Position numbers and translations under genes: made by a program. Below the pieces are notes generated by a model, which was not told where the DNA came from, did no database searches, and saw only the letters and a list, made by a program, of their open reading frames with translations. A stretch of DNA of 63,863 nt, the filler included, from Choristocarpus tenellus KU-1152 (taxonomy: Eukaryota > Protista > Phaeophyceae): NCBI GenBank assembly GCA_964200185.2. It is 13 parts of 13 records of this genome, joined end to end, with 100 filler letters (N's around TTAATTAATTAA, not from the genome) between each part and the next. Parts side by side here need not be neighbours in the genome. Positions count along the whole stretch, not along the records: positions 1 to 5,536 come from CAXNAD020010485.1; 12 more parts are not named here. One strand, 5' to 3'. Positions 1-63,863 of this stretch are shown here, piece after piece. Position 1 is the stretch's first letter; the number at the start of each line of letters is the position of its first letter.

Positions 1-465
1 CCTGGGCCCCCATGAGTGAGCCTTAGCCAGCAGGTGACAACATCGCATAAACGGGAAATAATGGAAAGAGAATGGAGAGACAACAACGCCCATGTTCTCC
101 AGGTGAAGGTCTCTTCTGGCGTCAAATCATCCTTAACTGCGCGGTTCGCACACACCGCGTGGCACCCACGCGCGATCCGCGCGCTGACTACATGATTTAA
201 GTATGACCCTGTATTTCTCACGATTCATGCAAGCTGACCAACCGAGACCCATCAAATAAGGTTAAGGGTGCTGATGCGATCACAACAAACAAATTTTCAT
301 GAAAAAAATCGTTGTTGATCCAAAGTTATGGGACGAGAAAGTTGATGCAGGAGGCGACTACCAACACTGTAGTGGTTGCATGTGGAATTGGATCTATTAA
401 GAACCACCTTTCCGTGAGAAGAATGGCATCGAATCAAATCGAACCCACGAAATTCATCAGGTACA

Positions 466-622
466 GACCCAAAGTATCTGGGGGGGGGAGGGGGTCAGCA
501 CCAGGGTGTCCATTTCGGTCATAGCCAGGAAAAGTACACTTACCTTATCCATCCGACGTGTGCAAGATAAAAAAAATGGCCCCAAATGGACAGCCGCCAC
601 CCCCTCCCAGATACTTTGAGTC
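466..622. mobile_element. MITE subfamily A, internally deleted copy
   Basis: TIRs GACCCAAAGTATCTGGG...CCCAGATACTTTGAGTC; 3-bp TSD ACA at 463-465 and 623-625; subterminal GTCCATTT motif at both ends. Confidence 0.9.
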
Positions 623-1924
623 ACATCGCATCCTAGCCACTATATTCTAGGTATAAAAATTAGTATCACATACCAGACTTCTTTTTCCCGTTGACCTTTA
701 CATCTGACAATACAATTTCTTTAGATTGAGGTTTGGTGGATTTACACTCTAATAATGTATCTGGTGTACATTTTTTAACCCAAGTATTTTTTTTTTAAGT
801 CTCCCATCCTACACACACATCTACACAACTCACAACAGGAAAATTCTTGTGGATGATTACCTCTCCCTTGTCTCTTGCTGTGTACATCACTACCACACCC
901 CCTCCAATACCATCACCATAACGAGTTCTGTCCGACCTCATCAGAACATACGAAACCCCAATATGTACACCAAATGAAACGCAAACTTTGGGGTGAAGAG
1001 GTCTTGATCAAGAAGACTTCTCCCCCACATCTTCAAACATCAAATTCGAATGTGAGAACTGCTTCCACTGTTCCCCATTTTCTTGTCGTGTTCGAAAAGC
1101 TGTGTCTACGTTTACAGAACTTGAACTTCCAATATATTATATACCATCTATCATATTCGTTCGTAAGATTACACTTCAAGGGTTAAGATATGCTGGCTAC
1201 ACTTGCTTCTTGCCCCAAACCTCTGCTTCCTATCTACCTCCCGATACTTCTTACCTTTTCACAGGGACGAACGGTTTGAGGGTCCTAACGTTAGTCTGTG
1301 GTTGTGGATTGTGATACATAGTGGATAGATCAGATCCTCTTCAATCGAACAAAGAAAGCGTCGACACACCTATTTGTTTTGTGGGCAGAGCATACCCCAA
1401 CCGATTTGATCTTGCGAGAGAAGTCTACTATTAATAGCCTCGCTTCGTCAACATTGACCACAAACCACCATGTATTTGCCAGGCGATGCCGAAGTGCAGG
1501 TCACTGATTGCTCATAGAGAACGCCGAATACCTCATCATTCTTACTTTGGGGTTGAGGCAGACAATAGAAGTTTGATTGGTGTCTAAAAACTTTGCTCAC
1601 TTCTTTTCAGTCAATAACAAAATACAACTTACGATGCTCTACCCCTATCACAATGTCAATACTCTCTCTCCCCTTGTCCATTGAACTGGGACCCTGCATC
1701 TTGCCCCAACAGACTGCAGCTAGTCCGGTGGTAGAGGAGGGCAGAGTCAATGTCTCCTGCGCTGGCCTCTCTCCTACCGCATCCCCATTGGACATTCCCG
1801 CGATAATAGAGTTCCTGCATACTCCATTTGTCCCATCACATTCCCAACCCGAAAGATGGTGAGTCTGATCAGGGATAGGACCGAACTTTGCTTGAACATC
1901 CCTCTTTTGTCAGCATTCTCGTCA

Positions 1925-2792
1925 CTCTGCTCCTACTCCCTTGAACAGGTTCATATACTTGTCAGACAACTCTTTCGATCCACTTCATCAACGCCAATCT
2001 GACTAGTCAATCTCAAAGTCATAATGTCAATGATGCGTCTTCACTCTTGTTCAAACGTGAATACTGTTCCTCCACTCACAAAGTTAACTCCTAAAAAACA
2101 GAGGTACGAAATCACTAAGTGTGATGCAGTGACAATAGTTAGTGGAATTCACAGCTTATCGTCAACTTCAAGACATCAATCACCTGCTGAAAGGCAGTGG
2201 TCAAAGCCTCATATTGTAAAGCCTGGAGGGGGGGTTCGATTAAATGGGTAGTGAACACTACTCCTCGGTTTCAATGTCGCAAGAGACTGAAGATTCTAAT
2301 GTATCTCAACTACATATTTTGAACACTCCAGTACCTTCTGTCTCTTTACTCAGGTACTAAGTATGCCTTGCTGTGTTTCAAGAACTAGTATTTTACGTAT
2401 TCCCCATACCCTTCTTCAGTCTCTTGCGACAATGAAACTGAGGAGTGGTGTTTCACTACCGCAGGAAATTGAAAGCTCCCTCCAGGCTTCGATAAAAGAG
2501 ACTTTCACCACTGCCACTGATCAGGCAGCTCGTGTCTTCAGCCTGAATATATGCTGTGAATATCCACCCACTATTGTCACCACGTCAGATTATATGTTTT
2601 TCGTGCTTCTGATACCTTATTGGGAATAATATTTGAGAGTGGATGATCAGTACCCTTTCACATGTCAAAAAGAGTGTATGCATATCGTTGATATTATGAC
2701 TCGATTGATTAGTCAGATTGGAGGTAATGACGTGGATTGAAAAGAGTTGCCAGGCAGGAACATGGAATCTGTTCATGGGAATAGGGTTGGAG
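1925..2792. repeat. Long imperfect inverted repeat (foldback), arms ~410 nt
   Basis: Nested complementary blocks, e.g. CCAATCTGACTAGTCAATC (1994) with GATTGATTAGTCAGATTGG (2703); GTGACAATAGT (2129) with ACTATTGTCAC (2570); AAGCCTGGAGGG with CCCTCCAGGCTT; TGTCGCAAGAGACTGAAGA with TCTTCAGTCTCTTGCGACA. Loop near 2338-2352. Confidence 0.9.
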
Positions 2793-2917
2793 GTTTGGAA
2801 AACACCTTGTCTTTGTTTCACCCTTTGAGCTTCTACTGAGCACTTATTCTTACCGCGTTCCCCTCCTGTCCCCCAACAAAAAGGGTTAACATTTTCCTCC
2901 AGCAAGTAGAGGTAGAG

Positions 2918-3175
2918 GAGTGAAAATATCTTAGAGGGTACGAGTTTTGCCTTGTTTGTCCATTTGGGGCTTGGCTTCTCTTGGGGGTTTTCATGACATT
3001 TTTCTACTCCAAAATGTTTTGGAGAAGGCAAAATGTGTATGATATGAAAAGGTGTGTCCAGAACATGGATATCTACACTTCCTAACAAACACAATAGCCA
3101 AAATTACATGAAAATCGCCAAATTGGATTTGACCCCCCAATGGACGCGGCTCTACCCTCTAAGATACTTTGACTC
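2918..3175. mobile_element. MITE subfamily B
   Basis: TIRs GAGTGAAAATATCTTAGAGGGTA...TACCCTCTAAGATACTTTGACTC; 4-bp TSD AGAG at 2914-2917 and 3176-3179. Confidence 0.92.
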
Positions 3176-3193
3176 AGAGAAGAAGATGGATTC

Positions 3194-3695
3194 TGGTCTC
3201 ACCAGACCCCTTGGTCACTGCTAAAACCTTCACATCCATAACGACATTGGGGACCTGCAGTTCCATATGCTACATATCATCTGGTATGTAATGGATTGAT
3301 TCGCCTCTTGGCTGATACAAGCCAAAAATGTATATATTTCTGCTGCTCTACCACTTTCCATGTTGGCTCTGTGGGTCTTACGCCTCATTTCCCATTTCCT
3401 TATCTCTTCACACACTAGAGGTAGAGAAAAAGAAGTCTTAAGAAGGAAGATATCTTAAGAAGAAAAAATATGTATCTACCTCTAGTATGTGAAGAGATCA
3501 GGATGTTGGCAATGAGGTGTGAGACCCATAGAGCCAACATAGAAAGTGCTAGAACAGCAGAAATGACTTGCATCAGCCAAGAGGTGAATCAATCCATTTA
3601 CAGATCAAATGGCATGTAGCATATGGAACTGTAGGTCCCCAGTGTTACTATGGATGTGAAGGTTTTTGCAGTGACCAAGGGATCTGGTGAGACCA
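3194..3695. repeat. Long inverted repeat (foldback), arms 3194-3425 and 3475-3695
   Basis: Arms are reverse-complementary over ~220 nt (TGGTCTCACCAGA...CTAGAGGTAGA / TCTACCTCTAG...TCTGGTGAGACCA). The 49-nt purine-rich loop contains TCTTAAGAAG twice. Confidence 0.95.
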
Positions 3696-4308
3696 AGATG
3701 TCTGCCCTGCAAAAGGAGTAGGAGAGTGGGTGAAGAAGACTATGACTAGTTTGAACATGGGATATAGTTGGCTCGATTTTGTATGTACAAGAAATATATT
3801 TGGAGTACAGCATCACAACAAAATGCATATGATAGCATGAGATGTCTCTCACAGTAGTTCCCAATGTGCAACAATGTGGAGAATAGTTTTGTAGGATGAC
3901 ACAGTTGTTCTCGTCCTATTCTATATTATTGCAACACACCAACATACATTGTTCTATAGCCAATGCCAGATTTGCACCACCTTTGTCTAATTGTTTGGGT
4001 GAATCCTCTACCCAATCCCATCATTTCCCAGAACCCGGAGGCAGAAAAGGCTGCCAACATATCTCTATGACAGGCATCTGCTGCAAAGGACAGGGTGAGT
4101 TACTATTTTCTTTCAAGAATGATTGACACAGAAGGCATTGGGTGGCGAGGAAAGCAGTACAAATGGGGTAGCTTTAGTCAGTTGAAGAGCATGCCACCCT
4201 GTGTTGGGTCTGAGGGCAAAGATTGGACTTGCCAGGTGCACGAAGCTGAATGGAATTGTTCTGAAATGGTTGTCAAAAATCGGATACTGGGCTAGAAGCC
4301 CTTCTATG

Positions 4309-4565
4309 TGCAGCCTGTTGCACACCAGAAAGGTTCACCTTGTAGGATATGTCTCATAATACTGAGGCCTCTCATGTGTTGCTGGTTTGAGTATCACATC
4401 ATATACCTTTCCTCGTTCGTGTGTGACATAGGAGGGCATTCATTGTAGGAAGATGGTTTTCTCGTTAGGAAAAGAGTATCTTACCTTACTGATTGGTGCT
4501 ATCTTGGATCCAATCAACCTATTGTAGAGACATCCTTGCTCTGGATACACCTGTAAGGGTTGTAT
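4309..4565. repeat. Degenerate foldback
   Basis: Nested pairs AGGATATGTCTCATAATA/TATTGTAGAGACATCCT, TGGTTTGAGTATCAC/GTGCTATCTTGGATCCA and ATACCTTTCCT/AGGAAAAGAGTAT. Confidence 0.55.
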
Positions 4566-4569
4566 ACAT

Positions 4570-4665
4570 ATTAGGTAACTGTGTTCACACAGGCACCAAA
4601 AAAAAGGAATAAAAAACACATGGAAAGACAAGCCCAACAGGGTAAAACCTACCCTCTGAAATTCT
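4570..4665. mobile_element. Fragment of MITE subfamily C
   Basis: Aligns by eye to 6165-6260 (TTAGGTAAC..CTGTGTTCACACAG...AACAGGG.AAAAC..CTACCCTCT). Confidence 0.65.
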
Positions 4666-5512
4666 TGATGTCGAAAATAGTTGTTACATTTTGTGAAGAA
4701 CACACTACATAATTTGGGGTGTAATTGTTATGATTGCTAGGGTAAGTGACATGATTGAAGAGTACAACTTTCAGGAACGGAATGGAATTATTGCACCGAG
4801 CAAAAATGAAGCGTTTTGTGTGCGAGGGGTCAGGTCCTTTCTTCTCAACTTTGTCATAAATTGCTGATGGGAATTATAGTCTATTGCCATTGAATATTTT
4901 GTGTTGAGGGATAGATCTGCTTGGGGAAATCCAACAGTTGTGCCAGTTTGCTGCAAATCCACGCATTACCGGGCATTGGTGAGGTACACAACTACCTCCT
5001 TGCACGGTCGATGTTTGAAGATTAGTGTCCTGGACTGGTGTTGAAATGTAGCACACTTGATCTCATCACTCCATTCTCTTTCCTCACATGCTCCTATTCC
5101 TATCCCCTCCACTTTTCCAGGCTACATCGCATGCGGTGCCGTGTACACCAAAGGCCTTCCACAGGTCTTTGAACAGGACTCCCCTCCTTGTGGGAAACTG
5201 GCAGCTGGAAAGGAGAATGGTACCCCTGGCCATCGCTATAGGTCTGGAGCTAAGGCATGGACTCCTCTGGGAGTCACCATGGGTGAAAATGTGTCAACTC
5301 TCCAAGGTAAAGATATGTGATATGTTTGTGTATGTGTGTGACTGGGGGGTGGTGTTTTAGAGCCTTCCACTTAGCATTCGGTACAAACTGATCAAGCCTG
5401 CACAGAAATATACCATTTGAAGAGGTCTTGGCACTTGTACTTTTTGTTGCACCTACAGAAGGGTAACTGTTATGATTTTCCATCCCTGCCCCTTTGTTAT
5501 GTGCCATGCAGT

Positions 5513-5536
5513 TGTTGAATTATCCCACACTGGACC
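5513..5536 (+). mobile_element. Terminus of a repeat family (probable LTR, starts TG) at a contig end
   Basis: TGTTGAATTATCCCACACTGGACC recurs at 31884 (TGTTGAACTATCCCACACTGGACC...); both copies run into contig ends. Confidence 0.55.
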
Positions 5537-5636
5537 NNNNNNNNNNNNNNNNNNNNNNNNNNNNNNNNNNNNNNNNNNNNTTAATTAATTAANNNNNNNN
5601 NNNNNNNNNNNNNNNNNNNNNNNNNNNNNNNNNNNN
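5537..5636. other. Artificial contig-joining spacer (first of 12)
   Basis: 44 N + TTAATTAATTAA (stops in all six frames) + 44 N. Same at 10234-10333, 14023-14122, 21001-21100, 24065-24164, 27316-27415, 31957-32056, 38320-38419, 41739-41838, 49989-50088, 56552-56651 and 61125-61224. Confidence 0.98.
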
Positions 5637-6030
5637 CCCCAGATACTTTGAGCCTTCTACGAACCTCGTCATTACATATTGACTTGAGGATTAGAGCTGC
5701 ATTTTTCATCATGGTAGACTTGCGGAGTGTTTGTAGCACATGCTCTGAATAAAGGGCTTGTTATCTTGTAGAGAAGGTTGTGGAAGTGTTAACTCTGAAT
5801 ACATTCCATCCAATATTTTGTCAAGGTAAACTTTAATAGTAGACTGGATTAAAAGTCTGAAGAGGGGGGCGACACCTAACAAAAAAAGTATGAAACAAGA
5901 TGCCAGAGTTATTTATTCTGTGAGAAGAAAAATAAACCCAAGTCTAATTCTTATTCAACCATGTGTTTCATGTACTGACTGATATTATATGTTGAAGAAT
6001 AACTAGCAACTCCGGGGACCAAGTATACTT

Positions 6031-6274
6031 GAGCCATAACATTTAAGAGGGTAGGGGCGCGTCCGTTCAGGGTCCAAAATATAGTGTTGCGATTTTGATG
6101 TAATTTTGGCTATCGTGTTTGTTAGCAAGTGTCTATATCGGACACCTTTCATAGTCGTATACATTTTAGGTAACACTGTGTTCACACAGAAAACCGAAAA
6201 ATGCATTAAAAAACGTGGGAAACCCTGAACAGACAAACAGGGCAAAACTCCTACCCTCTTAAATGGTTTGGCTC
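6031..6274. mobile_element. MITE subfamily C (related to B)
   Basis: TIRs GAGCCATAACATTTAAGAGGGTAGG...CCTACCCTCTTAAATGGTTTGGCTC; 3-bp TSD CTT; interior similar to B (GTTGCGATTTTGATGTAATTTTGGCTAT). Confidence 0.9.
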
Positions 6275-8158
6275 CTTTGTGCATGCAGAGTGCAACGGTA
6301 AGTCATGATCGCATACCACGCAGACCATCATATCTGCACTGTGGGTACTTACACGCTAAGGAACCATTACTAGTGGACGGATTGACAGTCTACAGTAGTT
6401 GTTGGTCTCGGACCGTATCAATGAAGTACGAAGGAAGTAGCCTATGTTTTTACACTTGAAGATCACGAATGAGGATTAATTGCCTTGTCAGCTGGAGGTA
6501 TACCATGGTATGCAACCAATGGAGGTGGATGTGGTGAAGCACCTGGGCTTGTCCCCTCAAATGGTAGAAGGCAAAGGAGGAGGATTTTGTAGAGTTGAGT
6601 AAATTTTGGCACGGAAGTATTTACTTGATAGATCAATCAACTGCATCTAAACGCTCCTATTCCTTTGGTGGCAAAACAATCGCTTCCAAGCACAACCATG
6701 CCCATAGGGGTGTAGTTGACCACAATGTGTTTCTGAGCTCTTCTTGTGGGAATGACTTTTGTACCCAAGTGTGGAAGGTGTAGGTAGTAGAAAATCATAG
6801 TGATGGTGGAGACAATTGAAGCACCCTGTGTCGTGTTTTTGCCATCTCTTCTGGCTGAAGTTCCCCTATGTACATGGTAGGCTCAGGGTGGAGCGATATG
6901 TGATGTGCTGTCTTCTCTCTGATTATTTTCGCCATGCTCGTGCCACCCCAGAAACTGCACTGACTGTATGTAGACCCCAGGCGAGTGACACAACTTGGAC
7001 ATAAAATATGTTGTACATAATCGAAAATGATAACACTAATATGTGTTTTCTTGACACTTGCCCCCCCTGTTATATTCGGATGCATTCTCTCCTAAGGGTG
7101 TTCTGGATTACTTAATTCCCCGTTGACAGAGATGCGTACAATGTGGCTACAACTTGGTGGGTCGAGGGAGAGAATGAGAGTCATGAGTAATCGATTTAAT
7201 GCAAAAAACACCAAAGGATCCAACGCGACTAACTACGTCTCCATTGGAGGTCTTGTTGAGACGTTACGGCCGACTAACAATAATTTCCAGGCACTTTTGA
7301 CTGGTTTTATTGTTCTTGTTAAATCTGCTATTTCCGATAAGCAATATTTGTGTTCAGGGTCCAGTTTCTCAACCATTTCTAAATGAAAAAAATATCTAAA
7401 GATGTCTATGTGCAACCCGAAGTTGTAGGCTTTCAAACGATGTCGTTTGTTTTTTCTGAATATCACAATTGAAGAAGTTATTAACAGATAACATAACGAC
7501 GACACAGACTTACGGGATAGAGGGAGTATTCACGTTTACCTAGGTGACCTCCTTCTCTACACAGGAAAGTATAGACTTCCCCTGGCACAACTCACCTCTA
7601 CCACCCAGTCACAGATAATGCCTGGTACCCACTTGTAGCCCCCCTGCCCATTCCCTCTCATTGTTGATAGAGCACCATGGCTAAAGCTCAGGGAGCTTCT
7701 CCTCCTCTTTCCCCCCAGGAATATCTCCCCCTTCCGTGCTCTTCCTCCTGTTGGTGTTAAAGCACTGTGATTGTATGGCTAGTATGTGTGTGAGGGGTGA
7801 GAAGAGTATATTAGTTGCAGGCTTGTAGTTACAAGGGCGTGTGTGAGGTCTTTCTGTACGTGAGGTGTACGTAGTATGTTTTAACCTAACAGTACTGGTG
7901 TTCAGATATTTTTACGGATAAGCTTGAGAACGGTGTTTAATTCCACCTACCATCCACTATTTTTGCTGTCAAGTACAACGTCTACAGAAGATGAAGTGCT
8001 CAAATACCCAAGTGACAATTGGGGCGACGACTTTAGTGTGATACTCTAGGGCTCGCTCTGAGCCCATGGGTAAGACTGTCCAACAGCACTCCCTTCGGCA
8101 CTACCATGCATCCGCTCAGGGTTGCAGTAGGAATGCATCCCTACGTATATATAGGACT

Positions 8159-9190
8159 TACACGAAAAGAGCCAAACCAATTGAGAGGTAGGCAGATTGT
8201 ACCCTTTTTCATTCTAAGCTATATTTCTTACCCTGTGCAATACGCTCTATTTAATTGCTGGATGTACACAATGGTGTATGCAAGATTTTGCTATCCCCCC
8301 TCTTCACGCACAAAATGACACCACAATTCAGCATATTATACTCTTTCTGCAATTGTACCAAAAATACATATTTTTGCTCTTTCTTGGGATTGTTAAAATG
8401 CAACCATACCCACCCCTCAGTTAGTTTGACTCAAAACAAAACCAGAAACGGGTCACGCATGTAGTAGATAGATGTGTATTCGTTTGATGTATCATCAAGA
8501 AAGGGATCGCAAAATTTGGTACCAATACAAAGCCAGAGATTAAATCATCAGTTGTATGGAGTCAGAAGGAGAGGAGGTGAGGAAAGTTGTTGATTGGTGT
8601 TATGGTATTGAATCAGATATCAACAGTTAGGTTGACTTCAACATCATTAACTGATGAATATACCTTTTTGTAAGATACCCGTATTTAGATATGGTTGGTT
8701 GGGTTCATATATATATATATGTGTGTGTGTTTACATGGACAGAAGGCCAACAAAAAAACAGGTCAAAGGTAAGGTTAAACGTGCGTATAGGAGATGGTAC
8801 AAGAAGACGCTTTGGGGTACTGCACACACTGAATGTTGTTGCTATTAGTATGCATGAAGTTATATTCATGTAGGTGGAAGATAATGTGTGTAGTATAGTA
8901 GATTAGGGATGAATCGGGACATACATGAGAGTATAGTGATGTTGGAGTAGCATAATAGGAAATGCATTAGTTGGTGATCTCCCGAATTGAAAGCGTGATC
9001 ATGGAAATTACGAACTACCCCTCCTTATGGATAGATAGGACTCACTCTTCGCTGTAACTCAAAAAAGCACATTTTGCATCATCATCATCATCATCACTCT
9101 TTGGTAGTGTGTGAACGTAAGAAATATGGATCATCATACTAGGGGCCAAACGTGTTTATCTCTCAATTGGTTTGGCTCTTTAATCGAGTA
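8159..9190. repeat. ~1-kb region closed by a long inverted repeat, with internal stems
   Basis: AAAGAGCCAAACCAATTGAGAG (~8166) pairs perfectly with CTCTCAATTGGTTTGGCTCTTT (~9160). Pairing continues inward (ATATTTCTTAC/GTAAGAAATAT). Internal stem GTACCAAA...CTTTCTTG / CAAGAAAG...TTTGGTAC. Confidence 0.75.
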
Positions 9191-11019
9191 CATACTTTCA
9201 ATTTTTTCGAGTGTATTCTACTTTCAAAAAACGATACTCTGACATGTGAATAGTTTTTCCATATTCTTTTTCTGAGATATCTATATAATGTAAGAACATA
9301 TAAAAATTATAATATACTTAGTTGGTTTAGATTAGAACACTATTTTTATTATTATGCATGCCCTCTGACATTTTTCATTTTGTGTGAGTGTAATTGTGAA
9401 GAGAGAGTCATACTGTAGATAAAAAGCATAAAAATGTTGCGATTGGAGATATCATTAACCAACCACCAATCAACTACCAGAACATCATACGTTTGTCACT
9501 GTTACCCTACTGTGTTATTAAAGTATAGCGTATTGTCATCTCCATACGTTCCTACATACATAAAAAGATACTGTGGGAGACGCAGTTGTTTCTTTTTACT
9601 GTTGGTGCCAATACAAGAATTACACGAACGACCAATGCAATCAACTGAATGGATACTGTCTGTGTATGTTAAATTTGCTCATCATCAGGACTAACCATAA
9701 CCCAAACTCTACCTCTAGTTGTACCCGTAGGTGTAGTCGTAGCCCTGAACTGGACCTCGTCAATCGAATCAAACCTACACTGGAGGGAAACGAGTACGAC
9801 AAGGGGAGGATGTTGTCGGAATGAACAGCCAACAAAGACTAAGGGAATCAGAACATTTCATCAAAGTTTTGAGTACAGAAACACAACTAATCCTAGCCGC
9901 ATAGAACTCTCTCCCACGTTGGTCCATCTGATTGTGTCAAGTATTGAGATATTACAATAGCAGTGTTGTTCCCCACATAGTGACAGAGTGTGGGGCAACT
10001 ACTATCTGCATTGGAATAATGCTATTACGATATTTAAACGAAGTCCAGAGTTGTGGGATCGACTCTGGCTCACTTGACTTTGTTGTGGACACTCCATAGT
10101 GTATGTACTTAAAATATAGTGACAAAACTACTGTATCTAAAATGTATAGCAGAAGGCATGATACATGATATATTATTATTATGCCCTCTGACATTTTGCA
10201 GATGTGTCAGGGGGAAACCAAATGAAAACTATGNNNNNNNNNNNNNNNNNNNNNNNNNNNNNNNNNNNNNNNNNNNNTTAATTAATTAANNNNNNNNNNN
10301 NNNNNNNNNNNNNNNNNNNNNNNNNNNNNNNNNTTTTGGTGGGTTTGTTTGTATAGGGGTTTGGGGTTGGATTTTGAAGAGGGGTGGGTGGGGGGGGGGG
10401 GTTACAAGGGGTTAAATTTAGATGTGCGTATATATATGTTTTTTAATTGGAGGTGCTTTGAAGGTGGGATTGTTGACGAGCTGGTTGAGTGTTAAATACA
10501 CTCCGGGGTGTATTTGGATCTCTTACGGCCCTTTTTACCTGTGGAGTGTAATTTAAAACTGTCTTGTTATACTTGCTGCTCCCAGTGCCATTTTTTATAA
10601 ATGATATATTTGTTTATTTTTTAGTTTCCTGCTTGGAACATGTGTGTGTTTTGTCTGTTTGTGTCTTTACAGTATCCCACTCCGCTAAGTGTTAGTTGCC
10701 TCTATTGTTTTATCTTACAAGGGTAGGGTATCATGTTTTGTTGGAGTTAGGGTTTCGGGTGAATACGGAATGGCAATGGGTACATGTAGTAGAAGGTGGT
10801 GTCTGAGTTAGAGTTAGGGCTGGAAAGGAAAGTTAGACGAAAGTTAAGGAATGTTAGACGAGGGAGGATTTGATACAGGTTGATTAGTGGGATGTCAGAG
10901 GTGATGTTAGTCAGAGAAGTAGTAGTACTCGTAGTGATAGTAGTGGTAGTAGTAGTAGCAGTTTTAAACTATCTTCTATTTAAAATTTTATTGTTCTGGT
11001 TGATGTGGACACCCGCCTA

Positions 11020-11100
11020 GGGGGGGGAGGGGGGTCTACACAAGCGTGTGTCCGTTGGGGCCCTGACAGGAGAAGTGCATTTACATTATCTATCCGACAC
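11020..11100. mobile_element. Degenerate MITE-A fragment
   Basis: GGGGGGAGGGGGGTCTACAC...GTGTCCGTTGGGG...AGAAGTGCATTTACATTATCTATCCGAC matches one end of subfamily A. Confidence 0.65.
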
Positions 11101-11198
11101 ATGCAACTGAAACCCGTAACCTGTCCCATTTATTTTTTGTACAATTTGTTTATTTATTTATTTATTTATTGTAACTGTCAAAATGTAAATGTGACCAG

Positions 11199-12977
11199 TC
11201 GTCGGTTCGAGGAAATCTCCCGTCATGGCAGAAGGTGTTGTGTATGAACAGCGAGGGGGGATGGATGAAGGAGATCAAGTCGGCACCGCCTATACCCAGG
11301 GATGCAGTACAGCCCACTCCGGACGATCTGGCATACATTGTCATGAGGTGAGGTACAACTGCAGAGACAAGAGTCTAGGTGGAACAGCAATCTACTTGAA
11401 GAAGTGTTTGGGTGTACGATACTTGAACTAGATTAAATGTGTATATATGTATATGTATGTATATATATATATATATATATATGAAAAATTTATTTATTTC
11501 TTAACTCCAGGAGTTGCTACTCCTGTTGCATGCTTTTTTGGTGTCGTCAGTGTGAATGAAAAAATATATTTATATAAATAAAAATATATATACTCTAGCG
11601 TTCCTTTCACCTACTTCCTGTCATGCATCTACTTTTCTTTATTCGAATCCCATCTTTCATACTCCATCTTTCATCCCCATCCCCCCCTACTGCTCAACTC
11701 CTCCCCCAATCCTCACTACCTCTTACCACCTCTTCTCAGCTCTGGTACCACCGGTGCCCCGAAGGGTATCTGTTGTCCCCACCGTGGAGCAGTCCATTCT
11801 TACCACCATCGGCTGATTCACTACCCTTACCAAGAAGGGGACAGGGAGGCGTGCAATGTGTTTTTTGTGTGGGAGATGCTTCGACCGTTGTTGGGGGGGA
11901 TGGAGTTGGCGGGAGGGAAGGCTGTACCTCTTTACGTCATTCCCGACGATTACATTTATGATCCGACAAGGTGAGGTACAGATAGGTTTCAATTTTTGTA
12001 CGTGTAAACCATGGGAAGGGTCTCATCTCCGTGTGGTTGGATTGTTGATTTTGATGTTCAGTTGATGTTGATGTTGATGTTGTAGTAGTGCTCTCTCTCA
12101 GAGGCATTTGTTTAGTTGGGGGATGGTGTAGGGTGGAGGCCGATAAAATAGGCTGTAGTAGCAGAGTATCGCTAACTCATTTTTTTTATATATATATAAT
12201 ATTTATTTATTTTTGAGGTGGTGAATGAAAGAAGGAAATGTATATTATGTGGGAATGAAGTAGGGGTTTACTTCTGTTCTGATATTACTTTTTTGGGGTT
12301 TTTTTTATTTAATGCTGAAATGTGTGTACGCCTTCCACCTTGTCTCCTCTTTCTTACCTATCAATTTTTCGAGAGATTGTCGGGCGTGCTATAGACGTAT
12401 GTCTAAATGTACTCATGTAGATGGAATCGTATTTCGTTTGTCTTTTTTGTGGGAGGGAGACTTCCAAAAATTGTTGTATGTTGTATTCAAGTCGTAGACT
12501 AGTGATTTTAGTGATCTTAGCATCAACTACTTGAAAATCGAGCTTTGCTTTTTTGGGTGTGTGTGTTTTTCCTTTTTCCTTTTTTTTCAGTTCAATAAGA
12601 ATAAAAAATATATTTCTTGCAAAAAACTTTATTTTTATTTTATTTTTATTATTCAAATGTCTACATTCTTGCTTGGAATCCACTGTCTGTGCGATCACTT
12701 TTTTTTATGTGTTCTCTTTTTGATATTATATACAATCGCATTTCTTTTTTCTTACGTGTGATCTCTTTATTTTTTAATATGTGACCACTTTTTTTCTTTT
12801 TTTTTCGGAGTTAAGGCTGGTGAGGTACCTGGGAGAGAACGCCATCACCCGCATGTTGTTCACACCCTCTCTACTTCAAGTGGTCCTGGATACATGCAGC
12901 CCAGAGGAGCTTAGGGCAGGCATGCGAACCATGCGCATCATATGGCTCTGTGGGGAGGTTGTCACAGTGGAGCTGAG
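11199..12977 (+). CDS. NRPS-like adenylation domain (internal exons), similar to glycine-betaine reductase ATRR-type A domains
   Basis: Exons 11199-11347, 11740-11970 and 12816-12977 have AG/GT borders and matching phases. They splice to ...DDLAYIVMSSGTTGAPKGICCPHRGAVHSY...GDREACNVFFVWEMLRPLLGG...YVIPDDYIYDPTRLVRYLGENAITRMLFTPSLL...IWLCGEVVTVEL, containing the A3 P-loop SSGTTGxPKG. The first two exons are in frames absent from the ORF track. Confidence 0.92.
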
Positions 12978-13127
12978 GTATGGGAAGGAAGTGTGCTGCA
13001 TATTTTTTTAATATCTGGGATCTCTGTTTTGACCTGATGGTCATCACAGCTCTTATCACAGCTCACAAAACAGGCCAAGGAGTGGGGTGGTTGTTGTCAG
13101 GGTGAAAAAACGACAGTGGCAATCAAC

Positions 13128-13320
13128 CACTACTCAAGTACATTACTATTCGAGTAAAGTACTGCTCAAGTAAAGTACTCAAGGATAGTACTATTCAAAT
13201 ATACAAACACATGTTGGTGACACTTATTCTACAACTATACTACTAAAGTACAGGACCACCCTAGGATAGTACTACCCAAGTATAGCACTACTCAAGTACA
13301 GTACCAATGAAGTACAGTAG
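13128..13320. repeat. Degenerate ~16-bp minisatellite in an intron
   Basis: Units resemble NAGTACTACTCAAGTA (e.g. aagtactgctcaagta, tagtactacccaagta, tagcactactcaagta, cagtaccaatgaagta). Confidence 0.75.
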
Positions 13321-13917
13321 TTGTGACCTCTTCTCGGAGCGTGGGCGGATGGGTGACGTCTAGGTCTTAGGGAAGGAGCTATCAGTGTTAGAACATTGTT
13401 ATGAAATTGTCTGGGTGTTGTGTTCTTTTTTTATTTATTTTTTTGCAATTTGAGTGTTACTCGTGTGAGCATGTCAACTGGAGCAGGTAGGGTGTTTGTG
13501 TCTCTTTTTTGTGTGTATTGTGTGGGGTCTTGGTTTTGCACAGTGTGCTTTCTGTGTTATGTTAGGTGGAGGCAATACTCTAGCAGTCCCCAGGTACCCA
13601 GGAAACTTTTGTAAGTGCCCATGCCTGGAGGTAAAGATACACAGGGCAGTAACTGCCCAGTTTTCAGCCTATGCCTGTTAAGTATTAGTAGAGGCGCAAA
13701 ACAAGGTATACCTTGCCTGGTCTATATATCCATTCGAGCCCTCCGCTACCAGTTCACAAGATATTAACTTTTTGTTATCTTGCCCTAGAAACTAAAGTGA
13801 GAACAATGAATACATACAGGGTGTTGCTATTACGTGCGTTGACATTGTAACATGGAGACTCCACTACGATTGATGCTGTACCGCATGTCATTTTTATTAT
13901 TATTATGTTCTTGAGTG

Positions 13918-13965
<48 letters not shown>

Positions 13966-15499
13966 ACCCCACCACTACCACTACTATCAACAACCTCCCA
14001 CAACCCACCACCCCCGGCGAACNNNNNNNNNNNNNNNNNNNNNNNNNNNNNNNNNNNNNNNNNNNNTTAATTAATTAANNNNNNNNNNNNNNNNNNNNNN
14101 NNNNNNNNNNNNNNNNNNNNNNCCCCCCCAGATACTTTGGATGATCTGTCACTTCTATTATCAATCCTGCTGGTGTTAGACTACACTCCCAGAGATTTTG
14201 TGTTACGCACTGTTTTGTATCGCAATAGTCATATCTGGAATGCTGGACAGTTTGGTGACAGCTTCGAACTTAACTGCAAGAGTTGGATGGCAGTTCCCGT
14301 CATACTGAGTGTACTCTCTCATGGCTTACAGTCCTTTATCTCCTTGACTCAGTAGTGGTTAGTCTCGATCAAGGTGGGAACAAACACAGTAGAGTTTGGA
14401 ATCTCGTTTTTATTTTTGTCTGGCGCATATTATGCACTGGCAATTGGAAAGTGTCCTTTTAAGTCAGTTCAAGGTACCAGTTTGTCAATGAAACCTGTGT
14501 CACATTTGGATCGTCATTACTTTCTATCAATAATGTTTTGATCGTGACATAATATTAAAAAAAACAACTAGTTCAGTCTTCTGTGATTCACAGGATTGGT
14601 CTAGTCACTCAAACCTTGAATGTAGTAGAACTCAGACCTGAGTTATGACTCACAGTACACGCAACTGATTGCTCAATCACTACCAAGACCACCTCTCCTG
14701 TTACTTGAGCGACATTTAACTATAGAATTTAACTATGAACACATGTGATTAAAAAGAGCCCTGTGCAGAGTATCAGGAAAAAAGTATTGTAGTGGCTGTT
14801 TCAGAGCTGAGCAACCCACCACCAGTTCTAAAGTGAACCGATTCAATAGGATTGCGTGCCACACCTTCACTAGAGATTTCAGAGGTGCCCTGAGAAAGAC
14901 AAAAGTTGCTGTCATGACAGAAATGAGCCTTGATTGTCTTGTTCCTCTTCAGGGATGTGGCAGCAGTTTCTGTCCTACCGTCCTTTTCCCATGCTCTACA
15001 ACTTGAGTCGCCTTACTATGTCTCACAATGATTTTGTCTGTTGGCATGTACATCAACTCATTAGAATCAAATACATCACATACACATGAGCATATTAATA
15101 TTTGCGATCTATTGCACCCACCTCGGCAAAACATCACCTTTACATAATGAAGGCACCTTCTTTGGACTCATTAAAGGCAGAGAGAGAGAGAGAGAGATGG
15201 AGAGACTGTGATCACTACCAGCTCCACCTACACTGTAACAGGGGTGTAGTTTATAGTCAGTGGTGCGGTATTGACCTCAAAAGAAGACATTGATAACATA
15301 TTGGGCTTAGATCATACCATCAGCAACGATCATCATCACACTGTGATCCTGGCCTGCAGACTCCTCCCACATATTTGATGAGTGTCAACTTCCAATTTAT
15401 CAGGAGAAATGGCACAATGCCACATACTGTACCTATATTTACATCCCTGAAGTCAACTCTAAGTTTTTCACAGAAGAACACTACAACACTATTTGCCTC

Positions 15500-16345
15500 T
15501 CATGGCATACAGTAGTGCCTCTTCCACGCATCTTGTTTCTTCTGTGACCAAACACACCTAGCTCTCTGACGCGACCTCTGATTCATCTCCTCATCTCCCC
15601 CTCCTCCATCTCCAACTCCCTGCTCAAGCCCCTGTGCACCAACTTGGAAGTCGAGACCAACCTTGCATAGAGGCTGGGATGTAGTCCGTATATTGATCAC
15701 GCCTTGATTGTCAACAGAAGCCTTGGAAGAGAGAGCGGTACCTGCTATGGGAGCCCTAGCATCTGATGATCGCTGCCCACCCCCAGTTATCAATGCCGCC
15801 CTTATCCCCTTCCCCACTGCAAGAAAATTTTCGGCTTGCCTTGGGTGCACAACCCTCTTCTCAGTCCCCCCTTCCCTCCTCCTAGTCCCCTGTCTACCCA
15901 CCAAAGTCCCTCCACTGCCTCCTCTGGACTCACCTCCTCCATCACTTCCATGATGAAATCCCTCCATTAGTATGTCCCTCCCTACTTTGCCCTCCCATAC
16001 TAAACCATCAGTTTCTGAAATGACTTCTGTGGTGTTGACCACCTTCTGAATGGAGGCTTCCATCTGGTCAAGAGAGTCTTCCAGCCTCTGTAGGGAGGAT
16101 TCGACCCTTGCCAGCTGTTGGGCGTTTCGTGGTGTAGGTCCCAGTGAATTGGGTGTGCGATATCTGGCGAGAACAGGGGCTGTGGCATGACTCCTAGGTG
16201 CTGGCGTAGGTGTTGGCGTAGGAGATGGTGCCACTGAGGTCTTAACTGTTGTTGCCTCCCCCACTGAGGGTTCGAATAGGGTCTCATCAGAGAGAGAGGC
16301 CCGAACCACTGGTGGATGAGTCACTACTGGTAGATGATGGTGCGT
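15500..16345 (-). CDS. Large probable terminal exon of an unknown protein with a coiled coil and low-complexity segments
   Basis: 274-aa ORF, extended in frame to a pyrimidine-rich acceptor (ttccacag) at 16346. Heptad segment LARVESSLQRLEDSLDQMEASIQKVV; P/T- and G-rich tracts. Confidence 0.55.
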   Translation of the reverse strand, partial: THHHLPVVTHPPVVRASLSDETLFEPSVGEATTVKTSVAPSPTPTPTPAPRSHATAPVLARYRTPNSLGPTPRNAQQLARVESSLQRLEDSLDQMEASIQKVVNTTEVISETDGLVWEGKVGRDILMEGFHHGSDGGGESRGGSGGTLVGRQGTRRREGGTEKRVVHPRQAENFLAVGKGIRAALITGGGQRSSDARAPIAGTALSSKASVDNQGVINIRTTSQPLCKVGLDFQVGAQGLEQGVGDGGGGDEEMNQRSRQRARCVWSQKKQDAWKRHYCMP

Positions 16346-16751
16346 CTGTGGAATTGAGGGTAATTGTGCATGGGTTGAGGACTTGGATGGGCAACAATGA
16401 ATGAATTGGTTAGTATTTGCTATCGTTTTCTATTTTAATAAATTGAATTTGTGGTGTGTTATCCGTTGCTTCAGTTTTTTTATTTTACCATGGATCACTT
16501 GAATGTGCTTTGACCTACTATCCAATGTTGTAGCAATTGTGATACTGACATGAACCTAAAGTCTACCCTTCTGTCATCTGTGTTGCTTCATGTAATGACA
16601 TTTCCCATCCAGTAGTGACAAGAAGGTTAACTCATCATCTTCTTGCCCAGAGAGGAAAAACAACTTGTTTACTGCCGTTGCATTTGTAAAAGGGCACTTG
16701 CAAAAGTCAAGAATACTGTAAAACTTACTCCCCTTGAATAATAATCTCACC

Positions 16752-17870
16752 TGCAACATGAACAACTTCAAGGGAAAAAAATGCCTGTATCGATTTGCTT
16801 CTTCTGCCTTTTTCAATAGCTTATCGATGGCGAATGATTCATCTGTCGTTAACCTGAAGTCCTCCTCGAGAAGATGACTTCAAAGACTTACTCTAACTTC
16901 AAAATTTCGAGAAGCCACCTGCCAACAGATCTTCTGTTGGCAGCAAGTGGTTGACGTCTATTGATGTGATATAACTCTCCACTTGGTACAACCCAAATAG
17001 CACCAAGTACTCCAAGCAAATGTGCTAAATATAACAAGGATAATATTTATAATCTGGGTAGTTCGATACTAACCCCCCATTCAGTAACTAATAATTTGCT
17101 TTAATAACAACAGCAACGGGATAAATATCTCTTCATGTGTAGTAAAGGCACTTCCCAATATTACTACTCTCCATCACACCTTTCTACCTAGCGCTGTACC
17201 CGGTTTCGAACCTGGTCCAATCACATTTCTTACTACTACTACTACTACCAAAATGATCAGACAATAGCGAGTGAGTCCTTGGAGTATTAATTCTGCCCCT
17301 CCCAGCAGGCACATTTACTAGTATCATAAGAATATACACATCTCCAACAAACGGGCAAACTCAACACCCCTGTATGCAAGGTCTGGAATCGTGTTCAGTC
17401 AGATGATGAAGGAAGCCTATCTCTCTATGGTCTTTTACGTCCCAAACAAAAAATACTTTGAAGTACGAAAGACTAACAACATCACCCTACTGATAAAACC
17501 CACACCTGTATCCCACCAATTAAAATTGGTGGAGGCAATTGCCCAAGGTTAACTGAATGAAAAATGTTTGGAGATGGCTGGCCTCGCCCAGGCTGAGGCC
17601 CTGGTTCTAGATCTAGCTCAGGGGTAGGGATGGGGTCATATTCAAGAGGAGTCACTGGCAAGCGGGCAGGGACAACTGCCAATGACTCCCCCAGCCCATC
17701 TCCCCCATTTGCTTGTGTTCTGAAAGGAACAACAAGACTGGTGTCAATCCAGTACAAGGGTCTCGGCAGATTCACCTCCTCCATGTATTCCACTACAGCT
17801 GCAATCGGCATACCGTTACGTCCCTTGGTCTGAATGCTATCCTCATGCATCACCTTCTGCTATCTCCCTG
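16752..17870 (-). pseudogene. Exon-like fragments with in-frame stops (decayed gene or TE)
   Basis: ~16752-16918 reads VASRNFEVRVSL*SHLLEEDF...FFPLKLFMLQ between AG and GT. A 123-aa ORF at 17482-17853 has an internal CAG|GT. No family recognised. Confidence 0.3.
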
Positions 17871-20800
17871 CCTTCAGCAAGTCAGGGTAGGATATATGAC
17901 TTCCTTGAGTGACTCATAATGGCCGAATTCAGAATGAGTGACAACAAGCATTATCAAGAAGGGTGTCATACAGATCTGAGAGGGAACCGCGACAGTACAA
18001 GGGGTGGCTCGCACTCACGCACTCCTACTCCTACAACAGTTGAAAAGAACCATCTCTCAGTTCTTTGGAATGAGTTCCCTCCGGTAAGTCGACGTCCAAA
18101 GATGATTGTGTTCTATTTCGTTGTCTCATATGGTACGAATATCACCAGGCTTCATGTCGCCCGTTCTCTCTTCTGTTCATCGCGGGTTTCTGGTTTCGCT
18201 GCTCGCTACTATTATTCTTGTTAAAACTCCTCCCTTCTATCCCATCTCGATGGTAGCACTTCATCCCGTGCCCCCATCCACCTACATATAGACATATGTT
18301 CGACCCCCCCCCACCTAGAATCACCCATTGGTTGCCGTGGGCGTAAGGCCGTTGACTTCTTTCCATATTTCACCGTTTCAGACTCGTTGGCACACAATGC
18401 TACCACTGCACTATTTGTCTGTTCACTGCTTGATATAGTCACTGAAGCGTTGGTGGAAGGTCCCCAAAAAATATTACTAGGAAGTGTTCCAGAGATTTCT
18501 TACAAGAAGAGGTGGATTCATCTGACCCTTTAGGGTTGGAAGCAAAAACGGAGATCGAGCCCTTTGCATGTTGGGAGGGGATAGAATGATACTCATCAAT
18601 ACATGTATCATCATCTAGAGGTTGGTACGAACCTAATGGTGAAACGAGGTTCTCGTGCAAAGTGGAGGCAACCAAGCACAGACAGGTAGCTGTTGTTGTT
18701 CACGCTTTCTAGACACGCTGTGCCTTCGCACCATGAAAGACCTACCTCATCTTAATATCTTCGTTCACCCGCCAGCGATGATGTCGAGATATCTTCTCCT
18801 AGGAACTACCTGTCAGTACGTACACAAGTACTACTCGTAATAAATACTATTATATGTTTGGTGTTTTCGCAATCAATGAAGTCTTTTTTGGGTGTATGCA
18901 GGAAGAACAAAACAACGCATCAACAACATGGCATCATGGAATAACAACCAACCAACATCGAACAAGTTTTTTAAATTATTGACCAGACCACTTCCTCCAC
19001 AGTGCAACATAGAGGAAGTACCATTTCAAAATACCTGCTGACTTATGACATATAATTGAACTCACCTTCCTTCAAATATTGTTGGTCGAATCAGCATGTT
19101 GGTGTTACTATAATAGATAGTGAACGTCTGTCACCGAAAATAATGAGAGACCTATCATCATGGGCGACCATTTCAGTATACTCTCTACTACATACATACA
19201 GAAGATTCTAGATGCGTTTAGATATAGTTACAGTTAATTGTGTTCAATTGTAGTAGTAGTAGTAGTAGTAATATTAATGATGTCATTATTAGCGCAACAA
19301 TTGGTTACTATGTTCCATGAAAGGTGTCACTAAAACCAGCAATCAATGTGTAGAACATTCATTCGCCGAACGGCGACGTTTCGATATCTTTCTAACCTCA
19401 GGCTTTTTGACCTTCGTCAGAATTTCACACACACCCTCTCTGCCTTCTGGTTGCCAATAGCTATGTGTGTGATTATTATACACATACATGCAAAACATGC
19501 ATAATACAATGCTAATTCTATCATATTCTGGAGTATTCTTCGAAGTATACCACACGTTGACTTTATCTTCTTAGACTGGCTGCAGGGACAGGCCCCAGGT
19601 GTTCTACGATTGGGAGGATATCTTCATTCATTCACCTCGTCGTCATATCATCATCCTCAAACCTTTCCGGTCCACGTTCACGACTGGCAGTGGGTCATCA
19701 CGCACACACACGCATACTGTGTATTTATAGAAAAGAAAATAAGTTATTTGTTCTCCCTTCTGTAGGGTACATATTGATGGCATCATTGCTGTGGTGATGG
19801 TAGCTAGCAGAAGGGACCTAAGCATGAGCTATTGATGCTGCAGCATTAGCCGTAGATGTAGTATTATTGGTGCTGAAGTCCTAGTTGCTTCAATCACACC
19901 AAGAAAAAGTAGTCCAGAGGCGTTACACATTATTGGTAGTACAACGTTGCAGTAGTCTAGGGGTAATACTTACAGCTCTTTAAATACAGAGCAGAACTTG
20001 ATTGTCTTAGGTGTACACTCACAAACAACTAACTTACCCCATAGAACTGCAGATAACTGCAAAAGCCTCATATTTATTTACTAACGACCTAGGTAGGGAC
20101 AAACATGGGTCATCTCAGTTTTGCAGTATCGAGTATCCTCTGCAGATTTATAATTCGAAGTAATAGCTTTTTGCTGGAGTGACACATCGTAAAAGTCTCT
20201 TAATTACAAAAGACACTACAATAAGATTGTTACTGTTGGGAAGGGCAAATAAAAATCCAAGTAGCCTCCCGACGATTCAAGGTCACCACAGGAAATACTG
20301 AGTAGATCCATGTAAAAACATCAATAATAGTTGTCAACGATCCTGGTCAGCGGAAGGGGAAGATTACACTCTTTTCACATCGTACTCTACCTATCAAGGT
20401 GGGAAGTTCTCAATCGCGTTTTTTTTAGTTACTCCGACTAAATTGGGGTTAGTTACGTAGTTACCTCGGTTCAGGAGTGTCTGAAGGGGAGGACATGTTT
20501 CAAGGCTCCTCTTACCATTCGACAAGGGTTATACCAGATAGGGTAAGGTTGTATGCCTACCAAGATACTTTCGGATCACATTCTCTAGCGATGGAATCAT
20601 TCATTTATGCGCAATAATACGTGCTCTCTTCTTCTTCAAAGCTACGCGAGTGTTATGTGACTGAGCTTATTATATCAGAACGATAGTGTGCCAATCTTGT
20701 GTCAAATTCCCTTCACGACAAGTGTAATACATACATCCTCAAGTCAAAATGCAAGGGCGGCATGACATTTTCAACCCCCCTTCTTTTGTGACTCTCTCCA

Positions 20801-20929
20801 TTGGTAATTGTCATTCAACTCGAGATAGCGTACACAAGATAATGTAAACACTCTGCTGGAGAAAATAGTAATATTTTTCTCCTTCTCCAGTAGCTGTAGT
20901 GCTGATAGCGAAGGTATATTAAGCACAAG

Positions 20930-21000
20930 TGTTACAGGCGCCCCTATGCTAACCTTCCAGGATGTACAACTCAAATCCAACGACCTCAAAACGACGCTAC
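20930..21000 (+). mobile_element. Terminus of a repeat family (probable LTR, TGTTACA...)
   Basis: Near-identical sequence occurs reverse-complemented at 21101-21170 on the next contig; begins TG. Confidence 0.6.
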
Positions 21001-21100
21001 NNNNNNNNNNNNNNNNNNNNNNNNNNNNNNNNNNNNNNNNNNNNTTAATTAATTAANNNNNNNNNNNNNNNNNNNNNNNNNNNNNNNNNNNNNNNNNNNN

Positions 21101-21170
21101 GCATCGTTTTAAGGTCGTTGGATTTGAGTTGTACATCCTGGAAGGTGAGCATTGAGGGGCGCCTGTAACA
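21101..21170 (-). mobile_element. Second copy of the TGTTACAGGCGCCCC terminus
   Basis: Reverse complement of 20930-21000 with a few substitutions. Confidence 0.6.
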
Positions 21171-22774
21171 ATAACTTCTTACATCAAGAAGAAAAAACAA
21201 AGAAGAAACAAGAATACAAGCTTGAATCCTTATCTAACATAACTAATGTCCCGCATAGTATGCTTGTGTGTATGATAGGTAGTGACTGTTCCTATGCTTT
21301 CTATCCATTGTGTTGTTCTTACAGTGGCTGAGTAGGGTGCGACGAATATCTAATGGTGGGAATGGAAATAGCGACCATTACAATCGACCAATCAGCATTC
21401 AGTGTGAGCTGACGATGGTGTATCATATTGAAACAAATCGAATGAGTAGTAGCCTATGTTTTAACACATACTGTCTTCTTGTCCACCGCTGGTAGTATGA
21501 TCTTCTTCTTAATTGGCGATTTCCATACTCAACTTCTTAACTAAGTCACCGTCCAATTGCTAGCATGCCAAAGTCTGGCGTCTCTCATACTCTTTCACGT
21601 GTATGTGTCGACTATGCAAGAGCTTGACGGCCCAATGACTCAATGTCCCTGCCCTGTTTCGTTCCATGGACACAGGAAGCCTTGAAAGTACATCGAGACG
21701 TGCAGGGATTCTGTTCTAGGATTTCTGTGGTTTGGAGTTGTCAACTCAACAGAGCAGATGCCCGATCGGAATGGTGTGCCCAAGAAGGTACTTCACATAT
21801 TCAAGCACATCATCACCATTCTTGCCCATATTGCTATCTACGGGGTGATCATACGTACATAGTAGCAAGCTCAAGTGTCCCTCTGCCCTACCTACTAGTT
21901 TGTTGGGTCGCAGGTGCAGGTAACGCTGCTACGACTACAACAATGACGAAGACTGCAATTTGTGGGTACAGATTAAATGGATGAGAGGTGGTTGCAGAGG
22001 CATCCTGCACAAGCTTATTTTTGTTTCCCCCCCTTTACCCGTGTGTATTCATTCACATGCCCGTGCTTCATTTCTTGTGGACACCTACCCCCGTGTTGTC
22101 CTCCTCCTGTGCATATTGGCGCATAGGGTAGGTTTGCTCATACCACTGCTAAAATAGTTCCTCTTCTCCTATATAAATATTTCTTCCATAATAATATTCT
22201 ACTTTGAAGTAGTACTATATTTTTTGTAGACCTCCCTCCATGTGTGGTCAATTTTTGAAGGATCATTGCTGCTTCCAGGCTTCAACAGGACTATATCTAT
22301 CCAACTATTCTTGCGATGGAAATTCGAATCCTATCCATAGTAATAGTGTTGACCAAACCTGATTCCCAGGGTATACATTCGTTGTTGCTTTGTGTACAAT
22401 AAGGACAGATAAGCCATTCTTGCGCCAGTTGTTTAGATCGACCTCACAATGTCAGCATCCATGAAGTATGAAGAGTACGCACCAATAATAATCATGACAA
22501 GACATACCTTTGTTGTGGGTGCGTAACTTGTGATGTTCTATATATATATTTCTGTTGATGTGCCTGGCCAAAAAACTCCAACACACACATAGTATATCTT
22601 AGATCTGCATTTTGTTCAATGTGCCTTGATGCACAGTGGTAGGTGTTGCATTACGTTCCCCGATTAGCTTTGCTTGATACAACAATAAATAATTAAAAAA
22701 AGACCATGCTCTTCAATGCACAAACCAAACCTCTAATCACCACCACACACATTCACGCAACTAACCACGCATAA

Positions 22775-23620
22775 TCAAATAAGAGACTGCTTGCTTATAT
22801 GCTCAATTGCATCCTCCAGACATATGTGTGCCACTCCTCCAGCTTTTTGCTTGCACAATGAGAAATCGCCAACTCTTACGACCTCCTGCAAGGCTTGAAT
22901 ACCAACAACCCCCTGCCCCACTTTACCACCCTGCCTGAACCGTAACACCATTCAATACGGTCAAACCAGTGAAGGCAGTGAGTATGCTCTCATACACCAG
23001 AGAGACAAGAGTATGGACGAAGGTGGTGCATGATGGAGGACAATCGCCTCAAAGCGATGCCCCCCTCTCCTCTCCTCTCCAGTACAATACACCAAGCAAT
23101 AAAACAACAAAAACAATAACATACAAGGTGTTGTTCAGCAAATGCTGCTGCTACAGCGTAAGATTGTACTTAATAATACTGTGCAACCAAGAGTTGCTCA
23201 TTGGTGTGCCAAACAATGATCTCGAAACAGGAAGTTGGCATCCACGCCCAACATCCGCACACCATATACACATCAAATAAAGCACAAAGTAGTACAAAAG
23301 AAACACAAGAAACTAACTGCGCTCAACATGGACGATACACAGACACACACAGACACAACAATTTTCTCTCTGGGCCCGTGGGTACAGATCACGAGGGCGA
23401 TCAGTTATCAAGTCAGTCAGTTGCTGCATCCTCAAACCACTACGTAAAACCTGAGGCTGCCACGGGCAAATACATGAAAAAAACAAAAACCTCGTGACCA
23501 TTTTTAACTTCAAATGCCAACACCAGCCATGACATGACATGGCATGGCTTGCTTGCTTGTTGTGTATGCCTCCACACAACACCTTTCCAAATACCCTGCT
23601 ACTGCCTCCTCCTCTTTCTC
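22775..23620 (-). CDS. Possible small exons of an unknown gene
   Basis: Short open frames after pyrimidine-rich CAG acceptors: EKEEEAVAGYLER (~23582-23620), PQVLRSGLRMQQLTDLITDRPRDLYPRAQ (~23365-23456) and EVVRVGDFSLCKQKAGGVAHICLEDAIEHISKQSLI* (~22775-22885). Confidence 0.3.
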
Positions 23621-24196
23621 TGGAAGTATAAGGACCAGGCAGGGTGGAAAATATGCACTGAACCTAACATAAAACGCACCACACATAGTACTCCCCACTG
23701 ACTTTTTCAAGGCAGGTAGGCTTACCCTTGAAGTGAGGGATGCATACCAAGACCTATTTGTTCAAGACCAACACACTGATTGCTCTTCCTACTTGGACCA
23801 CCAACCCCACAAAAATCAGCACTCAGTCAGTCACCTCACTCACCACCACAACAAATGCCAGTCATTCGCATCAACAATGTCAAGACACCTACAATAAAAG
23901 CAAAAAACGTGAGGATCGGATAAAATAGAAAGGGGTGAGGAGCACACAGCATGGATGATTAAGGGGAGGGGGGTGGGGGGAAGAGGGGGGGGGAAGGGAA
24001 GGGGGAAGCCATGGCAACAAATCACAGCAGTCACACAAATAACTGCAGATGAATGGATAGATAANNNNNNNNNNNNNNNNNNNNNNNNNNNNNNNNNNNN
24101 NNNNNNNNTTAATTAATTAANNNNNNNNNNNNNNNNNNNNNNNNNNNNNNNNNNNNNNNNNNNNCCCCCCCCAACAGATACTTTGAGACCACTTGA

Positions 24197-27100
24197 TGCG
24201 CTGGAATGCAAGATGCAGATGGAGCAGTCCATAGTATCCTAAGTAGTTGAATGCAAAATAAAAACCCATACATATTCCCATTCATAATCCGGATGTGCTA
24301 TCTCATTAGTTACACCTCTCATACACAAAATAAGGCACACCTCACTATTGTGCTATTTTGCACACTCCCTCAAGAGAGTGCAGGCAATGAAGGGTGACTG
24401 GAACTCTCAAACCTAAAGCGTCTTATTCTGAGCACTCCCCCATGAGAGTGGAAGTAAAAGAATTGGTTCAACTCTCACACACATCACATTTATCCTGTCA
24501 ATGCAGTAAAATAACGCAGATTGCTTCAACTTCAACACACGACATTCATCTAGTCAACACAGTGTCTACAAAGTCTTCTGCCTGCTTCTTAGGTGATCTT
24601 TTGGTCAAGATATCTGCAAGTTGTAGTGTTGTTGTGGGTTCCATTCCTTCACGAACAGTGCTCTCTGCATAGAAACGCTGGTCCAGTGTGATGCCAGCCT
24701 CATCTTGGTTAATAGCCACCCCAACTAACTTGTCTGGGGTCTCGAGGTCCCGTTCTTTGCGCTTGGTAAGCAGTTGCTCTTCATCCTCTATATTTCTTCA
24801 TCGAAGTCTCCAGTCAATGAGATGTCATCTGACGTGTCCATCAAACAGTAGGCATCATCCGTGCTTGCCCTGAGCAGATTGACTATATTCTCTCCCAGTT
24901 CCTGGGTATCACCAGAGTGTAAATCCCTGCAGTCCACCCTGGGTTGTTCAGCTATCCTGGCTGACCTCTGTTGTCCACTAGGTGAACTTGTTGAGTTCTT
25001 TCTTGCTCGTGGCTGTTGCTTGTGGTATCGGATCGACTGAAATATCGAAATCCCGATCAGAGTCGTCTTCAGTATCGGAAATATCTTCATCATCTATCAA
25101 AGTCATGGTCTCTCTCTCCCCCACCAAGTCCATGATGTGTTCGTCTGGCTCGAACGTCACTTGGGCTGAGGTTACCAACATGGCCTCTTGAGGAAGTCAG
25201 ATGTACCAACACAGTGATGTACGGTCGTGTTCCATGATTATACCTCGCTTGGCGTATGGGTGAAAATTTGAACTGACTCCCCTCTGCTGCTTGTCCTGGT
25301 GAACATAGCACTCGCTCCCCGAGGTCTGAAGCCTATAATAGTTCAAAGATTTACCTGTTAGATGCTCGCATGGTATCTCTCCTCCGAGGTATTCGTGCGT
25401 CATGTCTCCAGTTCTTAGGGCGACGTCTGTGATGGCGAAGAACCAGTATTTGTCGCCCAGCCCAACCTTTGCCAGTTGACTCCTTACTGCTCCCATGAGT
25501 TGCTTTATCACCCTTTCGGCGATCCCGTTACTCTGCTGTGTTCTCAGTGGAGATTTCCTCCATCGGGTACCGTTGTTTGCCAGCATCCTTTGGAACTTCA
25601 CCAATCTCCCAAGCTCGCCAGCACCATCTCCACTGATGCATTGGACTCGTATACCTTCCCTGGCCATCTGGTCGATATAGGCAGCGGTTGCGTCCTTCGC
25701 TGCATTTTTGGTTTTCAATCCATAAACCCTCTTGTCTCTGCTGCTCTCATCGACAAACACCTGGAAATATTTATGACCAGTGATGTCTGCTTGAAAAGGT
25801 CCCACCAAATCCGTGTGGACAACCTCGCCGGGCTGCTTGGGGTCCTGCCACCCCGTTGATAGCTTAAGGCCTCGGATTTGCATTCCTTGCAGGTCTCGCA
25901 CCGCAGTTCTGACACCACAGTAGCATCAGTGATCTCCAAAAGTTCACGTTTCTCGAGATGCTTGATTGCTGATGGATTGATGTGTGACCCAATATGTTGT
26001 GCCAGTCCCTCAATATCAGCCTCTGCTTTTGGTTAGCTCACGCAGCGCTGGCTCTCGATTCTTGTTCTGTGATGATTATGGCTCCAGTTAAATTTAAGAG
26101 CCCCCCCGACCTTTGTAGCTTTTTAGGTTTATCATGGGCAAATTCTTGGAGGTCCTCAGATAACATTTCTTTGGTTCCTGAATCCATAAATTCTCCTCCA
26201 TTCCGTCGTATACTTCCAGTACGCAATATGTGGCATGGTAGACCTGGCACCCATAGAACATCCTTCAGAACCACTCTCGTTGGTTTGCCGTCCTTGTCTG
26301 TCACCATTAGAACCATATCCCCGGTTTCCTTCACTTCCAATTTCCCATTGTTTCCGAAGGTGCATCTCCGTTTGGTGCCCCGAGTGCTTATGAGATCTTC
26401 ATGATCAGGTGTAAGATGTACGTTTGCTCCGGAGTCACAAAATATCTCGACTTGTCTTCCACTGGAGGAGTTGAACAGGTTCAAAGTATCTGGGGGGTTG
26501 CGACTGTCCATTTGGGGCCAATTTTTTCATGTCGCAATTTTTGGGTGATTTGGTTCCGTAATTCGAATGGATAATGAAAGTGTACTTTTCCTGGTTTGGG
26601 TCCAAATGGACACTCGGGTGTAGACCCCCCCCCACCCCCCCCAGATACTTTGGGTCACACCGCACTTTTGTTAACCTCCTCGTCTGCTGTCACCTTGAAA
26701 GTGGAGATGGAACACACTTGGTTCCCGTCGACTCTGTCACTGCTCCCACCAGGTTGATGAGGTAGCGGAAAAGTTCTCACTGGTGCCATCCCTGGCGGAT
26801 GTGTTGCAGGTGGCTTTCCATTCAAATATGAACGACACTTCCGCCATTGGTGGTTCATCTTCAAGCAGTACATTGGTTTGTTTTGGGGCCACTTCCAGCT
26901 GATCGCCTGGTCTTCCGAGCATGACCGTTCCTTACATTGCCATGCATTGCCAATACCACATCATGCCCATCTTGGCCTGAGTGAAGGTAAGTTGTTGACA
27001 AAATGATTGCCCGTTTGAGCTCCTCATAGCTGATGTCCGAGTGTGCTATTAATTGCGCAAACACATATGGCATTGTTTCCTTGATCCCAAGCAGTATAGA

Positions 27101-27315
27101 TGCCCTCTTCATGTTTTTGGATTTTGGCTCCTTGAGCTCCTCGAATTCCGCAAGTAGTCGCTCTAGCTTCATGACAAAATCAATGCTGTCCTGAGACGCC
27201 GCGCACCGCAGTTCTCGGAGTTTTGCCTCCAAAGTGATGACCTGCACGGGGATCTTGTGTTAAAGTATCCCCAAAATCATCAAAGAACATAAAGGTGATA
27301 AACCCGGCGAGATTG
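24197..27315 (-). mobile_element. Degenerate Ty1/Copia LTR retrotransposon with most of RT/RNase H deleted
   Basis: Domain order: gag (26861-27247), frameshifted Zn knuckle (YCLKMNHQWRKC), protease (EIFCDSGANVHL), GAG-pre-integrase (WHNILGHIN...CETCKECK), integrase (VHTDLVGP...VFVDESSR...SNGIAER, 25197-25901), RT stub (DLETPDKLVGVAINQDEAGITLDQRFYAE), RNase H end (QLADILTK). Purine tract GAGGGAGTG precedes a putative 3' LTR at ~24197-24362. Confidence 0.92.
26478..26656. mobile_element. MITE subfamily A inserted in the Copia gag-pol
   Basis: TIRs GGTTCAAAGTATCTGGG...CCCAGATACTTTGGGTC; TSD ACA. Removing the element plus one TSD restores the frame ...NKSAVFNSSSGRQVEIFCDSGA. Confidence 0.93.
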
Positions 27316-27599
27316 NNNNNNNNNNNNNNNNNNNNNNNNNNNNNNNNNNNNNNNNNNNNTTAATTAATTAANNNNNNNNNNNNNNNNNNNNNNNNNNNNN
27401 NNNNNNNNNNNNNNNATGCCAAGTCTAGAGGACAGTGCCTTGGCGGCTGTGTACATGGACATAGAGATTTATTGCAGCATGGGTGAGTGGTCGGGATGTG
27501 AACATGGAGATATGTGCGACTGGTAGGGTTGGTTGCTGTATCCATCCTGGACCTGGTGTGAGGGTGGAACCGGACAGATTCGACATCCAAATCTAACAA

Positions 27600-30240
27600 T
27601 TGATCGTGTGTTTGCATAAGGCACACCTTAATCTCCGGGCAAGTCTTTCGTTGCAGGTTCGCCTCCACCACCAGGGCGTATGCATGGACGAACTCGTTCG
27701 ATGTGACACGGGTGCTGTGAGAGTCCAATGTACAAGGGCATTTCCAGATCGAATGAGATTTCCAGTCACACCGGTCACATGTACCGTCGATACAAGAATT
27801 ATTGAAACTGCCCAAGGAACCGCCAAGGAACCGCCTGAGCACGGTTTGCTGAGGGGCTCCAGCATGGTCCTCTCGCATCTGTTTTGTTTCGATTAGTCCA
27901 AAAGTGGCTTTTGGTGTCAGTGTAGAGGTCTGATTATCGGATCGCATGTCATTAGTGGAGTCCGGCTGTAACTGCCACATATTTAGAGGATGTGGTGAAA
28001 CGGTTTGGGAGCGAGTATATAATGTGTGTATCTACAGTGGGTTGACTTTTTCGTTGTTACTCCAGCTCGTCATGCTGACACACTCGCCATGTCGTGGGTG
28101 TGGTTTCGCACAGAAACTTACAGGAAGAAGGCCATGAAATGAGCAGCACTTTCGAGTGCAGCCTCCACTTTTTCAGAGTCGCATCCTTTGCCATTGTCGC
28201 AGAATGCACATGTGCATGCGCAAGTCCGTTGTCCATCGTCACCAATGATCGTCGTTGAATTTACTTTCTTCCAGTTCTCTCTTAGACACTGAAACTGAAG
28301 GTCGGTGGTCATGTGGTGAATGCAAATGCACGATTTGTATTGTGTGGAAGAGTGGAGGGAGGGATATGGTGGGTTAGCACCCCCTTTGTATGAAGACGGA
28401 CTATGCGGTACGTGACTGGGTAGCCTGTGGCGGTTAGGAACCATACACTTACCCAAGAATCACTGTAGCGTGTGTCCCAAAAATCGAAAGACTATTTCCA
28501 CACACACCTTGGCGTGGCCTTTGTGACGTAGAACGGTTTCCACTTCACGAATGTCGACAGACAGGGTATTGGTCCTGACGTCCCCTCCAGTTCGAGTCTC
28601 TCCCTGGAGTTGGCATAGACATCCTCATCTGTCTCAATCTGTGTCCTGTTATCACGTCGGTTGCATCATGTTAATGTAGTGTTATGTGGAAGTTTCGTTG
28701 GTGGAGGAGCCAAAGTATCTTAGAGGGTAGGACCACGTCCATTTGGGGCCAAAATCCAATGTTGCGATTTTGATGTAATTTTGGCTATTGTGTTTTTTGG
28801 GAAGTGTCAATATATCCTTGTTCCGGATACACCTTTTCATAACGTATACATTTTACCTACTCCAAAACATTTTGGAGTAGGAAAATATCATAAAAAATCC
28901 ATGGGAAACCAAACCCCAAATGGACAAACAGGGCAAAACTCTTACCCTCTAAGATACTTTCACTCGGAGGATAAACGCGTTAGAAAGATTAATCCATATA
29001 GTGTGAAGGTTGGATATGTGCAACGCTTGCAACGATGTGAGTTGCTAGTGTGGAGTACCTCTGAGCGTGCTGTTGACACAGTTCATCCGGGCGGCGAACT
29101 CTCTTGTTCGTATGCGGGTCCAAGTAGTGCATGCCCTGAGTGGAATCATGAGACGTGACCGGATCGTGGGGCATGGTGGTGTTGTTGCTCTCCCATACGC
29201 TGATGACAAGAACATTTGTATCAGGATGCTGCACATCGAACTGTCGCGAGGAGCTGTCCCTTCCCAGGTCGAATACCCTTGGTCTGTCGTTTTGTCCGAG
29301 GTAACGATGGAAAATGTGGGGCGGGTGTCAGTTGCTCACCACGATATAAAGGATCATTCGAGCATCTGTTAATGATTAAATTGTTCTTGGACATACAGGG
29401 GATGTGTTCGCCCGTGGGCGAAGTTATGTGTGTCACACCATTGATGGTTAGTGAGAATGAACTCCCATACCTCTGGACGGTGCCTTGTGGAGAGCACAGA
29501 AGGGCGTGAGTGTCGGATACGGGAGACAATCCTCCAGCGTCATTCGCAGGCGCTGCAGAGGGGCTCGTCTGTCGCCGCATGTCTCGTATGAATTCCGTGC
29601 GTTTCTTCACGGATGACCTTAGTGCTTCGACCTTGATGTCGTATTCTCTTGTTGTGACGGATAGAAGAGGTTGAAACGTTGATGACACCCCGTCATCCAG
29701 TATTTCAACATCAGGAGCAATGCTGACGAGGATGGAGTTGTATACCTGGCGGCTGTGCTCGGTGCTAAGATCTTTCTTTACACATTCTAGGAATGTCTTG
29801 ACCTGGAGATTGGGCTAGGACTCGTGTTGTTCTCAAGCCAGCACAACTCGCAGCGCTCTCGCCAATGGTGCAAACATGCTTTTCTCTTGCAATAACCAAG
29901 AGGCAAGGTCGTTCCAAGTGCGGCCGCTTCCTTCCATCTCTTCTAGACCATCGGGGTTGAAAAAAATGGAGAGGAAGAGGTCCATGATCTGGTCCGTTTT
30001 GAGTTTCTTCCATGAACGAGCGGCACTGGTCTTGGGCAGTCTCTTGAGTCCCCGCTTCCTGAGTGGGATTTAAATGAGGTTACGATATGGGTTGGTGGGT
30101 TTTTCTCTCTTTGACACTCAAGTTCGATGTTGATGATGCGAGCATCGGTAATGCTGCCACTTTGTTCGGATGAGGCGGCGTGCACAATATTTGGTGATGA
30201 TGTGTTCGACGGAGTAGGGCCGTGTTGGGTGAGACCCAAC
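27600..30240 (-). pseudogene. Decayed, intron-containing Sola(2)-like DNA transposase
   Basis: Ordered minus-strand motifs: QQHAQR|TQIETDEDVYAN...STFVKWKPFYV (~28530-28650), KSCICIHH (~28315-28340) and SCIDGTCDRC (~27765-27795). These resemble the S-x-F-x3-[RK]P-x2-V / C-x-C-x2-H / C-x4-C-x2-C series of Sola-type transposases. Frameshifts and stops are present; catalytic residues were not located. Confidence 0.55.
28707..28965. mobile_element. MITE subfamily B
   Basis: TIRs GAGCCAAAGTATCTTAGAGGGTA...TACCCTCTAAGATACTTTCACTC; 4-bp TSD GGAG. Lies in a predicted intron of the Sola-like gene. Confidence 0.93.
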
Positions 30241-31860
30241 GTTCAACACGTCGACAAGGGGGTGCTGGATACATCGAGAACCGAAACCGACCCGGTTAGA
30301 AGATCCTGAAAAGGTGTGCATTGTGTATGCAGGCACTCGCGATCCACATCAAAAAGGTTATGAATACATTTCATGAGGCACATAGGACGAAGTGAATTGA
30401 GTTAGTTTGTCATACGGCAGAGTGTGTGCTTTGATCTGAGTTTTTGGAAAACAGTTGATAAATGCTTGGTGGGTGTCACCCCCGAAAATATTGGCATATG
30501 TATGCACTACAATTGACGTGTTCTGTCATACGGTAAACTATTGTGTAGGGTGGGTTTTTGGTGGAAGGGATACCGAACGTTTCATGTGGTGACGGTCTAT
30601 ACATATCCCCAGATGCACATACCATTGTTTGTGCCTCCTTCTCTACAGGGGATGTGAGATTGCTCTTGAGTTGTTGGAAAATCGAGGACGATGGATTGGA
30701 GGAGTGTGGCTTGACATAAGTCGTTATGTGGACCGCCGCAACCTTTTCCATATTTGCCATGCGGTAAATATGGAAAAAATGATATGAGGTGAGTAGATGA
30801 AGGAAGAGCGAAACATGTGTTGGCATAGTTTCGGGATTGTAAGGGTCAGGGATGGTGTTGGGGTTGAGGCACAGCGTTAGGGTTGGGACAGGTGTTAGGG
30901 TTGGGATTGGAGACAGAAACAGAAAGGAACATTGTTTATTTCCGGTACATATCAGAGTCAATGTATCGGAGAACATGATCTTTGTTTTTAGGTTTCGTCT
31001 GCTCTTGAGGGGAGGACGTGTGTGTCACCGGTTCAGAGCTATGGTGGAACCGGTGAACACCACATGTCTCTGATTTCGATGGAAATGTGTGATTTCGGAA
31101 GGACATGGTGACTATATGCTTCGCTATGTCTAGTCTTCAAGCGCTAATCCCTCGTTCCGTTAATTACAGAATGCACAGGCTACATTTGAATGCGTCTAGC
31201 TGCGATGGAGGCCTGGCCTTACCCTTGAGATGTCCTGGGGTCTACCCTCCGGAGTCCACGAGTTCATTCCTGTTGTTAGCCAGATCCCCCAGTGGCTGAC
31301 GGGTGGCCATCCTACATCTGCGGTGCGATGGGTATGGTCCTCTCGAAGAACTGTGACAACGATTCCTCTATATTGTCCAGGCCCATTGATTTGTTGTTGA
31401 GTGAGTGAACGAGTGTGGGGTTGGTCGCAAATGTGGTTTGGCGAAAGTTCTTTTTTATGCACTATAATATAATTACTGAAATTGTATTTTATAATATATG
31501 AAAAAAAGATGCAAATTCGACGTTTTGACCCTTTCGCACCAATGAAGAATTAGAGGATGGAAAGTTGTATATATATGCAACTGTAACTCTCTATTTTTCT
31601 AGTTCAACGTCGTCACAGACATATATACATATAAATTTCAATATATTAGCGAAGAGGGCAAAACTCCCCTTTTAAAATTTCCTGTTTCATTCCCGAAAAG
31701 AAGTAACACTCGAACTAGGCTGTTTAGAAAAAAAAGGTCAAAAAGAACATACTTTCTTGGTCAAGGGAGACTAGGTGCTATCCCTTCTACGAGGATCGAG
31801 CTCGCCTGCTGCTATCCCTGTGTGTTGTACGTAACACTAAATGCCGGGTGTGTCGGATGG
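29655..31860 (-). mobile_element. 5' region of the Sola-like element, copy 1
   Basis: Reverse complement aligns with 38490-41167 (e.g. GCGCTTGAAGACTAGACATAGCGAAGCATATAGTCACCAT and GGAAGGAAGCGGCCGCACTTGGAACGACCTTGCCTCTTGG). Confidence 0.85.
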
Positions 31861-31883
31861 GAAAAAGATGACAGGACTTCTTC

Positions 31884-31956
31884 TGTTGAACTATCCCACA
31901 CTGGACCCGCGGCTATTATGGTGCTTTAATGAAGGACAAAGAACAGCTTGACGTAG
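31884..31956 (+). mobile_element. Probable LTR terminus truncating the Sola-like element
   Basis: Same start sequence as 5513-5536. Confidence 0.55.
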
Positions 31957-32499
31957 NNNNNNNNNNNNNNNNNNNNNNNNNNNNNNNNNNNNNNNNNNNN
32001 TTAATTAATTAANNNNNNNNNNNNNNNNNNNNNNNNNNNNNNNNNNNNNNNNNNNNCGACAAGTGCAACAAAATCACACCAAAAAAAATAAAAATCAAAA
32101 AAAGGGTGAAAAACGGACGCCGACACCCCCCCCCAGATACTTTTACCCAGATCGACCTCTTCTGAGTGAAACAAATTGTAGAAGGCTATAAAACATCAAA
32201 CTGTGTATCTGGTTGGCGACAACCCAAACACATTGTGCAAGTGTCTTACTTAGAGATATCTATTTTACAAATTGAGAGAGTTAAAGTTACGCAGTGCAAG
32301 TGGTTCTCCTTCCAATGGATGGAATATTTCAGGATGAATGACAACAAGCACTTACGACAACCCAAGACACAATTCTTCATCCCTAAGCAGTACAAGTATA
32401 CCCCTCCAAATGTCTTTGGAGTATACAGAGACCTGCTGCCATCCCCATTCCATTAGACCGATACTCCAATCACTCTCCCTCTGTATCTATTCCTCCCTA

Positions 32500-32803
32500 T
32501 ATGAATACATGCTATGGTTCCAGTGTACATGAAATGAGACTTGCCCAATGCATTGTGCATGGTGATCACATGATTGCTCTCAAAGCTCTGAGAGGGACCT
32601 CTCTCCTTCACGATGACTTCTCCCTACTGGAGTGGGTTATGGCTTATGACTCCGAGTTGCCTCCTGGCGATCATATGAAGATGTTTCCTTTTGATCAGGT
32701 AAAGTCGTTGAATATTGAGAAGGAAACTGCAAGGAGATATCTGACTGCAATGTGCTGGCAGTGGTTTTGCTCAACACATTGTATATCAATTATTAAACGA
32801 TGA
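32500..32803 (+). pseudogene. Possible Ty3/Gypsy RNase H remnant
   Basis: HGDHMIALKAL...LLEWVMAYDSELPPG loosely resembles the TDHxAL...RW...YDF.I.Y.PG pattern. Confidence 0.25.
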
Positions 32804-32913
32804 AATAAGAGGGTCAAATACAATCCCATTGTAGGACTCGTGTTCATGTTGGACTGATGCAGTTTGTTCTCAGGTGCTGTGTTGTTCATGTCGTTGTTTT
32901 ACAAAATGTTGAC

Positions 32914-33175
32914 GGTGAAAGTATCTTAGAGGGTACTAGTTTTGCCCTGTTTGTCCGTCTGGGGCTTGGCTTCCCATGGGGTTTTTTATTACATTTTCCT
33001 ACTACAAAATATTTCGGAGTAGGTAAAATGTGTACGTTATGAAAAAGTGTGTCTGGAACAAGTATAGTGACGCTTCCTAACAAACACGATAGCCAAAATT
33101 TTATCAAAATCACAACATTGGATTTTGACCCCCAAATGGGCGTACGTGGCTCTACTCTCTAAGATACTTTAGCTC
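32914..33175. mobile_element. MITE subfamily B
   Basis: TIRs GGTGAAAGTATCTTAGAGGGTA...TACTCTCTAAGATACTTTAGCTC; 4-bp TSD TGAC, assuming a 1-bp loss in the left TIR. Confidence 0.9.
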
Positions 33176-34937
33176 TGACTGCTGTGCTTTCTCACCTATG
33201 GATGCATGAGGGAACACTAGGAGCAATACCTACTCTCCGACTCCCAGCAATGATACCATTTGAGACATTTGATTTTGTAGGGTCAATATGTTACACGTGG
33301 CATTGCTCTCATTTAACCCTACCGCAGCCGCAAGAATAAGGTTACTCCAAGTCGCTGAACACTTGCCTCACGTCCCACAAGGCACCAGCGTTATCAGGCA
33401 AGGGTCCGATCTCCCTTGACAGTACGCCTTCTTGCCACAAGTTGGAGGACCAGTGCAGATCAAGTTGTTCCATGTCACACCCTGATAATCCTCGTGAGCA
33501 TTATGCTGTGATGTGTCGAGTGGCAAGTTCTCCATGTCGTAGGTAAGATGTCATAAACTCATTTTGCGCATGCTGTAAAGGTCGTTCTTCACAAAAAGAA
33601 ATACATAGCATTTGGAGGAAAGGTCAAGTTCTGCCGGCTAGTTTCTTCTAAAACAGGAAATCATTCAGAATCTGCCAAAAAAAAATCTGATACAGTTGCT
33701 GACATTATGCTTTGTGCAACACCAGATGTGCTTGGGCAAGATTTTAGTTTATTGAAGGATTGATTTCTCGTTGGAGTCAGTGCCTTCTCAGTTGCCTGGC
33801 ATAATAAGCCCTGAAAGTAGTATGGTTTTGCAATTTTCTTTGATTTTTTTATTTGCAGTGTCTAAGAAGCCTGCCACATTTCTAAAAAAATACAGCATTA
33901 TTGAGTTTGCCTGAAGAGCAACCCTAGCATATGGACTTGTGCATGTAGCACCTTGACTGTCTCTTTGTCACTACTTGGTCTCACGACAGTATACAGACAC
34001 AAACCACACTAGTGCGTAAAATCTCGATGACCCACTCTAATGAATGCCCATCAGGACAACACAGCTCTCAATCTGGTTGAATGCATAACTCCTGTTCATC
34101 TTTAATGACAAATACCACAATAGTCCAGTCTTCCATACTTCAACCCATATTCAACTGTGTAGCCGCCTCAACCAAGTGAAAATCACCTTGTACTAACTCC
34201 TCACCACTTTACCACTTCTCGCTTCTCGAACTGGATGCAGGCATGAGGGGATAGCTGTGAGTTCCTCTTTGCCCACATCAGGCTCAGGCATAAAGTACTA
34301 TTCTTGGGAAAAGATGCACGCAATCTTCGAGGACAAGCTCGATCTTGCCATGCATCCTGACCTTGAACTACTTCTTGAGGGCAAGAATAAATCGTTCCCA
34401 AGGACTCGTTTACCTTTTCGAGTCTTCTCCTTTATTATCACATGGAAGGATATTTGTATTGCGATCCTCACTCTGGCTATTCTCCATTTATCATGGAGGG
34501 TTCAGGTGAAAAGCTGTTGCTCTCTCTCTATTTGTGCTGAAGATCTCATCCATTGTCGTGTCCACCACTGATATTCATGCCGTTAACATTAAGACACAGA
34601 GTGGATAATGGCCACCTTGGTGTGGACAAGCAAAATAGTAGTGTGCAGTCTGCAATACTGAAGCCTCCCTCGGTGTTTGCGAAAAGTAATAGGTGTGTAA
34701 GTGACACAGAATCATACTTACGGGAAAATGTGGTTCATTGCCACAAAAAGTACTATAGTGTCCAATGCACCCTTGGGTCACCAACTGAGGAGTGCAGTGA
34801 AGTATTCCATATTAATTGCCCATCAGTAAAAGTTGTATTCACCACAAAGTCAAATATTGCAATGAACTAAACCCCACAGCCCTACAATTTGGTCGAAATT
34901 TTATTCTCGACGTGCTTCTCCCTTCACCTTTGTGCAG

Positions 34938-37352
34938 GCCACATCATACTCACAAGCAAGCCCACTACTGAAAATTTCACCATCCATCTCTGCTCAACCG
35001 AAAGCGGAGGCAAGAAACGTAGAGCTTCAGACGGTAGATGACAGCCCTACAAGAACAGCAGGTCGGGAGATCTTGGTGGGCATCATACCATCCGTGCAAC
35101 CTTGTGGGAATGAACGGGATGAGAAACCCAACGAGCGACGAAGATTCAACCCCCATGAGCGCCCAGCCAGCCGCCCCACTCACAGCAAGGTAAGTGTAAG
35201 TACTTGCTAGAAGATAAGGTGATATTATTTTCGTTTATTTTGAAGGTGGAGATTGCAAGGCACTGACGCATTTGATACATATCTCGAAACGTTCTTTCCA
35301 CAAAATCCACCTACATTTCGGAGTATTTATTATAGTGTAGACGCAAGTACGTTTTACTCTTCACAGTACCATGTTCGAAGTATATATATTGTGCCCTGTG
35401 TTCGTATATATGGAGATAGAGCATAGACGATTTTTCTAACCCTAGTATGACTTACTTACTTGTACCACCTTGGGGATGAAGACCCCCAAGTGGTGAATAT
35501 GTCCCCTCCCTACTATAAATGATATTACAAGGTAGTCAGCAGGGAGAATGTTCGACTACAAATTCTGTATCGCAGTTATGCAAACAAGATATGGCACCAC
35601 CACGTCGCCTTCTACCCTCGTGTTGAAAGATATGTGCTAAAGTAGACATGCTCAACGTTTCCATTGATTAATAGTGTAGCTAAGGAATATAAGCATACCA
35701 TTTACTCACGATTAGCCAAGGGAAGCATCGATCCACCTAACTAAGCATCACCTCTACTAAACCCTACGATTACCATTCTCACCCCTACCGATTCTGTCTA
35801 ATTTCCTCACACCCAACGATCAGGCACAGGGCAGCCTTCTCAGTCAACCATCAAATCAGAGCTACGCGGGTTTTTTTAACCTCTTAGTCATCTTTTCTAT
35901 GGTGTCTGTAATTGGGATCACGGCTCACGTACTTGCTGCAGATAGTCTTGTTGTGTTTGACATCTTTTGGATGTTGCATAGTAAAATCATCTGCCCAACA
36001 ACTGCACTGCTTCGGGAGTCACCTCTTCTATTGCGTGTGGCAGCACTGGCGATTCCGGTCGCAACAGCATACATGATCGAGATCGTAGCTATGCCCAAAC
36101 GCAAACATGAGGAGGATCTGATCAACAGAGGCGAGGTGAGTGGTCTATTAGCTCGACAAGTGGGGTTGTTATTGAGTATGCAACCTCGGAGTTTGTTGAG
36201 TACAGAGAGAAGTACCTCCAGTGGAGAGGGTGGAGTGGCGAGGATAGCAATTAAGCTTCTCATATCTTTCGGTTATGTTGACAAATACGAGTAATTGGAA
36301 GTAGTAGTATGTTTCAGTGTTGCGAAGATGCTTACACCCCAAGTTTGGTGAAGCGTTGTAGTGCATAGTTCTGGAGCTCTAAGTGTTTCCGCTGGTATAT
36401 TACAATGTGCGAGGTGTCTTTATCGTTCATATCATCGAGGATAGGCCATCCCCTACCAGGAGCAGGGCACACGCAGCACTCTGGTCCCAGCGGACTGTAT
36501 ATAGCCTGTCTCTGGTCTGCTTATTCTCTACAACGCGTCACAACAACTGTCTGCTCCACACACCCCTCCTCTATTCCGCCCAGGCAATGTTCATACTGAT
36601 GAATATTTTCAACATGTTAATGATGCTAGGGGCTTCGACGACCACCATTTGGTGGTGAGTAGAATCATGAACCTTTCGCCATCTCCGACCCGATTGATCA
36701 ATTCCTCTTTGTCCCATTTGAGGTCTCGATGAACTTTATCCTTGACACACGATGTGTACAGACGTTAAGCTGGTAGTGCCCTATGAGTGAAATGGAAAAG
36801 TAGTTCATAAATAGATGTGGCAGTTCAAGGAAATTGTTGTTGAGCTCTAGGATATCAGACAAAGAGGTCTCCCGTGCCCCCAGGGAATGTAAAGTTAAAG
36901 GGCAATGAACTGCTAGTATTTGTAGTATCGTAACATATTGAGGTGATAGTAGTCATACACATGGTTTATCAACATCCTATACTACAAATGAAACAAAGCC
37001 AATGACAGACAGCAATGCTCGATAACCAGCAGAGAAAAATGTAGTAACAAACAGAAGACAACTTCACCCACACAACTTCACTGCAAATGAAAGGTCATCC
37101 GAGAGTTTTCTGTTCAACGGAATATCACTTTTCACGACGCTAATCGTCTGGATGAAGCTGATCTCCTACGCCCACGTTATGATGGACTATCGGGTCACCT
37201 GGAGAGTCAAGGCGGACGCGTCTGAGCCCACCAACGGTGCTGATAACTGTGTTGGTTGTATCTATCCAACAGCACCCAGTCTGTGCAACCTGCTGTACTT
37301 CTTGGTGGCCCCAACGCTGCGATACCAGCACAAATATCCGAGGACAAACCAG
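34938..37352 (+). CDS. DGAT1: DGAT1-type MBOAT acyltransferase (partial, 4 exons)
   Basis: Exons 34938-35189, 35824-36135, 36584-36654 and 37094-37352 splice in phase to ...RPTHSKAQGSLLS...SYAGFFNLLVIF...IVWMKLISYAH...IYP...NLLYFLVAPTLRYQHKYPRT. These match the DGAT1 motifs PAHR..ESPLSS, NY.G..N, KL.SYAH and YF..APTLCYQ..YPR. Confidence 0.85.
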
Positions 37353-38280
37353 GTGTAAACTTTAAGGGAGCAGTAAATTGAGTAGAACTTTCCGCTCTCA
37401 ACTTGGGTAATTGAAAGTTGTGTATCAAAAACGGTTGGCATGATGGACTGAGAGCAACAGCTTACTTGGGAGTCATTGTATGCACACAATATATATATAT
37501 ATATTTGTGAAGATCCGTGTGAGAGGAGGTGCACAAAGAAAAATTGGTTTGTCTGAAAGGGTCACTGAGTTGATCCTATTCGGTGAGAGGGAAATATGCC
37601 TACATAGAGTCTACCCATAAAATTTTCCCCTCTGATCATGCCTGACGAAGAACAAGTGTCCCGTCAGTTCCTATCCTGGCCTGTGTGATTTTTCCTTCAT
37701 ACCAAAAAACTACATGACCATATTTTGTTTAGCCATGTCCCCAATGAGGAGACAAGTTGTGTGCAGAAATTGTTTAGATTCAAGTGATTGTGATTACAGG
37801 ACAGAGGTGGTTGTTAAGTATGACATGCATCGGCTACCAGTTGGTGTAAGGAGTACTTAGTTCTCTCTCTACAAATGTTATTGGTGAAGCATAGCTCAGT
37901 GATACATGGAATTCTTGATGTTGCTATTGTGTGCAATTCCGGATGATACAAACAAGAAGCTACATTGTTGCTCAGGAAGAAATGTTATCCCGTAGACCAT
38001 TGGAGTCCTAAGAAATAGCCAGACAGTTCTAGTAAAATGATGATGGCAGTATGCAGTGTTTGACATCGAAAATACCATTCCAATTGCCTCTTGACCTCCC
38101 AATACCAAACAAACACCTTCATGCTGTCCCGAGATTCATCTTGGGCACGTGGCATCGCTTGTACTACGGATGCTTGTCCTTGGAGCTGTAATGAGTGCAA
38201 TCATCAATGCGGTGTGTACTTTATATTGTAGCCCATTCCCCTCATCCATCTACCCTCCTGTCACACCATCCCCACATTTT

Positions 38281-38319
38281 TAGTCAAAGTATCTTAGAGG
38301 GTAGAGCCTCGTCCACTTG
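38281..38319. mobile_element. MITE-B end at a contig break
   Basis: TAGTCAAAGTATCTTAGAGGGTAGAGCC... Confidence 0.8.
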
Positions 38320-38489
38320 NNNNNNNNNNNNNNNNNNNNNNNNNNNNNNNNNNNNNNNNNNNNTTAATTAATTAANNNNNNNNNNNNNNNNNNNNNNNNN
38401 NNNNNNNNNNNNNNNNNNNCGTCTCTTAATTCTTAAATTGTTTCTTCTACAGAATCTTCTTTTACACATGAATAAAAAGCATATTCTTA

Positions 38490-41167
38490 ACAGACGTACC
38501 CGGTGTTTAGCGCTACATACAGCGCAAAGGGATAGCCACCTGACGAGTCCGATTCTCATGGAAGGGTTAAGCGTCTATTCTCTCTTCACCAAGAAAGTAT
38601 GATCTTTTCAACCTATTTTTTTTTCGGTTTTATAACAATTTCACAATAATCAATAAAAGAACATCCGTCTTTACCGAATGTTGTAACCCTACTGAATAGT
38701 GGTATACATATTGTAGTTATGAACAGGCTAGTTGGGGTGTTCCTTTTCCTCATGAATCAAAAAGGAGATTTAATAAGGGTAATTTTGCTCTCTTCACAGA
38801 TGTATTGAAATTTCTATGTATGTCTATGACGGCGTTGAACTAGAACAAATAGAGACATAAAAATGTATATATATATGTAACTCCCCATCCGCTATTTCTT
38901 CATTAGTGCGAGAAGGTCAAAAGTTTGAGTTTGCATTTTGTTTTCATATAATTGCAGTTTTGTTGAATTATATTATAGTGCATAATAAAAAAAACTTTCC
39001 CCAAACCACATATGCGACAAACCCCACACTCCCTCGCTTTCTCGACAATAAACCAACGTGCCTGGATGGACAATATAGAGGAATCGTTGTTACAGTTCTT
39101 CGAGAGGACTACACCCATCGCACTGCAGATGTACGATGTTGACCGGTCAGCCTCTAGGGGATCTGACTAACAACCGGAATGAACTCATGGGCTCCGGAGG
39201 GGTAGACCCCAGGACATCCCAAAGGCAGGGCCAAGCCTTCGTTGCAGCTAGACACACTCCAATGTTGCCTGTGCGTTCTGTAATTACCTGAAAAGAGGGA
39301 TTAGCGCTTGAAGACTAGACATAGCGAAGCATATAGTCACCATATCCTTCCAAAATCATATATTTGCATCGAAATCATCAGAGAGATGCAGTGTTCACCA
39401 GTTCCATTGTAGCTCTGAACTGGTGACGCACATGTCCTCCCATCAAGAGCAGAACGAAACTTAACGACAAAGTTAATGTCCTCCGATATCCTCGTTCCGA
39501 TATGCATCGGAAGTAAACGATGTTCCATTCCAGTTTCTGTTTCCGATCACAACCCTAGCACCTGTCCTAACCTAAGCCTCTGCCCCAACCCTCACACTAT
39601 CCCTCACCCTTACCCAATAATGAAATTATGCCAAGTCATGTTTCGCTCTTCTTTCATCCGCTCACTCGCCTCATGTCATTTTTGCCATATTTTACCGTAT
39701 GACAAATTATGGCAAATATTGCGACAGTCCATATACCAACTTTTTTCGAGCCACACGCCTCATGTCATTTTTGCCATACTTTATTGTATGACAAAGTATG
39801 GCAAAAATTGCGGCTGTCCACATACCAACTTATTTGAAGCCACACGCATCATGTCATTTTTGTCATACTTTGTCCCATGACAAAGTGTGGCAAAAGTCGC
39901 GGCGTTCCATATACCAACTTTTTTCAAGCCACACGCCTCATGTCATTTTTGCCATATTTACCGTACGACAAAGTATGGCAAAATTTGCGGCTGTCCACAT
40001 ACCAACTTATTTGAAGCCACACGCATCATGTTATTTTTGCCATACTTTGTCCTACGACAAAGTGTGGCAAAAGTTGCGGCGGTCCATATACCAACTTATT
40101 TGAAGCCACACGCCTCTAATCCATCGTCCTCAACTTTCCACAAAATTCAATCGCCATCTCGTATCCCCTGCAGAGAAAGAGGCATATACAATGGTATGTG
40201 CATCTGGGGATATGTATTGACCGATACCACATGAAACGTTCAGTATCCCTTCCACCACAAAACCCATCGTAAACAATAGTTTACCGCTTGACAGAACACG
40301 TCAATTGTAGTACATATATACGCCAATATTATCTGGGGCGACACCCACCAAGCATTTGTCAACTGTTTCCCCAAAAAAACAGAGAAAAACACACTCTCTA
40401 TCGTTTGGTAAACTCTTCAGTTCACTTTGTCCTATATGCTTCATGGTATGTATTCATAGCCTTTTTGATGTGACTCACAAGTTACCGTATACGCAACGCA
40501 CACCTTTACAAGATATTCTAACCGGGGCAGTTTCAGTTTTCGATGTATCAAACACACCCTTCTCTACGCTTTCAACGTGGGGTGTCATTCAACACAGTCG
40601 TACTCCGTGGAACACTTCGTGACCAAAAATTGTGCTAGCCCCTTCACCCGAACAAAGTGGGAGTATTATCTATGTTCGCATCATCAAGATAAATCACTAA
40701 CGTCAAGGGGAAACAAACCCACCAACTCATATCATAACCTTGTTTGAATCCCACTCAGGAAACGGGGACTAAAGAGACTGCCCAAGATCAGTGCCGCTCG
40801 TTCGCGAAAGAAATCCAAAACGGACCAGATCAAGGACCTCTTCCTCTCCATGTTTGTCAACCACGATGGTCCAGAAGATATGGAAGGAAGCGGCCGCACT
40901 TGGAACGACCTTGCCTCTTGGTTGTTGGACGAAAAAAACAGATTTGCACCATTGGCGAGCGCGTTCGTTGGGAGTTGTGCTGGCTCGGGAACAACGTGAG
41001 TCTACGCCTGATCTTCAGGTCAAGACATTCCTAGAATATATAAAAAAGATCTTAGCACCGATCACACCCGCCAGGTATACAAATCCATCCTCGTCTGCGT
41101 CGCTCCTGATGTTGAAATAGGCGATGACGGGGTGATATTGACGTTTCAACCTCTTCTGTCCGTCACT
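38490..41167 (+). mobile_element. 5' region of the Sola-like element, copy 2 (3'-truncated)
   Basis: Colinear with the reverse complement of 29655-31860; diverges after ...CCGTCAC at ~41167. Confidence 0.85.
39667..40110. repeat. Five tandem 88-89-bp units, each with an internal palindrome
   Basis: Units start at 39667, 39756, 39845, 39934 and 40022. Stem in unit 5: TTTTGCCATACTTTGTC-CTAC-GACAAAGTGTGGCAAAA. Confidence 0.95.
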
Positions 41168-41532
41168 GAACGTCTTTGTCACTGAAGACTTCGAGGTGCT
41201 GAGTGCTAGCTTTGTTGATGGAGTGCCAACTACTACTCACATGTCATGGACGAGCAAGGTGAGAAACGCTTCTTATTGCTTCTAAGAGAACAATGCCCCA
41301 CACGAATGAATCCACGCTGTTCGTGTACAGATGTCACATATCCCCTTATATCCCCTCTAAACCAAATACATTCCTCTCATAACGTCCAATCCTGACATCC
41401 AAACCAGTGTCATTTTGTTCTCCTAATCTGCAACCGTCACTGACACCTTTCACATAATATTTGACAAGTTGTGTAGGGCGAATAGGTGCATTCCATTCAT
41501 TCATTTCGCTGCCTAAGTGTATCCTTTATCAT

Positions 41533-41700
41533 GGCTCGATGTACCTGGGGGGGGGTGGCGGCTGTCCCATTTGGAGCTAAATTTTTCGTGTTGCGATTTT
41601 TGGGTGATTTGGTTCCATACGTTGGACGGATAATGAAAGTGCACTTTTCCTGGTGTTTGTCCAAATGGACACTTTGGTGAAGACCCCCCCCCCCCCCCCC
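41533..41700. mobile_element. MITE subfamily A, truncated at its poly-C tract
   Basis: Interior matches 26478-26656 and 60921-61101. Further MITE-A ends lie at contig edges 5637, 14123, 24165, 32057-32148, 41839, 56475-56551 and 56652-56723. Confidence 0.85.
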
Positions 41701-44183
41701 CACACCCCTTTGGTTGCGTTCATAAAAAATACTAATTCNNNNNNNNNNNNNNNNNNNNNNNNNNNNNNNNNNNNNNNNNNNNTTAATTAATTAANNNNNN
41801 NNNNNNNNNNNNNNNNNNNNNNNNNNNNNNNNNNNNNNCCTCATAAACCACCCCCCCCCCCCAGATACTTTGACCCAAATATTTTGTCCATATGAGCGCG
41901 AGATCACTCCTCTTAGAGTGGCAGAATTAACACTATACCAAAAGGGAGTCACAGAAGCCCCAAACTTTCAACATCACCCTCTGAAATAGGATAGTTGTGA
42001 TCATGCAAGTATCTAACTGTGACGCATCATACTGCTGAGGCACAGACAGAAGTTCCAATAGAGACCTTAGTTCTGAAAGCATAGCATATTATATGAATAA
42101 ATGAATTATAGATACACACCACTCTCACCTATTATGAATGGACTTGGTTACGACATGTGGAGGTGGGGAATTTTCCAAATCGATTATAGTTGGCGGACCC
42201 CCCGAACAAAGACCTTTTAATTGAAAACCATGGGTCATTTGACTCGGTTAAAAGCAGAATATGTAGCAGCGTGTATCACTTTGATTTTGATTTGAGAATT
42301 TTTCTTCCTCCACTAAACCTGGATTTGTTCTATACTAACGGTCATCATATTGTCTCATGCAATTTATTGTCCTATTCTTGTAGTTTTTGTGGATATATGT
42401 ACCCCTAAGACTTGTACCTTTTAACAACTACAATGAGTAGAAGAATCTTATAACTTGAAACTTGTAAGTATAGAAATATAACTATTGGAAACAAACGACG
42501 GTCCGCCAATATCGAGGAGAAATCGGAGATTTCCACAAACGTAATGGAATTATATTATTATTTTGCTGTTTGACATTTTCCACATGTGTCGGGAAAAAAG
42601 TCAATTCAATATCAAAATAACCCTATAAAAGTAACCATAGTGGGGTATATATTATTTTAGCCTCTGGCATGTCGCAGATTTGTTAGGGGAAAAGTCAAAT
42701 TCAATTTCATAAGAACCCCTGCACTCCCCTATGTCCTCGGAGGGTGAAGGTAGGTTAAAAGTATGTGGGTGTACATTACTTTGCAGTGAACAACCTGGAA
42801 AGTGGAAACTACTCTTTGTTAATTTTAAACCGTAAATATTTTCTTAAGAGGAGTCTCACCATTGACAACTGGTGTTGCATTTACACTATTCCATTTATAA
42901 TATAGACTTGGTTTTTCCCTGATGCATCTTTGTGCAAAATGTGAGATGGTCTAATAATATGTTCTTGACAACTACAGCTGTTGTCCTTGTCATATTTGAA
43001 GGCATATTTGAAGCAGTATCTACAATATTATGCCCCATAACATTTTCTAGATGTGTTAGAAAAAAATCAAAACTTAAACTATACTATAACGCGCATTTCT
43101 ACGTGATAATATTGTATGCAACAATTGTGGTCAATCCCATTATGCATCCCCAAGATACAAACTATTTGAAAACTAACAATGTAGGAATATTCCTTTTTTT
43201 GCAAAGGATCAATCTATTTTTACTTTCTTGGTTGAAACTTATATCCTACAATGAACAGCTGAGTACGTACCTACAAAAGCGACATTCCTACTATTAATAG
43301 TTCTATCTTAGGGTTCTCTTGTTTTCTGTGACTGTTCCTTCAGTTGGGAACTTGGTGTACATTCTTGCTTCCTACCTTCTCTGTTTGCTTAAAAGAAGGG
43401 TGTGAAGCAAGAGAAGCAAAAATGGTGGGCAGAAGGTATCAATGGTTCTCTATATAGTATTGTGTTATTAGTGTGGCTATATTCTATATTCGTTGTTCAT
43501 TCCCGATAGTTCTATACTCGATATATTGTATGTAGTACGTAAATACAGTTTCTAAATATCGGTTGCAAATCTTCTTCTTATTGTTGCAAGTTAACAGTTG
43601 CATTAGTGTTGTGTTTACCGAATTACAATGTACAGATAGGAGAAAAATCTTAGATTTCATATGATAGAGCAAGTCTGTTTGGCAGGAATGAAAATCTAGC
43701 ATATATATTGTCCAGTTTATATCCAATTCTTTATGTATACAATTTCCTTTGAAACTGAACTTTGAGTGTATATTTATTGCTATCTAATAGTGATGACAAG
43801 AGTAAAAACAATCTTCTTACTTCGGACAACTCTCATCCAGATACGTCATTTCTTGCCGGTAGAATTCCACTCATTACATAATAATATGATTGTCCTGATT
43901 CTTGTTCCGTCCTTTTTCCGAAGAGGCAAAATTAAGGGTGAGTATAACAACATACCTCAAAAGCCGATTATTGTTGTATTGTTGTCTTTGAGTCTTTTTA
44001 GTATTCAGAACAAGAGCAAAGCGAGGTCTTCCCCTCTGTCCCTTTCACTTTGCATACTGACATAGTAGGGTTTGCCGTCAACCGTCGTCCTACTGTGACT
44101 TCACGTTTTGTTGTTTGATATCAAACCCACTGGTCTTGATTTTTTTGTTTACGATATTGGGTACTGGCCGCTTTTGTCTATAG

Positions 44184-47100
44184 AGTGGAGTGGACGTTAG
44201 TTCTGGGAAGTTTCAGGTGGCGCCCCATCCTCCTATCCCTCGAGGGTTGGGTCCGCCCTCAAGGGGCGGTGGTCCATATTTTGCAAATACCGTGGAGGGT
44301 AGCGAACACGACTTGGATGCTGGGAGAGGTGGGGCGTATGGTATGACTCACGCTGGGGCTGGTGGTGGTCAGCCAACAGCCATTGCCACTGCAGACCTAA
44401 TCAGCGCAGTATTGACATGCTGGCGATGCTCATCTCGAGGATGTACTCAGGTAAGCAAGAAAATAGGATAATTTCTCCCTCAATTTTCCATCTGCAAGAG
44501 CCCTACTTTTGCGAAGAGTTCCCCTTCTTCTGTGAAGAGCCTCCTCTTGGCTGACGCTAGGAGCGCAGGATGATAATTGTTGCTGTTTTCACCATGAAAG
44601 TCCACCCCATGCAATGCCAGACCTCCATGAGTTATTCTTTAATTGCATTCACTTGGAATGGGGTATCTAGTTCGGTTTACGCAAGACTTTATAAAGGAAG
44701 CAAGGTACATTAGAGAAATTTCATCAGTGAATTCACACAGGTCCTCGACAAATTCCTTCGAGAAGAAGCGCAACTTGTACTTGAAGTTTTGTGTCACGCT
44801 ACTTAACAGGAAGGTTGAGAGGAGGTCATCGTTCAAGTATGTGATTGCCCATAATATGACGCTTCGTGATCGTTACCATTGTAGCATTTCCCTCGGGTTA
44901 TTCAATGTCACTGTGTATGTAGAATCACTCGACTGTGTTCCTTTTTCGAGCGTCAAGAACGATGTTGCTCTGTTGGCGAGGGTACTTCAATTGACAATGC
45001 AATCGATCGCCTTACGCGCCCGTTGCACGTTGCAGCAGCCTTGCGAGCAAATACGTGTTCAGTTCTCCCCCGCTGTAAAAGAGACACACTACTCTTTGGT
45101 TGTCGGATACTTGTTTCTCTGTTTTGGGACAAGCTTGTGAAGGGGGCGATGCTGTTTGGTTGTTCTTCCTCCACCGGTTTATTGTTTGTAGCAGAGTAGG
45201 ATGTTGTGTTACTGTAATCTCATTGAGTATTCACCATAACAGTACAACAAGTCCAGTATGACACAATGCCAAGCCAATTGAATTTGTCGTCATACCTACA
45301 CCTACACAAGCTCTGTAGCAATTTGGGGCAAAACTGCCTGTGGATGTGGATGTTGGTTCAGGTGTGGGTTGTATGTGTGGTAAGACCACGATGTGCACTG
45401 TGAGCAATCAAGACTGCTTGTCTGGAAAGTTCCAGTGGGGATGGTGCTTGATAAACGCTGGCATCAACACAGTGTAGCTCTCCTCTAGATAGCATTGCCA
45501 CTTTACAATACTAGAATGAAGTGTGCTCTGCACATGACAACTAACAATCTGGAACCCAGCCCAAGCAAAAATCTGTATGTTATTCGGGGTTGGGAAGACT
45601 CTGAGTGTGAAAGGCAGGGGGAGTAGCATGGGTGGTAACAATAAGGGGTCTAGTGAGAGCAAATGCCAATCTAACAAATGCTTGTCTTCTTTTCCGTCCC
45701 ATTGCCCGTATGGTTGGGTCGGGTTCTGCTGTGGCAGGTTCCGAGCTATGCGCTCCCAGGAGAACGCCCCGCATACTGCTCCCAGCACAAGAGGGATGGA
45801 ATGATTCAGGTATGATAAACAAACTTTTGTGGGAGGTGTTTTGGTGTACTTTTGAGGCGGTTTTGCAATGTATCCGGTTCCTACTCAACAGAAAATATTC
45901 TTTGCTTGCCTTGTTGAAATGAATGTGGTCATATGGGACAGAGGAGAACCTGCTCTTTGACTTGCCTTGCGTTGATGTAGCGGATTCTTTGTCTAACAGA
46001 AGATAAATCTTCTCTTTTGCTTGTCTTGTGACAATGAAACCTAGTTCTCTCTTCTCTATTTCTCTTGCATGTACTCGACAATGCAAACATGAACACAAGG
46101 TACATACAAACATTTGCACGTGCTTGTTCAGGTGGTGCCAATAAAGTGTGAGCATGCTGGGTGCGAGAGGAGGCGGGCCTTTGGGAATGGTACAGAGGGA
46201 GCCAGGCTGTGTGGGCTGCACAAGGAGGATGGCATGGAGGATGTGCTCAAGCGGCGAAAAAGGTCTGTTGGCAGACCAAGTATTGACTATTATGCCTAGG
46301 GGAGTAGGTCTCGAAGAAGTAACACTTGAGGCTTCTGGGCAGGTTAACGAAAAACCTTGGAGTACCTTGAAGTACCTAGAAGTTGTCATGGGAGGTAATA
46401 GTGCAGTAGTATGGGAGAAGTAGCAGTGGTGGTTTGACCCTAATAATCTTCACAGAAAAGTGACAACTACTGGTTGTAGTAAACTAATTTAGCAAGAAAT
46501 ATGAAATCATTCTGTAGCGTTTCTTCGCGTTGGGAGTGCATTCTTTTGTTTTTGTTTTATCACTGACTCTTTTGGGGAAAAGGTGAAGTCTCTCTTATTT
46601 CTCCTAGACTGGACTGGTAAGGTTAGGCTTAACCCTAGTCCTAACCTTGATTGTGATTAGTTGGCTGTTGGCAGTGGTATGTTGTGGATGCGTGGTTGTA
46701 CCCATTTCTGAACCATTGACAAAAGCGATTGGTTTTCATCGATGTATAAATCAAAGGAAAAGGTTTTACTAGCTGATGCACATGAGTTGGTATATATTGA
46801 TTGTTATTGGTAGTTCGTCAATTGGTTTTTTATTGATGCATGATAAAAAAATTGTAGCTTGAATTTTGTTGATGTGATGAGTTGATTTTGCGAAAAATAG
46901 ACGATCTTTGTGGGCTGTGTGATCCTATTGGGATGTGGTTGTCTCAAGAGAGGTTGGTGATGAGAATCAGTTGGAAAGAAAATAGGACCATAATGGACCA
47001 AGGAAGGTGACGTAGAGGATGAGGCGATGTTAGACAAGGATAGGCATGGACCGAATGAGGAGTTAAGATGGGGAAAAGCTGAAGAGAGACCCTGTGGTGA

Positions 47101-49452
47101 CTGGTAGCTCAGTAGAGAGTTCGCTGCAGAACCAAGACTCTTGAAGAATTTGCGCTGGAACTTGTTGCTCTGAAGGGACTTCACTGTGGAATAAGAGTTC
47201 TTGAAGAGACTGCACTGTGGAATCATGGTTTTTGAAGGGACCTGATTGTGGTAACCGGGCAGCCTAAAACCATTCCACTACAGGGCGTGACTGGTCTGAG
47301 TAGTAGGACAATGGGCATTGCAGCGATGGATGGTGCGACAATGGGCAACCCTGATTTCCACATCTGTTTTATAATTAGTGCACCACTACAGTGCTGATGT
47401 ACAGTAACAGCCACCGCTGGTGATGGTTACATTGACAGTTACATTGACAGCTCCCTGTCGTAGATGTGCTGTGACTTAGCATGTTGGTGACCCTGTGTGT
47501 GGTTGATGTTTTCAGTGTAGTGTTTTACTCTTGCGATACATACACTCATCTTTGCGTTTGCTGTTGGAATTTGAATGAAGTATTTTGTCCGTCAATTTTC
47601 TCGTATCTAGGTCTCCATGATGATCTGAGGTGTCTTTTGTCTAGTTTGAAGTTTGAAGAGCGGCCTCGGTCGTCATGTTTGTAGCGATGAGATATCACTG
47701 AAGTGTGGTAGGGAGTAGACTGCATGTTCGGTGGGTGAACAAGGGAAATATGAGTATGGAAAATATATACATGTATGTGTTTAAATATTTATACATGGGT
47801 GATATGTTACATATGTACATGTGATGAAGCGCACGTGTTATTGGTGTGGAACACTACTTGGAAATAATCTGTTTCTTGAACCATGTAGATATTGTTTTGT
47901 GAAGTATGGATGAAAGATGTATGTGTTTATGTGGAGGAAAATGGAGTATGTAGCATGAAGGTTTTGAGTGAGATATTATCCCTTGAAGTATGGATTGTAG
48001 ATGTGTTGGCTTGTGGCATAAGGAGTATGTGCTCTGAAGTTTCTGTGAGACTGGTATTATTTCAAAGTGAGGATTACAGAATTATTTGCTTATGTGGAAG
48101 AGTATGGAGGATGTGCTCTATGTATTTTCATGCGTTGTATGTCTTCTGTGGTAAGTCATTGTTCCAAATTTATACCACCACCACCACTACCACTGCTACT
48201 ACTATTACTACTACTAATACTACCAATACCACTACTACTACCACTATTACTACTACCACTATTACTTCTACTTCCACTACTACTACTACTATTATCACTA
48301 CTATCACTACTAATACTACCACTACTACTACTGCTGCTACTGATATTTTATGTATCAATCTACACTAGAAGTTATTGTAGGCTGCTGTAAGAGTCATCTA
48401 CTGAATGTGGGATCAAATTCTGGTTGCTGAGGACCGATCTATCTGTTGGTATGGGCAATTCAATTGGTGACGGATATTGAGAGCAGGAATTAGTAAAGAA
48501 AGATCATGGAAAGTGCAACGTTTGTACATCCTTTCTGGTTTTGCTGAGACAGATACTGAGTGCACTCGAGCAAAGGGTAGGGACTACCAGTGGTTTATGT
48601 ACATTTTACATGAGACACATATTTGTGTAGCGTGTATCGATTTAGGTGCGATTTGTTCTTATGTGACCATAGGGACAGGCACTTCCTTCGGTTAGTGTAT
48701 TTGCCATTCACAGACATACTTGTGTGGTGTGGGTCAATTTAGGTTTCTTTAGTCCATTTTCGTCACTGTCGGAAGTTCGCTGTTTGAACGAGGTGGGGGT
48801 GAAGAGCACGGTTTTGACACATCGGCAGTTACATCGGCAGTTACATCGACAGTTACATTGACAGTTACATCGACAGTTTAGCGCCGCGCAATGGGGCCTA
48901 CGCGATGCACTGTGACACCTGAAAGGAGGAGGAGATCACATTGGAGGCTGTATGTACAGTTTGTGCAATTCGTTGGAGGCAGTATTGGATGGTGCTTTGT
49001 TGGTAATACAGTATAGCTATGTGTCGAAGCCGCTTACGTGCACTGGTGTTTGTATCCGATTACCAGGTTTGTGTGTTCTGCTGGCATCTTTCAACAACCG
49101 CCGTGGACTATGATGCCTCTCCCTGCATGGAATAGAAAATAGCTGCTCGATCTAAAGCAACCAACCCGGAGTAAAGAAAAGGAGGGGAAGCGGGCAAGGA
49201 GAGGGAGGGAGGGTGGCTGAGCACAGTGTGATTCCGTTACGAAGCAACTTGTACGCTACTCATACGCTGTGCATCTAATTTCTCAATCCCAATCCCCGCT
49301 TGCTGAATATATGCCACTGTGTGTTCTTAAGGACTAGCACCTTTCTCTCTCTCTCTCTCTCTCTCTTACTTCTGATCTATTTTCTACTAGTGGAAAACAG
49401 TCCATGCTTTCAAGAAAAAGAAACTCGACGCCGGGTCAACCATCAAGAAACA

Positions 49453-49496
<44 letters not shown>

Positions 49497-49930
49497 CCTT
49501 TGCCTTTGAGATTGTGTTCACCCTACCTACCTAACTAACCCCCCTCACCTCCTTCACCACCATGCGCAGAATGTAGCCCCTGCCCCGTGGTCTTAAATGC
49601 ATCGTCTCGACCTCTTAAATGCACTGTGTACTGTCCTTTCCTGTACACTAATCCGTCCGTCCGGTGGGATCCATGCGCTTGTGATATCTGACCTGTGCAT
49701 TTATCCATTGCCTCGCCTCTCATCGTTCCGAGAGTAGATGCGATGGCCTTGGGTGTACCAAGGTGTCAACGTATGGGTTTGAAGGGGGTCTCTCTCGTGC
49801 ATGCTTCAGCCACAAGGAGCCAGGCATGGTATACCTCAAGACGAGGAAGAGGTGTGAGTACTACGAGTGCACCCGACAGCCCACCTACGGCAATGAGAGG
49901 GGAAAGGCTACGTTCTGCATGGCACACAAG
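44184..49930 (+). CDS. EsV-1-7 cysteine-rich repeat protein (partial, at least 4 repeats)
   Basis: Exons 44184-44450, 45738-45809, 46132-46262 and 49738-49930 splice in phase to ...CSSRGCTQVPSYALPGERPAYCSQHKRDGMIQVVPIKCEHAGCERRRAFGNGTEGARLCGLHKEDGMEDVLKRRKRCDGLGCTKVSTYGFEGGLSRACFSHKEPGMVYLKTRKRCEYYECTRQPTYGNERGKATFCMAHK, i.e. the C-x4-C...C-x2-HK-x2-GM pattern. Confidence 0.92.
48172..48341. repeat. (ACT/ACC)n microsatellite in an intron
   Basis: Imperfect trinucleotide run; it explains the poly-T/L/V ORFs in the track. Confidence 0.95.
48819..48878. repeat. 5 x 12-bp tandem repeat ACATYGRCAGTT
   Basis: acatcggcagtt x2, acatcgacagtt, acattgacagtt, acatcgacagtt; two related units at 47429-47452. 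Confidence 0.9.
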
Positions 49931-50138
49931 GTGCCACGGGGCGGGGGGGATGGCAGGAAAATGCATCACGGCGGCGGCCGGGGGAGGGNNNNNNNNNNNN
50001 NNNNNNNNNNNNNNNNNNNNNNNNNNNNNNNNTTAATTAATTAANNNNNNNNNNNNNNNNNNNNNNNNNNNNNNNNNNNNNNNNNNNNGGGGGTTGATCC
50101 CCGGCCCGGGGGGGGGTGGTGGTGCTGGGGGGGTGTGT

Positions 50139-50169
<31 letters not shown>

Positions 50170-53100
50170 GGAAAGGCTTGGTTGTTTTGGTTCCCCTGCC
50201 TTGGTTGGCCGATTTAAGGGTCCAAAGGAAGGAAGGGCAGGGTGGCACAGTGATGTCATGATCTCTCTGAAGTCACGCATGTGAATGCCTTGCGCCGTGC
50301 GTCTTGCGAGATCCATATCTTTCTTGTGTGGTGCGAGATCCATATCTTTCCTGCGTGTCATTGACAACAACAACAAAAAAGAAGCGCGTAGATGGTGCAT
50401 TTAACTATGGTGATTTCCTGTTTCTACTAGGCCGTTGGATTACCTCTCCATCGTTTCAAGTCCTAGTGCCCACTTCTGTTTTTTTTTGTCGATTGGGTGA
50501 GGTGCTGCAGTCCTTGCGTGTGTAAAGTAAAGCTGTTGAACTCTACTGTTGTTTTGTGTGTGTGTGTATTGGTAGAATGATTGAGGAAGAATGCCCCAAG
50601 GCAGGGAGGACTGTGTGCCTTGCGCAACCTGGACATTGGCCCAGAAGACGGATGATGGGCTTGTTGTACACTGATTGGGCCGTATATGCCTTGTATCTTT
50701 ATCTTATGTTGTTGCTCTTCCATTTGATAAGTGCAGGCCACATATTTTCCTGCCTTTGCATCTATATGTATCCTACTCAGCCAGTGTGATCCAGACCTTG
50801 AATTGGCAGGCCTCTACATTACCACTCTTGGCATAGATGGTTATTGCACTACTATCGAGTTCCACGCACCTTCTCTTTTTCCTTCCTATTTGTTTGATTC
50901 CACGCCTCTGTGGAGCAAGCAGTAATCAAGGACTAATCCCAGGACAGTGATGGAGTTTGTTTTGGTTTACTTGGCAGTCCTGAAGTATGATCACGCTTGT
51001 TGTATTGATTTTCCCCCTTTTTTGATGTTGTGATGTAATGTATCTATACATGCTTCTCATTGCCCTCATAGGAAGAGCTATTTGAATCCCCTCTTGGTTA
51101 TCTATTTACAGGTGTGATTTTTCTTCCATGTTGCATCTCTTTGCAAGGAGAGAGAGCATAGTTTGTTTTTCCTCTCAAGCCTGTTGAGTCCCTTTATTCA
51201 ATGTTCACTTGTTTGATTTGTGTGTTTGTGTGGCGATAATTTGTACTTGATGTTTTCCTTGGACTATCATGGCCGAGGTGCGGAGAATGGGATAGGGTCT
51301 GCTTGATTCCTGGCATGCTAGACATGCAATCACTTTGTTTGGAGCTACAGTCGTGTAATAGGCATGTGTGAAATAAAGCGTTTTAATGGAAATCTAGGTA
51401 CGTTTCCTTTCCTTAGCATGTCAACAGTTTTGTGGGGGTTGTGGTGTTGTTCCTCTCTCGAGCTAAGTCAATTACAAATTATAGTTTCTTGGCAGCATTC
51501 TTGAGGGTCTTTGGTAGTGCTACATGTGGCTGGCCCCATACTCTGAGTTGACAGCTGATAGAGTGCGACACTTGCTCCAATAGATAAGGCTACATACAGA
51601 GCTTAATGCGACTCTTGACAAATACGATCGATTTGCCCCTCTCTCATACTCTCGAACAACTTCAATCTTACATCACTCAAACTGAGTGTAGACAGAGTCG
51701 GGTGTTTCTTACGCTATTTTTTAATTTCATGTGTCATATTTATTGTGCCACTACTTGTACTTAACTGTACCCTTCCTTTGCCACCCTGCCCTCTCATTAT
51801 TGGACCATCTCTTTTTGTGCCGTTTTTTTTGTTGAGGTTGTCTTAGGGGCATAGTTTGATTAGAGGAGCAGTTTGTTTCAATCTTCAGGTGTGCTTCGCC
51901 TGTCAGATATTTCTCGTTACCTGTGGTAGCTTACATACTCTCACGTTAACAGGGAGCAGTATCTGGGGGTGTGCTAGGCCACAATCTTGTTATTCCCTGG
52001 CCGATAAAGCGGTAGTGCCAATTGGTTTAGGACCTCTCTATACATTCAAAAACAAGGGGAAAATCCTTACTCCTAGTTCACCCTTACAGAGGATGATGAT
52101 ATTCCCAAGACAAAGTGATGGGATTGTGCTTCACTGGTCTTCTTGTTTACAATGTCGGTGTGTATCAAATTGGTTTGACCTAGCACCTGAAGGGCAATCA
52201 TTTGCTGTAAAGCATCTTTCTTTGAACACAAAAGTGGTGATAACCTGCTGCAATGAAAGGGTTGAGGTACATTAATTTAATCAAGCGGGGGATAAGTTGA
52301 TGCGACTGGCAGGATGCTAGTGATTGATCTCTGGGAACATTTTCACAATGACCTCCACGTACCACCCAAAGGACGTTGATTTGCATGGTGCATTGATACT
52401 ACTGTGAACAAAAGTCTGTGGCAACCCTAACCCTAAGGAGAACAGCAGAATTCGAGACCTGCCTGCAGGATTATTATACTGTGCAAAATCTTGGATGAAA
52501 ACACAACACAACAACATACAGCCTGGTTCGAAAAAATGGATTGAAGAGATTATATCTTCGAAATAAATGCAGGTATGGCGTACTTCAGATACTAGCTGCT
52601 AATATTGAATTATAGTCTTCGTCTTACGTTTCTTCCTTGGTTTGCTTTGTCATCCAATGTGTGCATAGTTACGTATCTTGTCCACTATTTCATTATAAAT
52701 TGTGAAGGGTTACGATTAGTCCCCATATCTTCAGTCTAAAATATACGCCGAGTCAGAACTGCACTGAGAACTGTAGGGGAATATAGGTTTGAGAACAATA
52801 ATACATTGTCGCTATGCAACGAGTATTATACGTGAAAGCCGACAAGACAAGAGTGTGCATGTTGTAGCGAATGAAAAAATGAGTACTCTGCAGTATATTG
52901 CTCTATTTTATAATACAATATATTGACCTGGAAGTACATTATCAGAGTCTACTTGGACTAACTTCTGCTCCAATAGAAGATCATTATCTGGTACGCAAAA
53001 TTATTATCAAGACATACCTTTCTGTACCTTCATCCATAAGTAAGTACCTGACCCACGTCATGCTTCCAAGACACACCTCAATTCTGCCCTCGGTCAGGGT

Positions 53101-53763
53101 GTTAGTGGGCTGGTGTCCGACACCATTAATAATGAAAGTAAAAAAGAAGAGTTCCGTACAAGAGTGAGAGATCACAAATTGCATACAAGATTGAGAAGCA
53201 ACTTTTTTTGTTTCCATGTCTGACGAAATATTATGTTACACTTATCCACATCTTCCCTTGAAGTCATACCTACCATGACCACCTTCATTAGTATTACTCT
53301 TCCACCTCCTATTTCAAAATGGAACTCTATACAAATATCTCTCGGGAACTCTACAATAATAGTTGTTGGATGTACTTCGTATAAATAACGTACTCTGCAC
53401 CTACATTGCGGTGCTATGGATAGGCAAAGTGGACCTAAAACTGTATACACACAGACAGACTGAGAATTCTTTCGCATTGTGTGCCTAGCGCTCACATCCT
53501 GCCGACTGATGCAGTAACCTGGCACCAATTGGACAATGTGCCTTTTCCACTCCCAAAGACCGACTGGCTATGTGACGGATTTCCCGAGGTGGGAACCTGT
53601 CTCTGGAGTTCGAGGGACAGTGGCATTGCGTACCCCTTGATCCCTGCCCACACTGGGTCCTATGACAATCGAGCTTGGAGACAAGAGGAAGATCTCATTC
53701 CAGTGCTGGATTAGGAGGGAGACTGTCGAGAAGAGAAGTGACCCTACTATGACTGCCTCTACT

Positions 53764-53972
53764 GAGTGAAAGTATCTTAGAGGGTACGAGTTTTGCCCTG
53801 CTTGTCCCTTTGGTGCTTGGCTTCCCCATGGGTTTTTTTATGACATTTTCCTACTCCAAAATGTTTAGGAGTAGGTAAAATGTATACATTCTGAAAAGCT
53901 GTGTCTGGAACAAGGATATTGACACTTACTAACAAGCATGATAGCCAAAATTACATCATGATACTTTGGCTC
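53764..53972. mobile_element. MITE subfamily B with a subterminal deletion
   Basis: GAGTGAAAGTATCTTAGAGGGTA...GATACTTTGGCTC; 3-bp TSD ACT. Confidence 0.9.
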
Positions 53973-54564
53973 ACTTGTACCACAAAATGAGGCAAAATAT
54001 GTGGTGAGACCCTTTTTTTTATTCCTGGTCGCTTCATTCTTTCGAGAGCAAAATATTATAATGAGATACTCAGAATATTGTAAGTAGAACGTTATTGTGT
54101 GTTAGGCTATCATAGATGCTGTTCATTGTCGGGTCATAAAATGAGGAGATGGTCTCTACTACAATCATAGGACCATTGCAAAGGGGTACATCATGGATAT
54201 GTTTCTGGAGGATCGCATTTGACATGTGTACAAGGAAGGGGATCACCGTTGAAACATGTATTTTTTGCTCTTGCTCGCATGTGCCAGCAGAAGCAGAAAA
54301 AGTACTGGACTGTATGACTTGAACTCAAAAAAAGCTGATCGATCAAGAGTTTGGTTGAGTTTTGATCAAACCGGAAGCAATTCAAGCCCCTAATGTTGTC
54401 ACCACATTGGCCACAAGATGGCTTTGCCCATGACTCGGACCCGTCTTTCATATTTAAAAAAATATGGGAAAAGGAGCACCCTTCCATAAACTCTATGTAG
54501 ATTCTCACTTCATTGCCACCTAAAAGACAACTTAGCTTTTCCATCAGCTTTTCTTAGGCTGTTT

Positions 54565-56444
54565 CTACATTGGCACAAACAATTGCCGTGCCTGCTTAGG
54601 CAATCTCTGCTGAATGTAGCAGGTGTCACTTCCCCAGGACTGTGTGATAGTTGTCTGACAAGTTGGGGTAAGGGCAACAGGGTGATGGTTAGGTATAGGA
54701 AGCCTGTGTTCAGATCATATGCTCATAGCATTCAACGGTTTCATAATGCAAAGAATTAATTCAAACCATTCAGAATTCACAATGCACACACCACACCGAA
54801 AAATAATAATAATGGTATTGACCATTCTCTTCTTTATGCATACAAAACATCAACATAGAACCATGCAATATATTATTCAAATTTCATGTCTCAGTTGCTG
54901 CACAAAACTAGAAGATATATCACCTTTTTTTTAACTCATTGAACTTCACAGTTAAAGCTGGAGTGGGACATTGCCGAATAATGGCAAGGTCCTACCCATT
55001 CTCACATAAGGTGTTTTTTGGCAAGATGAAATCCGAACCTAGTCCCTGCAACTTACACTGAATAGAGAAAATAGCTTTGTTACTTTGGTCATTCCCATTC
55101 AAGTCAGAGCTTCGCACACTACAAAAGAAAACTTAGTGGAACGAAACTGCTACACTTTCTTGACGCCACATGCTCCAGAGTAAGTGATACTTTGTTTGAT
55201 TATATGACTTTGATCCAATGTACACCTCCTCCCACTGTATATTCTGTTGCACAAACTAGTCTTATGTTGAATCCTTTCCCATGCTGGGAGCCAACTTCCT
55301 GTGCACTGGTGCCTCTGTGAGAAATCTCGAATCTTATTGCACAGTCGAGAGAGTCGATCGATTGGTAGCATCTGGATCTTTAGCATGTTACAGGGCACTT
55401 GAATACTGCCGATGCCAATACAAGGTGCGAAGGTTTAACTTAACTGCATCACCCATAACAGAAAAACTAGTCACTTCCGATTCCAGCTCATAGTTAGTGT
55501 TGAGTACTCTGAAGTACTGCAGCGTACCAGGTAGAGCTCAGAGAGTCTGTCCTAACTATGCAAATATTAGCTTGTGGCACAATCTGATGACATGATTGAC
55601 TTGATCGTTATGGAAGTTCAAATGTACGTCCAATGATGTAATATGCACGTACTTTCACAGAAACGGCTCATAAATCTCCCACGACAGTGAGTGAAGTTGT
55701 GGAAAAGCTCATTCAGTAAAGGATGGGCACATATTAAAGTCCCTCTGATGTGGTAACACACAAGGTGTGAGCTGCAGTGGGGCTAGAAGTGAGGGATTTA
55801 CACAAGATTCTGCAAGGACAAGAGCAACAGAAGAAGGTCAAGCATAAACACGGTGTAGCTATTTGCAGTGATTGACTTGGTGTGTGGTGTGGCAATGCTT
55901 AAGCAAAACGTAAGATCGGAGCACAAGAAAAGGTATCAGGGAGCTGATTGTAGCACATATTCTGAACCGCCGGAGATGCTACCTAGATAAATAATTTCAA
56001 ATAGGGGACTGCAAACAAAACAGTATTGGAACCATAGTTCCCATAGTGTTGTATTGGGTAGCTCTCTGAATCTTGTTTGCAGAGCCAATAGCACTGTCCC
56101 TCCCCTTTGTAACATCATGGACCAAGGTATGGGCACTGGTGTAGCCACATGTGCCAAGTAAGGGGTAGTATACCGTTGCTTATTTCAAATGGGACGTGAG
56201 GCAAGGGGCATGTAGTCAGTCTCAACATCATGTACACCCCCACATGGTCACCGACTGACCTGGTCCACAGTTTTGAACTCTTTAGATAAGAGAGCGAAAG
56301 AGGTGGTGATGACAAGGGCTCCTTCCTTGAGAGCTTCGGCCCTTCTGGTGAGCTTCTCCATAACATTCCCATCGAAGCAGGTACAGTTTAAAAAGACCAC
56401 ATCACCTAACCGAAAGGTGGATTCAAAGCAGTTATCACTAAGAT
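54565..56444 (-). CDS. DOT1-like class I SAM-dependent methyltransferase, C-terminal exons
   Basis: Exon 56260-56444 (LSDNCFESTFRLGDVVFLNCTCFDGNVMEKLTRRAEALKEGALVITTSFALLSKEFKTVDQ) joins exon 54565-54654 (TTITQSWGSDTCYIQQR...*). Matches the DV(I/V)FxN..F, LK.G..I and SW motifs of DOT1-type folds. Confidence 0.72.
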
Positions 56445-57296
56445 CTTGGTATCCATGACACAGCCACCACTCATGACCCAAAGTATCTGGGGGGGGGGCT
56501 ACACCAGGGTGTCCATTTGGGTCAAAATAAGGAAAAGTGTATTTACATTATNNNNNNNNNNNNNNNNNNNNNNNNNNNNNNNNNNNNNNNNNNNNTTAAT
56601 TAATTAANNNNNNNNNNNNNNNNNNNNNNNNNNNNNNNNNNNNNNNNNNNNTCTCAGTCTTGGTCCAAATGGACGCCCTGGTGTAACCCCCCCCCCCACA
56701 CACACACCCAGATACTTTGGGTCTCATCAGCCTACATATATCCGAATGTCTTCCTGTGGAAGTTGAATGTTGATGACTTGATCTATTGAAACATAAGTAC
56801 TGCCTCCTATTGCAGCCTACAGTAAGGCAGTTGTAGATAAGATCAAATACATAGATACAGCATGTAGTATTGCAGGTCAGCTATGCTGCTTGATAATGTA
56901 CGGTGACAAAACTATCCTAGCCCTAACCCTAACCCTTCTATTCATTAGAGGGAAGACACATTCTTTAGGACCACTGAGGGTTCCTATTGTGCTTCAGGAA
57001 TTCCTTCCATTGTCCCAGGAAGCCATCAATTAGAACTGTATGGCACCAGAGAACAGGTAGTATATTTTTCTAGAGAAACAAAAGAGAGGCTGCTGTTCAA
57101 CTAGTACTACCTGTAGAATAGGCCTTGCTAAAATAATAGAAGAAATAGGCACATGAAATTTGTACATCAATCAAATGATGAGGTGAACCCAACAAAAAGC
57201 ACTACAGGCATCTCTCTCCTCAACCTGTCCTTTTTCCTTGCCTTCCCCCCCATCCACAACTGCGCTTCTACCACATTTACCACACAATGTTGATAG

Positions 57297-60200
57297 TTGC
57301 CTGACACAGAATGGTCAGACGACCTCACCGACATGTCGATAGAGGTTCGCTCTGATCATATCATGAGAATCAACCCCAATGAAGCCGTCTGCATGGTCCT
57401 AATCCCAGACAAGAAACGGGACTGGATGATAGAAGGCCTACATCACAACAATGAGCACAGTGATCTCCTTGCACCACACCTCGTTCAGTCATCTGCCCGT
57501 GTGGCCCCAAGCACAACTGTTGCTGCTGCTGCGTCCTCCACCATGTTTGAGACCACTGCTGCTGAGGATGCCTCTGGCAAGAATGGTGCTATGGAGCCCT
57601 GTGCTCTACACAGAGACTGGAATACATCCAATGTCTTCGTCACTGGGTGCAGAGGTTGTGACAAGCACTTTGAATACTTGGACTCTGTGTCATGTTTTGT
57701 CGAAGTGGGAAGATGGGCCATGGACCTGCCTACAGGATGGGAACTGAGGTGTGTTGCTTACTCATGCTTTCTTTGTTCTGTGACCAAAGCGCCAAGTGCT
57801 GATACCGGTGTCATTGAGATTGGTGGGTGGCAGGTGGTTCAGTGACTCTTCGCTTCAAATCATATGCTGTTCTTGCTTCTGGAAATACTAGGGGCATTGG
57901 AAGGGTCATGAAGGTGGCAGTGGTGAGGATAGCCATTCCCAGACATTGGGGTTGTGTAATGGTACTGGGCTTGAGACAGGACAAAGCCCAGTGAACATGA
58001 CTACGAACATCTCAGTCGTGCGTTTACACATTCTGCAGGTCATGAATATATCCTGCAAGGTATTAGTGCATATAATTTTTCACCTCTTCGAAATTTGTAC
58101 TCTATCGTACTTCAAGGAATTATGACATGAGATAGCAGTGAATTAGAAAAATCAAACAAAGTATCGGTTACAGTACATGGGTCGAGGTGTCTCCCGTCAA
58201 GCGTAGTGTTTGCATTTATTACATTAAGCGAAGTTGATGCAAACCACCTAGTAAATATGTTGCGTGTATGAGGTACCAATACTAATAGTTGTACATTTTT
58301 TTTAATACATAGATGAAAGGGCAAGTACTTTTTTGGTTTGCAAGGGTTGCGTACATTGCATCAAGGAAGTAAGTTTGATTTTTTGAACATTATAGAGATA
58401 CCGTTGACCAGATATGAGGGGATCGACAAATTGATATGATGGTGTCCGTTACTATATATCACAGGTATACCGGTGACAAAATATATCCAATAATTCATAC
58501 CACCATCAGTTCCACAGTCATTGTATTCCTTTGAATCCACGAATTCTACATTGATTTTCGTGCATGGTCTGCGTGCTCTTATTGTACTTGTGCAAGCGGG
58601 ATTAAAATAGGGTTAGAGTGTGGTTGGCAGTGTAGGTACGGCTGTTCAAAAAGTTCCCAACGACATGTTGGGTACATCTTTCTTGGTACACCTTGAGTGA
58701 TTACGTAGTACGTTCATACCGTCATATGTTCATACCGTCCCCTCAACAAAACTTTTTTTTGGTGTGTCGAAATCAGGGTTAGGTGGTGGTTTACCCCCAA
58801 AATGGCCCTGCCATTTCGTTAGTCACAAGGACTAAGCATAATACCAAATGTTAAAAATTATTTCCTTGCGGTGGTTGCGATTGTGCAGGCAGGTGTGTAG
58901 GTTGCCGTTTTGACTTAAATACTGGGTAACCTTGTGCAGTCAGGCAAAAAAAGCACTTGCCAGTGCTGACCCGTCCTATGACCTGAACTCTTCACCCGAT
59001 ACATGATATATGCTGGCATGAATTGTTGTGCAGGTATGACATGAAGAACCGCCCATACTATGTTGATCACAATTCGAAAAGTTCCCAGTGGAACCACCCT
59101 TGGCATGACATCAGGACGACAGAGAACGCTAAATGGGGAGGGGCTTGCTCCTCTGATCATTTCCAGGCGAAGAATATGGTGAGGCAACCTTATATAATAT
59201 CATCAATCAGATATTAGGACAATGAGGAAAGCCTATTCAGGAGAGTCTGTAAAAATGTGCCTCTTTCAGCACCCGTTTCTTTCAGTGCAAAGGTGTAGCC
59301 TCACACCTTCCTATGACCCCTGTTGTGGGGCAGTAGGGTGACAAGCCGTGTGGGATATTTTCAGGAGTACCGTGAGTCTCTTCTGAGAGGTCCATTCTGC
59401 CTATCTTGTTCTGTGAGGTCTAGTCACTTATACCTGCCAATGAATCTGCGTAGATGGTGTTATCAGGTCGTGTTTTCGTTATTATTTTTGTTCCTAACTA
59501 ACGACAATACGTGTGACTGGAAGGATTTCTCTTTGACCAACTATCAAATTTGTGCTCTTCAGGTTCGAAATAGTGCAAGCACTGACTTGAGGGCAGGAAT
59601 GCAGCGGAACGAAGGACCACCTCTCCCAACATGCGTCCAACAATGCTTGCCAAAGTTCACACATACTTTTGGTGACGACAAGACAATTGCTGAACTTCAG
59701 AAGAGGGGTAAGAACTGTTCGTTCCAGAGCAAAGTCTGTTTTGTTGGAAATATATGTGTTGGAATGAGCTCGTGTTTTGGTTGAAACAATGGACGCACAT
59801 GTGTCTTGTTAAAAAGAAAAAAAGACAGGATTTCTCCTTTTCTCTAAGCAGTTGTGGATTCCACTCAAAGAGGGGCATCACTACCGCTTTTCATCGTTCT
59901 TGCTTTGTGGTGGCGTGAGCGATTTGGGTGGACTCACTGCTGTTTGTGTGGCTGGTTTGGGTACAACTTCTTTGTAGTTCACACAATTTAGTTTCATCGT
60001 TTTTCATAGCGCAGCATCTAAATTTCAGAGAAGAGTTTGAACATGGACAACCCCCCTTCATCTGCCGAGTCTTAACTTTATTGGATAGTAGCAGTGTGCT
60101 TTGCAGTTGGGATTAAACTTTTTAGGAAGTACGTATTGGAAGACTGATCATAATATACATTTCAAAGAGTAGTGTTGATATGTACATTCATTAACCCTGA

Positions 60201-60506
60201 TCTATAGTGTTGACTCCAATACATTCATGTTTCGACTTTGTTTGAAGGAAGGGAACGTCCCGCCTCATCATAGTATATTGACCCATTTGAGAAATGTTTG
60301 GGATGACAATCGATTTGCCATCATTACGTCACATGAAAATAGCCATGTACAAACCTGCCTATCCTACATACTGCACCTCTTTTCGCGGTTCGTCTTTAAC
60401 AGGTTTCGAACTGGATGAATGCAATGACGCCATTAGGGAGCTTGGCTGTCATGCGACAATTGATGAAGTGGAAAACTACATCCTCGAATGTCGATGTTAT
60501 GGGTAG
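57297..60506 (+). CDS. Protein with a WW domain and C-terminal UBA-like domain (3' exons)
   Basis: Exons 57297-57748, 59034-59178, 59563-59707 and 60403-60506 splice in phase. WW: LPTGWELRYDMKNRPYYVDHNSKSSQWNHP. UBA-like: IAELQKRGFELDECNDAIRELGCHATIDEVENYILE, then a stop. Confidence 0.85.
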
Positions 60507-60920
60507 TGATAGTGAAGAAAGTGCTTCCTGAAAAAATATGGAAGAGTTTAAGAATAGTAAAATATTGTAGCAAGTAATAATCTGTAAATAATGATAGGTG
60601 ATACACAGAATAGGATCGATTTGTTGGGAAGGATCTTTTTTGTGGACTTGAAGGCTCACTCCTCCTTTCTCTTTCCTTACTTCATCTGCACCTAAATCAT
60701 CAAGAAATATTTAATGTTGACAACTATTGAGAAACAGCAGCATTGTACCAATGATACACTGTAATATAATATGCGCAGTGTACAATATTGAGTTGAAATA
60801 TATTGGACCAAATGCTTCCAAACAACTGAACCTAGTTGTGAGAAACAGATTTGACAATGATATACTATAACGTATATATGCATGTAGGACTTCATGAGGA
60901 TATATTGGGTCGATGCTTCA

Positions 60921-61101
60921 GGCTCAAAGTATCTGGGAAGGGGTGGCAGCTGTCCATTTGGGGGCAATTTTTTTTATAATGTCGCGATTTTTGTGTGATT
61001 TGGTTACATACGTCGGATGGATACTGTAAATACACTTTTCCTGATTTTGACCCAAATGGACCCCTGGTGTAGACCCTCCCCCCCCCCAGATACTTTGGGT
61101 C
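60921..61101. mobile_element. MITE subfamily A, full length
   Basis: TIRs GGCTCAAAGTATCTGGG...CCCAGATACTTTGGGTC; flanks (TCA/ATA) do not form a clean TSD. Confidence 0.88.
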
Positions 61102-61544
61102 ATACATATGCGATAATTGGCAAANNNNNNNNNNNNNNNNNNNNNNNNNNNNNNNNNNNNNNNNNNNNTTAATTAATTAANNNNNNNNNNNNNNNNNNNN
61201 NNNNNNNNNNNNNNNNNNNNNNNNCCCCTCCCCCATACCGAGGTTCTCCTTATCTTCATTGCCCTCGTCGTCCTTGTCCTCCTTCTGCTGCTCCTTGTCC
61301 TCCTCCTTGTCGTCGTCGGTGTTGTCCTCCTTTTCGTCCCCATTCTTCCCCCCCCTCTCCTCTCCTCCTCCCTTGAATTTAGTCTTCCGTCCTTCTCCCA
61401 CAATACCCCCCCTTTCCCTCGCCTCGATAGCAGACCGTAGAACTGTCAAGACCTTGGTAGGAATCTTTTGCCGTTCCCAACAAGTTTGTCGCACGTCGAA
61501 ACAATACCGAGTACAATAACACTGTGTACATACATCAAACCCAC

Positions 61545-62144
61545 CTCTCCACGCCGGAGGATGCTCTCGCGTTAGGTGTACCTTTGCAAGCGTCGATGAC
61601 ATGATTGGATATTCCGAACTATGCCTTAAAAAAACTGTGTACAAACAGGAATGCTGGCCGCGAGCGTAGATCCGCCTCCAGGCCCCAACTTAATCACAGG
61701 TACACGATCACCAACGAAGTGCTTGCGATCACAGCGATTCTCACACGCCCAGATGATGTCCTGTTCTTTGGCCAATGTGCGCGCAAGGAAGGACTCGCTA
61801 TCTGCCGCAAACTTCTTCGCACAGGCTAAGCGCTTGCAGCAGTCACCCTGTTCGTTGACCGGGATGGGTTGAGCCCATTCTCGGCGAAGCTTGGCGCCGG
61901 TCACTGAAGCGTCACTGGTAGAAAGCTCCAGCGCATCATTGTTGGTGGGCTGATGAGGGGGCAACACAGGGGGTGGCGCAGGCGACAAAAGCCACTCCCT
62001 TGCTGTGGGAGCAATTGTCATGGTGTTTTCGGGCAACAGGCGGTCTTGGGCAGTGAGAAGGTCTAGGAGTGAATTGAATTCGAAGCCGGGCATATGAACG
62101 ATGTTTGAGCTTCGGGCGATCCATGGGACCACCCTGAGATCCAT
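61545..62144 (-). pseudogene. N-terminal part of a Sola-like transposase (one frameshift, one stop)
   Basis: 172-aa ORF with CCKRLACAKKF and IPVCTQFF. Removing one T from a T7 run continues the frame as KA*FGISNHVIDACKGTP, giving the CC-x4-C-x3-F ... VC-x3-F-x4-GIS pattern seen in Sola-type transposases. Confidence 0.5.
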
Positions 62145-62149
62145 GGTCC

Positions 62150-62665
62150 GGAAAACATGTGCATTATGGTTTTTAGAAATTAAAAATTCGATTATAGTCG
62201 TAATTTCGATTTTTAAAAATACAAAGCATAAACTTAATTGATCTTATACGTTTCCAATGTTCCGAAACCAAAAGGTAAAAAAAAACTGCCACCCTCTAAT
62301 TGTTTTAAGTACAAAATCTTATATTGTTCGACATTTCTAATACAAATGTCGACAAAAAGCGGTTTTTGAGGTTCGGGCAATCCGTCGGACCACCCAAAAC
62401 CCTTGAACCGCCAAAACACGTGCATTAGGGTTTTTATGAAATAATAAAAATATTCTATTCTTCATATCAACAAATAAAAATACAAACCACATTCTTCATT
62501 GATCTAATATGTTTGAAACATTCCGAAACGAAAAGGTCGCAAAAAACTGATACTCTCTATCTGTTTTAAATATGAAATCTTATACTGTTCAATATTCGTA
62601 TTTGTTGTAACATATTTATCAATGGAAAGAGAAATCTGAGTTCTTTGGGGACCGACCGACCAGAT
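62150..62665. repeat. Diverged tandem duplication (~260-bp period) in an AT-rich divergent intergenic region
   Basis: AAAACATGTGCATTA/AAAACACGTGCATTA (62152/62413); TTCCGAAACCAAAAGGT/TTCCGAAACGAAAAGGT; AAATCTTATATTGTTC/AAATCTTATACTGTTC. Confidence 0.85.
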
Positions 62666-62778
62666 GAAATAAAGCAGCGCCTCCCAGCCCTCACTCCTCA
62701 TTTCCATTCCTTCCCTTCCGCACATACCACCAGCAGATCTTACTTATCTATCACCGTCACACCCTCCCAATCTTCGCC

Positions 62779-63596
62779 ATGTCCAACATTCGCTCAACAC
62801 CGACCCCCCTGCCCGCCGATGGAGCTGCCCACGGATCGAGAGCGTCGTACAGCAATGCCAAGGGCATGTCCTCGCTCCTCGAACATCACTACCTCGGCAC
62901 GTACAAGATGAAACTTGGCAACATCACATGCACGGAGATGGTGCGTCCCCTGAGCGAGCATGGCCTTGTGCGCGTCAGCAAGTCCATCTATGAAAAAGGC
63001 TGGCTCGAGCAGTTTGCTCTGTCCGTCGTTATCCAACGAGACTGCTTAGGCAACGGGGACCAGCTCACCGCCGACACTGCGCTTGCCGTTCAAGGACGAA
63101 CACTGGACGGAAACCATACAATAACGATGTTGAAGAGAGAGTTTGATCACGAACGCGCTTTCATGATGCGGGTCTACATGGAGTTCAACCAAGCAGAAGA
63201 GAGGCTAATTGCCAACGGTGAGTGATGGAGTGTTGTCATTGTTCCATGATCGCCTGATGACTCTTCTGATCTACCACGTTATTGCCGTGTTTCCTTTGTT
63301 TGGTTCATCGTCAGTCAGCCCGTTGTTAATCTTTTTTATCCCTCATGGTCTTTCTGTCAGCAGCAACATGTTGCTCACTACTGCCTGCAGCGTGTGTCCC
63401 GCGACAGCTTCCCACCTACCCCTTGCCCCGTTCGCCCACTGCACTGCTTATAGCATTCAACGACGCGACCGAGAGTGTGATTGAGCGCACGCTGTACGAT
63501 AAGGTATATTTTCAGCACGACCTCCAAGAAGCTATCAAGCGCCAGACGAAGAAGAAAGAAGTGTCACTAACAGAGATCCGCAAAATGTACAAAAAG
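62779..63596 (+). CDS. ParB/sulfiredoxin-like domain protein, spliced (possibly decaying)
   Basis: Exons 62779-63217 and 63454-63596 join in phase: ...VRPLSEHGLVRVSKSIYEKGWLEQFALSV...TLDGNHTITML...EERLIANAFNDATESVIERTLYDKVYF...VSLTEIRKMYKK. Matches the ParB-N pattern R-x10-SI-x3-G...DGxHR followed by a helical linker. A next candidate exon (~63790) contains stops. Confidence 0.62.
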
Positions 63597-63863
63597 GTGA
63601 GGGAGTTGTCAACGTTGGTGGGATGGTGGCGCTCTACCCTCCTCTTGTTGGGTTACAGCTGTTGTGAAGATCTCTCTGTGTCCTCCTATTCAACCTAAGT
63701 TGAGATTGTTATCCCGTGTTTAGCAACCCTGTCAACTAAATGCTTGATTTTCGGGTGACGATGTAGTATGTGTGTGTGCAAAATCACAGACGAAGTGAAC
63801 AGTTTCTTCTTTCAGCACTAGGTAGGCCAGGCCGCTGAGTATCATACCCCCCCCCCCACCCTC

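Follow-up and report, generated by a model that had tools for sequence, protein, structure and literature searches.

Two long foldbacks in the first intron of an expressed gene of Choristocarpus tenellus, probable products of local inverted duplication

An Expressed and Spliced Gene

The window, i.e., the whole stretch of 63,863 nucleotides (filler included) analysed from Choristocarpus tenellus KU-1152, is composed of 13 parts of 13 records. The locus described here lies in the first part (positions 1–5536, CAXNAD020010485.1), and all positions are those of the window. The gene content of the genome looks brown-algal: LHC matches numbered at least 63, and candidates for the EsV-1-7 motif at least 404. 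The locus probably represents the 5' portion of a gene that is expressed from the + strand and spliced. In the public run X3, a spliced contig of 812 nt with a depth of 302.6 covered positions 1180–1857 with 0 differences and contained two GT..AG joints, 1857>4031 and 4093>5120 (both cut at +1). Pieces of intron were present in the same run at a depth of 1–25, as compared to 302.6 for the spliced contig. X3 has no recorded library type, and the run was taken as RNA-derived because of the two canonical joints and the 50–100-fold excess in depth. The joints were not found in runs X1 and X2, and exon-by-exon searches of the assembly detected no intron-less copy.

Exon 1 covered positions 1180–1858, its 5' end being a lower bound since the RNA contig begins at 1180. 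Intron 1 (2173 nt, 1859–4031) was delimited by the first X3 joint and contained two long foldbacks and a MITE. Exon 2 (63 nt, 4032–4094) was flanked by GT..AG joints on both sides. Intron 2 (1026 nt, 4095–5120) contained a high-copy element (4532–4667, approximately 135 nt), and no significant foldback when folding was compared to shuffles or in the sliding scan. Exon 3 started at position 5121 and the RNA contig extended to approximately 5190; its end was placed at 5306 because of the GT at 5307 and of the same donor sequence in the paralogues C716 and C25533. Where the first-pass annotation saw no recognisable exon, there are therefore three, with canonical splice sites backed by the X3 spliced contig. 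An A>G difference at 4059 in this contig, examined as possible RNA editing, is a polymorphism, as it was also present in a DNA contig of X2. Other joints in X1 and X2, within 1335–1914, had sides of 20–23 nt and a high depth, and were set aside as repeat-derived. No tRNA was found.

Coding searches were performed exon by exon. No long ORF left exon 1 in the frame of exons 2 and 3, and Pfam gave no match for the ORF of exon 1, for the frames of exons 2 and 3 or for other ORFs. When the 61-aa peptide of exon 3 was used in an exhaustive HMMER search, six matches were returned (E-values from 3.5e-10 to 6.7e-5), all of them to unrelated repeat proteins (HYR repeats, DUF5907/fibritin-like repeats, CBM repeats). 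They were not taken as homology because a short motif was summed over repeats, with 3–7 matched stretches per protein. Exon 3 showed frameshifting indels in C716 and C25533, the exons were conserved no better than the introns, and the ORFs located downstream in C716 included nothing suggestive. As the host transcript has no convincing ORF, it is possible that the gene is a non-coding host with an intronic product.

Two Long Foldbacks in Intron 1

The two long inverted repeats first noticed at 1925–2792 and 3194–3695 were recovered by self-BLAST. Foldback 1 (1932–2785) consisted of a left arm at 1932–2293, a loop at 2294–2412 and a right arm at 2413–2785, the arms being approximately 76% alike (69% over 879 aligned columns with gaps). 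In foldback 2 (3194–3695), the left arm (3194–3425) and the right arm (3475–3695) were approximately 87% alike (79% over 516 columns with gaps) and were separated by a loop at 3426–3474 containing a 17-nt tandem pair. The ungapped blocks of both were 85–93% complementary. Compared to dinucleotide shuffles, the RNA minimum free energies were extreme, −405.6 kcal/mol for foldback 1 (z = −26.8) and −346.2 kcal/mol for foldback 2 (z = −35.9). The longest perfect Watson–Crick run was 19 bp in foldback 1 and 18 bp in foldback 2, so that neither contained a perfect duplex of 21 bp or more; with G.U counted, pairing runs in foldback 2 reached 33 bp on the + strand. Self-comparison agreed with the initial impression that the foldbacks have no kinship to each other or to the MITEs.

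The draft assembly is broken up into 27,310 contigs, and palindromic chimeras could arise in it during assembly or amplification. Such artefacts would have near-identical arms, unlike the 76–87% observed here. In addition, a 2346-nt contig of sample X1 covered 599–2944, and a contig of the second DNA sample, X2, covered 3209–3511, running from the left arm of foldback 2 through the loop and into the right arm. The arm–loop junctions were therefore bridged by contigs of two different samples, both with 0 differences from the window, which argues against assembly chimeras and makes an artefactual origin hardly credible.

In the minimum free energy fold of intron 1, 1626 of the 2173 nt were predicted to lie in three unbranched hairpins, at 1925–2792 (306 pairs), 2918–3175 (65 pairs) and 3195–3694 (210 pairs). 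On transcription, the intron should collapse into these three independent structures.

Weaker Stems and Density of Foldbacks

Five weaker nested stems had also been described, with the reservation that they could individually be chance. The reservation was justified. Folding of both strands against shuffles gave z-scores of +0.98/+0.82 for 1360–1585, −3.4/−2.2 for 3865–3935, −2.3/+0.3 for 4309–4565, −0.9/−0.4 for 4820–5005 and −2.5/−1.8 for 5070–5220. This range, from +1.0 to −3.4, is at the level of chance, and the five stems were rejected as real foldbacks. A sliding scan of 160 nt on the + strand concurred: the apex of foldback 2 (3361–3560) was the sole standout, with a z-score of about −8.4, followed by the apex of foldback 1 (−3.35), the core of the MITE (−3.3) and the segment 121–280 (−3.0). 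As the weaker stems do not exceed chance, the contig is not tiled with foldbacks packed end to end, as had been proposed; it holds just two of them and the known MITEs, together with the three exons. The impression of tiled stems gained by eye thus fails against shuffling controls.

An unusual density of foldbacks was not borne out either. By the same self-BLAST criterion, eight long foldbacks were present in 60.6 kb of other loci of this genome, a background sample that is biased because these loci had been fetched as flanks of repeat matches. The expectation was 0.73 per 5.5 kb as compared to the two seen (P(≥2) = 0.17), and the density is therefore not clearly above this biased background. 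The notion of a structured intron or polycistronic small-RNA locus was supported in one part, both foldbacks lying in an intron of an expressed, spliced transcript and on its sense strand, and not in the other, two foldbacks and MITEs not constituting a cluster.

The MITEs and the Paralogues

The MITE located between the two foldbacks (2918–3176, z = −8.4) has 23-nt terminal inverted repeats and belongs to a very high-copy family, with a word depth in X1 of 4–8 × 10^5 vs. about 20 for its flanks. Its site was empty in the paralogues C716 and C1631. A shorter member of the same family was present at 466–622 (z = −6.0). Foldback MITEs are abundant in this genome, with at least 319 candidates for a 313-nt family and at least 104 for a 251-nt family.

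With two MITEs in the window and a genome so rich in them, the long foldbacks might themselves be decayed low-copy foldback or MITE-type transposons, the single arms found elsewhere being half-elements. The distribution of copies makes this improbable. A whole-genome search for each foldback, reaching to approximately 70% identity, found no second full copy of either one; full foldbacks occurred only in the window, and single arms in C716, C1631 and C27132. No direct repeats flanked the foldbacks, the flank pairs being ACTCTGCT / GTTGGAGG and ATGGATTC / AGATGTCT, and thus no target-site duplication was visible. The arms are not high-copy transposon termini with such duplications, the circumstance named at the outset as refuting a small-RNA cluster; as foldbacks, they occur at a single locus. 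In a five-sequence alignment, the two arms of foldback 2 grouped together against C716, C1631 and C27132, sharing derived states, which is also at odds with half-elements.

The paralogue C716 was colinear with positions 798–5512 of the window at 72–84% identity and possessed one arm of each foldback. The segment 2336–2917, which includes the right part of the foldback 1 loop (2336–2412) and the whole right arm, corresponded to C716 1958–2522 at 75%. The only match in C716 to the left arm of foldback 1, at 2348–2038, was the single copy read in reverse complement. Similarly, the segment 3492–4516 corresponded to C716 2545–3507 at 76%, the right arm of foldback 2 being colinear with the paralogues and the homology unbroken to 4516; the left arm was missing from C716, C1631 and C27132. 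In both foldbacks, one arm was therefore colinear with an unduplicated paralogue and the other was an extra inverted copy lying alongside. The homology with C716 continued uninterrupted beyond the outer end of both arms, so that the arms are not discrete units, a further argument against transposons.

At the site of foldback 2, C716 and C1631 have one simple junction in common. In the window, the order was the junction, the inverted arm, a repeat of the first 20 nt or so of the junction, and the direct arm. The motif, TAGAGGTAGAG followed by an A/G-rich run, occurred once in C716 and C1631, directly upstream of the single arm, and twice in the window: at 2907–2917, where the copy is interrupted by the MITE, and at 3416–3435 (+ strand). 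Nothing comparable was observed at foldback 1, where the adjoining segment 1569–1931 was also inverted relative to C716. A simple two-event model leaves this inversion unexplained, and the history is therefore more complex than the one proposed below.

Divergence of the Arms

The sites informative on the right arm (R), the left arm (L) and the paralogue (P) were distributed almost evenly, with 34, 42 and 28 sites supporting R=L, R=P and L=P, respectively, for foldback 1, and 16, 10 and 14 for foldback 2. A star tree was not rejected in either case (p = 0.24 and 0.50), which suggests that the three sequences are about equidistant. The polarity could be either an arm inserted in the lineage of the window or an arm lost in the paralogues. 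On the transcribed strand, mismatches preserving a wobble pair (G.U) and mismatches breaking it (A.C) were in a ratio of 22:20 in foldback 1 and 10:10 in foldback 2; this equality gives no sign of selection for pairing. Neutral-looking arm divergence is likewise a property of young plant MIRNA and hpRNA loci.

It could be argued that the hairpins are kept as an aid to splicing, shortening the effective length of intron 1 and bringing its splice sites together. The intron is spliced efficiently and three quarters of it (the 1626 nt mentioned above) are predicted to be in independent hairpins. The argument starts from a predicted fold, the pairing shows no trace of selection, and C716 is devoid of the extra arms; such a role appears very unlikely.

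A Model of Local Inverted Duplication

We consider it probable that the foldbacks are single-locus, neutrally decaying local inverted duplications in one intron, which would fold in the pre-mRNA. In this model, the 2.2-kb first intron gained two separate duplications. Both times, some 220–370 nt of intron sequence would have been copied in reverse and set just upstream of the template. The outcome would be b-C'-loop-C at foldback 1 and j-D'-j-D at foldback 2, in place of the b-C and j-D of the paralogue. Template switching or fold-back repair in replication, and not transposition, would be the likely cause. The MITE would have landed between the foldbacks afterwards. The duplications may be about as old as the one that gave rise to the paralogue C716, and the arms would since have diverged like neutral sequence, apparently with no function. 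As it stands, the locus mainly indicates that MITEs are not the only origin of long intronic foldbacks in this genome, local inverted duplication being another.

Brown-algal miRNAs are considered to originate from transcribed intronic hairpins of this kind, and the ones described here may leak some 21-nt RNAs. Nothing indicates a selected small-RNA locus, and it is possible that they represent raw material for small RNAs.

Small RNAs as a Possible Product

One or both foldbacks could be more than raw material and function as precursors of small RNAs, as a young miRNA locus or as a long-hairpin locus for endo-siRNAs, in which the single brown-algal Dicer would cut the excised or unspliced intron; the exons may then belong to a non-coding host transcript. 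The foldbacks do lie in an intron, on the sense strand of a well-expressed transcript, and transcription of a self-complementary precursor is suggested by the host gene and the low-depth X3 intron pieces. The hairpins are very stable, with the foldback 2 runs described above, and the host lacks a convincing ORF, exon 3 being frameshifted in both paralogues. In Ectocarpus, RISC-bound small RNAs are enriched for an intronic origin (PMC12867755). Nevertheless, the absence of any perfect duplex of 21 bp or more, the lack of an excess of pairing-preserving changes and a length three to five times the Ectocarpus mean of 170 nt make such precursors unlikely. The mRNA targets envisaged for the arms were not found either: in the genome-wide search, their only relatives were paralogous, non-exonic segments, so that no target was visible. 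Rfam did not help this reading, as the foldbacks had no homology to any miRNA family described there. The matches, to three unrelated plant MIR models, were structure-only, sub-threshold and present on both strands; the best one, to MIR5380, shared almost no bases and reached 65.8 bits, far below the gathering score of 150, and all were rejected as generic long-hairpin matches.

A more specific variant would combine a non-coding spliced host with the intronic hairpins as its products. In that case, inverted duplication would have given rise to an endo-siRNA locus of the hpRNA type in a brown alga. This locus would act on its own paralogous copies C716 and C1631, and would exemplify the AGO-loaded small RNAs of intronic origin that were reported in Ectocarpus and are unexplained. 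We regard this as a long shot. If the hairpins yield AGO-loaded 21-nt RNAs, the locus would capture the birth of a small-RNA gene at an early stage in the brown algae, an independently multicellular lineage. The founding inverted duplication would still be readable, with the unduplicated paralogue as a control.

Comparison with Known Systems

The MITEs and foldback transposons of this genome resemble the long foldbacks in their similar size and in the inverted symmetry of the whole element. The MITEs are present in hundreds to tens of thousands of copies, whereas each long foldback has one. Unlike MITEs, the foldbacks show no target-site duplication, and their arm ends are not homology boundaries in C716.

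In Drosophila-type hpRNA endo-siRNA loci, the arms are near-perfect and target genes can be identified. These loci share with the present one arms of hundreds of nucleotides and a single self-folding transcription unit. The arms described here differ in being 76–87% alike and in having perfect runs that all stay below 21 bp; neither an extended near-perfect double strand within them nor, in the whole-genome search, a trans target homologous to them was found.

The miRNA loci of Ectocarpus are located in genes in 75% of the cases, mostly in introns and on the same strand, and it was proposed that new miRNA loci stem from genomic hairpins inside introns (Tarver et al. 2015, PMC4513859). The set was later extended to 354 loci, with putative miRNA genes defined from inverted repeats (PMC12867755). 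The likeness to the present locus lies in the self-complementary intronic sequence, the strand of the host gene and the expression of the host. The Ectocarpus loci rest on sequenced miRNA/miRNA* pairs, whereas the foldbacks here are known from DNA sequence and a host transcript, and they measure 502 and 854 nt as compared to 170 nt on average for the foldbacks of Ectocarpus miRNAs (PMC4513859).

The model of young plant MIRNA genes differs in its arms, which copy a protein-coding target gene, whereas here they copy adjoining intron sequence, with no target apparent. Such genes and proto-miRNAs are reportedly born by inverted duplication, and the foldbacks of C. tenellus resemble them as long imperfect hairpins, likely derived from a local inverted duplication, lineage-specific and fast-evolving.

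Two Long Foldbacks in Contig C10485

Within an assembly of 164 Mb in 27,310 contigs, C10485 contained exactly two long inverted repeats, located by mechanical repeat finding and self-BLAST at positions 1932–2785 (foldback 1, arms 1932–2293 and 2413–2785) and 3194–3695 (foldback 2, arms 3194–3425 and 3475–3695). The only other inverted-repeat match came from a MITE at 466–622, through its short terminal repeats. Both long repeats had been pointed out in the first-pass annotation and were recovered here. Their RNA folds, of −405.6 and −346.2 kcal/mol, were more stable than dinucleotide shuffles by 27 and 36 standard deviations, respectively, on either strand. A contig of the public run X1 spanned 599–2944 without difference, crossing foldback 1, and a contig of run X2 spanned 3209–3511 with zero differences, covering the left arm, the loop and the start of the right arm of foldback 2. 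As these contigs were built independently from two samples, the structures are genuine. The two foldbacks are real and unusual-looking.

The same annotation had described a contig tiled with foldbacks, an observation which was half right: the two long structures stood, but the tiling did not. The five weaker stems failed the shuffle control (z-scores from +0.98 to −3.4), and a sliding scan of 160 nt showed strong structure only at the apex of foldback 2 (z about −8.4). With the same self-BLAST criterion, eight long foldbacks were found in 60.6 kb of other loci of the genome, a biased sample against which two foldbacks per 5.5 kb represent no significant excess (P = 0.17).

A Spliced Host Transcript

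An 812 nt contig of run X3, with a depth of 302.6, matched positions 1180–1857 with zero differences, continued at 4031–4093 and then from 5120 on. Both joints were of the GT..AG type after a one-base shift. On the plus strand, this defined exon 1 (1180–1858), intron 1 (1859–4031), exon 2 (4032–4094), intron 2 (4095–5120) and exon 3, running from 5121 to probably 5306, where a GT donor is common to the paralogues. Three exons were thus present where none had been thought recognisable. Intron pieces had a depth of 1–25 in X3, compared to 302.6 for the spliced contig, and no joints like those of X3 were seen in X1 and X2; X3 is therefore read as RNA-derived. An exon-by-exon search of the assembly showed no intron-less copy. 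At position 4059, the spliced contig had a G and the assembly an A; RNA editing was ruled out, as the X2 DNA contig had the same G, which marks an allele. A TATA-like run (TATATTATATA) at 1133–1143, some 40 nt before the spliced contig begins (1180), is only a hint of a promoter, as transcription need not start where the contig does.

Intron 1 contained, in its sense strand, both long foldbacks and a MITE (2918–3176). The predicted fold of the whole intron consisted of three independent unbranched hairpins (1925–2792, 2918–3175 and 3195–3694), occupying 1626 of its 2173 nt.

Followed back into exon 1, the frame that stays open in exons 2 and 3 meets a stop 17 codons from that exon's end. Exon-wise frames of the transcript gave zero family matches in Pfam. 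When the exon 3 peptide was searched exhaustively, the only matches were to unrelated repeat proteins, through short motifs. Exon 3 was frameshifted in both paralogous contigs C716 and C25533, and exons were no better conserved than introns. The host transcript, examined exon by exon, showed no convincing ORF. The exon 3 frame (5123–5305, plus strand) would specify a 61-aa peptide with the motif GTP.HRYRSG...WTP.GVTMG.N, resembling the repeat units of HYR-domain and DUF5907/fibritin-like repeat proteins.

Paralogues and Origin of the Foldbacks

Searched genome-wide down to about 70% identity, neither foldback showed a second full copy. Contig C716 was colinear with window positions 798–5512 (72–84% identity) and possessed only the right arm of each foldback, the homology passing unbroken through the outer ends of both right arms. 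Single arms of foldback 2 also existed in the paralogous contigs C1631 and C27132, and no direct repeat flanked foldback 1 or 2. Taken together, these observations argue against the arms being transposon termini.

In C716 and C1631, the junction at foldback 2 showed the TAGAGGTAGAG motif and an A/G-rich run ending in GATTC, followed by the arm. In the window, the order was the junction (split by the MITE), the inverted arm, the junction's first ~20 nt once more, and the direct arm. From this order we infer that template switching is the most likely origin of foldback 2: two switches during replication would have produced junction, inverted copy, junction again and template. Foldback 1 was arranged in the same general way, an additional inverted copy lying directly upstream of the template, and its history is more complex than the two-step layout. 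Segment 1569–1931 (the 3' part of exon 1 and the splice donor) was inverted relative to C716 1567–1933, both flanks having the same orientation. C716 also carried a partial second copy of this segment (1271–1508) and its own 64-nt palindrome (1890–1953) at the junction that is occupied in the window by the left arm of foldback 1.

Window positions 4316–4530 were 98% identical over 215 nt to C25533 2387–2601, the neighbouring 4673–5308 being only 83% identical; this is suggestive of a recent event, either gene conversion or movement of the piece. C716 aligned poorly at 4302–4361. C1631 possessed a private 450-nt foldback (1758–2207, arms 80% alike) about 365 nt beyond the end of homology to the window, unique as a whole and built of ~50-nt motifs recurring at many loci. 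Run X4, from a sample of the same study labelled as a different organism (organism B), contained pieces corresponding to 2229–2408, 3482–3638, 4158–4436 and 4648–4843, among them the loop of foldback 1 and the inner part of its left arm. With 0–2 differences, organism B is a very close relative and brings no evolutionary depth.

The MITE family of positions 2918–3176 and 466–622 (terminal repeats GAGTCAAAGTATCT...) was also seen in C716 (4644–4903), C1631 (697–945) and C25533 (2130–2393). As the position differed in each paralogue, the insertions post-date the segmental duplication. Word depth reached 10^5–10^6 in runs with single-copy flanks at about 20, indicating tens of thousands of copies. 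C10485 begins inside a high-copy element (1–380; 2364 first-look candidates, about 85% identity). Four other loci were checked, and three of them had a whole-element foldback of 313 nt, with at least 319 candidates, some 425–450 nt past the end matching position 1; a larger composite transposon may therefore include the element. Positions 4532–4667 contain a short element (about 135 nt, at least 560 first-look candidates) with no significant fold; its right end is similar to the MITE terminus.

Age and Divergence of the Arms

Right arm, left arm and C716 copy were nearly equidistant, with three-way identities of 76/78/75% for foldback 1 and 87/85/87% for foldback 2. Site patterns (right = left/right = paralogue/left = paralogue) of 34/42/28 and 16/10/14, respectively, showed no departure from a star tree. 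The inverted duplications are thus of about the same age as the segmental duplication, the arms having diverged at the pace of unlinked copies. In a five-sequence alignment of foldback 2, the two window arms shared several states against all three paralogues, which fits a duplication within the window lineage. Selection for pairing in the plus-strand RNA would make G.U-giving transitions outnumber A.C-giving ones; the ratios were 22:20 and 10:10, with no G.U excess in either foldback. The longest perfect helices measured 19 and 18 bp. The available evidence points to neutral decay of the foldbacks.

Comparison with Brown-Algal Small-RNA Loci

Brown algae have a greatly enlarged family of the EsV-1-7 cysteine-rich motif. 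The genome contained at least 404 candidates for this motif, all 150 of those scored passing the cut-off. The light-harvesting protein family gave at least 63 matches, many of them lying in one uninterrupted reading frame, and no nuclear-receptor zinc finger was found in the genome. The earlier guess of a brown-algal setting was reasonable on these counts. An Rfam match to MIR5380, scoring 65.8 bits where the gathering threshold is 150 and occurring on both strands with very few bases in common, was rejected as reflecting shape only.

The proposed small-RNA locus is plausible in kind, but its defining feature is unsupported and neutral decay is indicated. We regard the locus as an intronic inverted duplication and possibly a proto-small-RNA locus. 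Its value lies in a birth event still legible and an unduplicated paralogue available as control. In Ectocarpus, miRNA foldbacks have a mean size of 170 nt, 75% of the loci lie in genes, mostly in introns and in the orientation of the host gene, and genomic hairpins inside introns have been proposed as their source (PMC4513859). AGO-bound small RNAs are enriched for intronic origin, and putative miRNA genes have been defined from inverted repeats (PMC12867755). Foldbacks 1 and 2 are like the Ectocarpus loci in being intronic and on the host sense strand, and unlike them in being three to five times longer than typical. By this analogy, they would be rightly placed to become small-RNA genes.
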